Assembly: GCA_001662655.1 (NCBI GenBank)
Contig: KV460221.1
Strand: one strand, 5' to 3'
From: Pseudogymnoascus verrucosus
Lineage: Eukaryota
Length of the DNA stretch: 64,000 nt
Positions 1 to 64,000 of this stretch are shown here, piece by piece; within the stretch, counting starts at the first letter, position 1; each line of letters begins with the position of its first letter. The position numbers and the translations under genes are program-made. The notes under the pieces were generated by a model. That model saw only the letters and a list, made by a program, of their open reading frames with translations. It had not been told where the DNA came from and ran no database searches.

Positions 1-345
1 ATTTGTGTCAACCCTCTTGCACACCACCTTCTACACTACTTTTTACATAACTTTCTACTTCCACCTATATTTATACCAAGGCACCACAACTGCACCACTG
101 CTCTAGAAGGTGAAGTGTATTCCTACCAACCTTGCTGCAGACAACCCCATAGGTAAGACAAGAGTCCATGCCTCACTTCTTGACCCTCAAGCCCTTGTAG
201 CCTAGCCCTTTGGGGACTTTTGGTCTGCACTATAAATTGATCAAAAGCACATCACATGCTACTGGCTTCCGGACTCTCAGAGGCAACAACCTCACATCAT
301 TTTGTATGTAGGTTGCAACACAACTGCAACCAATGGGCTATGGCT
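1..345. mobile_element. Possible degenerate repeat/transposon relic (CpG-depleted), truncated by window edge
   Basis: Essentially no CG dinucleotide in the first ~268 nt while CA/TG/TA are frequent, unlike neighbouring DNA. No recognisable ORF or terminal repeat; compositional evidence only. Confidence 0.25.
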
Positions 346-810
346 GACCCTCCGTGGGTTATCTGAGCGATTTCACTCTGTTTCGAAAATGAATTTCATT
401 GGGTTCTACAGTTCAATCCACCTTCCAAGTCAACCTCGATATGGCTTGTAGGGATACCACGCAGGCTCATCTGTGTGCATCCCTTACACCAGCACTCGAC
501 TTCACTTGTCTCTTTCAGTGCTCTGTTTTCAAGGCTTTTTTTATGAAGCACCAATCCACTTAGCGGCCAAATGCGAGCCCTCTGCTGTGTCGGTGCTTCG
601 TCTCCCTTTGTTCAAGGCGTATTCTTTTCAACCCTGTTCACGTGCTCTTTGTCGGAGCACCTACTTCTTTCCTGGGATGAAGATCTTACATTTAAGATTA
701 TCGGTCATAAATAACAGCGACTCTTGCTTATTCTCCTGCAATACAATGGCTAACTTGGATGAGCAGGTCAGTCTTGGGACAGAAGGCACAACTGTGCCCA
801 AAGGCCAACC

Positions 811-2651
811 ATGCCGCCACAAAGACCCCTAAGCTCATCTAATCCGTCATCTTCCTTGATGGTCTCTCAAGATGACTACGTCCCGCCAGTCAAATATGAC
901 CCAAGCGTCCGTGTCAAAGCAGAGAGGGTAGAGAGCCCCACTGCCGTTGGCGATAATGATGATGATGATTTCGAAGATGTCGACGATGAGGCAGAAGGGC
1001 TTCTTGCCGATGCTGATGGAGTCCCTATGTACTCTGATGCCGACTTCAAGATACGCCAAGTCGCATCCCCATTTATCGTTCAGCGTACACTCGTGAGTCT
1101 ATATAGTATGTCCCTTGCCATATCCATACTCCATGTAATACTGACACGTAAGCAGACTTGAGCAAGACGAAATACCTGAAGCTGGACCCTGAGTATCAGC
1201 GAGATGTGGTCTGGGATGAGACGAGGTCGTCAGGCCTAATTGCCTCTGTCCTGCAAGGCTACTTCATTCCCCCCATAATCTTCAACGTGCTTGAAGAATG
1301 GGAGACGTCGGATAACGGCGAAGAAGTAATGCGACATTGCCGGATTTGTGTTGATGGAAAGCAACGTCTCACGTCACTTCAGAAATTCATGGAGGGCAAA
1401 ATCGGGGTGTCTGACTCGTCGCATCCACCGAAGAAGTGGTATTTCTGCCACCCAAAGGTCGGCGGTGTTGAAAAGCAATCAAACCACAATATCCTGCCGC
1501 TGAATACAAAGAAGTTTTTCGAGTCACGAATGTTCTGCTGCTATGAATACCAGAAACTGACGCCTTCTGTTGAAGAGACGATGTTCCAGCTCGTCCAACG
1601 CGGGATGCCACTTACCCCAGCTGAAAAGATGCGTGCCATGTCGACACCATGGGCAAATTTCGCAAAGCAGTATGAGAGCGATTACCCAGCCGTCCTATCT
1701 CTAGGTAGACAGAGTAGGGCCTCGGGCTTCCGTCAGATCATGTCAATATTCTGCCAGATCATGGAAGTCATGTCTCCAAGCGGCGACAAGAAAAAGAACA
1801 GAGAAGGAGCAGGATGGAAGCCAACTTACCAAGCCACCCCATCAAACCTTACAAAGCTTCTTATGGATACGCCATCCCTAAACGAAAGCGTGAAGAGAAA
1901 GTTCAAGAGGGTTTTCGACAAATATGCCGAGCTCATCGCATCGTGCTCAGAGCCAGATAAGGGTTCTCCCACCGGACTCGCGATCAAGAAGGACAGTTGC
2001 TTTGCACCCGCTCCGGAGGGCCTAAGGAACAGAGGGGTCACCCATGTCAAGACCTTTTCACCGCTCGAGGTTGTCGCCACCTCCATCTTGCTCCTCCGCC
2101 ATATGGACGATAGAACTAACCAGATGCTCCAAGGCGACATCATGGAAATGCGCGTCTACCTCCGTCAGAAGAACAAAGACCTGCGGCTGAACAACACATG
2201 CTGGGCTGATTCCTACCAATTCATCGATGTCGACTTGATCCAGCTCCGCGGTGGAGCAGGGGCGTCGAGACGACGTGCGGCGGCTCCTGTGCCACAGGAA
2301 AACCTTCCAATTGAAATCGATAGCGACACTCCCGATAATCAAGCGGGCCGACGCACCTCCGCACGCAGAAATACAGATGCGTCATCCGCGCTGCCAATGC
2401 GTGGAGTAGATCAAAATGATGGTGTAAGGTCCACTCGGTCAGGGAGAGTGGGCATGAGCTCCTTGACGGCTTCGATTGCGAACGGCAGTCCGATAATGAC
2501 GAACGGCGGGGTATTCAGTCCGGAGCCTGGATGGGAGGCACCGATGGCTCCGATGGCTCCGATGATACAGACGATCAAGCCTCGGAAGCGTCTCCATGAA
2601 TCTGATGGCAATGCTGCCCCTAGTATGAGGCGTGTTCGGCCGAGAGATTAA
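811..2651 (+). CDS. DUF262 (GmrSD N-terminal / ParB-like NTPase) domain protein, ~596 aa; join(811..1105,1156..2651)
   Basis: GTATGT..CTGAC..CAG intron 1106-1155 joins the two ORFs in frame. Motifs LDPEYQRDVVW, GYFIPPIIF and CVDGKQRLTS match the DUF262 QR/DGQQR signatures. Start codon uncertain (ATG 746 possible). Confidence 0.8.
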
Positions 2652-2740
2652 GGTGTTGATCTTTTGATCTCAGCCTGCGCTGCTGTTGGGAGTTACGAAG
2701 TTATGAGCCACATTCGAGCTATGATATTCATGGACTCCAA

Positions 2741-2840
2741 GCGCTATATCGCGAGCCTTCGCGCTGTCTCGCGGTCCATTGCGCTATCCCGCAATCTTTC
2801 GCGATCTTCCGCGGTTTTTCGCGGTTTTTCGCACTCCTTT
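2741..2840. repeat. Degenerate 10-bp tandem repeat, 10 units (consensus ~GCGNTNTTTC)
   Basis: gcgctatatc gcgagccttc gcgctgtctc gcggtccatt gcgctatccc gcaatctttc gcgatcttcc gcggtttttc gcggtttttc gcactccttt, in exact 10-nt register. Confidence 0.75.
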
Positions 2841-3649
2841 CCAGTCCTGGAACAGGGTTTTCCTTTCGCCTGATCTTTTCAGCACTCTGCAAATAATAAT
2901 CACATAAAGCCATAGACACATACCCAATCTACTTTCCCGCTTTTTGGTTTAGCTTTTGCAAATCCGACATAACCGCCTTTCTATCTACATACTCAGATTA
3001 CAACAATGCAACGATTTACGAAAACGATTACGTTGCCATCGGAGTCCGCCGCGATACACAGCTTGCATGTGCAAGACATTTATGCACCCTCGGGCTTTTC
3101 ATTACTTCCATCTTTGGTTTCCCGGTTCCTCATGCATGTTTGCCTGGTTTTTGCTCGAAGAGAGCCGTTTGGGTGCTTGATGGCTTGTTGCCATGGAATG
3201 ATCGACGTGTTGGACGCTAATGGAGAGAGAAACGTTGCGGGTGGGGTGGAAGGAATAGCTTATTATCGCGTTGCGAATGCATGGCTTTCAAAGATAATAC
3301 TCCGTTGTAATATTCTGTGTGCTTCTGAACATGCCGTGTCTTTCTTGACAAAACTCCCACAAATCTCCCAGGTATCTTAACTCCATTTGCCACCAACCCC
3401 TCCCCCAATTTCGCCCCCCTGTAGGCAATGGTTTCTCCCGCACCCCCAACATCCGCCCCTTGTGTAATGATTCATCCCACGCCCTGGGCTCAGCTATCCC
3501 TGACCGCCACTTTGTGATATCAAATACACCGTGGCTCACACACCTCCCATCACGTCGGCGTCGCACAGCCATCCCTCTATTCATTGTCAACCAGTCTCCC
3601 GGGCCCTCCCTTTACTCGAGTATGAAATATCCCTTCCATCCCCTCCCGC

Positions 3650-4100
3650 TCACGTATCCCCCGCCTGCGACCCCTCCTGTCCACCCCCCGCCACAGTCTC
3701 CTCCCCCAACACCTTCGAGGCAGCCATAAATCTATCACTTATATTAGCTCCCATTCCAGCCTCCTGCGCCCCCCAACAAAGAAAATAGAAAAACTCACAA
3801 CCCCCCATGCCACCCCCCCAGCCCCCGTACACACTCAGCCTGCACACTCGTCATGCGCACCAGATTCTCGAGATCCGCCAGGTTGGCGCTCAGCTGCGCC
3901 AGTTGCGCGTGGAGGTGGGACTGTGGCGCGGGAATGTCAGCGAGATGCTAGTGCTAAATACTACGCGCTCATTCCAGACGAGTCGGGGGGGGTTCGGAGG
4001 GGAAGATCGGGGCGGTGGGGGGGGGACGTACGAGTTGACGCGGCTTGATGCTGCTGGGTGCTGTGCTCAGGCGCGGGGGCCCGCGTGAGGAGGATGCCAT
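3650..4100 (-). CDS. HSK3: DASH/Dam1 kinetochore complex subunit Hsk3, 90 aa; complement(join(3650..3731,3799..3920,4032..4100))
   Basis: Spliced product MASSSRGPPRLSTAPSSIKPRQL-SHLHAQLAQLSANLADLENLVRMTSVQAECVRGLGGWHGGL-FMAASKVLGEE... matches the Hsk3 coiled-coil motif. Canonical GTACGT/GTGAGT donors with CTGAC/CTAAT branch sites. Confidence 0.85.
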
Positions 4101-5717
4101 TCCTTGCTTCGATTGGGGTGCCCTGTGCGCGTCGTCGTAAGTGTTCGATATGTGGTTTTAAATGTTCGTGCCTATGATATTGACGGTAGTGGTGGCGGCG
4201 ATCGTGAGGCTCTCGACTGTTTACTCCGAGAGTTCGTTCAGTGCAATGTGGGGTTGGGACGCGATTGGAGCGTGGGTATGTTTGTGGTCGTTCGTCGTTG
4301 GCGGGGCGGCAGGGGTTGCGTTGAGCTTGCTTGGGGTTTGGAGCTGGCCCGGGATGCTGCAGTGGGACAGACATGTAACCTTCGGTTAGCCCCCTCTCAG
4401 CTTCGTAGCCTTGTTGGTTGCGTACCGACATGATGGCAAGTTATACAAGTACAAAACGATGAGTTTGAAGCAACGGATATATGAAGCACAAGAATGAAGT
4501 ATGGGCGTATGAGTATACGAGCATGAATTACGAGTACGAGCAGCGTACTACAAACTACTCGTGCTCGTGCTCGTGCTCCTAACTCGCGGCAGACCGATAC
4601 TCTACTCTACTCTACTCTATGTTTAGAGTGCTTTTAGACAATGTCGTGCACCCCTCTCGTAATGCTGCTCTTCCGACTGGCTGCACAACGACGTTTCGAG
4701 GAGAGTTACATGCATCGGACCGCCTGGTGATCTGGGACGAGTCCGATATGCGTTGAGAAACGAAGGTGCAGTAATACTGCAACGTCCTCGCACTCGCATT
4801 CGGGTTCGCACGAGCCGGCCGATCGATATGCGGGCTAATATATACCGCAGGTATCTAGACTACTCTATCTAAACCGTCCCCGCCTGGACAAATTCGGTGT
4901 CACCCCGAACCAATGTGAACCTCGTCCTGCCGTCTTCCTGTATAATTTATGGAATTATGAAAATATTATCCTCCTTGGTCTCGCGTGGACGATGTTGTGC
5001 CTCCTCTCGGGAGAGAGCCAGCCCGAGTCAACTAAGGGGGGTTGAGACATATTTACATATAGACAGACATATTGACATATTGACACGACCACGGAGGCAA
5101 AGCAGGATTTTGTGACACAACATCTCATATTGCCCATCTCATCCGAATGGGGGCAGGTATTGTTTGGTTAAAGTGCCTCCGCAGAACGAACTGCACTGGC
5201 CAAGCCAGCCACCGGGCACTAGCAGCGCCCACAACGTCCACTAAAGGAATATCGCGGCGGATCCCTACTTAGTAGATGAGCCATTCTCGACGGGGCTATT
5301 ACTCCGCAGAGCGTCATCTGATGGCGACTCTAGGATGGAGAACCATGTGTGGCATGCAGATCTGGCCCAAATGAAACCAACGATGTTCAAAGCTGCTCTG
5401 TCGCGGATTTCGTACTCGGACATTGCCTGATCGGCGCATTCTTGCGAGGAAGATGTCTGGGCAATTAGTGATGGGAGGTAAGACATATTTAAACAGCACA
5501 TCCAATGTGTCTCCTTATGAAGCGTCTATTGTCCCTGTTCTCTGTCTCACCTCGTCATCGATCTTGTGTGTCTCATCTCATACTTTCTTGCTCATCCCTT
5601 ATCTTGCCCCGTGGCCGCTGGCCCTACCATAAAACTCTATTTTACTCTACGCTGTGGTGGAGATTAAATATACACAGATCTGCAGTTGTGTAGAAGGTCA
5701 ACTCACACCCTTTCAAC

Positions 5718-7468
5718 ATGTTTGTCGATGCCCTCAAGGACTTCGCGGCTGAGTCCCCCGCTGCAGCAAGTTTTGCATGCGTTCTTCTCGTCGTCTCTCT
5801 CATATACTATTTCGTCCAGCGCCCGCAGCGGCTTAACTTCCCTGTTGTCGAGCTGGGCGATGACTTAGGCTATGATCGAGCTCTTGATGAGGGCTTCTCA
5901 AAGGTAAGTCTACACAGAGCTATCAGACGCAGGATTGGGCATTGGTGCTAACACCTCCATGAAGTATCCCGATTCGCCGTTTGTCCTCCCAACCAACCCG
6001 CCGATGGTTATTCTACCACACGCATGTGTGAATGAAGTCAAGTCCCTACCAGAAAACAAAGTATCATTCATGAAAGATGTCCAGCATATGTTTACTAGCA
6101 AGGTAACTGGCATTGGCGAGGAATCACATGAGATCCTCTCTGCCGTTAAGATCGACCTTACCAGGCACCTCGCCAGCGTCCTCGATGGACTCCAGGATGA
6201 GACTCGCTATGCTATCAACTCCGAATTTGGCCCATGCGAAGACTGGACGCCGCAGCCCGTATATTTCAAGCTCACCCGGATAGTCGCTCTTCTCAGCGGC
6301 CGCGTCTTCGTTGGTCGGCCTCTAAGCCGCGATGAAGCGTGGCTGAAAGCAACGATCAACTACACGTGGGCTTGCATCCAGGCCTCCGATGCCTGCAAAA
6401 GATACAGCCCATACATCCGCAACATCGTCGGTCCCTACCTAAAGGAAGTCAAGGACCTGAAGAAGCACCGACAGGACGGTGCGGACTTGTTGCAGCCTCT
6501 CCTTAATGATCTCCTCGAGAGGGAGGCCAGTGAGAAACCCGGGTTGAACGGATTCGACGATCAGCAGGGAACGTTCTGTTCATGGGTTCTGAAGTACACT
6601 GCTGAGAAGGACCGCGCGAGCGCACTGAACTTGGCCAACTCCCAGATGTCCCGTGAGTATATTGTCCCCCACGTCCGGCTGCCCGTTTACTAATCGCCTA
6701 TCTAGTATCATTTGCAGCTATTCACACCAGCTCTATGGCACTCTCGCAAGTGGTCTTTGATCTCGCTGCACGTCCTGAGTACATCAAGGGTCTCCGTGAG
6801 GAGATCAAAGAGGTCCTCGCCGAAGACGGCTACGACATCGATGGCGATGGATTCACGAAGCTAAAGAAGTCCTCCTACACCAAGCTCCGCAAGCTCGACA
6901 GCTTCCTCAAAGAAAGCCAAAGACTCTCACCTCCCGGCATCAGTTTGTCCCCCCACCCTCTCAAACCACTCCCATTCTAACAAAACCCCCAGCCTCCATG
7001 CAGCGCGTCACCACCGCCCCGCTTACCCTCTCCACCGGCCATACTATCCCCACCAACACGCGCTTCGCCTTCGCCTCCGAAGCCATCCACCGCTCCACCC
7101 GCACCACCACCTTCTCACCCGAATACAACCCCGCCTCCTACGCCCCGCCCTCCGTCTTCGACGGCCTGCGCTTCTACAAGCTGCGCGAGATGCCCGGCAA
7201 GGAGAATCGTCACCAGTTCGTCACGACGGGGGAGGATAGTTTGTCCTTCGGTCACGGGATTCATGCGTGTCCGGGGAGGTTCTTTGCTAGTAATGAGATT
7301 AAGGTTGTGCTTATTGAGTTGTTGAGGAATTGGGATGTGAGGTTGAAGGGGGATACGAAGAGGGAGGGGGGAGATAGGCCGCCGAGCTTTATTAAGGAGA
7401 GTGCGTGTGTGCCGAATATGCAGGCGGTGTTGGAGTTTAGGAAGTTGAGGAGCGAGGAGTGCGTGTAG
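5718..7468 (+). CDS. Cytochrome P450 monooxygenase (ent-kaurene-oxidase/secondary-metabolism type), ~528 aa; join(5718..5903,5965..6652,6706..6942,6993..7468)
   Basis: N-terminal TM anchor, I-helix FAAIHTS, ExxR (KESQR), FDGLRF, heme motif FGHGIHACPGRFFA; three in-frame canonical introns. Confidence 0.93.
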
Positions 7469-8329
7469 GTGGAGGGGATTTTGGATATGTTTGAATTTGG
7501 GAATTGTATGCGGCGCGTTTTACGCAGGCAGAGACCTGGGAATCTACGGATGTGTGGTCTGATCTATCTAGCATTTCGATTTAAACGATGCAATGAAAAT
7601 GATGATATTTTCCACACGGTATCTTCTGGCTGCATTGTTTCACTCTCACTGTTGTGACAACAGATCTTAGTGATCAATGGCTTATTTCCAAATAAAATAG
7701 ACTTGCAGCTACATGGACTCGTAGTCGTCTGCATTTGCAGGACTTTCTAACACCGAATACGATTCTCCTTGCCGTTGATGACGACTACAGCTACTTTCTT
7801 CCGCTAATACGCGTACAGTGGTCGGTATTCACCTGCCGCGTACTCTATTGATAGCGTGCCTCCACTGCTCTGCCGTCCCATTCCTACGGTGTCGATCATC
7901 TTACCGTCTACTCCCACATCTAGAACTAAACCGAACTAAGACAAAAATAACAAAACATGGCGAAGGGCATCTAAAAAACTGAACTATTAAACAGTGCGGC
8001 GACGCGCGTAGGATTTCGAGACTCAAACTTTTTACCAGGAACCCAGGAGACAAAACGCGGCAGGTTACAACGGCATTATACGTCTCCATCGCCCATTAGG
8101 AAGTTACATGTCGGCCACCACCAAATTCTTGCTGATGGATGTAAAAGTGGAATATATATTAATGGATTTCTATCCGCTACAGGTGGTATTCGTATATCAT
8201 ATCTCGTATAACAACCCATACATGCCATAGCCTAGCCAGGCCGTGTGTGGCATGCAGGTAGGTTATCCCATTAACGCCGACCCGAATGTCTGTATCCTAA
8301 CGCCCAAGCAGCCCGTTTTCAGCCTTCAC

Positions 8330-8988
8330 TCAATGGCCCTCGTAGTTCGTGGTGTACCGCCCTATCGCTAAGCTACCCAGGAATACGCCGGCGAGGACGG
8401 AGAGGAAATATCCCACGTTCATGGTCATAACCGCCAACATTCTGCGATCCGTTAGTATCAATCCACAATCACATGAGTGGGAAAGAGTGACACATACAGT
8501 AAGTATCCCACGCCCGCAATAACCGTATCCACCACCGCCCTCAACGGATCAACGCTCACCCTCCACGGTCTCGTCATCTCTCCCTTCCGCTGCACAACCA
8601 CAACCTCCTCCTCCACCCCATTCTCACTCAGCACCACGGCCTTCGCATCCTTATGCAGCGCAACCGTCTCCTTCAGACCCGGCTTCCCCGCAACCGCGAC
8701 ATAGCGGCGGTGCATCTCAGCATCGAGCCAGCGAGCTTCTTGGCGCGCCTTGAGGGCTAATAGGATCCGGAAGAGGACAGCGAGGATGATGAGGAAGATG
8801 CAGGTCCCCGCGTAGGAGCCGGTGCCTGTGGGGGTCCATGCGGTGCTGAAGAGGGGCGTGGAGGGGTCGTTTTGGAAGGTCATGACCATCGACATGGTGG
8901 AGGAGGAGCCGTGGGACATGTCCATGCCGGACATGTCGCCGGAGGAGGAGGAGGTGGGGGTGCCAGTCGCGAAGGGGTTGTCCGCCAT
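8330..8988 (-). CDS. Ctr family high-affinity copper transporter, 200 aa; complement(join(8330..8441,8498..8988))
   Basis: Met-rich N-terminus (MSGMDMSHG...MSMVM), WTP..YAGTCIFL TM1, MLAVMTMN (MxxxM) and GVFLG (GxxxG) after the GTATGT..CTAAC..CAG intron. Confidence 0.92.
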
Positions 8989-9137
8989 TGTCGCTGATTT
9001 CCGCTGTGGGTTGAATTGGAGGAAGATTCGGTCCGTCGATTCCTGCTGCGACTTTGCTGATTCGTATGAGGTATTCGAGCTCGAGTCTTTGATCGGTCTA
9101 GTCCAGTAACCACCAACTTTCCAGAGTCCGCCGTTCC

Positions 9138-9427
9138 TTATAAAGCTGCTGTGTGAGCAAGATTGCGCTCCAAAACGTGCTCAACTCGCTTATGTAGGGG
9201 GAGGGGAGGGTTGCAGAAATGTCTTAATGGGTTGCAGAAATGTCTTAATAAACCGTACGAGCAGAATATAATCAGAAGGAGAAAAGGAAAACGTGAGACG
9301 ATAAACCCTCTCCCCTTGACCACGACCTACCTTCGTGGGACCGGCCATGGCGCCGTCGCATGGCCTACGCTACCCTTACGTCTTTGTGCGGTGGTTGTGC
9401 AAAGTGTATCTCTCGCAAATGTGCTCA
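9138..9427 (-). promoter_or_regulatory. Ctr promoter: TATA element plus cluster of Mac1-type copper response elements
   Basis: TATAA on minus strand at ~9138-9143; TGCTC(A/G) cores at 9154-9161 (rc CTTGCTCA), 9176-9183 (CGTGCTCA), 9258-9265 (rc TCTGCTCG) and 9420-9427 (TGTGCTCA). Confidence 0.6.
9208..9249. repeat. 21-bp perfect tandem duplication GGGTTGCAGAAATGTCTTAAT x2
   Basis: Directly visible in sequence. Confidence 0.85.
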
Positions 9428-9620
9428 CTTAGTATCCAATGGGAGGAGCGGGATTGTTGTGGGCGGGGCGGAAGGGGCGTGCATCAGGGCGGGAATTTGG
9501 CGGCGGGTGTGCGCCAAGGGGGAGCCGCAAGGCTTGGCGCGAGGAGGGGCGGAGCGGAGGGGAAGAGGGGTTATATCAAAAGCACGGTTCTTGGTGGATG
9601 ATGGATTAAGTTCTACAGCT

Positions 9621-9762
9621 ATGAACCTTACAATGAATACGGAAAGAGCGATTGATATGACCCTTATAATGAATATGGAAGGAGCGATTGATCATCCCTT
9701 ACTATGAATATGGAAAGAGCGATTGATGTGAACTTTCAACAAATACGGAAAGAGCGATTGAC
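9621..9762. repeat. Minisatellite, 4 x 35-36 bp, core AATA(C/T)GGAA(A/G)GAGCGATTGA
   Basis: Units begin at ~9621, 9657, 9693, 9728. Confidence 0.85.
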
Positions 9763-10001
9763 ACCGCTACATATCGCCTCTAGGCTCACGAGGACAGTTA
9801 GCAGCAGGTAAGGCAAGTAAGTGTAACTATCGTTCTTGATCATAGGATATATTTCAAACTATTTTAAATAATTCCCAAGAGCGCTCCATCTCCGTCTCCT
9901 ATCAAGACTGTTCCTACAGATATCATCGCTGGAAAGCAGGTCATAAACAAATACAGACGCGCTAGGTTGTCCCCAGGCGTCATCACGATGCCGGTAACAA
10001 T

Positions 10002-11689
10002 CTACAACTTGGAAGCTGGCGATCCCGTGCCCACGCTGGTGATCTCGTTGTAGAGCAACGAGGTCAAGAAGTCGGCGTAGTCCTCACCAGTAACCTGGCC
10101 AGCGAAGTACTGTGCCGCGAGGTGGTACTTGTTGCCCTTCGATGCCTTGGAGGCCAGCTCCTCGGTCTGCTCCTTGAGAAGCTTGAGCGCGTACGCCTTG
10201 TCAACCTTCTTGCCATCAGCGGTGGAGACACCGTGGCGAACCCACTGCCACAGCTGACTGCGGCTGACCTCGGCGGTAGCGGCATCCTCCATCAGGTAGT
10301 TGATGGGGACACAGCCAACGCCACGGAGCCATCCCTCCATGTATCCGAGACCGATGTTCAGGTTCTTGCGGATACCCTCCTCGGTGATTTGGCCGGGGAC
10401 GTTCATGTTGAGCAGGTCGTTGGCGGTGATCTTGACATCCTCGCGGCGGACGAAGTACTGGTTGGGTGTGGGCATGTGCTTGTTGAAGACCTCGGATGCG
10501 ATGGATGCGAGGGCGGGGTGAGCAACCCAGGTTCCGTCGTGGCCGGCCTTGACCTCGCGGAGCTTGTCGGCGTAGACACCCTCCATGGCCTTGTCGTTGG
10601 CGGCCTTGTCGTCCTTGATAGGGATCTGGGCGGCCATTCCTCCCATGGCGGCAACCTGGCGCTTGTGGCAGGTCTGGATGAGGAGCTTGACGTAGGCGTC
10701 CATGAATGGGACGGTCATGGTGACGGCCGAACGGTCGGGGAGGATGAAGTTGGGGTTCTGGCGGAACTTCTTGATCACGCTGAAGATATAATCCCAGCGT
10801 CCGCAGTTAAGTCCGGAGCTGTGATCCCTCAACTCGAAGATGATCTCGTCCATCTCGAAGGCGGCCAGGATGGTCTCGATGAGAACGGTACCACGGATGG
10901 TGCCTCTCGACATGCCGATCTTATCTTGGGCAAGGTTGAAGACGTCATTCCACAGGCGGGCCTCGAGATGAGACTCCAGCTTTGGGAGGTAGAAGTATGG
11001 TCCATGGCCACGCTTGACGAGCTCCTTGGCGTTGTGGAAGAAGTAAAGACCGAAGTCGAAGAGGGATCCCGAGATGGGCTCACCGTCAACGGTGAAGTGC
11101 TTCTCCTCCAAGTGCCATCCTCTCGGCCTGACGATCAGAGTGGGCAGGGCGCGGTCGGTGCGGAGCTTGTACTCCTTTCCGCCGAGCTTGAAGTCCACCT
11201 GCCTGCGGATGGCATCGTAGAGGTTGACCTGGCCACCGATCATGTTGGCCCAGGTTGGGGCGCTGGAATCTGAGAACAAAGCATGTTAGTCTCGCAACTT
11301 GGCATCGGGAATAGCTGGGGCTACATACCTTCCAAATCGGCCATATAAGTCCAGACATTCGAGTTCAAGGCGTTGATGATCATTTTCCTGTCAGTTGGGC
11401 CAGTGATCTCAACTCTGCGGTCAGCCAACCCTGGTGCTGGCACTGCTGCCCTCCATGTCGCATCGTCTCTGATGTGCTTGGTCTCTGGGAGGAAATCTGG
11501 GAGAGCGCCCCTGTCAAGCTCTGCTTGCCTGATCACACGGCGGTGGAGAAGCTCTTTCCTCCTTGGGTCGAAGGATCTGTGGAGGAGGGCAAGGAAAGCG
11601 ATGGCATCTTTGGTGAGAATCTTCTTGTTGGACTCGTTGATGGTGCCAGTGATGTTGACACCCTGGATGATAGAATCAATGCTAGCCAT
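10002..11689 (-). CDS. MLS1: Malate synthase, glyoxysomal, 542 aa; complement(join(10002..11269,11329..11689))
   Basis: [54 protein letters not shown]-terminal PTS1 -SKL. Confidence 0.98.
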
Positions 11690-11738
11690 CTTTGCGAAAA
11701 TATGTGTATAGATTTGCGGTGATGAAGTTTATGGTATA

Positions 11739-12379
11739 CCTCGGCGGGGAAGGCAAGATATATGAGGGGAAACTCAATGCATATATGGGGAGAGTGACTT
11801 GGAGAACGGGTGAGGAAGTCCGCGAGCGCTCCGGTACCAAAATGGTGACGATTTTGATATTACGGCTATATGAGTGGCCACAAGTGGTACAAAAGAGGAA
11901 ACGGCTCCTTGATATTCGGCATCTTTTTAAAATCTACAGTACAAACCACTCATGTCCACCCATGTCTCCGAGCGTATACGGAGGTAGGAGGGTGGTCCAG
12001 GTCTTTGCATACATCGGATTCGCTTGTGATAGTGTGGGGAAGCTCAATTGGAGGCGGCTTCGGCTTGCAACTTTGCAATCATCGCAGTTCGAGTCCCGCG
12101 CTACGTCATAAGATAAACTGATAACTACCCATGCATCAGTTCTACGTAGAAGCCGATCTGCAATACACCATTTCTGAGAGAATCGTGAGTCTTTCGAGGC
12201 GCAACAATGAACGATATGTTGAAGATTCTGTATATCTACAATTTAGATACAGCTGCCTTTGTCCTTGAATGACGATAGGATCGTTATCGGCAGGGATCCG
12301 TACCTCGGCACCCTCAACCTTATCGTAAGACCGATTTTCCCCGACGCCAACCTATCCCGCACCCCGTGATATACCGAGG
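11739..12379. promoter_or_regulatory. Three CCTCGG/CCGAGG sites (FarA/FarB-Ctf1 type fatty-acid response element) upstream of malate synthase
   Basis: CCTCGG at 11739-11744 and 12303-12308, CCGAGG at 12374-12379; this motif is established for peroxisomal/glyoxylate genes in filamentous ascomycetes. Confidence 0.55.
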
Positions 12380-12624
12380 CTCAATTGTTAGTCACATCAT
12401 GTGATGAAGATCATGTGATACATTATGACTAATTCATGAGTAAGCACATAAACCAGTCATGTGACTTAACGGGGTTTGAAAATTGTAAACCCTATCAACC
12501 GAACCAAGAAGGAGCGTTAAGCGAGAGGCGTGCAGAGAGAGTCACTGGAACCTCGACGACGACAACTTTCCATCGCAACGCCATCAACAGTCGATCTCAT
12601 CCACGAAATCGATAAACCGCCATC

Positions 12625-13081
12625 ATGGGAAAAGTCCACGGATCCCTCGCACGTGCCGGAAAGGTCAAGTCTCAGACACCAAAGGTACGATGATCTCTGA
12701 AACTGCGTTGCTTTGGAGGATGGAAATGAGGGTTGGGAGGAACGGCGAAGCTCGCTCGAAGGGCTCAATCGACGACACGTTTTCTGTGACGACGGGACAT
12801 GTCAGCGATTTGAGCGCGACAACTTCGGGAGCTTCGACGATATTATGGATGGACTACGACACGAATATTCGAACCGGACGCTGATATTCTACGATAGGTC
12901 GAGCCGCAAGAGAAGAAGAAGACCCCTAAGGGCCGTGCCAAGAAGCGCATTCAGTACACCCGCCGTTTCGTCAACGTCACCCTCACCGGAGGAAAGAGGA
13001 AGGTTTGTCAAACCTCTGTCCTTACGACCGCGAACCCAAATACTGACCTGCGCGCAGATGAACCCCAACCCAACTGCCTAA
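12625..13081 (+). CDS. RPS30: 40S ribosomal protein S30 (eS30), 62 aa; join(12625..12684,12898..13002,13058..13081)
   Basis: Spliced translation [62 protein letters not shown]. Confidence 0.97.
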
Positions 13082-13675
13082 ACGACCAGTCATGGACGGG
13101 ACGGGATAGCTGGGGAAGTCTTGCACACGGAAATTGTGGAGGATGTGCCCGGATCAGATGGACGGTGGTTTTAGGAGTGGAGTTTTGTCGCTCCTGGATG
13201 GCGCCGATTGTCTGTGGAGGATGGGACGCATACCATAGGCGCATTTGTACATCGGACGAATCGTTCTTGCTTCTGCTTGACAATGACATTGAGCTCCCTC
13301 CATTTTGTGGACTTCTGATTTGCTCTGGAGACAGTGACGAAATCATGTGCAACGAGCAGGCTATGATAACGAGTTATGTTTTGAAGCTGTCTTATTTCAT
13401 TTCTATGAGACTATACTTCAACGACATCTGAGAGCCTATGGCTTTTAATGCATGCAGTGTATATCTGGGGCAACCATCCCTATCACACCCCCGCCCCCCA
13501 TCCCATAGTTTCAGCGGTGGCTGTCATGCCAGCCAAACCAACGTCACCTTTACAATCCAGTGGCTGAGCCAGTTGGGCGGCTTTGAGCAGTACCTTTGTG
13601 GCACACTCTTTTGTCAGCCTGACATCTTACTCTTCTGCACAGCTGATTGAGAATGCTGACTGGCTTCCATCAGTC

Positions 13676-13740
13676 GGTTTCCCGAAGGAGTCACCGTATG
13701 AGTCGCCGTAAGACTCATACGGTGACTCCTTCGGGAAACC
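13676..13740. repeat. Perfect inverted repeat, 29-bp arms, 7-nt loop
   Basis: GGTTTCCCGAAGGAGTCACCGTATGAGTC-gccgtaa-GACTCATACGGTGACTCCTTCGGGAAACC. Confidence 0.95.
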
Positions 13741-13851
13741 TTGCGGAGGTCAACCTCCGAGGGCATCTCATAGCTGGCGCGGCCGATAATCGGACAGTAA
13801 TCGTATTTCCTGGGTATTTGATCCTGTATCAAACATCCCCTTGGCATCCTC

Positions 13852-14376
13852 TCAGCCGACTTGGGTCGTAGCTTTAGACACCCGGTTCGGCCGCCGCGGT
13901 TGCCTCTCCACATTGACGGGGAATCGCTTCTCGCAGCCACAGTTGCCGCACGTGCGTACCAGCACATCAGCCCAGGGTTTCCTGCCATTTTTGCTTTTGT
14001 TCTCGATCTTGGTCACGCAGGTCGAGCCGTCTTGTACGAGCGCGTCGCAGCGTTTGCATATCGTGTGTTTCATGCCTGGAGATAGGCGGATCTGCATTTT
14101 CATTGAGACGGTGCGGAGGTCGGAAAGTAGTACTCTCGTGAGAAATTGAGAAGAGGCTGGCTGGGGCTCAGCTGGTGCTTGGTTGTGGCTGCTTTCATTG
14201 CTAGCATTTTGTAGGTGGGGTTGAGAGGGAACTGGTGGAGGGGTAGGAATAGCTGGAGCTGTGGAGGGCTTCTCCTGGGCTGATAGATAGGTAGCCGCCT
14301 GGTATAAATAAGACAGCCTGCTATGCAGAGCCTTGTGAGGCACGTTGGCCCCCTTTGCCTGCTTTGCTTTAGCCAT
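13852..14376 (-). CDS. RPR2: RNase P subunit Rpr2/Rpp21 family, 174 aa
   Basis: HSRLSYLYQAA N-terminal motif, K.QIRLS..MKHTICKRC and TCGNCGCEKRFP zinc-ribbon CxxC pairs. Confidence 0.88.
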   Translation of the reverse strand: MAKAKQAKGANVPHKALHSRLSYLYQAATYLSAQEKPSTAPAIPTPPPVPSQPHLQNASNESSHNQAPAEPQPASSQFLTRVLLSDLRTVSMKMQIRLSPGMKHTICKRCDALVQDGSTCVTKIENKSKNGRKPWADVLVRTCGNCGCEKRFPVNVERQPRRPNRVSKATTQVG

Positions 14377-14755
14377 AATATCGTTCCAATTGAATTTGAG
14401 AAAGTTCCCTCGTAGATATATAAATTACGGTGCCAAGTTGAGCCGCATCCGAGCTAGCTGTACCTGGCCTAGCGTGTTAGCGCACAATTCGATTCGGTTG
14501 CCTGTCAAAGAACACGGTCCTCTCGCCAACATCAATAACAACCTCACCTGAACCCCATTCTATCGAATTCGAACCTCGACCACTTTATAGATCGGGACCA
14601 TCGGCATCAATTTCGCGTCATAGAACATACGTCCCATATAACTGGCATAGCAGTTTCGCATATCGCCTTGTTCCAAGACCTTCCATAGAGGTCGCGATTG
14701 AACATCGAAACCAACCTTGCCACACCTTCGACTCCGGTCGTAACCACCACACATC

Positions 14756-16726
14756 ATGTCTACCGAAGAAGATCTCATTGATTACTCCGATGATGAGCTT
14801 GAGACAAAGACCACAGCGCCAGCTGCTGCCGGAAATGGAGAGGCCAAGGAGGGCGATCTGACCGTATCTGGAGGTAACCCCGACAAGAAGGGATCATACG
14901 TCGGCATCCACGCGACCGGTTTCCGCGACTTCCTGCTGAAGCCAGAGCTTCTCCGGGCCATCACTGATTGCGGTTTCGAGCATCCATCGGAGGGTTAGTT
15001 TTTCATCCCTAAGCTTCGTCGTTACCCTTCTTGAACCGTCCGTCCGTCCATCTCGCAAGCAAAAAGAACAACCAAATCACGCTGGAGGAGCGTCCAACAA
15101 CACGAGCGATCCTGGATGTCTCTGCCAATGGCCTATCTCAAATTCTTGAGAATCTTTCCGAGGTTTTCTCGAAAGCAAACTTGGGGGTTGCATGTGCAAC
15201 GTGCGGATGGAGAGTGTCGTGGTGGGAGATATAAAACTGGCATCACGAAGAGACTCCAGGATCGACTCGCTTGCGAATCTATGACTTCCAAGGGATATTT
15301 ATATTTGAGCGAAATCTCAGGATATCATATATCCCGACTATGGCATGAACAGATCGAGCCCAGACGAGGCCGTCGCGAACGTTAAGCTTTGGCTATTTGG
15401 TGATGCTGCGATGATGGACGGACGCTGCGATCGTACACATCCTACTCATTTTGAGAAAACTATATCTGACTCGGCCCGCTTTATTCTACAGTCCAGCAAG
15501 TGTGTATCCCTCAGGCAATTCTCGGAACCGACGTTCTCTGCCAGGCCAAGTCCGGTCTTGGTAAGACTGCCGTGTTTGTCCTGACCACCCTCCAACAAGT
15601 CGAGCCGGTTTCCGGAGAGTGCTCAGTTCTCGTCATGTGCCACACTCGCGAGTTGGCCTACCAGATCAAGAACGAATACGCCAGATTCAGCAAGTATATG
15701 CCAGAGGTCAAGACCGCTGTCTTCTACGGTGGAACCCCGATCCAGAAGGACGCCGAGATCCTGAAGAACAAGGACACCCACCCGCACATCATCGTCGCCA
15801 CCCCCGGTCGTTTGAACGCCTTGGTCCGTGACAAGCACCTCCGCCTCGGAAGCGTCAAGGTCTTCGTCCTCGATGAGTGTGACAAGATGCTCGACCAGAT
15901 TGGTATGGTATATTTCCTCACTAAAGTCAGAGGTACTGACTCCTCTTCCAGACATGCGCCGCGACGTCCAGGAGATCTTCCGCGCCACGCCAACCCAGAA
16001 GCAAGTCATGATGTTCAGCGCCACCCTGTCCCAGGAAGTCCGCCCGATCTGCAAGAAGTTCATGCAGAACCCCCTTGAGATTTACGTTGATGACGACACC
16101 AAACTCACCCTGCACGGTCTTCAGCAGTACTATATCAAGCTTGATGAGAAGGAGAAGAACCGCAAGCTCAATGAGCTTCTTGACGATATGCAGTTTAACC
16201 AGGTCATCATCTTTGTCAAGAGCACCCTGCGTGCCACTGAGCTCGACAAGCTCCTCCGCGAGTGTAACTTCCCGTCTATCGCAGTTCACTCCGGTGTCAG
16301 CCAAGAAGAGCGGTTTGTACTTTCTAGCCCCTTTATCCTTCATGCATCTAACAATATCCTAGTATCAAGCGCTACACTGAGTTCAAGGAGTTCAACAAGC
16401 GTATCTGTGTCGCTACTGACGTCTTCGGACGTGGTATTGATATCGAGCGTATCAACCTTGCCATCAACTACGATCTCCCCGGTGACGCCGACTCCTACCT
16501 CCATCGTGTGGGTCGTGCCGGCCGTTTCGGATCCAAGGGTGTCTCCATCTCCTTCGTGAGCAGCGAGCCCGACCAGCAGGTCCTGAAGGATATTGAGAAG
16601 CGCTTCGAGGTTGCCCTTCCGTAAGTTACACCTTCCTAGTGAGATTTATACATAAACAAAATTCTAACCCCTTACAGTGAGTTCCCAGAGGGTGGTATCG
16701 ACGCCAGCACCTACATGGCGAGTTAG
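14756..16726 (+). CDS. SUB2: ATP-dependent RNA helicase SUB2/UAP56, 438 aa; join(14756..14993,15492..15902,15952..16312,16363..16620,16678..16726)
   Basis: GFEHPSEVQ Q-motif, [19 protein letters not shown] box, [14 protein letters not shown]; all four introns restore frame. Confidence 0.98.
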
Positions 16727-18062
16727 GTGCATTACCCCGCACTTTTCCCGTCGGGCCTCTCTCAACTCTTGCAAAGTCCCCTATCTCGCGCTCTCAGCAC
16801 CTACCGGTTGAGCGCTGAAGGGATGGGTAGCCACGCAGTTTTACGGGCCCTAGTTAGCCTAGTGACGGACCTGGAGTAGGAAGTTTTACGCGCTTGGCAA
16901 CTTTTGTGTTTTTTTTTTCATGGGACTACTACTGGATGGACTAGGCGAGGGGGGAGGGTAAATTTCTTGTCTTGTCTTGTCTTGTGTTTTACCAAGATAT
17001 TAAAAAAAAACTTGTGATTCTTTTTTGAAAGCTCTGTTCCTTGTTGAAGGCCGTGTTTGCCGGTGTCGTCGTGACTAACGCGTGGTTTAAGTGATGTGAT
17101 GACAGGAGGGAGGCGCATGTGCATATGCATGCAATGCAGCCAGTTCTCGTGTGGCTTTTCTTGCCGCCATGGCAATCATCGGTCAGTGCCTGCAATGCCA
17201 TCTCCAGCTACTCTCAAGATTTCAAGCTATAGAGACAACCCATCCCATCCGGCCTTTCCATTCCTAATCTTCGATATACCGTATACAGCCTCCCGCCGTC
17301 TCCTATCCCGAGATAGATGCCCAACCCGATCCAATCCCAGCCCCTTTTCATGTAAATCACCCAGGCACATATTCTCAGCCTATCCTTCAAATCTCCACAC
17401 ATCTAGTAGTATTTGTTAATTTACCAACCACCCATATGTCATTTGTTCGATGATATTGTTCACCGTCGTACAGTGGCTGACCTCAACAGAGTTCAAGAAA
17501 AGGTTTACATTTCGACCAGCCCCCAGTCTCTGTCTCAGTTCAGCTCAGCACAAACGTTTGTGATAACCTAACACGGATGGTTTAGCCAGCCTGGACTACC
17601 ACCACAAGGAGCAAAAACGCCACTTCTTTATCAACTGGGTCAACTCTGCACACATTAAACTCTTGCCTAGTTACTGTATTCTAGGGCTCATTGCTGTTGC
17701 AGGAAGACAAGATTGGTAGGTGAATGCCTACTTGTGATAACTTGGATACGGTTATAATCATAGACTATAACAGACTCAGCTTCGCGAATTAGGTTAGCAT
17801 ACGATGTGATACTCGCCTCTAACCGTAGGTAAGGAGTGATTTTGTTTTAATTGAGCTAAAACAGATCTTAAATTTATAGATTGAGGTTAGGGCAAGTGTT
17901 GCTTCAAATTTACTATAAATATAGGATAAAAGTCCCTTGGTAGTTGTTAAGTATTATAAACCAAAACAAACTACAAAAAAGTATGATTCTCAAACTTTCC
18001 CACATTTAACGCCATCTACAACCCTTAATTATAAAACTCGCACAGCGCATTCCTCACTCAAA

Positions 18063-18389
18063 ATGCGGGTGTCTCTGTATTCGATTTCGATTGGGCTCTG
18101 CCTTTTCCACACCGTCCTCGGCGGTAGTGTGACACTCGTAGGCTCGCGGGGCGCAAAGGGGGATGTCGGGACATGCACCAGCAACGCAGACGACAACTAC
18201 GACGACAAGAAAGTTGCTGATTTACTAGAAGAATTGGGCACAGCAGGTACAAGGGTTGGAAACAATTTTGTCCTTAACGATACTATTTTGTGCTGCGATG
18301 GTGAATTTGTTTCTCAGTTTAGGGGCTTTTGCGAAGGACCACCAATTTTTGGTGTAGCAATGTGCAAGACTGGCGCTTCATCCATCTGA
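18063..18389 (+). CDS. Small secreted cysteine-containing protein, 108 aa (effector-like, no family recognised)
   Basis: ATG 18063 followed by a signal-peptide-like MRVSLYSISIGLCLFHTVLG; five further Cys including a CC pair; TATAAA ~30 nt upstream; AT-rich flanks. Confidence 0.6.
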   Translation: MRVSLYSISIGLCLFHTVLGGSVTLVGSRGAKGDVGTCTSNADDNYDDKKVADLLEELGTAGTRVGNNFVLNDTILCCDGEFVSQFRGFCEGPPIFGVAMCKTGASSI

Positions 18390-21300
18390 GAGCAAGAAGG
18401 GGAGGATATCAAGAAGTCAATGAATAGTAGATCTAGCTATATTGGTAATAATATTATATCTTTATATCGTTAAATCGTGCAATAAATTTCAAACAGAATA
18501 TACTGAACCCAACCTATTTGTGTTCCCAACTCCGTCTCATCTCACAATGTTGCCGTAATAAAATCTCACCAATAATGGCCCGTTTTGAATGAATATATTG
18601 CGATTTTCATGTGCGTGCAAGTGCCACTGTCCCATTTCGCCAGCACCAGTCCCGAGATCATGGAGGACTTCATTGCTTTCCCTAACAATCCTGGCTGTTT
18701 TTTTTGTCGGCCTTAACCCCCTTCTCCCCCAAAACTCCTTCCCCCTATCAACAGCCTCATGCTCATGATCAGCAGTATGAACCCCCTTCGTCTACTCTTA
18801 ACCAACCACCTCTCCGCCTCAACCTTGGACTCCGACTCACTCGTGGGAGTCGCGCTGGCGAGGTTATACAACATTCCCCCTGCCACACCATTTACCCCTA
18901 CCCCAGACGCATCCACGTCCTCATCGCGCAGGACCGTCCAATCCGCGACATCGAGCTAGATGAGTGTCTTCAGTGGCGGAAAGGTAATATAAAAGTATGC
19001 AGAGGGGAGTAGTAAGGCCGAAGGGGTGATGGGGAAAGGATGGTGGCTTGGTCGACCATTTTAAAAGGGGGGGGGTTGAGTTTTTGTGTTGGTGAACTGA
19101 AATGTTCGGAAATAGAGATATATTTGAAATATTGAGAAAAATTGGAAGTTGGCTTTGGGTTTATTTAAATTTGACGTTATGGAAGCCCCTTGAGCGCACA
19201 CCGACTATGATAGAAGGGATGATAAAAGACGCCCAGTGGCCTGAGAGAGGACAACGAGAAGTAGATAGTTAAAATAATGACAAGTGAATCTTCCTTAACT
19301 TTGGACAAAGACACCCTCCCTGCCTTGATGTGAACCCCTTCCTCGCAGTATAGACAAAACAACAACAAAGAAAACCATCAACGAACTACAAATTAAGAAA
19401 CAACTCACAGCCATCAGTCTCAAACCCCCACTACCCCTATCCCCCATCCCTCATCCGACCCCCATCACCAAACGCCATCCCATCCCCTTTAGCATCCAAT
19501 ATCCGCCCCCAGGATGGGAGATCAACACCCACTAGCAACATGCCACAACGTCTATCCTGTCTTGGCCCTCTTCATTCTCCGCGGAGGAGGACCCCTTATG
19601 GTAGATCTTCCCCCTGGTGATCTGTCTAGCAGTTCGTTAATTGTCTAGGAAGTTAAGTTGGTGGGAGATCACTTTTCTTTCTTCTCCAGCAGCAATAGCA
19701 GACAGGGGATAGGAGGTAGGAGGTAATGGGGAGGATGGTATTTGTTTTTTGCGTTACGGTATACTCGAGCGGTGATGGTGATGTGGGTGGGAAAGGGGGA
19801 ATGTCTTAGGACGCCACGCCGACGGAGACATTGACAACCGCCGCCCAGCTCCCATCGATCACCCCCGTCAGTCACCTAGGCGTCATATCCTACAGAACAG
19901 CAGCATGTGCACGCAGTCCTCACCACGACACTACTCAGTCATTCACCTGCATCCCCAATCTCCACACCCGCATACCCTCACATCCAGACACGTCAATTCC
20001 TAATTCCCCTTCCTCCCCATCCAATTCCCATCACAACCCCCCCACACAACACACCGGCAACCCACCCGAGATCGACACCCGCACCTCTTCGCCTTGGCAC
20101 AACCCCCTACCACCCCTCCCCGCTCCCCGGCGCGGCGTCAGCTCGGCAGGGGTTGTGGTGAGGTGGTCGTGTAGGGGTGTGGGTGGTGACCGAGCAAAGT
20201 TTGGAGGCGAGGTGGGTGTGTTGGCGGTTGTGGTTGTGGTTGTGGGTTTGGGCTGGGACGGGAGCGTGGGCGTGGCGTGCGGTGTGCGGTTGTGGTACGG
20301 TGTGCTGGGGAGGGGGGATGGGAAGGGGGCGGCAGGATAGGATAGGAGGGGAGTGCGGGTTTGAAATCCGTTGGTTGTTGCCTGGCTGGCTGGTTGGGGA
20401 TTGATTACATACATACGAGGAGGCACAGACCGACAAACCACTCGCAAACCACCCACAAGAAACGCGCCGGGATTTATTTGATCCGTCCGTATTCCCTCTA
20501 GGCCACACTAAACCAAACCGCAGTTCAGTGCGTGCAGCATGGTGCGGCAACGCAAGGTCCTGACATCAGACGAGCGAGATGGAGTGTACGTGCGCGCCCG
20601 ATTCTAGATCTTCCTAGCGAAGGAGCCGGGGCTGTGGGGGGGTTGTGGTTAGGGGGAGGAGGGGAGCCGAGCCGGGTGGTTTCACGATGTTGGATGGGAG
20701 ATTTGAGGGCTGGGGGGGGGGATTGGTGTGCAGTACAATATGTACAGGTAGGTGGTGATTTATTCGATAGGGGCTCGTGGCGTTTAGGAGAGCAAGTATT
20801 TTGGGGGGGGACAGAATTGACGATGGGTGAATATGATGGGAAAGTGGATGATACGCATCCATTTTCCATATTTTCTCCCCAGTCCTGTTCCTGACCTGTT
20901 TTCTCCTATATCGCCGGATGTAGAAATGTTCTTTTAGTGGCGAAAGGCACAAACAAGCAAGGTACGCGCGACAAAACCACCACCGTTGGGGTACGTACCG
21001 TGACACTAGCGATTATGACGCAGGAGGTTGAAAATGTTGAACGTGTTCCTGACGGCGTCGGTGGTGATGGGAGATTGGAGATTCGGGGGTTGGGGATTGG
21101 AGATGGGCGCAGCGACGGGAGGGACGTCATGATGGGCGGTTTTGTTGTAGGGTGTAGGGTGAATTGACAGGGGAAGAGGAATATCTTTTGCAGGCTGTTT
21201 TGTGAGAAAAGGGGGGATTTTATGAAGAGTAGAGTACTTCTCCTAGGGTTGTGTCTATTCTCGGATAATATAAGTGCATGGGTTGTAATAACAGCACTGT

Positions 21301-21836
21301 ATAATCGAGGCAAGTATAAGCAAGCTAGGGAGGAGGACAGGGATACAAGGAGCTTGGGTGATTTCTGCTTTCCCAGGGGAAACTTTTTTGCCTAGGGAAT
21401 TTAGTAGGGAAAAAACATGATGCCGAGGAAGCCGGCGCTGTTTCGATAGTGGCTTGTCAGTCAGTCTGTGATACCTAGTAATTAGCTCGGAAGGAAGATT
21501 TTCTAGGCTGGTGATACGGGGTTTCAAAAGGGTTGGCAGAGCTGAAAAAACTGACTGGACTGTGATGACCAAGATGCAGAGCGGGAACGGGATCGATCGT
21601 GTGGAAGGTGATTGTGATTGTGAAGGTTTGTTGAGGTTGAGTGATTATTTTTTCCACGTTTTGCTGGTTACCTCATTTGCACATGCATTTTGTGTACATG
21701 AGAAATACTTGTACTGCTTTTCTATACTTTCTAGACTCTAGACTTTCCGTATCTCAGCTCTCTCCAGCAATGGCGATGGATGGGATTCTCCAAAGTCCGC
21801 TCAAGTCCGCCCATTAAATCCGCATTACCCGCTCCT

Positions 21837-22517
21837 CTACTCATCTTCCAATTGCCGCTCCCCCTCCAACTGCCGCCCGGCCTCCAATTGTAGTCTCTCC
21901 TGCTCCCCCAACCGCCATATCCTATCCCTCTCCTCGGCCACCTCATCAAACACCCTATCCATCTCGACGCTATTCATAACCCTCCCATCAAGTGCATCAA
22001 TAAAGATGACCTTCTCCAGCTCGCAAGGCCAGAAGTGATCCTCCGCAACCCTATGCCAAACCTCCATCCCATCCGCACAGATAATACAAATCTCCTCTGC
22101 ATTCTCAAACTGACAAACCTCTACTAACTCCTCAAACGTCACCCGCGTAGTCTCCCTCTCAATCTGCAGCCGCCTGATACTACCTGCCACTGCTTTAAAC
22201 CAACCGATCCGCGTCGGCCCAAGAGACACGATATCAATATCCGGATTCAACCAGACATACCGCGGCTCCGCGCCCCCATCGGCGCACGCGACTTCCTCTA
22301 CCTCCGCGAAGGCCTGGGCGTACAAACCCAGGCCCCTGGCTTCGCGGCAGGTCTGTAGCGGCGCTGGCACGGGCGTTGGGGAGACGAGGTGCCGGACCTT
22401 CGCCTTTCCCTTCCCTTTTTCAAGGGGGAGCATGCGGACCTCGACGGTGCGGGGCTCGACTGTCGCTTTCCATATCAGCGCGCGAATCTCGGGGGGGAGA
22501 GAGCTGAATGTAGGCAT
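21837..22517 (-). CDS. 2EXR-family (fungal F-box-like N-terminus) protein, 226 aa
   Basis: TFSSLPPEIRALIW...PRTVEV...PAPLQTCREAR...YVWLNPDIDIV pattern typical of the family. Confidence 0.78.
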   Translation of the reverse strand: MPTFSSLPPEIRALIWKATVEPRTVEVRMLPLEKGKGKAKVRHLVSPTPVPAPLQTCREARGLGLYAQAFAEVEEVACADGGAEPRYVWLNPDIDIVSLGPTRIGWFKAVAGSIRRLQIERETTRVTFEELVEVCQFENAEEICIICADGMEVWHRVAEDHFWPCELEKVIFIDALDGRVMNSVEMDRVFDEVAEERDRIWRLGEQERLQLEAGRQLEGERQLEDE

Positions 22518-25215
22518 ATCTGTAGAGCGAGCCCTATGCTAGTCAGGGCGGGCCAGAGCATCGTGTGTGGGCACTTCTAGATCATCTGGGCCAGGCTGGT
22601 TGCTATCTATCTATCTATCTATATCTATCTATGATGTACGGAGTAGAGAGCGCAAACGTGTAGTAGACACGCCAGAATCGCCTCTACTAGGCCAGGTACA
22701 GTACCAGAGTTTGTGGTATATCCGCCGGACGTATCTTTCACGGACACTAAAGCTGCAGCAAAACCACGGTTTCAAGTAGCGCGTCTGGTACCTGACTTAC
22801 ATCGGCACCGTCAATCAATCAATCGCCCATCAATCACCCATCACCCAACGATTCGCGCCGGCGCGACGACAGGACAGAGCAGAGCTAGGCTACATATCAC
22901 AGTTCCCTAGGACGGATAACGGAGTAGCCGGACAAAAAGCTTCATCATCATCGATCGAATCCAGGTCGTCGGCCACCATCAGGGTCGCTAGGGTCGTTTT
23001 TTTCTAGTAGTGGTTGCAGTAAATTATCGATAATCGCACCCATAAGATCAGCCTAGGAGATTGGCGGGATTGTCTGTTAGGTGGGGGCTACGGCTTGCGA
23101 GGATGGTCGCTCTAGAGTGCGATGGACGGTGATCGCTTCCACCCTCGGTCGACGATGACGTTCGCTCATTAGGGAATCCTTAGGAACCCCCTAGTACTGT
23201 ACTGTACAGGCGGAGTACGTGGGAAGTTGTCAACGGCGTGGCCAGCACACCCCCCTGTCGAAGTTATGTATGATACTCGAGTACATCCAGCCACCCACCC
23301 CCCGGTCCAGCCACTCGCTCGCTCGTGCCTGCTCTTGGGCCAAAAAACCTGTACTCGAAGACAATTTTCGCCATCTCCGCCGCCCGCTTCGACGATTGCC
23401 CTTAAGCTAGTGGAAAACACTCTATGTACACTGTACTAGCTGGGTGCAAGTGCATGGTTTGTGATGCCATAAATAAACTGGCCGGACGCAGAGCGAAATG
23501 GCCGGAGCTTTCGGACGACGCGGGGGGATAGGGATAACCTTACTTTTCCCTTTCACTTACTCAACTCACTCACTCACTTACTCGGCCCCCCTTCCCCCTT
23601 CCTTCTCGCTCGGTGGATAGATGATGGGGTGAGCACTAGATCGGGGCTGTGGTGGCAAGAGGTACTCTTTCTAGGGAGTGATTGATGAACGACTGGTGCG
23701 ATACGGGGTTGGATACGAGTATGGCTGCTGTCAAGATTAGGTGCCAAGGCAGGATACGCGGATGGCGGATGCGGAGGAGGGACAGGCAGCGGCGGGTTTG
23801 TGGCACAGCACAGGAGATGGGATGGGGATGGGATATCTTCAATCAATCTGTGGCCTATGATTTTCGGCGGATATGTGTATGGCCGAGTGGGTGGAGGCAT
23901 CGCATCGCATGGTATGTGTATTGTATATGCAGGTCACCCAAATCTGGCGGCCATCGGAGCAGCGGCCATAACAATCAATCAATCAGCACTCCCACTCCCA
24001 CTTCCCTTTCTCTTCCCTGTCCATCATACCCATCCCCCAAAGCGGCACCTAGGCGAAGTGGAAATGTGGGAGGAATTCTTGGAAATCAGACCACTACCAC
24101 TGCCAGTCCCGGTAGCTCCCCTTGGAAGTCCCTAAGTCCCTCTCTCGTGGGGCTGGGTGGTGGGTGGTTGGTTGGTCCCTTTTCCCTTGTACTGCTGTAA
24201 AGTACAGTACTGTGGTATGGTAATTGGTATATGAAATTCTTTCGGTTCTTCTTCTCCATAGTAAGTACAGTATAATCGAGCAGCGCACGAACAAACGACG
24301 CTACTGTGCCAATCTCAAAGTTAGCACTGCCCAGTTCCCGCAAGCATCAGAGACTTTTTCATCTCGCAGCGAGGAGCAAGCAGCAGTGCAAGGTACAGCA
24401 GCGGGAACAGCCAACCCAACAAGTTGTGCGGTATATGATGCATGCACTGTACTGGATTCGCTGCTACTGCACAGTAAAGGGTCGATCGAGGTTCTGCGTT
24501 GTCTCTCCCTCCTGCCTGACTGTTGATCATTTAATTTAGCAAGTATACTTCTACCAAGTTAACAGGGCCAGTTAGCAGGCAGGCCGGTTAGCAGCCCTAG
24601 ACAAAAAGCCGTGACCGGATGGTGGTGGGTGGTGGTAGCCACGAAGTGAGACATTGTTACGGAGAAGGGGCATGCATGCAGTGCGTTGATACGATTTCAT
24701 ACGACGATGGCGTCCAGGGCATGAGAAGTTGGATGTCCATCGAGTCCATCGAGTCCATCCAAGATCATCCCATCAGCATCAGGGCTCCATTTTCCAACTG
24801 TGGGATCGCCGGGCGTTCCCTCTTGCTCCATTGCTCCAATTTGCTCCACCCGCGCAGCCTGCTCATCGTAGAAAAATTGGGATGCGAATTTCTTCACGGG
24901 AAAGTACGAGTGGTTGTGCCTTCCTTTTGCTGGTTTGGGAGATGGGATGGGGCGGGGATGGGCTGTGGGAAGTGGGATATGGCGGCGGTACTTTTGGTGT
25001 AGAATACAGTAGTGGAGATGGGAGTGGAGTGGGCAAAGTAGGCAGTGGGCAGTAGGCAGGTACTATAATAGTGGTTTGGAGTAGTGGTAAGTGGCAATCA
25101 GTGGGATTGAGCATCTATGTTGTATTTTGCTGTGTGGAGGTTTATTATACTGGCTGTGGGCTGTAGAGTACATACTGTGAATATCTACGGAGACTACAAA
25201 AACAAGGCCCCCGAG

Positions 25216-25434
25216 AATCACTAACTAAAAGGTACTTCTGTCTTCTACTATATCACCACTATAAACCCAGGTACTCTTTGCCTGACAATCACTAACCAAA
25301 AGATACTTCCTTCCTCTACCATCCCACTACCATAAACCCAGGTACTCTTTGTCTAACAATCACTATCACTAACCAAAAGATACCTCCTCCACCCACCACC
25401 GCACCACCACAACCACAAGTACTCTTTGCCTAAA
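25216..25434. repeat. Degenerate 71-bp tandem repeat x3
   Basis: Units start 25216, 25287, 25358: AATCACTAAC(T/C)AAAAG(G/A)TAC...GTACTCTTTG(C/T)CT. Confidence 0.8.
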
Positions 25435-26332
25435 AACGCTTTTTATATTTATGCAACCCCATCCCATCTACAAAATTCAATCGAAATTCGCTACTTCCCC
25501 CATTCACGCCATCAACCTCCAATTACCCCCAATCACCAAAGTACCATTCCCTCCACCACCACATACAAAAGATACCTCTCATCACCAATTCCCATCCTAT
25601 GCATAAAATAAGTACCACCCTACTATCCTAACCGTACTACTGTGGTCCCGCCGCCAAGTCCAAAAAGCCACTGGCGAACGCCTTCGACGCAGAACGAAGT
25701 TATTGTCATCCACTCATCCACTCTATTGTATCTCCTCCTTCGACAATTCCACAACCCCATCCTAGCCACGTCAAACCACGAAAAAAGCCACCACCGTTCG
25801 TTCTCCCCAATAATTTACCAACTACAAACCAAAGCTGTAATTCACACAGCTGTAGTTGCCGACACTCGTTCACATCTATTGGCGGAAAGAGAAACATCAC
25901 CTTCGTTTTTGATCTTGTCCTGGCGACCACCTCCGACCAGAGACATACCAACCTTTTTTCCGCGAACAGCCTCACGATCACGATCCTACCAGCCCCATCG
26001 TCAATCCTCATCCCATCATCCACACCGGCGCACATACACACGCTTCTCCCGCTTCAAACGATAACCACCCCCGCCAGCCACCCCCTCCGAACACACATAC
26101 CTGCCCTTGCCGCATACAGTGCAGGTCAGACATCCCGTCACAAAAGCAAGCGCCCAACACGCCTCAAATATCCACCGAAACTTATACTATCCTAGCCCGC
26201 GTCAAGTTACAACACAGCGTCCGTGTGCGCGGGTGAACTGGCGCCATTGGCACCACACGCCTCCTTCCATTTGCTGCCACCTCATCTGTCGTGTCTTGGA
26301 AATAGTGCGCCGACTTCTCCCATTTGGGCAAG

Positions 26333-29025
26333 ATGGCTCCGACAGCTCCTCGACTGAGGATCCTCTCAGGTCCGTCTATCCCTCTAACCCAATTGATCTC
26401 CCATACCGTTCTTCACCTCAACCCCCCCCCCCCCCAAAACCCTCAACCCCGGTCCCGCCGACTCTGTCCCGTCCCTCCAAGTTAGGACAAATGCAACTGC
26501 GCTTCCTACCTTCGCTTTTTTTAAACTTCCCGTCCCTGTTGCTCTCCGACTCACCTGCGCGTCTGCCGATGAACTGTCAAATATGGGCGACGCAATGCTA
26601 ATGGAAGTCTGTGTAGTGGGCGGAAATGCAGTGTCGGCCTTTCTATCATGGAGGCTTCAAGCAACGAATGCTTGTGATGTGACGTTGGTATGGAAGTCTG
26701 GTTTCGACGCGGTCTCTCAATATGGCATTTCATTCAAGTGAGTCTCGCGGATGGACAATTCCTCAATGCCAAGCCACAAATACTGACAGCCTTCCTCCAG
26801 ATCGACAGCGTTTGGTAACGAGCGCTTCAAGCCGCGGCATGGTAAGTTCGATCTGCCAGATCCTGCGAATTCGTTGCTGACTTCAATTCCCTAGTTGTCC
26901 GGACACCAGAAGACGCTGCCGCCAGCAAAGAGGGCGCTTTCGATTACGTCCTGCTCTGCGTCAAGGCCCTTCCCGATATTTACGATCTCGCGGCTGTAAT
27001 TGAGTCGGTGGTCACTCCTCAACACACCTGCATTCTCGTCAACACGACACACACTCTCGGCGTCGAGGCGCATCTCGAACAGCGATTCCCGACCAACGTT
27101 GTCCTATCCCTGGTATCCGGCGCGGAACTCACACAGCTAGGAGTCAGTGAATTCGAGCACAAGGCATCCACAGAGGTCTGGGTGGGCGCTGCGAATAAGA
27201 ACGCGGCTATACCGGCGTCGATACAGCAGGATATGGCCGAGGCGCTGGCAATGACGCTGAGCACCGGACAAGTGGACTGCAAGGTGTCGCGCAACATCCG
27301 CCAGCAGCAGTATGAGAGGATGATCGGGTATGGATATTACAGTTCCTACGAGAAACACGCTAACTATTTTCTAGACCCATTGCTTTCCACCCACTGAGTG
27401 TGCTCATGGAGACTCCGTCCCACGCGGCCCTGCTCGAGAAAACGGCTGTCTTGCCGATGATCAAGGATGTGATGGACGAACTACTACGCATCGCCGAAGC
27501 ACAGGGGTGCACTTTCCCGAAAGGGTTCACCGAAAAGACCCTCGAAGAAATGGTCCGCCCATCCGAGTCGAATAGCATCATGTACCAGGATTTCATGGCG
27601 AGGAGACCAATGGAGGTCGAAACTTACTTGGGGTCGCCTATCAAACTCGCACAGTCGGTTGGCCTGAAAGTGCCCCGAATCGAAACGTTGTACGCGCTGT
27701 TGCACAGCGTCAACATTGTGAACCAACAGAAGCCCAAGGAAGCCCCAGTGACCCCTGCTGTGAACGGGAATGGCCAGTTTCCGACACGGTTATCGTCAGC
27801 CCCGATACCGCGGCCGATGAACGGGCCGAATGGTGCGCCCAATGGTATGCCCAATGGTATGATGAATGGTATGGGCAGAGGACGAGGAAGGGCTCCATCG
27901 ATGGGACCACCACCCGGAATGAGGCGTGGAGGACCAATGAATGGCGCTCCAAACGGCTACGGACGGCCGCCACCAAATGGCTATGGGTCGAGCCAACAGT
28001 CGAGACGCGGGTCTATTGACAATGAGTTGGCAGACGAGTTCAGCCATGTTGTGCTCTACGATGATATCCCAGAAGGCGTCTCTAATATGGGCAACGGGGG
28101 TGACGATATGGCGCTTCGCGAGCGTGAACTGATGCTCAGACAGCGTGAGATCAACATGAGGGAACAGGAAATGCGCATGAGGCGTGGACCACCACCAGGA
28201 CCCAGGAGAGGCGGCGCGACCCCATCCATCCGGAATGGCGGCTTCGACGATGATGACGACGACGATGACGAGTACTTTGACCCAACTAGCCGTCCAGCAC
28301 CACCGCTCATCGACCCGGATAACTTCGACATGATGAGCGTCACCTCGCGACGCAACCGCAAGGCGCCTAGCATCAGCCAGAGCAAGATGCGCAGCAATCC
28401 CGAAGGCGACTCCAGGAGGGGATACGGCCAGAGGCCCATGCAACCCGGCAGGAACCGATCTAGCGCCAGGTTAATCGGCAACCTACCCGGCACGCACGAC
28501 TCCATTATGGACGACCCGCTGATGGGCTACTCGTCGAACCGCTACGGAAATGTCGACCGCCAGTCGCTAGGACAGGATTCAAGGGCCGCCTCGTTAACGT
28601 CAGCACGACTTGATGAACTGCAGTTTGCTGGCGGCCACATGAACGGACCCTTCCCTCGCCGGACAAGCCAATCCCCTGGAAACCCCTACAGCCCGCAACT
28701 CGGCCGCGGCAATGGCCGACCATCGCCACCCAACGGACACATGGGATACCCACCTAACGGACGCCCATCTCCACCCGGAGGCATGAGGCAGCCGATCCCA
28801 CAGTACCCACCGGGACAGGGCAATATGGTTGCGCCGCAGCAAGTCGAGCAGCATGCAGGGGTGAGCGCCCTCCACCTGCCTAAAGGGCCCGTAAACAACC
28901 GAAGTCTGACTGGTAGTGCGAGCGCCAGCGCGGGGAGTGGTGATAGTGCACACATCGACTCTGAGAATTCGGCACACAGCAGCCAGAGCAGTCTCGGGCC
29001 GCGATTCCCTGTGGGGGTACGGTGA
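26333..29025 (+). CDS. Ketopantoate reductase (PanE/ApbA)-fold protein with long Pro/Gly/Asn-rich tail (Svl3/Pam1-like), ~760 aa; join(26333..26369,26617..26737,26801..26841,26895..27327,27375..29025)
   Basis: Spliced N-terminus RILSVGGNAVSAFLSWRL (divergent Rossmann), FDYVLLCVKALP, SIMYQDFMARRPMEVETYLGSPI (ApbA_C); four canonical introns keep frame. Confidence 0.88.
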
Positions 29026-29720
29026 GCTGGTTGGGAGGTCTCCCGAGGCGGAGGCCCGGCCGCGTCAAGCGTGGTGATATAGGGGAGGAAGACATGAAGA
29101 TGGCGCGGTGACGAAAAGCGCATGTCCTGCCAGCCCCCTTTAGCAACACGAGAGCGGCACCAGACCACGACTGTTTTACCCGATTATAACGCAATACATA
29201 TACACAAGTCATCGAAAACTACTACTACTACTCTTCTCACACGAAAACAACCTTTTTTTCCACCAACTCGACCCAATGAGGCGAGGGCCACGGGAAGGAG
29301 GCGCTTTAATCACGATTACTGGCTGCGGGGTTTAATAATGAATATTGGGCTTCTTTTTTTTATTACTATAGAGATTCGATTTTTCTCTCGACTGGGGGGA
29401 TTTGCGACGGACGGACGCAGGGCACAAAAGCAACCATGCGAACGGACGGATGTTCTTTCCCTCTTCTCTCGAGAGATATTGAATGGCGGGGCTGGGATGG
29501 GGGTTATCTATACTGGACCGGGGTGGACTTGGTAATACGTCTAGTTGTCTTTGGGCATTTCTGCATGGTTCCGCGGCGTTCGTTCGTTTTTTCGACATCC
29601 GTTTTTCGTGCTTGTCTTTTTTTTTTTGTGTCTGGGAGAGATGGATGGGATGGGATGGATTGGTTGGGGAAGGAAAGGGGGGGAGGTATACAGATCCCTC
29701 TTTCTTTTATTACACCCGCC

Positions 29721-29734
29721 TTACTACTACTACG

Positions 29735-29770
<36 letters not shown>

Positions 29771-29774
29771 TTAC
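29721..29774. repeat. (TAC/CTA)n microsatellite
   Basis: Run of ctactacta... with one interruption, downstream of the PanE-like gene. Confidence 0.9.
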
Positions 29775-30231
29775 CGTCCTTGTTGTTCATCTTCTTTTTA
29801 TTACTTTTTTACTACTACTGGAAACGGAAACTCTCTCTTTTGTTTGGGTGAGATGGATGGGTGGTGTTGTGGAATGGGATGGGTCTGATTGTGGGTAAAC
29901 AGGTTGTTGGAGGGGATTTTGTATGGGTGGGAGGGTGGGATTGAGGGGATGATAGGGGTAGATGGGGGAATGAAAAAGGAGTGATGTTATGTGCTGTTCT
30001 ATGCTGCTGTGTGTGAATTGGCTGTAAATGAATGTGGTGATGTGTGATGTGATTGACTGGGTAGGTGGGTGAGTGAGTTGTGCCAGCCCCAGTACAACAA
30101 CGCCATCGACAGGCAGGCTATGAACGATGCAACAAACCCAAAAACACTATCGATCTATCTCCACAAATCATTCGCCGGAACAGGCAGCAGCGAACACATC
30201 CGCTGTGTTCTGCTCATAGTATCGAGCGAGC

Positions 30232-31189
30232 TTACTCACTCCCATGACCGCTTGACATGCAGACGAGCTTCGAAGCGGTAGAGGTGCGCGAGGTAGCTGG
30301 GGGGGAGAGTGCGCGGGTGGGTATGGTATTGATGACTCTGGTGGTGAGGGAGGTGGTGCCGTCTCCAGGATGGCTAGACTGGGGGCAGGGGGAGGGTTGG
30401 GGATTGGGGGGAGTTGTGGATACTGAAGAGGAAGGAAGTGATGTGTTGGTTCGCGAGTACAACGTCTTCGTGATGGATAGTCTACACAGACTACAAGATT
30501 TCCAAAAATAACTTTGATCCACCACCTAATTTGATACTTCTCAAACCCCTAATCACCCCCAAATCTACCAATCATACTCCCACCCAACCGCCAGTGGCGT
30601 CCGCTTCAACCTCCCCGGCGGCGACGCCAGGTTGAATTTTGAAATCAGGAAGATACAATCCTCCTCCACTAGCACAGCGTTCAGGGCCGCAAACCCGTCT
30701 TCATCCACCTTACTAGGCAGAACCTGCATGGCTGAACCGAAGAAACTCTGTTGGTAGATGGGGAGTTCGTGGTCGTAGATCGAATAATGCGTCATCTTGA
30801 CCAGCTGCCTATTCTTCAGATCGAGGGTAATCATAACTCCTATTCAGCCAGGCCGCATAGCCACACAGCGAGACGTGCTCCGTGACATCGAACACGCGCC
30901 GCGGATTCTGGGGAATCTGCGCACTAATCCCGTCGCCGGGTTCGGGACCGTGTCGTCTATCTGGAACTCGTTGTGGATCAACCAACTAGAAGCGGATTCG
31001 AGCTATACCATGGCGGAAGGGCCTCGGAGGGGAGTATACGGCAGACGCGCGTGATGGGGGGCTGTTTGGGGCGGCGACGGCGGGGGTTGGATTTGCTTTG
31101 GGGGTAGACGGTTGTGGAGCGGGGACTGGCTCGCCTCGTTTGGCCTTGAGGTTTCTCAACCTCGATGGCTGTCTCGGTGTGGTTTCCAT
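30232..31189 (-). pseudogene. Probable degraded gene of unknown function
   Basis: Protein-like segments in different frames (METTPRQPSRLR..., WLIHNEFQIDDTVPNPATGLVRRFPR..., MTHYSIYDHELPIYQQSFF...LKRTPLAVGWEYD) separated by stops and frameshifts; no intact spliced model found. Confidence 0.35.
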
Positions 31190-31385
31190 GTGCGGTATAA
31201 AATCGTTGAGAGGACGGGGTTGTGCGTGTATTGAGCCTTTGGAGATTTGGCGGGGTGAACGAGCACGAGGTTACAAAGATGGATGGGGTAAGGAAAGGTG
31301 CGGGACGATGCTTTGGTTACATATGCCACAATAGATTTAAGCTAATTATATTTACGTATTAAAGTAGATTATATTGATAGAGGTG

Positions 31386-32449
31386 TCATGAGTATAAAAC
31401 ATAAGAACATTTCCTACATCCTATTATAGGTACTACTAAATTCTCTTCTTGCCTTCCATTCCATTCTCGGTCAAAAACTGTAAGGGATCTTTGTGCTAAC
31501 GAGCGAATTAGCTGGCCATCTAAGAGAACAAGAAACTGTTGGCTTACCAGTCGATACAATATCAAGAGCTTTGACAAATACATTCAATGGCTGTTCTAGC
31601 ATGAAGACAGCCCCACGAGCGATATCCTCACCTTCCAAAGGAGTAAATCCCTCAAAGAACTTCTCGTATTGCGACTTATCATGTCCCACCCTCAAGCTGT
31701 GGAAGTTGGTCGCCACGCAACCGGCTCCTAGCACCAGGACTCGAATATCAGCCCCGCTGAGCTCATTTCTCAATGCGTTGCTGAATGCCTCTTGAGCCGC
31801 TTTACCGGCGTGATAAACAGACTCGCCCGGAAATAGAGGAACTTCGAGACCAGTGATAGAGGAAATGTTAAGAATGGTACCAGCTTTCTTTTTCATGAAA
31901 GAGGCATTAAGTACTGCATATGTCATGAACATCATCCCGTTTATGTTCGTGTTGTTCATCTGTAAGATATATGAGATTGAAAGGTCTTGGAATGCTGCTG
32001 GGGCTCAGAGCGCAAGACCGGCCTGGTTATTAAAACTTTTAGTGAAGGTTCGACTGCTTAGATTGGCATCTTACGTTATTGATTAGAATATCAATGTCAC
32101 CCATCTCCTTGAGTGCATTCTGTACTCCCGCCTTAACACCTTCATAGTCCTGAATGTCCACAGAGGCACAGTAGACTTTTGTGCCAGGATACTTGCTTTT
32201 GATACTTTCCGAAAGCTCTGTCAGTTTAGACTATTTTATGGGAGAATTTCTCATGTTAGATTGGTAAAATGGCTGCTCACTTCTGTTCTAGAGAACAAAA
32301 TCAAATTTGCCCCGTTCTCAGCTAACGCCAGCGCGATCTGCTTTCCGATACCAATCGAAGCACCAGTCTTGTTATAAATTTAGAAATGTAATAGCTAGGG
32401 TGACATCGGATCATACAACAAGCACATTTTTCCCGTTGATTGATGACAT
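31386..32449 (-). pseudogene. Short-chain dehydrogenase/reductase (YdfG/YMR226C-like) with in-frame stop; exons 32417..32449, 32281..32367, 32075..32230, 31548..32022, 31386..31495
   Basis: VTGASIGIG, DILINN-AG, NISS, YHAGK motifs; all splice sites in frame but TGA at 32005-32007 gives NNAGLAL*AP. Confidence 0.8.
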
Positions 32450-33287
32450 TTCTGTTTGTAAGAGCAATAGTTACGGGATATCGAATCGTCTTGATCGAAG
32501 AAGAATCCGGTTTGAGAGAGTGGCGGCGACTATACGGGTTGAAGTACAGATCAAAGTGCCTTACAAATACAAATATACTGGTTATGTAGATCAAGAGCAA
32601 TAGCGTAATATGGATTAGTGTCCTAGTAGTGTTATCTGGTGGTGCATACAGTACCAACAACAAGTGTTCGGGTTACTGCGATCTTTAGCGGGGAGACCCC
32701 ACCCACCATTTAGCCAAGTCAGGACATACCGGTTGGACGATATTCTAAAGTATGGGGAACACAGCCAATATCATATGTGGTTCTCTGGCTGCCGTAATAT
32801 CTCACATGGCACACGGGGCAAGAACCACAGAAAATATAGCATATAGAATAAATAAAATCAATTGAATTACTACACTATCTGCGACTCTACGTATCATATT
32901 TGTAGGTCTCATAGACACCTTAAACCCCTCTCAAGCTAAGGAGCTAAGGGTCGAGCCGCAGCTAAGCCTAGTGGCTGCATATCAGGCAACCAATTGAGGA
33001 ACTAGACTGGATGGTTAGGGATATTGCCATTCTGGAGGCAAAGGAACTGCGCACGTCCCCTTTCCCCTCAACAATACCCATTGCCATAGGCACAGCGTTT
33101 AAGGAATTCTTGTTGATTTCGAGTCACTTTCCCATCATTTGGGTAATAGTCGGAGTGTTTGGCCGTCCTGGTTTTTGTACCTTGTTCAGAGTGCCTTGCT
33201 CTTATTTTCCGTCGTCCGGCATACGTGATAACGTTTAGAGACCTTCCAATATTTGCGTCGCACGGTCATTCCTCAAATCGTGAGATA

Positions 33288-34672
33288 ATGCCGAGCTTCA
33301 AGTGGCTCCGAAAGAAGGTGTTACGGAAAAAAAAGAGAGGCAGTAGGAACAAGGACCTGCTCCCTCTCCTCCCCGCTGACCGACCAAGCATTTTGACGCC
33401 GTCGACGTCGTCAGAGAACCTCGTGTCTTTTGACAACTACGGTCTCTTTCAGCGCCTTCCATATGAAATCCGCCGCAGTATTCTTATTGAAGCATTTGGT
33501 GGGCGCACATTACACATGGATTTAGAATTCAACCATCCGCTTGTACGGAAGTCTGGGACACAAACGGAGATCAGCCACTGCGACCTTGATTCGAACCTAA
33601 TCCGGGACACTGATATCCGCAAAGGCTGGCAGTGGTTTGGCTGCGTGTGTCATCGGCGAGAAGATGGTCACTGTGGCAGTTTGTTTCGCTCACTATTCGG
33701 TACGAGGGAGGGCGAGCTGATCCCGAAGGGGAGACCATGGGAGGACACATGTTGGAGAGGCATCCCAAATCCTAGCGAGTGTGGGCTGCTGCGGGGAAAA
33801 GACGGACCTTCAAAATGTTTTATTGGCATCATTGGATGGCTATTGGCATGCCGACAAGCGTAGGTGATCTCCAAGACCTCTCATGTTTTCTATTGGCATC
33901 TAAGAATAACAATGACTTGAGCAGTTATGCTGATGGCATTGATGTCCTTTTTGCGACTAACACGTTTCATCTAAAGAGCCCTGATCTACTGGAGCACCTC
34001 CAGCGCATGGTACTTCCCCAGCGATTACGCGCTATCCCGTTTCTTGAAATGTGCTGGCTCAATAAATATAGTAGATCCCAATTGCGGGTTCTCTGGGACG
34101 ATCCGACAACAGAGGACTCGGAGTTGCATGCACTATGTCGGATGGTCCCTCAGGCGTTTCCTAATGTTCTCCGTCTTGACATTACAATCATATGCGATAT
34201 CAGGCCTACTGGAGATGACTTCCCAGACATCACTTGGGCGACTCGACGTGTTCGAGCAAGGACTCTGAAGTTGTCCGCGTTAGCGATGGAACATTCCATT
34301 TTTGGCCCTATTGAGAGAATGCTACGCACTCTAGGGCCTGGGCGAGAGTTCAGTATCACCATCTCGATGTGTGCTTGGGAAATCTTAGCAGATAAGCATC
34401 GTGTTTTATATGGCTCGGAACTCAAGATCGAATGGTACTGCTCTGGGATCGAAGGTCGGTTTTGGAAGGTGCTTGACCCTGTTAATGAATTGGGCTACTG
34501 GATTTGCTGTGGTGATAACCAAGAGATGAGGATGCGATATCTTGATTGTGGTATGGGACAAGGTGCGGAGAATGTGCGGAACGCGGAGATCCAGGAGGCC
34601 GCGCAGATCGTGGAGGATGCGCAAATTGCGACGGACGCGGAGAGTGCAGAGAACGCGCAGAACGCGGCCTGA
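33288..34672 (+). CDS. Fungal F-box-like hypothetical protein (DUF7730-like), ~439 aa; join(33288..33859,33925..34672)
   Basis: LFQRLPYEIRRSILIEAFG...WQWFGCVCHR...GWLLACRQA-YADGIDVLFATNTFHL pattern; GTAGGT..CAG intron joins frames. Confidence 0.72.
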
Positions 34673-35873
34673 AATTGTCGTTATTGACTATTTCTACAAA
34701 CTGGGAGATGCTGCTCTTAGAGCTAAAGAGATTAGTTGCAAGGGGGAAGTTTGGCTGGGGCGGCACATCTGTTACATCAGAACACAATTGTCAACACTTA
34801 TAAATAGATGGCTATATGAGAAAGACATACGTATAGTTTATACCTCCATAATTGTACGTAGCAAACCCAGAACCCTGATAAGTGTCTAGGTACCTGGCAT
34901 ATGATGACATTGAAGAGTTTGAATGTCCAAGGTCGAGAGTCATACTCCCAAGTGGATGAAACGCCCTTGGAGAGTATACAGTACCTGACATATTTGCGAG
35001 AACAGACTGACCCGCTCCAGTGAGATTACTAGCTGAGAGCAGTGAACAAATACTAGACAAAGCACCAAGAACATTGGAACTGGCGCGGTTAGTCCAGTGC
35101 CTGCTCTGTAATGATAGCGCTGAGTGGCACATGAGAAAGAAGAATCTTTCGAATCTTTCCTAATATACGTAAATGTGACCACACATATGTATGAATTAGC
35201 TTCACCTGGGGCTACTACTCCTAGGATTGATAATCTAGAGCGACAGTGCATAATCACTGTTATTAAAACACGAATAGTGAGACTGGACTCGCATCTTCTT
35301 ACCTGACCCTAAAATAACGAGCGTATTCTGGAACAAGGGACTGGGAGGTGGTCTAGGAATAGGGATTCTGTTGAGGCGGTGAGTGAGACTTCTGACAATT
35401 AGTGAACAATGTCTTATAGAGCTCATCAGTGCAAAAGGCACCTCATGAGATTTATCCCTAATTACCATGTGTTATAGAGACTTTAGATCCATTCTATTAA
35501 TAAATATGTCAACCCCGCGCCTGCCGTTTCCAGAGGACCAATACGCTTGAGAGGAGCCGGTTGATTCGTCAGGTCGGGCATGGTGGATAGAGACGATGGG
35601 GAGGGTGTTTGGCCCATTCGAAAAATAGCTGTATCATTTGCTAAGGAAATTGACTCTTAGTTATAGTGGATCTGTGAAAAGCGTCCAAATATTGCTCATT
35701 GTCCAGTGTGTCTGAGTCTTCATACACCTCCTCCCCGTCGAAACGGTGGACTAATTTATGCTTATTGAGGAACACAACCTGTTTTGCTCCTCGCTATCAG
35801 TGAAATACAGATAAACTAAATCTACAATCCCTCGCGTTCCTCCTGTTCTTCTATGAAATAAGGGAGATCATTC

Positions 35874-38012
35874 TCATTTGAAGCCGTGTAGTTCCAACAT
35901 ATCCACTGCCCCTGTACCTGAGAAGGCACACGCTAGCAGACTGCCATCTGGTGACAAGGCAATACCCGAATCGATCTCACCAGGCCTAACGAGCGTATCG
36001 TGCACGTTTCCCGTGGTTGACTCCCATATCTGTATCGTCTTGTCTAAGGAAGCTGATAAAAGCAGCTTCCCGTCTGGTGAGAAGGCGATGGACACAACAC
36101 TCCTAGTGTGCTCTGCAAATGTTTGTCGATTTATTCCTGTAGCTAGATCCCATATCTTAACCGTGGTATCTAGTGAAGTTGATGCTAGTAGTTGACCGTC
36201 CGGTGAGAAGGCTATAGCAAAAATGCAGACACTATGCGCCACAAACGATCTTATCTCATATCCTGTGTGCGGATCCCATAGTTTGATAACTCCACCCCCA
36301 CAAGCGGATGCGAGTAGCCTTCCATCTGGTGAGAAGGCGACAGATTGAGCACCGCGCTTATGTATGAGAATTAACAGTAAGCATCCCGTAGTAGGATCCC
36401 ATATACGGATCTTCTTCTCGTCAGAAGCGGATGCTAATAACTTTCCATCTGGTGAGAAGGCGATGCAATTAACAAAATCGCCACTCTCCATAGGACTCTG
36501 CATTTGTAGCTCCTTTCCTGTGGCCGGGTTCCAGAGCTTGACCGTCCTATCACGCGCATCACCGACTCTCACGGCACACGCTAGGAGATTTCCATCTGGT
36601 GAGAAAGCCATGGCACCAACCCCTCTGTTATGTTCAAGTACTTGCAACGTCTTTTGCGTAGCTACATCACATAGCCTAACTGTCCCGTCAAGCGAAGCTG
36701 TCGCTAGCAGCTTACCATCTGGCGAGAAAGCGATGTCAAAAACCCTGGAGGTATGGCCCCGAAGTGTTGTCATCCGGCTCCCCCATATTTTGCCGCGATG
36801 TAAATCCCCCGAGACTGGTAATTCAGGGATGTGGATTTCTTTCATTGAACCTGACTGTACACACTGTAGAGCACTGGGGTATATACTCAAAGGGAACTGT
36901 TCAATGTCCGCTCTATAGTCTAGTATGAAGCGCTTTGCATCGAGCACGAAGCCCCTTAGCTTTGCACTGCATATTGCCTGCATATTTCTTAATTTAGCAT
37001 ATATTCCATTCCCATCCAGGTTTTGTCGTCACACTCACGTTATCAACGAGACTTACTAAAGACTCTAGTGAATTGATACCATCCTGTAAATGCCCTAACA
37101 AACTAAGAGCCTCGAGCCAGCATAGAAAATGGCCTGTGAGGAAGTTGTAGACTTGGTTTTGCAGATCCACGTCACCCAAAAACTTATATTTACCACGGCA
37201 GAGATGAGGTACCCAATATCTACAGGCGTACCGAAGCTCTTCAGGAACCATGTGGTTTATGTGACTGCGATGTATTGCGCCTATCTTTGTGTTTTCTAAA
37301 GATAGTTTGCAAATATTTCTCTGTAAGCCGCTTGATATTTGCTGTATGCACTTCTCGGCAAGGGCACAGTAGGCTCTTTCTTCGTCTAACGTACGTTAAA
37401 ATCATTTCAAATCTATATTGTTAAACAAGGGAGAACGTACGAAGAAGATTTTGAGCGTTGCTTGCTAATAATGAGATATTATCCACAGCTAACGCATCAG
37501 AACCGGCCCTATTCTTCTTCACAGGCGCCGAGCAGGTAAATCCTTTTGCGTCACACCTTTGGCATTTTTCGCCTGGCCATTGGCGCTCGGAGGGTTCACA
37601 CTAAGCGCACCGAGTTGTAAGTTACATCTCGGGTGTGTAGACGCGCAGAGAGGAGAGGAAAGGAGAGGGAAACGTTGGTTATGGGACGGTCAGGAATGAA
37701 GAACTGAGCGAGTAATGGAGAGAAGGAGTGTGAGAAGAAGGGGCTGTAGGGAAGGATAAGGGGATTGAGCCGCATATGATAGTGCAAGACACTGACCTTC
37801 TTCTTGGACCGCCGGCAAAAGTCACACTTGACGTATTCTAATCGACGTTTCTGTCTTGGAGGTCCAAGTTCTATAGCAGGACGCGTAGTGGAGTCGGGAT
37901 AATCTGACTGCGTTATGGGTGCTAGACTGCCGAAGTTGTGACGATCTATTTCGATCAACTTGGCCCAGTTGGCCTCATATGGTTGTTGATGATTGACGAT
38001 GTTTGAATTCAT
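35874..38012 (-). CDS. Zn(II)2Cys6 cluster + HNWD/HET-E-like helical region + 7 WD40 repeats, ~608 aa; complement(join(35874..36977,37039..37385,37441..37600,37797..38012))
   Basis: Splicing yields CDFCRRSKKK-CEPSERQWPGEKCQRCDAKGFTC (C-x2-C-x6-C-x11-C-x2-C-x6-C), then GLQRNICKL...ELRYACRYWVPHL...HFLCWLEALSLLG...DAKRFIL...PLSIYPSAL, then seven A(F/L)SPDG.LL repeats. Donors GTCAGT/GTACGT/GTGAGT; reading frame open throughout. Confidence 0.75.
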
Positions 38013-38289
38013 ACTTTGACTCTGCCACGGACAAGGGCTCGGGAAAATAGTAAAAGCTGGATCGGACTTTGTTGATGATTATGAAGAGCTCTCCCAGACT
38101 ATGAAGGGCGTTCGTTACCAGACACCTACATGGATGCATAGAGCCTTGTGGTGTTTCCGAGACCTGGTTGCCTTGGCACGGCTCAGCCCCTCGACATGCC
38201 ATTCAATTGCCCCGAATGGCCTTCACGCAAGAGAGTGGTAAAGGACCCCAGGGGTCTAGGATCCCCATCCCTCAGCAAATGAAGAGCGA

Positions 38290-39170
38290 GCGCACTTGGT
38301 CGCAATGTAATCTATCCGCCTCATAACTGCGTACCTAGTCTGTCGCACTGAAGTACGACAGCTACGATGAAAGGTTAATCGCGGTCCTGTGGGCCCAACA
38401 AGGGAGCACCAAATGCACGGTGAACATCCGGCGGGTCGGAGTCTCAGTCTCCAAGAGACTCCGACCCGCCGGATGTGCGTGCACTAGTCACAGTTCTTGC
38501 CCACAACTGTCGAATCTATTCGCCTTCAGGCTCAGCGCACTGAAGTGCGACAGCATGGATGGAAAGTTCACCACAGTCATCAACCCAATTCACCCCTGTT
38601 GTAAATGCAGAAGAAACCCCGTTTGTTAGGCTTCCCTCCAATAAGACCAATGCGCACTAGTCGCAGTGCTGGAGCACACTCGTCGCAACGCTCGCGCACA
38701 GATTGTCGAAGGCGTCTCTCCGGATTTCAAGATCAGCGCACTAACGTGCGACAGCTAGGATGGAGGGTTAATCGCGCCCAACAAGAACCTCCCCCCAATA
38801 AGAATAATGCGCACTTTGTCGCACTGCTCACACTGCTCACACAGACTTGTCGCAGTGGTCGCAGTGCTGCTCCTGGTAGATTTTCAGGTTGCGTATTCTA
38901 GACACACACTTGTAGGTGTGCTCCCACTTCGTCCACAGCCTTACAAGCCGGTGGTGGCCAACCAGCACAAATGCGACGGATAGAAGAATAGTCCATGGCT
39001 CTTTACATGGATTCCCTATCCAATAATAATAATGCGCACTTGTCGCAGTGCCCACATGCTGCCACGGATCAACTATCGTATTACACATGACGCCTACCTT
39101 TACATCTATCCAACGCCACAGGCGCTCACTTGTATAGCACGTTGCGGGCTTGCACTTCGCGTCGCACTCT
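38290..39170. repeat. Degenerate repeat array (~160-225 bp spacing) carrying GCGCACT..GTCGCA and CGCACT-N3-GT(G/A)CGACAGC motifs
   Basis: Motif A at ~38290, 38479, 38650, 38807, 39032; motif B at ~38341, 38533, 38734. Confidence 0.7.
38424..38476. repeat. Perfect inverted repeat, 22-bp arms, 9-nt loop
   Basis: ACATCCGGCGGGTCGGAGTCTC-agtctccaa-GAGACTCCGACCCGCCGGATGT. Confidence 0.93.
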
Positions 39171-39381
39171 CCAAACCAAAGTGCGATATCAGAACCGACC
39201 TGCGCTCTCGCCGGAATGAAATAAGCTAAATAAGTTATAAAGGCTCAGTTCCCCCATTGTAAGTCATCTCTCATCTACAGTCAGTTTCAGTACAATCAAA
39301 GACGACCAAAGCAAACATATCAAGAACCCACCGGCGCCATTGTTTCCTGGGTCTAAATACGGCATCCCGACGTTTCCTCCT

Positions 39382-39963
39382 ATGTCCAACAGCATGTCGC
39401 TGGCCATGTCCTCTACCTCTTCGCTCACACTACTCCTTCCAACTCTCAATTCCATGTCCTCCACGACCTCACCCACCCCCGTCCCAACCCTCCTCGACAC
39501 CACCCCCACCGCAACACCTTCCATCTTCTCCAACCCCTCTTCCGACTCCTCCGCTACAATCCAAACAATAACCTTCGGCATCCTCTCCGCCGTCCTCGCC
39601 ATCGGCTCAATCATCCTCGCCTACCTCCAGCTCGTCCGTATGCGGAGGGAAAGGCTTGAGAGAGCTAGGGATGATTGTGAGATGAGCCGCATATCACGTT
39701 ATCGTGTGCAGGGAAGCCAGGGCCCTTCTTCCATGGCTCAAGTTTCGACTCCGCCGCCGCTATACGGACAATCGCATTTAGCGTCGTCGTCAGCTAGATC
39801 GCATTCAACATCCTCTCAACCGTTATCGCCGTCAGCTCAACCATCCTCGGCTTCCTCTCAGCCGTCCTCGTCGTCGGCTCAATCATCTCCAACTGCATCT
39901 ACTCCAGCTGGTCGGCACGGGGAGGGAGTGTCTTTGGGGGGGCATGACTGCGAGATGAGCTAG
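39382..39963 (+). CDS. Hypothetical Ser/Thr-rich single-pass membrane protein
   Basis: S/T/P-rich N-terminus, hydrophobic TITFGILSAVLAIGSIILAYL followed by basic RMRRER; TATAAA at ~39236; start ATG uncertain. Confidence 0.5.
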   Translation: MSNSMSLAMSSTSSLTLLLPTLNSMSSTTSPTPVPTLLDTTPTATPSIFSNPSSDSSATIQTITFGILSAVLAIGSIILAYLQLVRMRRERLERARDDCEMSRISRYRVQGSQGPSSMAQVSTPPPLYGQSHLASSSARSHSTSSQPLSPSAQPSSASSQPSSSSAQSSPTASTPAGRHGEGVSLGGHDCEMS

Positions 39964-40634
39964 TCGACGTACCATCGTTGAACTGCCGCATATCACGGAG
40001 TCGTATGCAGGGGAGACAACGTCTCTCTTCCTTGGCTCAGCTTCCAGCAACTCATCATCCTTCCAGACTATCACATTTGATATCCTCTCGGCCATCCTCG
40101 TCTACCTCCATCTCGTCTGTATGAGAACGGAATGTCTTTGTGTTTGGGGGGGGGGGGGGGGTTAAAGATGGTTTTGCGGGTGCATTAGCTTCGATGTGGC
40201 ATCTCTGTATTGTGGGGTGTTAGGGTGTTCATATAAGGGCATAGGAGGAATAGAGGGCGTATGCTGGAAAATGGTATAGGAGGCAGGGATAGGGGCCGCT
40301 GTTTTTGTGGGGGTTTTTTTGTGGGCGGGGTGGGGGTTATTTTCTTTCTTCTTCTTTGTTATATAGAACGCGCTGGTGCTCATGGAGCGAGGCAGCAATA
40401 CTGTAGTATATCCAGGGCTGATACCCCGTTAAGTTGTTTAGTTAGGTGTGTAACTATATTCTGTAGGTGTACATTGGTTTCTTGTAGACGTTTATTGTGT
40501 GTTAATAAATCCTCAAAATCGTTATGCATTATTGCAGTGAGGCTCCAAAAAGGTCGGTTCTAACATGGTGATGAGGCAGACGGTGAGCCATTGTTAGTGG
40601 AAGTGTTGTAATCAAGGACTGGGGCCAAGCTGGT

Positions 40635-40684
40635 GCTAATCCAAATCAGGGTGCACCGCGCGGTGCACCCTGATTTGGATTAGC
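40635..40684. repeat. Perfect 50-bp palindrome (no spacer)
   Basis: GCTAATCCAAATCAGGGTGCACCGC|GCGGTGCACCCTGATTTGGATTAGC. Confidence 0.95.
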
Positions 40685-42589
40685 GTCTCTTTTCCTTTTT
40701 GGAGTTATGTTATCATATTATTTCACCCAACCTGGTGTCCCGCCGCTTTTTCGTCACTGTGGTCAAGAGCCAGCTAAGGAGACAAGTAAATATGGCAAGA
40801 ACGATTACCAAGCAAGCTCTGTCGTACCTTCCCCAGATCCTTTCACTCCCTAAACTTCAAGAACGATTACCAAGCACGCTCAGCCGTAGCTTCCTTGGGA
40901 GTTTTCAATGAAACACTCTCTAAAGTAGCTCATCTCAACATTCCACTCGTCGTAGATAGCCACAACATCCCCCCCCCCTCTCCTCCTTCCTCCCCATAAC
41001 ACCTTGATCCCAAAGCAGCCACTTCATCCCAGCTAATCAATCCCCGCGCGTCTCCGTTCGTGAGGACGGAGATGAAAATAGACACTATAAGTCTGCTCGG
41101 GCGGATGGGCTGGGTGGGTTTGCTGTGGGTGCTGGGATGGGATGGTTGGGTTTAGGGGGAGAGAGAGAGGGAGAGGTGGGGAGGGGGTGAGTCAGGGGGT
41201 TGATGATGATGATGATGATGGAAAAGGGGTGATGTATCAACCCCTATCTCCATACCTCAGTCACAATGCAATCCATATACATATACGTGTTTGAGAGATT
41301 AAGTATATATACCCATATCCATCCTATAAAACCCTCCATACAACCCATCCCACGCCATCCAATCCCACCCAAACCCCCCATAAAAACCCCCTAACCCCCC
41401 ATGAAGCCGTACATATATAACCCCCCCCCCGACCAACCGATCGCCGCGCACACAGTGGTATAACCAACACAAACAATACAATAAAAATGCACACGCAAAA
41501 AAAAAGCCCCCAAACGCAGGACTATCCATCCACAGAATCCATCCACAGAATCCGATCCCCAGCAATAGACCTCCAACAGCCATCCACCCGCCCATCCATC
41601 TATCCTCAATAACAACAGCCATCCCCTCCGATCCCCAAAACACGTCCAAGGAGCGAGCCATCATCCACCGACTCAGAGATCACCCAAAGCCCATACACCT
41701 CGACCAGATCATACTCCACAAACACACAAGTACCACGTCACAACATAACACAGCACGCCATCTCCACCACCGCCATCCTCCTCCCCCAAGCTCCAACCCC
41801 ATCCATCCAGCGACGCCGACACATACCTCGCCCAAACCTTCTCTACATAAATAGAAGCCTCAGAAACGCCGTAAATATCGTCATGGCTGGCTGCATGGCC
41901 TCGGAACTCGGCGGCGGGGTGTGAGCGAAGCCCCCCCGGAGGGAGAAAACATTTCATCTTGGGTGGGGTGGATATAGGAGGCGGAGGGCGAACTGGAGCG
42001 CTGCTGCTGCTGCGGGGGCGGCGATGAAGTGAATGAATCCATGAACCGAATCGTACCATATCATCTCCATCACACAACCCCTATCCACTCCACCACCTTG
42101 GGGTATAAAAGACGCCGATACTAGTACAACTCCCCTCCCCCCTCCCTCCCCCCTAGTGCCGACTCTTCTTGAGAAGATAACAGACGTACAACCCCCCACC
42201 TGCTGCCTCGATCGCGAAGACTTCAGGAGGAGGGTTCGATGATGTGTTATCTTATCAGGAGGTCGGGACTCGGGGGGCGAGGCGGGGGTATAGTTGTCTG
42301 TTTTTTTGTGGGTAGGATATTGACATCATGGTGGATGGTGTGGGGTGAAAGTATAGGTGGTGGGCGAACTGGAGTGCTGCTGCTGCTGCTGATGATGATT
42401 TGAACCGAATCGTAAGGAATGGATGAATGGGCCGGCTCGTATCGAATTGTATCATATCAGATCCACCCTTCCGCACCCCCATCCACCTCGGGGTATACTA
42501 TTAAACAGTCCACTAACTCCAGCCTCTCGCACAACAGCAACCCTATCCCCTCACTCCATCTTCTCCGTCCTAGGTGAGGTTGAGAAAAA

Positions 42590-43944
42590 TCATTCGTCGC
42601 TACCCCTCCTCCCACCGGGGCTCTCGGCGTCGGAGCTGAGGGTTCCTTCGGTTTTGATGTCGGTGGTGGTGTAGCGGCGCTGGGTGGAGGGGGCGGAGAT
42701 GGATGAGGATTGGTGGTGAGAGGTTGATGTTGGGCGGGCGGGTTTGCCGCAGCCTTTTACTAGGACGTGTCTCTGTCATCTTATTAGCAACTATTCACTC
42801 TGCCCAAAACAAGATGGGTGAAAAAACGGGGAAGAAAAGGGGGGGAAATAATAAAATAAAAACATACCTTCAGCGCATCCTTCCTCGAAAAACTCTTCTC
42901 ACACTCCCCACACGGATACGGCTTAACCGCCAAATGAATCCTCTTATGCCTCTTAAGATCATGATTCCGATTAAAGCTCTGCGGGCACTGATCGCACTTA
43001 AACGGCCTATCCAAGCCCAGTTGCATGCCCCCTCCAACTCCAACTCCATACTGCTGCAACCCCCCGTGTCCCACCCCATGCGGAACCCCATGGGACGCGT
43101 ACAGAGGGTAGCTGCCCTGCATACCGTGATGCTGCTGCTGTTGCGACATTCCGTGGCCTGGGGGGGCGGAGAGGAGCGAGAGTTGCGAGCCGGGGGAGTG
43201 GACGTTCGACATTACCGCGCCTGAGAGCGTGGGTAGGGCGTATGGGAACGGACGATACGGCCCCCCTGCTCCCGCGCCAGTGGTGGTGGTAGGTGATAAC
43301 CTCGCAGGCGGTGGGGAGGGCTGCGTATAAGACGGGAAGGGATGCGCGGTTGTCGGCGGGAAGGCGTAGGTTGGTGTTGGAGGCGGGCGGGGACCGTAGG
43401 CATCGTGTTGTGGCGCTTGATGTTGTTGTTGGACGGGCTGCTGCTGCTGCTGTTGGTCGGATGCAGAGGAGGAAGAGGGGTAGGGGAGCGACATGCTGTA
43501 TTGTTGCTGCTGCTGCTGCTGGTGCGGAGGTATCGATTCATCCGAACTCTGTGGTCTGGGGGGGTAATTCGACTGTGGTGGCTGGGGAGCATATAACGCT
43601 CTATTATAAATCGGCGGCTGTTGGTTCCCCTGATGTCCCTGCCCCTGCTGCTGCCCCGGACTCTGCGTCTGTCCCTGTCCCCCCGACGGATTACTAAAAG
43701 CATAAAACGGCACCGCCCCCGCAACAGGCGGCCAATACCCCATTTGTTGACCGTAGGGGGGGAGGCCGTTGGAGGCGGCTGCGGCGGCGTCGGCGGCGGA
43801 GACGGGGGGGGTGAGGATGGATTGCTGCGTGTTTGGGGCGGTGGAGGTGTAGGGGGGGTATTTGGAGTCGGGGGGGGGGAGTTGGAAGGTTGGGAGGGAG
43901 GAGGCGGCGGGGCGGCGGGCGGTGAGGGGTTGGGGGGGTTCCAT
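42590..43944 (-). CDS. C2H2 zinc-finger transcription factor, ~419 aa; complement(join(42590..42772,42868..43944))
   Basis: Gln/Pro-rich N-terminus; RPFKCDQCPQSFNRNHDLKRHKRIH and KPYPCGECEKSFSRKDALK-RHVLVKGC across a GTATGT..CTAAT..CAG intron. Confidence 0.9.
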
Positions 43945-46900
43945 GGTGAGGGTGGTGGTGGTGGTGGTGTGGCGAGGGTGGTGAGGAGGTGAGCGAGGTG
44001 CTCAGGTGACGAAGTAGATGGTTCTCGTGGAGTCGCGCAGTGTCGGGGAGGAGAAAAGCGGTTCTATCGTCGTCGTCGTGCGTCTGCAGCCCTTCGTCGT
44101 CTGGTAGTCAAAAACGTCCTCCTTCTTCCTTTCTTCCTTCCTTTCTTCTTATCGTCCACGTCGTAGTGATCAAATCTACAACCTTCCTTCCCTTCCTTTC
44201 TTCGTCGTCGTTTTCAACACCACAATCCACAATCCAGTCCGTTCTTCCTCGTTATCGCGGGTCGTATACACAAATCCTCCACCCTATATACACCCTCCTA
44301 TCCTATCACACTCTCCAAGTCCAAGTCCAAATCCCAAGCCTCTCAAACCCTCGCCACTCAACTCAGCCCTGGTGCTCTCGTTCGTTCCTGTTCACCTGTC
44401 CACTCGGGCGCTGGGCTGGGTGGGAAGTGAAAACCGGATCTGCGGGCGTGCGTGTGTGCGTGTGTGCGCTGTGGGTTTCCTCTGTTTTGGCTGGCTGGGC
44501 GTTTTGGGCGTCCGTCTCTCTCTCTGTCTGCGCGCCTCGTTCGTCTCAGATTCAGACTCGACTTGATGTTGTGTACTGCGCTGATGCGTGGTTTACCCCG
44601 TGTGTTCAGCGTGGTGGCGTGGCGTATAGATTAACAAACCCTCGCACAAAGGCCTCAGTAGTGGTAACTCCCTGTACTGCCCTTCTCTCCCAACAGTAGA
44701 ATCGCAGACAATAGAATCGTCGCGCGGAGATATATATCCCGTAGTCCTTCCTGCTCAAGAACAACAACAACAGTAACAGTTATAGTCGGATGAAGTAAGA
44801 TAAAGGTAAGAAGGTGCTCCAAGTGTTAGAAGTGATAGTAAGTAAGTAGTAAGGCAAGGTAAGAACTCTCCTCCTCGGCGCACACAGGCTAACTAACTAA
44901 CCAGCGTCGATCGCGGAAGCTCAGGCCGGGTGGTGGTGGGAATACGCGCGCGTGGGTGCCGGAGGGCTGGGTGGTGGGTTTTGTGTGGGCGTGAGGCGGG
45001 CTTTGTATCTGCACTTGGAGGGGAGGGGGAGGGGGAGGGGGAGAGGGACTGGGGGACTGGGGGGTGGATATGGATGGGAGTGGGGAGGGATGTGTTAGGG
45101 TGGTGGATGGGGTTAGGATGGGTTAGGATGGGCTGGGGGGAGGGAAAGGGCTGGGCGTGATGATGGGGTGCAGGGGTGTGGGGGGGTGAGGGATGGGGAG
45201 GGGAGGGGTGGTTTGTGGTGGTGGGTAGTGGGAGTGTTAGTAGTGGGTAGTGAGAGAGTAGTAGGAGTGGTAGAGATGGAAGGGGGAGATGTATGTTAGT
45301 GGACTCGATGGTTGAGAAAGGTAGGGGTAGAGGTAGAGGTAGAGGTAGGGGGAAGTGAGTGTGTGATAGGCGGTGTTGTGGGGCTAGCTGCTAGGGTACA
45401 TTTTTCTTTTGTATCTGGTATTGGTATTGCGTGTGGTTTTGTAGTGGTTTTTGTGGTATTCTGTGGTATTTTTGTTGTGTGCCTTAGGTGGGATTGAGGT
45501 TAGTGTCGTTTTGGTTTTGGGAGGGGATGGGATGGGGGGGAGGGGATTAGGACTAGTGGGTGATAGGTGGTAGGGGGGAAGTTGACAGGTTGGGTGGGGG
45601 AGGAGAGGAGGAGGAGGAAGAAGGAGGGGGTGGCGAGAGTGGTTGGTTGGGGGTGTGGGTAGTGGGTAGTGGGTAGTGGGTACTAGTGGTGGATGTAGAT
45701 GGGAAGAGGAAGGGGAGACGAGATGATCGGACGATGGGGGATGGGGATGGAGAGCTCGTGACTAGTGTGGGTGTGTGATTATGGTTATGGTTGTGAGTGG
45801 GTGTGCGGGGAGAGAGAGAGATATAGATTAGTGGTATTGTTGAGAAGAAGGGTAGATAGAGCGTGAGAGTGCGTGATGGAATAGACTAGGAGTGGCCGTG
45901 TGAGTGCACGTGTATGTGAACTCGCGTGAATGAATATATACGAATGTAGGTGTCTCAATCGAGCGAGGTATAGACGGGAGAGTATAGGTTGTGTGTGTGT
46001 GTTTATTCGCCACCAAAGGCATGGGAAAGTGAAGAGAGGCCAGAGCACTATTTCACTCACTCTTTTGGGACAGAGACGACATGGGTAGGATGGGATAGAA
46101 GTTGCAGGGCAGGGTAGGTAGGGCAGATGATGCGATACAGCGGGTGCTGGTGGGTGGTGGTGGTGGTGGTGGTGAGGGTGAGAGGTGAGGGTGAGGAGCG
46201 AGGAACGAGGATGAGGGTGTGGGGTGCAGTTAGAGTGGTAGAGGTTAGATTACCAGATTACTGTACCGCGACTAACAAGCGAAAAGCGGCGCGCGACGAG
46301 AGGGAAAAAAGAAGATAAGAAAGTGGAGTGGAGACAGAGTGATGGAGTGATTGTTTGATATTGCCTCAAAGCTAAAATTAAGTTAGTTAGTGCCGTAAGA
46401 GCTGAGGTGTGTTCATACATGCTTTCAATATCCCGCCGTACCGTATATAGATAGTATAACTTGAGAAAGTGTACACACCCATTTAATACACATACACCCT
46501 GTAAATACTCATCAGGGGAGTCAGACCCAAAGAATCGATTCAACAAACTCATCACTCATCACTCATCACCCATCTCATCTCATCGCTGAAATGAGACCCT
46601 ACTGTATCTACCCTACCCTAACAGAACAAGACAAGACATGAGATGAAGATGTCCCACCACGCACGCTGCTGCACCCTGCACCCTGCACGTCCACTACAGA
46701 ACAGCATGTACCCCTACACCTACACCTACACACACCCCCTAGGAGTGACAGCCCACAGCACACCTGGCAACCCCACACTCAGCTCAGAAGTGGAACGTAC
46801 CTCTACTTCCACTTTCCATCTCCTCCCCAGTCCCTGCTATCCCTTCTCTCCCTCCCCTGCCGCCGCAAAAACCGAGCGATAATCCACATCCACCGCCATC

Positions 46901-49900
46901 ATCATCATCGGCGTCAAGGGAGGGGACAGATTGATTCACGCACGCACGCACACACAAACTACTGTACATACCCATCACACACGGCACACACCGAGACCGT
47001 ATCCACCCACCACCCACCCATCCACCCATCCACCCACCCCATCATCTCCTCAACCCTACCCCTACAACCGCCGATCCCATCCCCCCATCCCCCTCGCATC
47101 CTCAGCTCAGCCCCAGCCGTCCCCGCACGGACGGTGAGGGTAGTGGTGCATGCATGCTTAGGTCATCCACCCATCCACCCACCCATCCGCATACACACAC
47201 AGACACACAGGACCCAAGGGTTCGTTTATTTTGGCCTCTTAGGGTGGGCTTTGCGTGTCAACCAATGAGGTGCTCTCAACTAGTGGCTGTCAGCCAATGA
47301 GATGAAGGAAATGGGATGGAGGTGGGGTGGGGAGGGGAGAGGAGGTTTGTGTGTGATGGATGTCGTGATTGACAGAACAGACAGACCGGTGGTTCGTGCA
47401 CTCGTGCACTCCTTCGTTCGCGCGTTCAGTTGTGTGAGTACTGTACAGCGCCCATGGGAGGCGCCGCGGAGATGGGAATAGAGAAGGGTAGGTACAGAAG
47501 CATGTCGTGGCTTGCTCCTGCCTCCCCGACCCGTTCGTTGGGGAATTGGGGCTTTGGGGCTTTGTATTTCCCGACCGGAGGTTAACGGAGACTCGGGATT
47601 TTTGATGGGACACGACACGACAGATACACGACGCCCACGCGAAAAACAAGGACCACCGCTGTCGGCGCCGCGATACTGGGAGAAGGAGGTGGAGTAAAAA
47701 ATATAGTGCTGTGCTGTGAGTGCTGCGAGTGCTGTGAGGTAAAGTATACCAGACCAGAGTAATCAAGCCAAGTATCCTCTCTCTCTCCCCCCCTCTCCGG
47801 TCCAGACCCCAACCGCGCCACCCGTCCCCATCCCTTCCCATCCCCTCCCTTCTCCCACGCTAACCACCTCCCCCTCCCACCCACGCTACCGCCAAAGCCC
47901 GCCCGCAACACACACGCACGCCAACGCACGCCCGAAACGCCTCGTCCTCGCCTGGGCGGTTTTTCCCTCTCTCGAGAGCTCGCTCGCGTTTTCCCGCATG
48001 CCGGGGTGTGGTGTGCGAGTCTAGCCCTTGTTTGGTGCACGGACGGGAAATGGAGGAGGGGGATGGGGGGGAGTGACATGTTTCTGTTCGAGTCGTGGTG
48101 GTGCAGGATGGTGCAGGATGGTGCAGTGTGCAGGTGCAGGAGGGAGGGAAGGAAGGGGATGGGGGGCACGCGTGGTGTGCGTGGTTTGGTGGTGGATGGA
48201 ACGGGGGTGGGTGGACTTGAGAGGATACAGTACAGTATGCTTACCATACTGTACCGTGCTTTATTGAACCCGTGACGCGCTTTTTACTTTTTATCTCCCT
48301 CGTGCTGGCGCGTAATATCTACTCTATCTGAGCTCTGTGTGTGTGTGTGTGCGTGTGAGTAGTCGCGCCGCGTGGTCTAGATTCGCGCGAAGAACCATAC
48401 CCCATCTACTCTATCAATCAACAGTCAGCAGTCCCGTCAATTCGTAAAAAAAAACACTATACAGCTACCCACCCACGGCACAACCCATGAGCGATCCGGA
48501 TCCAGACGAGAGAGCACCACGACGGGTGCGGGCCAATATTGGATCCGCAACTGGGATTGCGCCAGTGTACGTACCTGATCGCTAGCGTGGCGTGGTGGTG
48601 CAGCTGCTAGCGTGGGCGGGCTGGGGGGTAGGGGGATGTGTGTCCATTCTTTTTTGTGTCATTTCGTCTCGTCGCGCTCGTCTTTCCCTGTCCTGTCTGT
48701 TTGGATGTGTGGATGTGTAGATGTGGATGTGTGGATATCTGGTCACTCTGTCCGCCTGTCTGTCTGTCTAACCCCTCCCATGCTTTCTTTTTCGGCTCTC
48801 GGTGCGGCTGTACGAGGAGGGGGAGATGGTCGATAGTGGAGGATGGAGCAGTGGTGTAGTATTAGTGTCCAGTTCGCCGTATACAGTACATGCGCCTATC
48901 CCATTGCATCCACTCCCATGCGCCCATCCCCTCCAGAGCGACCACACGGCTTGCATCCTGCCCGCCTACACTACACTACAACACCAGGCAGGCGGGCTGG
49001 CGCACTCTAGAGTAAGATCGGGGCGTAATTGCCTCCTCCTCCCCCCTGCTCCCACGAAGCTAGTGGCTGCACTAGCAGCTGCAGCCATACGTATATTGCA
49101 GCACTAGCTACAGTACAGTATATCACGAACAGCCGGGATAAGGACGACAAGGAGGGAGCGAGCGAGCGAGCCAGCCGCTCTGTACGTTCGTCCGTGCGTC
49201 TGTCTGCCCGAGGCTTGGGATGGGGGTGTGTGCGGCTGGGGATGGAGGTGGCGGCTTGGGGTGGAAGCGGGCTTGGTGGAAGCGGGCTTGGGCTTGGGAT
49301 ACAGGTAGGGCGAGGAGGGGGGGGGGGGGTTCAGTAGTGCAAGCCGTGGGCACGAGGCGGGATTAAGCTCAGGAAGCCACGGCGCTGTGGCAGCGCAGGG
49401 GTGTAGGGGTGGCGATGGTGGTGATGAGGAGGAGGAGGGTGCCGAGGGGGGAGGTAGGGGTAAGCGACTCGACTCGACTCGAGTGAGTGGTGCGGCGGGC
49501 TGCATGAGCAGAGTTGTATCCATATCCGAACATCCTAATTGAACGAGTGAGGGAGCTGGGAAGAGGGAAGGGATCGGTCGGCTATCCTCTCTCTAAACGG
49601 AATCGTCGACAGCAGCGCCGTATGTATGATGACGGGAGTGGAAAATGACAGGAGGGTGGTTTGGTTGATTACTACAGCACCGTGCCGCCCGCAGTGGACA
49701 GACAGTAGTAGTGCGCCATACTGTGCTGTACCTTACAGCTCACCTCCCACCGCACCGCGGCGCTGAGACATCCACGCGGTCTGAAACCCGCACGACCCTT
49801 CCCGACCGAGGACGACCCTTACATCTACAGTGCCATACAGTATCTCCATCTCAGTGCGGCCGGTCGGTCAGTCGTTCGGTCGTCGTACAAAACCTATCTT

Positions 49901-52900
49901 TATTTCCGTACAGTATGCGAGGACAGTCAGACCCCACCACGGCACGCACGCAGGATACCTATTCCCCCGAGTGTTCGTCGCATGGCTATGTGCCGTGTCG
50001 TGTCGCGTAGCACAGGACGGCGCCGTGCAGTGTAGTGCAGTGCTAGCCAGCCATGTGTTTCTGTGCTGGTGTCGAGGCGGTGGACGTTGTGCAGACGCGT
50101 GAGTACCGGGGGAGAGGGGGGACAAGGACGCCCGGCGTCCGCGGCTAGAGGATGGGTAAGGCGGGAGGACACGTGGGTTGAAGGGTGTTCTGGGCGAGAG
50201 GATGCGTTAGGGGGAGGTTGATTACGGGTATGTTTGCTTACTGTGCGTGGGGAGTAAGGTTGACGCACTGTAATACAGTATGAGGAGGAGGAGGACTCCG
50301 AGGGAGCCGTGATTACTCTCCTCCTACTATACTCACCCGCATCCCTCGTAAAGATCAACACTCCCCAGCCTGTACAGTAAAGTAGAGTAGCATCCGAACC
50401 ACCACCCCCCTTCCCAACGGAACCGTGCACACACCACACCACAGACAACAGCACTGCACAGAAATACTACCGTACGCACGTATCATCCCTACCGCACACC
50501 ACGGGCGGTAAACCCAGCACTGCTGGTAAGTTAGTGAACAACACGGCGCAAATAAGCTCCGCACCGTCTCCCACATCCTGGACGGCGTAAGCACATTGTC
50601 TATCTAGCCCGCGTGCACGGACTGTATTTCCCTTCCGCCTTCGCCCCCTATTTTTCATGGCTGGCAAAGCTACATATTGTGGAGAGCTGTGACGGCGCCG
50701 CGGTGTGGTGCTGGTGGCAGTGGTGGGGCAGGCAGGGGGAAAGAGGAGGAGCAGGAGATGGATGGTTGAAGATCTTCAAGTCCATCGTCGGATAGCATGG
50801 CTTCCGGTGTCGTGGGATGGGGCACGTACGGGGAGGAGGGTTTTGGTGGAGTGGTGGAGGTGCTGCCTGCCTGCCGCCCCTTTTCGTATGCGGGTGAGGA
50901 TCCCTGGCGGCTGGGTGGTGAGGGTGCGGGCCGTGCGTGCGTTGGTGGGTGGTGGCGGGTGGGTGATTAGTGGTGCGGCGGACTAGGAGGAGGATGGGGA
51001 TGGGAATGGGAATGGGGATGGTAGGGCAGATCTATGCTGTAGATGCAGGGAGGTTGGAAAATGGGTGAGCGAGCGAGCAAGGCAGCAGGGCAGATTGGAG
51101 AAGTAGAGTGGGCAAAATTGTAAGAGTAGGACGGGAATGAGGGATTGGACAAGGGGGTTGGGGGGGTCAATAGAGGCAGGCAGGCAGATTGAGATGCAGA
51201 ATGTAGGCTGAAAAAAGAGAAGAGGGTAGATCCGGAGACGCATGGTGAGAAGGGGGCTGAAGGCTGAAGGTTGAAGGGGGTGAGCGTAAAGCACAGGGCA
51301 GATACCAAATGCAAGATTGCTCAAACGGGACGAGAGTAGGGTAGGGCAGATCCGGAGATGCGAGTTTGCTGGGGGGCAGGGGGGAACGGAAAAAAAAAAA
51401 AAAAAAATAGAGATACCAGGCCAGGGCAGGCAGGGCAGGGTAAGATGGAGAAGAGGGCATCATCATACATACTTCCAGGGCTGAAATTAGACAACCAGAA
51501 GGAAAGCGGCAAGGTTAGGGAGGAGGGCAAGGCGAAGAAAAATAAGCAAGTCTACACGACACAGCCAGTTCTGGCAGAGTGGAGATGAGGTGCTATTGCT
51601 ATTGCTATAGATAGGACAGGACAAGGCACGGTACAATAAAAAATCACCGATCACTCACCGAGCGACTCCGAATATCGGGTCGATTTACAGTATACAGTAT
51701 ACGAAATACCACCCTACCCCCCCTTCCCCCCCGATCCCAGCCAGATAGACGGGATCGACATACATCTCGTCTCTCTTCACCCAACAAGGACCCAAGATCG
51801 TCCGCCGCGCTTTCACCCAGCTGTTCCCCGCGAAACATGGATCCACAGCTAGAGTAGTATGACAGGGCAAAGCAAGACGGAACTGTGAGAGTGAGAGAAA
51901 TACTGTGTAGATCGGCCGCCTGGGACTTACCGAAGTAGTGTACTGTAAGTAGAGAAATATGGAGGACAGACAGTGACAGGGAAGAGGGCAAGAGGACAAG
52001 AGACCCACCCCCCAAAAGATCGACACGCCCCCTCCCCAAACTCTCAGGGGCACAACGACAAAAACGACACGGACGGCGCAAACCGGGCCCCGGCAACCCC
52101 CAGGACGCCGTGTGGCGTCGGTGACAGGAGTCCGTCTGGTTCCGGTGCGAGGTTTAGTGTGGGTGTAGCGTCGTATTGCGGTATACGGTAGCGATGGCGG
52201 CTTGCTGTGGGACTGGACTAGAATCTGTGTGGTTTGGTGGTATTTTGGGGAATTGGTAATTTCCGCAACTGCTAGGGATGGGGGTGAGTGCCGTGCTTGG
52301 CTGTGCGTGGGAAGGGGGGTAGGGGATGATGATAAGGGGGTTTCTTTTCTTTTTTTTTTCTTTTGGTTTTAGGGGATATCTAATTGTCGGCTTTGGTGTA
52401 GGTAGAGTTGCTTGTAGTCATTGTTGCAGACTGGCAATTCTAGGCGACGGTTCTAGACCTAACGGATACAAGGCGTTTTGGGCGACGATGATGGCCTCAC
52501 GCGCTCCGTCGTAGGACCTGCGTACGACCACTGTGAAATAAGGGTATATTCCAGTAAGGTACTAAGAGAGACTTTGATGCCGACGTCAACCTACTGCTTA
52601 TTACGAAGACATCAACTGTATGTTATTATCACCACCAAAGCTTCATCGATTTGGGTTTTATTTTTATTTTATTAGAATTAGCTAAAGCTGTCTACCTCTG
52701 ATCCTCTCACAGAACAGAATGTAAACCTGCCCAACAATTCTCACCACCTCATCCCCTCGTACAATCCGCTTCAAATATCCGTCGTCTCAAGCAAGTGATT
52801 AGCACCCCCAAACTCATACACACACCATTAAACATTACCCCCCGTATATATCCATCCATACACACCTGACTCCATCGCCTCAAAACAAAGTGATAGTCCT

Positions 52901-53119
52901 CCACAAATACTCACACAAACCCCTTCAAAAAACCTCATACAAAAACGAGCAACCCCCCATTAAAAAACTCACACAAAAAAATATAGCCGTCCCCATCAAA
53001 AATCTCATACAAAAAAAATAAGGGGAACCGCATCGAAAGGCCAGCAGCAGCTTGACGACTTCAAAATCCGCGAGTTCCAAAAATAGTGTTGAATTGATTG
53101 CCCTGCGATGTGCGAAAAA

Positions 53120-56100
53120 TTAAGCGCTCGTCAGGGTCTTGATCATCATTCTCCTCTTGCGCTCCTCGCCGACCAACAGTCCGCGGGTCTGGAAGACAGA
53201 TTCCATCGTAGCAACGACTCTGTGGAAGCTGCTCGCCGCGCCGGCCTCCTGGGACAGTCTGGCGATGCTAAGGCGGTTTCTCTTGCCGTGCTCAATGACG
53301 GTCAGGAACTCGATCGCGAACGACACTACCTTGAGCTCGAGATCTAAATTTGATGGTTAGCTACAGTCTCATCAGATGCGGCAGCGGGGGGGGGGCCTTA
53401 CAGTTGACGGGAGCGACTTTGCCGAACACGAGGTTGGCTGGCTTGTTGACGACGACGTCCTTGATGCCGAATTGTCTCCAATCCTTCAGGAGCTGGGCGA
53501 CTTCCTGGCGGGCGCGGCGCTTCGTAAGGTTGAAGCACAAGTAGCTCGTGGCGGGCTTGACGAGGAAGAGACGCGCGAGCCAGTTCTGCTGGGGCTCGAT
53601 CTGGCGGGATGGGTCGTCGCGGTAGTTTACCAGCTTGGGTTGGTAATAGTTCACATCGTCGCCGATGGATTCGGTGCTCCTGTTGTCATTGTACAACTTG
53701 AATGCTGCTTTTGTGTTAGTAGATGTGGTAAAGGGGGAAATATTTGTGAACTTACCTCCAAGTGGCAGGCCCTCCTCTTCCTTGGGGCCGAACTTCTTCA
53801 AGAGATTGCCAAGGTTGAAACCCTTCTTCTTTGGGTCGGGGAGACAATTCGGGTTGATCTCTACTTCTCCGGGTGCGAACTGGCTGTCCTCTTGCTTGGA
53901 GTCACGCTTGTACCAGGCGGTCTTCTTCTTCTTGGTGGTGCCGAAACCAGTACGCTTAACACCATCATATCTGAATGGGTCGACATCGTTCTTGCTCTTT
54001 CGGCCTTTAGACTCGGTAGAGAAATTTGGTGCGAGCTGCTCAAACTTGGTGAACGTATCTTTGGCGGCATTCAAAGCGCCAGTCATCAATGGCGTCTCCA
54101 CCGGCAGCGGAGGCAGGGGCTGGGTCGGAGGTGGAGTCGGAGGTGGAGCTGGCCTCTTGACCTTGCGAATATTAAGAGGTGCTGGCATCTTGACTGGGCT
54201 CGAGGAGAGAGGCACAGCTCTAGCAGTGACTGGACGATGGTCAGGATTCGTAACCACGAGCTCACGCTCGTTGTATCTCCCATTGTAGGGCTCGGGAGCA
54301 GATCCCATTCGGTGAGAAGCCACTCTGTTCGTACGCTCACGATGAAGGTATTGCCCATAGCCATCGCTACGCTCCGATGTTCTGGCGCGAGAGTAGTTCT
54401 GCGGGTTTGGCAATGGCCTCGGACCCTCGATACCTCTACCACTCGTGGTGGTTGGGTTTGGAGCTGAGGTGGTTCTTCTCTCACCTTCGCTCAGGTAAGT
54501 CTGGTTTGGCAGCATGAGGCGATCAATGTGGGAGACCATCCGATTGATGTAACGAGGAGAGTGGACTCCATCGCCGGTGACTTTGCGGCTGTGAGCAGCT
54601 CTACGGGCCTCAACAAGCTCTTCTTCCACAGACTCGGATCTCTTCGGTGGGACTGGCAATGGTCTGCTCTCATACACCGACTGGCGGCCAATTGGATTTG
54701 CGGCTTCCCACTGTTTCAGTTGGAAGAGCGATGGATCGGTGTCCGTATTTCCGCGTTCGAAGGACGTGAAGGGCGTAGAGTAGTGGCTATCAGAGCCGTA
54801 ATCAGCTGAGCTTGAGAGCATCGACAAACCATGCGATCTATTGAATGCTTCATCACAATCTTTCGCCAAGCTGCTGCTCACCTGGCGCACATCCTCTTGG
54901 GCACGTCTGTAAGCCTGAGGCAATGGATGAGCAACTGTACCCGCCTCCTTTCGGGATCGGAGCTGTGCGATCACATTTGGTGAATCCTCGGGAACTTCTT
55001 CCATGAGCTTGGAGCGCAGTCTATTTCTCTCATTGGCCTCGGTCTCGGATACAGTTCGCATAGCCGGGTGACGCATGTTGGTGAAGCTGACCCCACGCTT
55101 GTATCTCTGCCCAGCGCGAACAGGGTTGCCTCCACTCTTCGTAGAGCTTGCAAGAGAGCTGCGTGAGGCATAGACTCTGGGGCGAGCCAAACCTGGTTGC
55201 ATTGCGTAGCGATTGCTCGATCTTGAGCCTCCCACACGGGAGATCTGTGTATCCTCCTGGAGACGGGAGATGGGGTTGCGGTGAATGACAACCTTGGCAT
55301 GTGTGGTTCCGTTCATTGTAAGATTCTGGTGTCTGGAATCTTTGAACGGATCGTAGCTCTTGACGGTCTCTCCAGACTCAGTCTCGGCATAGCCGCTGCT
55401 CTTCCTAGCATGGCCTCTCTCGACTCTCTCGCCGGTGTTGCTGACGACAGTGAATTTCGAGATCTGTCGTTTGTAGCCATTGGGGCCTGGGCCTGTTTGG
55501 GTAAACTGGCGAGTAGAGAGCTTCTTGATTTTTGAAAGAGGGCGGACATGGTGGTAGTCGCTGTTGGAATAGCCAATTTCAGGTGTATAATTCTCCAGCT
55601 GATTGTCACGGTGCTTCAGGAAAAGGCCATAAAAGAGCTTCTGGTCGTTCGGGTTGTCATCCAAAAGCAAGGTCACGAGCTGTTTATCTTCAAATTGATG
55701 CCACAAAGACTTTAGATGGCGCATGATCTCTTTGTCGATGTCGCTCACTCTATCAACTGGGCGCTCACAATATTGAACGTCAGGTGATCTGGGATTGATA
55801 CCTCCTCTGTAGGTATCGAGATACTCATACTTCTTGATGAGAGGGTGTCTCCAGATCTCGTTTATGCTAATTCTCTCACGAGGATCAACCTGCAGCATGC
55901 GCTTAATGAGATCAGCTGCTTCTGGTCCAATGGCATTGGCCATCCGATAATTGCCTTTTTGGATAGCTTGGAGAAGGCGTGGCACAGATGGGTGGTCGAA
56001 TGGCAGGCGTCCTGACAAGGTAGCATAGAGGATAATACCCATGCTCCAAATATCAACTTTGTCACCTCTATATGGGACTGCCTTGATGACTTCAGGTGCC

Positions 56101-57075
56101 GCATAGTGAGGGCTTCCACAAGAAGTGACGAGGCGGTGCTCGGGGGTTTGCTGGAGAGCAGCCATACCAAAGTCTGCAATCTTGATCTGGCCATCCTTGG
56201 TGAGAAGGATGTTCTCTGGCTTGAGATCACGATGGCAAATGTTGAACTGGTGGCAGTATGACACCGCACTCATAAGCTGTCTGAAGTATTTCATTGCTTC
56301 TTCTTCAGGTAAAAGCCCACAAATGCTGATGTGGTCAAAGAGCTCGCCATTGTCGACATACTCAAGGACAAGGTAGCTGATGACTGTTAGCGGTGGCACA
56401 TTTATGACGGGTGCAGAACTATACTCACATCTCGGTACGATTCTCCCAGATATCATATAGTCTCATGATATGAGGGTGCTCAATGAGCTTCATGATGGCA
56501 ACTTCTCTCTCGATGCCATATGGCATTCTGCGGTTCTCGCCTGAATCTTTCACCTTTGCATCTTTCTTGTTGAGAGATGCCAGACTACCAGCCTGTGACA
56601 ACAGTGCACTTTTCTTCTGCACGATCTTGACTGCTGCTGGCTGGCCGGTAACAGCGTGCTTTGCCATTCTAACTCTCGCAGTTGCACCCTTGCCCAAGGT
56701 CTTCCCAAGATGCCATGGTCCAATGTGTGTTTTGCGGCGTCTCTTGCCATCCGATGCATTGGTGGAGGCGTTTGAAATCAGAGAGTCTCGGTTGGGTCTG
56801 TGAACTCCATCCCCATTTGCGATGGCAGATAGGCGAGGGTCAACGGCATTAGTGGGGCGAGGAGTTATGATAATTTTGCGTTCTTGCACCGATTCGGTGT
56901 CTGACTTGTTGTAAGTGTTTTCTTCCTCATAAATTGCTCTACCATTGTGAGCCATTGTTTCTGGTATCTTGCCCAGCGGCGAGGGATATGTTGTGCGAGT
57001 ATTGTTGACGCGGGATGTGGCGTCCCCAAGAGGTGGCCGAGCAGTAGATGGCCGACGATAGTTTGAGGTGCTCAT
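53120..57075 (-). CDS. GIN4: Nim1-family Ser/Thr kinase (Gin4/Hsl1/Cdr2-like), ~1264 aa; complement(join(53120..53343,53402..53704,53756..56376,56429..57075))
   Basis: HIGPWHLGKTLGKGATARV, PYGIEREVAIMKLIEHP, HRDLKPEN, DFGMA, TSCGSPHYAAPE; C-terminal QNWLARLF...ARLSQEAGAASSF KA1-like region. Exact paralog name tentative. Confidence 0.9.
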
Positions 57076-57511
57076 GTTTCTTTTTACTTGTGCAGAGACA
57101 TGATGAAGGGGGGATAGGCAACGACAATGTAGCTTTCAGGCTTTGTGTCCTTGGACTTGGGTTCTGTATTGTTGGCCTTGAAGAAAATAGGGTGATGTTG
57201 TACACCGTCGTCGCTATGCCGACTGGTCGCTATGGCAGCGGCGATCTCCCAACGAAGACAAGAGAAACAATCAAAGCAGTCTATTTGAGAAGCTCCAATT
57301 GTATTGATCTGTATTTCTATCTATGGTATTAGCAAGGAATGATCTTATTTACTAATTTCAGCATTGCAGTACTCAAAATGTTGACTGCTGAATGTGAAGT
57401 TGGAATCGGTGATCTGTAATCAGTGCTTACCTTCAGTCCCAGTCTTGGGCAGTATGCCCTTTGATAATTGCTTGCACTGAGTAAAGAGAAAGGTGGAATA
57501 AGGATTGATGG

Positions 57512-57530
57512 CACGTGACAAACACGTGAC
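57512..57530. promoter_or_regulatory. Tandem CACGTGAC E-boxes (Cbf1-type bHLH sites)
   Basis: CACGTGAC at 57512-57519 and 57523-57530 in the divergent GIN4/SMC5 intergenic region. Confidence 0.45.
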
Positions 57531-58410
57531 CAGATGAGGTTGTCGAGGAAGTTTGTGGTGTGGAGTGAGGGTATCGTGGTAGGGCAAAGAAAGGAAAGGT
57601 TTAGTGGGTTGTTTACCTTCAATGTGAATTCGAACGCCGAAGCGAAGGGTACGGAGGAGGTCCAACAGATAATCCGAGTAAGTAGCCAGTAGGCAGACTT
57701 TGCCATATACACTTGTGCAGCTTCGATTCTTCCCATCCCATGACCAACTTACTAAGAATGCCCAGAAGGTTGGGGATGGTTTTGTAATACAGGGAACGAT
57801 GATAGTCATGTGCAGAACAGTTACACTCTTCAAACTTGAGAGACTTCTCTATGGTGAAAAGGAAGTGCTTTATACTCAGCCATATACTGCAACTACGGTG
57901 GTACCGTGCGTGGAACTCCTATCACTCTCTCCTCCAGTACGGTATGGAATCTCCCCGTAATTTGACATGAGAAGGGGGCAGCAAGGACCCAACGGCAAAG
58001 AGAGCAGGATATCTCAATATATACAGACTATTCTCTATCCCATGCATACAATAATATATGAATATAGAAATCAACGACGAGTTGGACAAGGCGAGCATAA
58101 GCTGCATGGCCGTATCCTCTTCTAACCGTGCGTAAACAGAGATAGTAAAGAGACACAAAATACTACTCTGAGCACTACACAGAGTACATGAAAAATAACC
58201 TTAATAAATAATATAGAGTACCTACTACGTGGAATATTGCAATAAATTATAAAAGAAAATGACATACCGAGAACTGTCGTCGTCTCTAAAATCTTGGCAC
58301 TCTAAAGCGGTGTTCCTGGCCGCCCCACCAAAACTGTCCCCCTCGCTCGTCCGATGGTACGTACAGCCAATCATGCCCCACCACTTTCGGTGCCCTGCAT
58401 CAAATCATCT

Positions 58411-58448
58411 ACGCGTCTCCTATCGCGTCTCTGGTGCCCCAAGCGCGA
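58411..58448. promoter_or_regulatory. MCB-like elements upstream of SMC5
   Basis: ACGCGT 58411-58416, TCGCGT 58423-58428, GCGCGA ~58443, within 100 nt of the ATG; consistent with MBF (G1/S) control. Confidence 0.5.
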
Positions 58449-58511
58449 TAACCTCAAAATTCAACGTCCGGGTAAAACATATTTGTTGCCTCATCGCCAA
58501 AACGAACAACG

Positions 58512-61500
58512 ATGCCGTCACTTTCGACAGGCAACCGTCGCCGGCGGGTGCCTGATCCCGAAAGTAGCGATGAAGGGGACGACTCTCCCGCGCCGACGAA
58601 CTCCAGAGTGTCCGGCGCATCGAAACGCGCGAGAACAGGACTAGATTCTTCACAACTCTCTGACGACGGCCTAGATCAAAGCGCAATGAATGGCATAGCT
58701 CTCCGTCAGAACGGAAATGGCCACAGCCAGGACGGATTCCAGCCTGGCGCAATCACGAGAGTCAAGGTCAACAACTTCGTTACCTACGAAGACGCCGTTT
58801 TCAACCCAGGGCCCAACCTCAATATGGTTATTGGACCGAACGGCACAGGCAAGAGCTCGCTGGTCTGTGCGATCTGTATCGGCCTTGGGTACGGTGCGGC
58901 CAACCTCGGACGAGCGGCGAAGTTCAGCGAATTTGTGAAGCACGGCAAGGACCAGGCTACGATCGAAATCGAACTACAAAGAAAACCCGAAGATCGCTCG
59001 AACTATATAATCAAAGTCCGCATTACAAGAGAAGGCGATAAACGGAAGTGGTGGATCAACGGTTCCGAAGCACCTTTGAAGAATGTACAACAGTTGGTCA
59101 GAGGGCTTGGGATCCAGGTCGACAATCTGTGCCAGTTCTTGCCTCAAGACAGGGTCTCTGAGTTTTCTGGGCTTAGCCCAGTAGCGCTTTTGCATGAAAC
59201 CCAAAGAGCTGCGGCGCCGCCCGAGATGCTTACATGGCATGACGAGCTCAAGAACTTACGAAAGAACCAGAAGGGAATCCAACTCAACCTCGAAACCGAC
59301 GAAGAGACGTTGCGTACACAAGAGGAGCGCCAGGAAGGTCTTCGCGGCGATGTTGAAAGGTTGCAGGAGAGGGCTCAAATACAAGAGAAAATCGCATTAC
59401 TTGAATCGAGCGTCCCTTTCGTCGACTACAACGTTAAGAGACGTCATTATATTGAGTGCAGGGAAAGAGCAAGAGAAGCAAAGAATCAACTCGTAGCTCT
59501 AGAGGCAGAATTTGCCCCAACGGTGCAAGCAGTTAATAATAAGGAAGAGTACCATCGCCGAATCGACGTGGCTGTAAAGGAGCGGAAGAAGGATCTCCAA
59601 AATTCAGAGCGTGCGGCAGACAATTTCTTTGCGCAGGTCGAAGAAGCGAATGAGAGCATCAAGGAGCTGGAGCAGAAGGCCAAATCAGAACGGGATGGAG
59701 AGCAGAAACGCAAACAGCAATATGCCGCCATAAAAGAAAAGATTGCCGCTTTGGAAGCCCAGTTGAAGAATGAGCCGCCAGCGTTTGATGGGCCGGAATG
59801 GAATGCCAAAATTGTAAGTTGCTCACCGATACAGAAGCGAAGCCAGATCTAACTATCTCCCATAGAGAGCTGAGGAGCATAAATGTCGCGAAATCGAAGC
59901 CGAGCAACGCCAGGTGACCGAGAAACGCGAGGATCTCGACAGACAAGGGCTTGATGTTAGAGCTCGTGTTGCTGAGAAGGAGCGGGAGCTCGCCACTCTC
60001 AACTCTCAGCAAGGTAAAAATATCAGCTTGCTCAGAAGTATTTCCAGAGATGCGGCAACGGCATGGGAATGGATTCAGGCAAATCGCAGCAAGTTCGAGA
60101 AGGATGTTTTTGGCCCACCACTCATTGAATGCAGGGTCAAGGACCCCCGATATGCCAATGCCATTGAATCTCTTTTCCAAAAGAACGATTTCATGGTCAT
60201 CACAGCACAGACAAGCGCAGATTTCAAGATATTAGACGAACAGCTGCTGGGAGCCTCTAACCTCAGGCTTGCTGATATCAACTTGAGGACTGTATCTAGG
60301 AGCCTTGGCCAAGTCCGAAATTCACCTATGCCGACCCATGAGTTGGAGAAACTTGGCTTGGATGGATGGGCCTTGGATTACGTCGATGGCCCTGAGCCAG
60401 TCCTTTCAATGTTGTGTGGCGCCGTGAGGCTAGACAGAATTGCAGTGGGACTGAAAGATCTGAACGAGAGCCAGTATAATGCTCTCACATCGAGTGCCGT
60501 ATCAACTTTTGTTACAGGACGTTCTCATTACAGTGTCCAGCGTCGCCGAGAATACGGCCCCGGAGCTACGTCAACGACCACAAAGTCTATACAAAATGCT
60601 CGTTACTGGACCGGCCAGCCTATCGACACCAATGATAAGCATGAACTTGAGGAAACACTCAAAGGTTTGCGGGAAAACTTTGACGTCATGAAGGTTGAAT
60701 CTGGTGGGCTAAAGGAGAAACTACGCGTGTTGGGCGAGCAAAGAAGTACCATCTTGGAAACAATAGTAAGTAAACCTGGCCCTCGTGCTACCGGATTTTT
60801 TACTCACTATGTCTAGAAAATTCTCAAGGCCAAGAAGAATGAAGCACAGTTAATTGCCGGGCGGTTCCAAGCGCTACCAGGCAAAATAGGTATGCCGGTC
60901 TATCCCCAATCGCTTTTGACACTCCTGCTAACGTGCTCACAGAGCGAGAGAAAGAGAACTTCCAAGCAGTGAAGCTAGTCAGTGACAACTACCGTGCGCG
61001 GATGCGAGAGATCGAGGCTCAATCCGACGAGCTCGTCCTCAAGAAAAACGCCTTATCCATCGACTACAAAGCCCTCGTCCAAGGCATCCGCACGGCGCAT
61101 CTCTCCCTCCAAGAAGCCAAATTCCGCCTCATCGAAGCCGCCTCCGACGTCGAATCGCTCAAAGAGCACTCCTCCAACATCACGCGCCGCGTCCAGGAAG
61201 AGCGTCAAAACTACGAGCGCGCAAACGAAGAATACAAGAACGTCAAGGCGCAAGCCATCGCCGTCCACAACCAGTGCATATCCATCCTCGCCGAGGGGAA
61301 CAACAAGGAGTACTTCGAGACCATCGATAAGGACCTCACCATCGAGCAACTAGAGCAGGATATCGACGCCGAGAAGTCAAAACTCGATTACATCCATGAC
61401 GGCAACCCGGGCGCCCTCCGCGAATTCGAGACCAGACAAGCAACCATCGACCGCCTCACCGCGACTATCACCTCCGCGCGCGCCGAGCTCACCTCAGTCG

Positions 61501-62048
61501 ACGCCTCGATCGCATCTCTCCGCTCGCGATGGGAGCCCGAGCTAGACAAACTCATCGCCTCCATCAGCGCCGCCTTCGCGCACAATTTCGAGCAGATCGG
61601 CTGTGCCGGCGAAGTCGGCGTTCACAAGGACGAGGACTTCGACCTCTGGGCTATCGAGATCCGCGTCAAGTTCCGCGAGAACGAGACACTGCAGCAGCTG
61701 GACCAGCACCGTCAGAGCGGCGGGGAGCGCAGCGTCAGCACGATTTTCTACCTGATGGCGCTGCAGAGTCTGGCGAGGAGTCCGTTTAGGGTTGTGGATG
61801 AGATTAATCAGGGGATGGATCCGAGGAATGAGAGGATGGTGCATGAGCGGATGGTGGATATTGCGTGTAGGGAGCATACGAGCCAGTACTTCTTGATCAC
61901 GCCGAAGCTGTTGACGGGGCTGAGGTATGATAGGAGGATGAAGGTGTTGTGTATTGCGAGTGGGGAGCATATGCCGAGGGATCACAGGACGCTGGATATT
62001 AGGTCGGTGATTGCGAGTCGGAGGGCGATTATGATGCCGGTGAGGTGA
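58512..62048 (+). CDS. SMC5: Structural maintenance of chromosomes protein 5, ~1126 aa; join(58512..59813,59866..60765,60817..60889,60943..62048)
   Basis: NFVTY, Walker A GPNGTGKS, NLCQFLPQDRV, signature QSGGERS, Walker B VVDEINQGMDPRNER, QYFLITPKLL. Confidence 0.97.
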
Positions 62049-62555
62049 GGGGTAGGGTATGATGGGGACGAACGGACTGTGGTTGGGGTTGAGATGGTGG
62101 GCATGAGTTTGGCGCTTGGAGTTTGATGTATAGCGATATGATAGATACCAGGGTGGTCTGTTTTGCAGCGAGCGTCCGGGACATGGAATGTTTTGCTTGC
62201 TGGGTCGTCGATTTCAGGGGTTTTTATCACGAGGCTCTAAGATAATATAACGAGAATACGGTTTGTAAACATAGAAGAACAGCTCTGAAGGATCAAATGA
62301 TTTCAATCCCTCCCTCCTTTCGCAGTCAAACCCCCAATGATCGTGTATTACCCCCCTTCCTCAGCCTCCCTTCCTCAGCCTCCCTTCCTCAACCTCCCCC
62401 TTCCCCATGCCACCCGCCCACCCAACTAGCGAAACGCCCACCCTCCTTTCCCAACCATAACAATCCCCAACCCAAACCCGCAACCTCTGGCCCCCAACCC
62501 ATCTAGCGAACCACCCACCCCCTTATAAACCCCCTTTAACCCCCCTCCTCCCAGC

Positions 62556-62645
62556 GGCACAGTGGCGCAGTGGTAGTACCACTGTCTGGACAATCTGGCC
62601 AGCGGAGGATAAATAAAGGGGATATGGGTTCGGTTCCCGGCGAGG
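62556..62645 (+). pseudogene. tRNA-like relic / Pol III A- and B-box element
   Basis: A-box TGGCGCAGTGG (62563-62573) and T-arm-like GGGTTCGGTTCCC (62626-62638), TATAAA ~30 nt upstream; acceptor stem does not pair and the B-box has an A>G change. Confidence 0.3.
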
Positions 62646-63368
62646 GAGGGAAATGGATGGATAGAAAGAGATTTGGAAACGAGCGATTAACGACAATAAC
62701 AAACTACAAAAAGTAAAATCATAAAAAGATGATTTTCTCCCTCATCAGATATCAAAATCGAAAGGATATCTGATGAGTATTTTGCATTTTTGACCTTCTG
62801 ACTTACCTTTTTTGTTTATAAGTCTTGCACGCACCTTTTTGTTGAGCCCCCTCTGAATCAATCAATCAATCAATCTTTTTGCCTTAGTTTGTTACTTCGC
62901 TGTGATGGAGGTGAAATTGTGAATAGGGAGAAGTGACAACCTTTGCAGTATCAACACAACAGCTTGGACACGACAGCCAGCAAGGAACACAATACCTCTT
63001 CGAACACAACAGCACGAACAAACACAACGCCTAGAACGTAACAGCAAGAATAAACACAACGCCTCGGCGAGCACAAACGCCTCAAACCAAACACAACAGT
63101 CCGCCTGACTGCAACATCTCAAACAAAAACACCACCTTAAAATCAACAACACAACAAATCAAAATCCAAAAGATCACCAACAACAACACACAATTACAAA
63201 CACGCGGAAAGATCTTGTTACTATGATTTAAAGGTATCTTTTTACTCCTCCCAACAACCCACCCACCACGCACGCACGCCGTACACCTAAGCTCACCTAT
63301 ATATCTCATTCCAATCCCCCTCCGGCAGCAAGCGCCATACCCACCACAACCGCAAGCAATCAAGCCTC

Positions 63369-64000
63369 CTACGCCGTCTCGCCCTCTTCCGGTCTGCGTG
63401 CCGTGAGGACATAGCTATTTTCGTCAGCCGTGCTCTTTTTCCACAACACAATTTCGTCCCATTTCCTGCACACACAACAAGCCGAAACCTCGGAACGAAC
63501 AGGGGATTCGAGGTGGGGAAGAGAGAGAAGAAGAAGATAAGAAGAAAAAAGAAAAACTCACTAAGGCCACCAACCATGGATCCCCCTATCCTTAACCTCC
63601 TTCCTCACATTCACCAAGAACACCAGCACTTCCTCCTCCGTCCACCCAAGCGCCTTCACAAAAACCCTCATAGTCATAACCTCCATCCCGCTCAACAGAT
63701 TCTCCATCTCCCACGCCCCGAGGACCTTCATCCGTGTATCCTTCGGCCACGTATTAATGGGCAGTTTAAAGATCTTGAGGTTTATATCGACGAAACCGCG
63801 CTCTTCGAACCAGCCCTTCCAGCGGATGGGGTCATCAATGGGGGTGCCGAACATGCGGGAGGAGGTGATCAGGTTGGAGGCGAATTGCTCGAGGGCGCCG
63901 CCGGGGGGGACGGTGTTGTCGTCGCTGCCAAGGAGGGCGGTTACGGCTTGGAATTCTACCCAGCCGCCGGGTTTGACGTGGCTTGGGGGGTGTTAGTTTT
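63369..64000 (-). CDS. SAM-dependent methyltransferase (fungal LaeA-like/TAM family), 3' part only; exons 63562..63981 and 63369..63414
   Basis: HVKPGGWVEFQ...GFVDI...KLPINTWPKD...LGWTEEEVLVFLVNVRKE...WPY-YVLTARRPE; 5' exons lie beyond the window. Confidence 0.85.

What the first reader, a model, noticed from the sequence alone, without database searches (positions are those of the whole stretch)
35874..38012. Zn(II)2Cys6 cluster fused to an NLR-type (HNWD/HET-E) WD40 sensor, with the NACHT domain absent
Seen: four exons with canonical splice sites give one open 608-aa frame; the six-Cys cluster is split by intron 1, so the ORF track misses it. About 30 aa later the protein enters the region that normally follows NACHT in fungal NACHT-WD40 receptors (LQRNIC, LRYACRYW, HFLCWLEALSLLG, DAKRF, PLSIY.SAL) and ends in seven AFSPDG-type WD40 repeats. 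I see no P-loop. Known: HNWD proteins use WD40 repeats for non-self sensing and NACHT for oligomerisation; Zn2Cys6 is a fungal DNA-binding domain. Inference: an exon-shuffled chimera (junction at intron 2) that could be a one-component sensor-transcription factor or a decoy of NLR signalling.
Basis: partly seen in the sequence, partly recalled or inferred. Interest (0 to 1): 0.8.

Follow-up and report, generated by a model that had tools for sequence, protein, structure and literature searches.

The report
Zinc-cluster protein with borrowed NLR sensor
A real, conserved fungal gene joins a Gal4-type zinc DNA-binding motif to the rear half (helical arm plus seven-bladed WD40 propeller) of an immune-receptor-like NLR protein that has lost its ATPase switch, an arrangement I found described in no paper but whose function is still untested.

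Summary
The four-exon model (minus strand, 38012-35874) gives 608 aa identical to the deposited protein VE01_04595 of Pseudogymnoascus verrucosus. It has an intact six-Cys Zn2Cys6 pattern split by intron 1. Pfam Zn_clus is just under threshold: 18.9 bits against 21. Next come a helical arm and seven WD40 blades. The arm and propeller are homologous and colinear to the part of fungal NACHT-WD40 NLRs behind the NACHT/winged-helix region. No NACHT or P-loop is in the protein or anywhere in the 64-kb window.

It is not a fresh deletion relic. Nine named Pseudogymnoascus strains carry the same build, and the Zn block is its best conserved part. A 37%-identical metagenome ORF encodes Zn cluster and arm in one uninterrupted frame.

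The 'HNWD/HET-E' label fails: there is no HET domain, the repeats are only 37% alike and they are positionally orthologous.

My best reading is a DNA-bound regulator that uses a domesticated NLR sensor module. This is inference; I found no RNA data, and no DNA-binding or ligand evidence exists. Four literature searches found no description of this build. Interest is moderate.

The parts
37797..38012 (-). Exon 1, codons 1-72: variable N-terminal tail, conserved basic stretch PPRQKRRLEY, and the first two cluster cysteines (C63, C66) with RRSKKK
37601..37796 (-). Intron 1 (196 nt, GTCAGT...TAG), splits the six-Cys cluster after K72
37441..37600 (-). Exon 2, codons 73-125 plus the first base of codon 126: cysteines 3-6 (C73, C85, C88, C95) and a poorly conserved linker
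   Evidence: (Zn_clus E 0.02 on this exon alone)
37532..37826 (-). Zn2Cys6-type binuclear cluster, residues 63-95 (interrupted by intron 1)
   Evidence: (Zn_clus 18.9 bits, E 0.0017, profile 3-38/39)
37386..37440 (-). Intron 2 (55 nt, GTACGT...TAG), at the border between the Zn-cluster part and the NLR-derived part
37039..37385 (-). Exon 3, codons 126(part)-241: helical arm homologous to the stretch of NACHT-WD40 NLRs that lies behind the NACHT/winged-helix region
   Evidence: (2999 relatives at E<=1e-3)
36978..37038 (-). Intron 3 (61 nt, GTGAGT...CAG)
   Evidence: acceptor changed to AA in the contig of run X2
35874..36977 (-). Exon 4, codons 242-608 plus stop: end of the helical arm (to about residue 290) and the WD40 propeller
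35886..36785 (-). Seven-bladed WD40 beta-propeller, residues 306-605

Best explanation
This is a functional, lineage-restricted gene of Pseudogymnoascus. The rear module of a NACHT-WD40 NLR (helical arm plus a fixed seven-bladed propeller) was cut just behind its winged-helix region and placed behind a Gal4-type Zn2Cys6 cluster.

Shown: the gene model, the domain order, the NLR origin of residues 127-608, the loss of the NTPase, and conservation of the build with the Zn block under the tightest constraint.

Inferred: the protein enters the nucleus through the conserved basic stretch next to the cluster. It binds CGG-type DNA sites through the cluster. It uses the arm plus propeller, in place of the usual middle homology region of zinc-cluster factors, as the surface that binds a protein or small ligand and thereby controls or recruits the transcription machinery.

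Because the NACHT switch is gone, it cannot work by nucleotide-driven oligomerisation as NLRs do. Any signal must pass directly from propeller occupancy to DNA-bound activity.
For: The gene model equals the deposited 608-aa protein.

The six Cys have the spacing x2/x6/x11/x2/x6, with RRSKKK between Cys2 and Cys3. The Zn_clus alignment covers profile positions 3-38 of 39. The AlphaFold model puts two helix-then-strand units on residues 64-75 and 86-96. A twofold helix-strand layout is what I recall for Gal4-type clusters.

Conservation: 9 named Pseudogymnoascus strains carry the cluster plus arm. Against P0005, the Zn block (residues 45-100) is 78-98% identical, the arm exon 56-97% and the propeller 48-82%. 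The flanking tail and linker fall to 27-53% in the more distant strains.

P0144, a metagenome ORF, is colinear over residues 55-239 at 37% identity (E 1e-37). It holds cluster, linker and arm in one uninterrupted frame, so the two halves are translated together in a distant relative.

In the close-relative DNA contig X2, the two indels inside the coding sequence are 3 and 15 nt. Exons 1-3 differ at 5 of about 720 bases, against 5 of 312 intron bases.

The NLR origin rests on 2999 relatives of exon 3 at E<=1e-3. In long relatives the match lies behind the NACHT: P0016 has NPHP3_N at 177-342 and the match at 562-683; P0017 has NPHP3_N at 353-518 and the match at 727-827.

Between P0005 and the 90%-identical P0169, 30 of 42 propeller differences fall at repeat offsets 11-18 or 32-40, which make up 17 of about 42 positions. 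By my recalled WD40 topology these are the B-C and D-A loops of the top face, as expected for a surface that tracks a changing partner.
Against: Pfam Zn_clus stays under its gathering score (18.9 against 21 bits; 18.1 in P0144; 17.1 in P0006). The only solved zinc-cluster protein found by sequence is LEU3, at E 7.4.

The cluster region has model confidence of only 52-57.

No transcript evidence was obtained, and DNA binding is untested.

There is no middle homology region and no shown dimerisation element.

Over the propeller part covered by X2, the crude pN/pS is 0.63 (20 nonsynonymous, 10 synonymous). Over exons 1-3 the counts (4 and 1) are too few to show constraint. Five of the 45 differences were not listed.

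In X2 the intron-3 acceptor reads AA. One orthologue model (P0006) has no WD40 at all, and two (P0012, P0020) lack parts of the arm. These may be annotation errors or real decay.

The arm has no convincing solved structural relative: best Z 7.2, in the noise range for helical folds. Its 'HD2-like' role rests on position in the NLR relatives, not on structure.
Confidence: 0.5

Rival explanations
1. NLR-pathway decoy or adaptor. The protein does not regulate genes through DNA. Its propeller binds the same ligand as one or more full NLRs and titrates it, or it hands it over. The zinc cluster serves only as a structural or protein-binding knob.
For: The arm and propeller are clearly NLR-derived. 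Propeller differences between near-identical strains cluster in two loop regions, as expected for a recognition surface. Zn_clus is below the Pfam threshold.
Against: The zinc block, including the basic residues between Cys2 and Cys3 and the basic stretch before Cys1, is the most conserved part of the protein. That is hard to explain for a mere knob. No close full-length NLR paralogue turned up: the best long NLR is only 39-42% identical over exon 3. No NLR or HET gene lies in the 64-kb window.
Confidence: 0.15
2. Decaying chimeric relic. A truncated NLR picked up upstream exons by chance and the open frame persists, without function, in a young genus.
For: No RNA evidence. Crude pN/pS is 0.63 in the propeller, and counts in exons 1-3 are uninformative. 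The acceptor AG is AA in X2. The models are heterogeneous: P0006 lacks WD40, P0012 and P0020 have gaps in the arm, and P0015 is 314 aa.
Against: Intact frames are found in 9 strains whose propellers have diverged to about 50% identity while the zinc block stays at 78-98%. All six Cys are invariant. The coding indels are in frame. A 37%-identical relative keeps the same cluster-arm fusion. Repeat number and order are stable at seven.
Confidence: 0.1
3. Gene-model artefact. The zinc-cluster exons and the arm-WD40 exons belong to two separate transcripts and are joined only by prediction software.
For: No transcript data were available here. Exons 1 and 2 on their own give weak or no Pfam hits.
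Against: P0144 holds cluster, linker and arm in one continuous ORF. The same order and frame recur in independent annotations of 9 strains. The exon 2/3 phase fits with canonical GT-AG sites, and no stop-free alternative start for the arm is evident: the frame upstream of exon 3 closes at 37395.
Confidence: 0.05

Closest known systems
Fungal NACHT-WD40 NLRs (NWD/HNWD class; e.g. Podospora anserina HET-E, HET-D, NWD2; Dyrka et al. 2014, PMC4986451, passages read)
   Same: Residues 127-608 are homologous and colinear with the part of these proteins that lies behind the NACHT/winged-helix region. It shares the conserved YACxYW and FLxWLEALSL motifs and AFSPDG-type WD40 repeats.
   Different: There is no N-terminal effector domain, no NACHT or P-loop, and no highly internally conserved repeats (37% against >85%). 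Seven positionally orthologous blades replace a variable-length array. The best long NLR relative is only 39-42% identical over exon 3.
Gal4-type Zn(II)2Cys6 transcription factors (Pfam PF00172 Zn_clus)
   Same: Six cysteines with family-typical spacing, basic residues between Cys2 and Cys3, a proline before Cys4, and an N-terminal position in the protein.
   Different: It scores just under the Pfam threshold, and the loop between Cys3 and Cys4 is long (11 residues). There is no fungal-specific middle homology region and no demonstrated coiled-coil dimer element. The C-terminal part is a WD40 propeller. The census of 312 Neurospora crassa transcription factors lists no Zn2Cys6+WD40 class among its multi-domain factors (PMC5592922, passages and Table 1 text read).
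DNA-binding domains joined to NLR/STAND sensors: plant RRS1 (TIR-NB-LRR-WRKY) and bacterial STAND regulators such as MalT and AfsR (recalled, not tested here); zinc fingers in Sordariales NLRs (PMC12258605, passages read)
   Same: A nucleic-acid-binding module and an NLR-type repeat sensor sit in one chain.
   Different: Those proteins keep the NTPase switch. The Sordariales cases are C2H2 or treble-clef fingers, mostly C-terminal, in full NLRs (57 NLRs). Here the switch is gone and the finger is a Zn2Cys6 at the N-terminus.
Tup1/RCO-1-type WD40 transcriptional adapters (RCO-1 named in PMC5592922)
   Same: A seven-bladed WD40 propeller used at promoters as a protein-binding platform is a plausible working analogy.
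   Different: Those adapters have no DNA-binding domain of their own and their propellers are not NLR-derived. No sequence relationship was tested or claimed.

Membership tests
Fungal NLR (NOD-like receptor, sensu Dyrka et al. 2014) | Central NACHT or NB-ARC nucleotide-binding domain with P-loop | tested here: not met
   Residues 1-306 give only Zn_clus at E<=10. No GxxxxGK[ST] motif. tblastn of six NLR relatives finds no NACHT-equivalent DNA in the whole window.
Fungal NLR (NOD-like receptor) | C-terminal WD40/ANK/TPR repeat domain joined to the NOD by a conserved helical arm | tested here: met
   The arm and WD40 are colinear with P0013 residues 458-921 and with P0016, P0017, P0018 and P0019. 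Exon 3 has 2999 relatives at E<=1e-3.
HNWD / HET-E family | N-terminal HET domain | tested here: not met
   No HET hit in residues 1-306 at E<=10.
HNWD / HET-E family | WD40 repeats with high internal conservation (>85% identity) and variable repeat number | tested here: not met
   Mean pairwise repeat identity is 37%, maximum 52%. Seven repeats are found in P0005, P0008, P0009 and P0169 (six anchors found in P0012). For P0008 and for repeats 1-6 of P0169, each repeat's best partner is the same-numbered repeat. Definition.
Zn(II)2Cys6 binuclear cluster (PF00172) | Six cysteines C-x2-C-x6-C-x5-12-C-x2-C-x6-8-C (spacing recalled) | tested here: met
   C63-x2-C66-x6-C73-x11-C85-x2-C88-x6-C95. The cysteines are invariant in 7 of 7 aligned orthologues.
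Zn(II)2Cys6 binuclear cluster (PF00172) | Profile score at or above Pfam's gathering threshold | tested here: inconclusive
   18.9 bits against 21, E 0.0017, covering profile 3-38/39. UniRef calls the protein 'Zn(2)-C6 fungal-type domain-containing', presumably from another signature that I could not run.
Zn(II)2Cys6 transcription factors | Sequence-specific DNA binding, usually as a dimer at CGG repeats | not testable with these tools
   Needs DAP-seq, gel shift or ChIP.
WD40 beta-propeller | Closed propeller of WD repeats | tested here: met
   Pfam WD40 E 6e-66. The model has 7 blades with pLDDT mostly 83-95. Match to 5yzv_A at Z 42.3, rmsd 1.4, 284 aligned; Foldseek E 1.8e-27 to 7big_A.
STAND helical domain 2 (Apaf-1/NLR 'HD2' arm) | Structural match to a solved HD2 | tested here: inconclusive
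   The model of P0144 (arm pLDDT 90-98) gave a best Z of 7.2 and no Foldseek hit at E<=0.001; no STAND protein was among the rows shown. The model covers only the exon-3 part of the arm.

The most novel reading that the evidence does not exclude
An NTPase-free, one-component 'NLR-to-gene' sensor. A domesticated NLR recognition module, still diversifying on its ligand face between strains, is wired directly to a DNA-binding zinc cluster, so recognition of a non-self or stress cue is turned into transcription without oligomerisation or cell death. This would be a new output mode for fungal NLR-derived sensors.
Probability: 0.2. Interest if true: 0.8.

Novelty: new variant of a known kind. Interest (0 to 1): 0.5.

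Why it matters
Fungal NLRs are known as modular receptors whose output is an effector domain released by NACHT-driven oligomerisation. A conserved gene that keeps only the recognition half and couples it to a DNA-binding domain would show that NLR sensor modules can be reused outside the NLR logic. It would also offer a simple handle on what an NLR-type WD40 propeller recognises: the targets can be read from a transcriptome and the partners from a pull-down.

It is also a caution for NLR censuses built on the NOD domain, which miss such derivatives. The case is confined, as far as I could see, to Pseudogymnoascus and one metagenomic relative, and nothing about its function has been measured.

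Tried and rejected
RNA evidence: the look-up of sequencing runs listed no RNA holder. Of the two runs laid, X1 (library labelled transcriptomic, flagged 'probably DNA', share 0.09) gave two 151-nt contigs at 35791-35941 and 36159-36309. X2 gave one DNA contig that retains all introns. There were no joints. Nothing can be said on expression.

Homodimer test: complex prediction on residues 45-300 in 2 copies gave no verdict (score 0.00; controls not run).

Own genome: none is held, so paralogues and a P. destructans orthologue could not be sought. No P. destructans protein appears among the hits, which is weak evidence only.

Donor of the zinc-cluster exons: a search with residues 1-130 found 7 proteins, all of them the same orthologue set.

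P0144: its contig was not found in metagenome contigs (86 pattern matches, none confirmed), so I could not see whether WD40 repeats follow. A 'longer' search with P0144 found none among 1523 candidates.

ESM Atlas: both calls scored at most 0.82, with generic WD40 or unnamed clusters.

Solved structures by sequence: 4 hits at E<=10, none significant.

Fold search of the arm: best Z 7.2, within the noise for helical folds.

Whole-protein fold searches returned only propellers.

Earlier scan notes: none on this genome, sequence or architecture.

Literature: four searches and passages of five papers gave no Zn2Cys6-WD40 or Zn2Cys6-NLR-arm protein. Supplements were not opened and could list such architectures.

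Considered and dropped:
- A relic NACHT hidden in introns or upstream DNA. The introns are 55-196 nt, and tblastn finds nothing.
- The 38424-38476 palindrome as a dispersed repeat element. It is unique in the window.

Full report
**What is there.** On the minus strand, four exons (38012-37797, 37600-37441, 37385-37039, 36977-35874) are bounded by canonical sites. The donors are GTCAGT, GTACGT and GTGAGT; the acceptors end TAG, TAG and CAG; the introns are 196, 55 and 61 nt. The exons join into 1827 nt, that is 608 codons and a stop. The product is identical to a deposited protein, 'hypothetical protein VE01_04595 [Pseudogymnoascus verrucosus]', which UniRef names a Zn(2)-C6 fungal-type domain-containing protein.

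**Domains.**
- Exon by exon, Pfam finds half a Zn_clus on exon 2 (E 0.02), nothing on exons 1 and 3, and WD40 on exon 4 (E 8e-68, 6 stretches).
- On residues 1-306 of the joined protein the only family at E<=10 is Zn_clus. It covers residues 63-103 and profile positions 3-38 of 39, at E 0.0017 and 18.9 bits, just under the curated 21 bits.
- The pattern is C63-x2-C66-x6-C73-x11-C85-x2-C88-x6-C95, with RRSKKK between the second and third cysteine. Intron 1 splits it after K72.
- The AlphaFold model (15-sequence alignment, mean pLDDT 74.5) gives two short helix-strand units on the cluster at low confidence (52-57). It gives a confident all-helical domain from about residue 121 to 290 and a confident seven-bladed propeller at 306-605.
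- The propeller matches solved WD40 propellers: 5yzv_A at Z 42.3, rmsd 1.4, 284 residues; Foldseek E 1.8e-27 to 7big_A.

**No NACHT.**
- The protein has no P-loop motif and no NTPase family in residues 1-306.
- tblastn with six NLR relatives against the whole 64-kb window gives hits only between 35913 and 37389. Nothing corresponds to their residues N-terminal of P0013:458, P0014:205, P0016:562, P0017:727, P0018:735 or P0019:688.
- The introns are too short to hide a relic.

**Origin of residues 127-608.**
- Exon 3 alone finds 2999 proteins at E<=1e-3, and 406 at E<=1e-10, among 1.84 billion representatives.
- In long relatives the match sits behind the NACHT. P0016 has NPHP3_N/NACHT at 177-342 and the match at 562-683. 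P0017 has NACHT_N at 93-298, NPHP3_N at 353-518, the match at 727-827, and WD40 after that.
- In truncated relatives printed, the segment just upstream of the match carries a conserved 'hHxSFRDFL ... FWVDE' stretch. I take this, from recall, to be the end of the winged-helix part. In the window's protein the zinc-cluster linker stands at that place.
- The homology begins at 37389/37380, and exon 3 begins at 37385. The border between the two halves thus coincides with intron 2.
- Homology then runs on colinearly into the propeller: P0013 residues 458-577, then 581-921.
- A structural label for the arm could not be confirmed. A model of the relative P0144 (arm pLDDT 90-98) gave a best Z of 7.2 and no Foldseek hit at E<=0.001.

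**Not HNWD/HET-E.**
- There is no HET domain.
- The seven repeats are on average 37% identical to each other, 52% at most. The highly internally conserved repeats that mark HNWD genes and about a fifth of fungal NLR WD arrays are defined at over 85% (PMC4986451, passages).
- Repeat i of P0005 is most similar to repeat i of P0008 for all seven repeats, and to repeat i of P0169 for repeats 1-6. For P0009 and P0012 this holds for repeats 1-4.
- This is a fixed propeller, not a shuffling array.

**Conservation.**
- Proteins with the same cluster and arm come from nine named Pseudogymnoascus strains: VE01, V499, V500, V501, V502, V496, V491, V492 and V490.
- All six cysteines, and 21 of the 33 residues of the cluster, are invariant in the 7 aligned full models.
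- Identity to P0005 by segment, over those strains: the Zn block (45-100) is 78-98%, the arm exon 56-97%, residues 242-300 are 45-100% and the propeller 48-82%. The N-terminal tail is 27-95% and the linker 36-100%.
- Among all 166 proteins held at that point, the Zn2Cys6 pattern occurred only in eight of these orthologues and in P0144.
- P0144 is a 253-aa ORF from a metagenome contig. It aligns colinearly with residues 55-239 at 37% identity (E 1e-37) and scores 18.1 bits on Zn_clus. It ends where intron 3 lies, and it has no interruption at the places of introns 1 and 2.
- The fusion is therefore older than the divergence seen inside the named strains, and the two halves are read in one frame in a distant relative. 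It also weakens the idea that intron 2 is the scar of the fusion.

**A close relative's DNA.**
- Run X2 yielded one contig covering 36275-38200 with 48 other letters and 18 gap letters. It keeps the introns, so it is DNA.
- Its two coding indels are 3 and 15 nt. The 15-nt insertion matches the five extra residues seen in P0007 and P0169.
- Of the 40 listed differences (45 in all, 5 not shown), 5 are in introns, 11 are synonymous and 24 nonsynonymous when taken singly.
- Crude pN/pS is 0.63 for the covered propeller part (20 and 10). It is uninformative for exons 1-3 (4 and 1).
- Per base, exons 1-3 changed less (5 of about 720) than introns (5 of 312), and the propeller changed more (30 of about 700).
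- Between P0005 and P0169, 30 of 42 propeller differences lie at offsets 11-18 or 32-40 from the AFSPDG anchor. By the usual WD40 topology (recalled) these are the two loops of the top face.
- Against function in that relative: the intron-3 acceptor AG reads AA in X2. I could not resolve how, or whether, it splices.

**Context.** The neighbours are ordinary: a GmrSD_N-like ORF, a P450 fragment, a Ctr copper transporter, malate synthase, a 2EXR protein, ApbA_C, a short-chain dehydrogenase, a C2H2 protein, a kinase with a KA1 domain and SMC-like ORFs. There is no NLR and no HET gene.

**How it most likely works.**
- Shown: the architecture, its origin, the loss of the switch, and the pattern of conservation.
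- Inferred: nuclear import by the conserved basic stretch; DNA binding by the cluster; and use of the arm-propeller as the ligand or partner-binding regulatory half, in place of the usual middle homology region.
- Without NACHT the protein cannot use nucleotide-driven oligomerisation.
- I put 0.5 on this reading, 0.15 on a non-DNA decoy or adaptor, 0.1 on a decaying relic and 0.05 on a gene-model artefact. The remainder is open.

**Novelty.**
- The protein is in the databases with an automatic name, so the sequence itself is not new.
- I found no description of a Zn2Cys6 cluster joined to an NLR arm and WD40 in four full-text searches.
- Nor did I find one in passages of the fungal NLR domain surveys (PMC9815663, PMC12258605, PMC4986451), the Fusarium WD40 census (PMC13628547) or the Neurospora transcription-factor census (PMC5592922).
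- The Sordariales survey reports zinc fingers in 57 NLRs, but these are C2H2 or treble-clef types in complete NLRs.
- Supplements were not read.
- I rate it a new variant of known kinds, of moderate interest, with the function open.

Noticed in passing
window 38424-38476: A perfect palindrome with 22-nt arms and a 9-nt loop, rich in CGG/CCG triplets, lies about 410 nt upstream of the start codon. It is unique in the window and none is expected by chance. It could be a binding site for a zinc-cluster protein, possibly this one, or a hairpin-forming element.
   Followed up: partly
window 38330-39060: The intergenic DNA upstream of the gene consists of three to seven degenerate direct repeats with spacings of about 145-225 nt (families D1-D5, 60-89% identity).
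   Followed up: no
window 36978 (run X2 contig): In the DNA contig of a close relative (about 97.5% identical), the last base of intron 3 is changed, so the acceptor AG reads AA. The annotated VKM F-103 protein P0169, which shares most of X2's other changes, is still modelled as spliced at this site.
   Followed up: partly
P0006 (VKM F-4518 orthologue), residues about 300-634: This model keeps the zinc cluster and the arm but continues with about 330 residues that have no WD40 or any other Pfam family. This is either a mis-prediction on an 8.9-kb contig or a real replacement of the propeller.
   Followed up: no
window 35235-35471 (minus strand): The models of P0007 and P0169 splice the last blade to a downstream ORF (…LTHRLNR.PIPRPP.SPLFQ…) that is also open in the window. 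The unspliced end (…V-D/E-x-W/L-E-L-H…) is the one conserved in five other orthologues and closes blade 7.
   Followed up: partly
window 1152-2648 (+): A 499-aa open frame with a GmrSD_N domain (E 3.5e-18), a domain better known from bacterial type IV restriction enzymes, in this fungal window.
   Followed up: no
P0011 (Logan ORF, relative of VKM F-3775): In this relative the equivalent of intron 3 is open and in frame (…NNVSVANEPRRKIHAKTRKMQSKST…). A prokaryote-style gene call therefore reads from the arm straight into the propeller.
   Followed up: no
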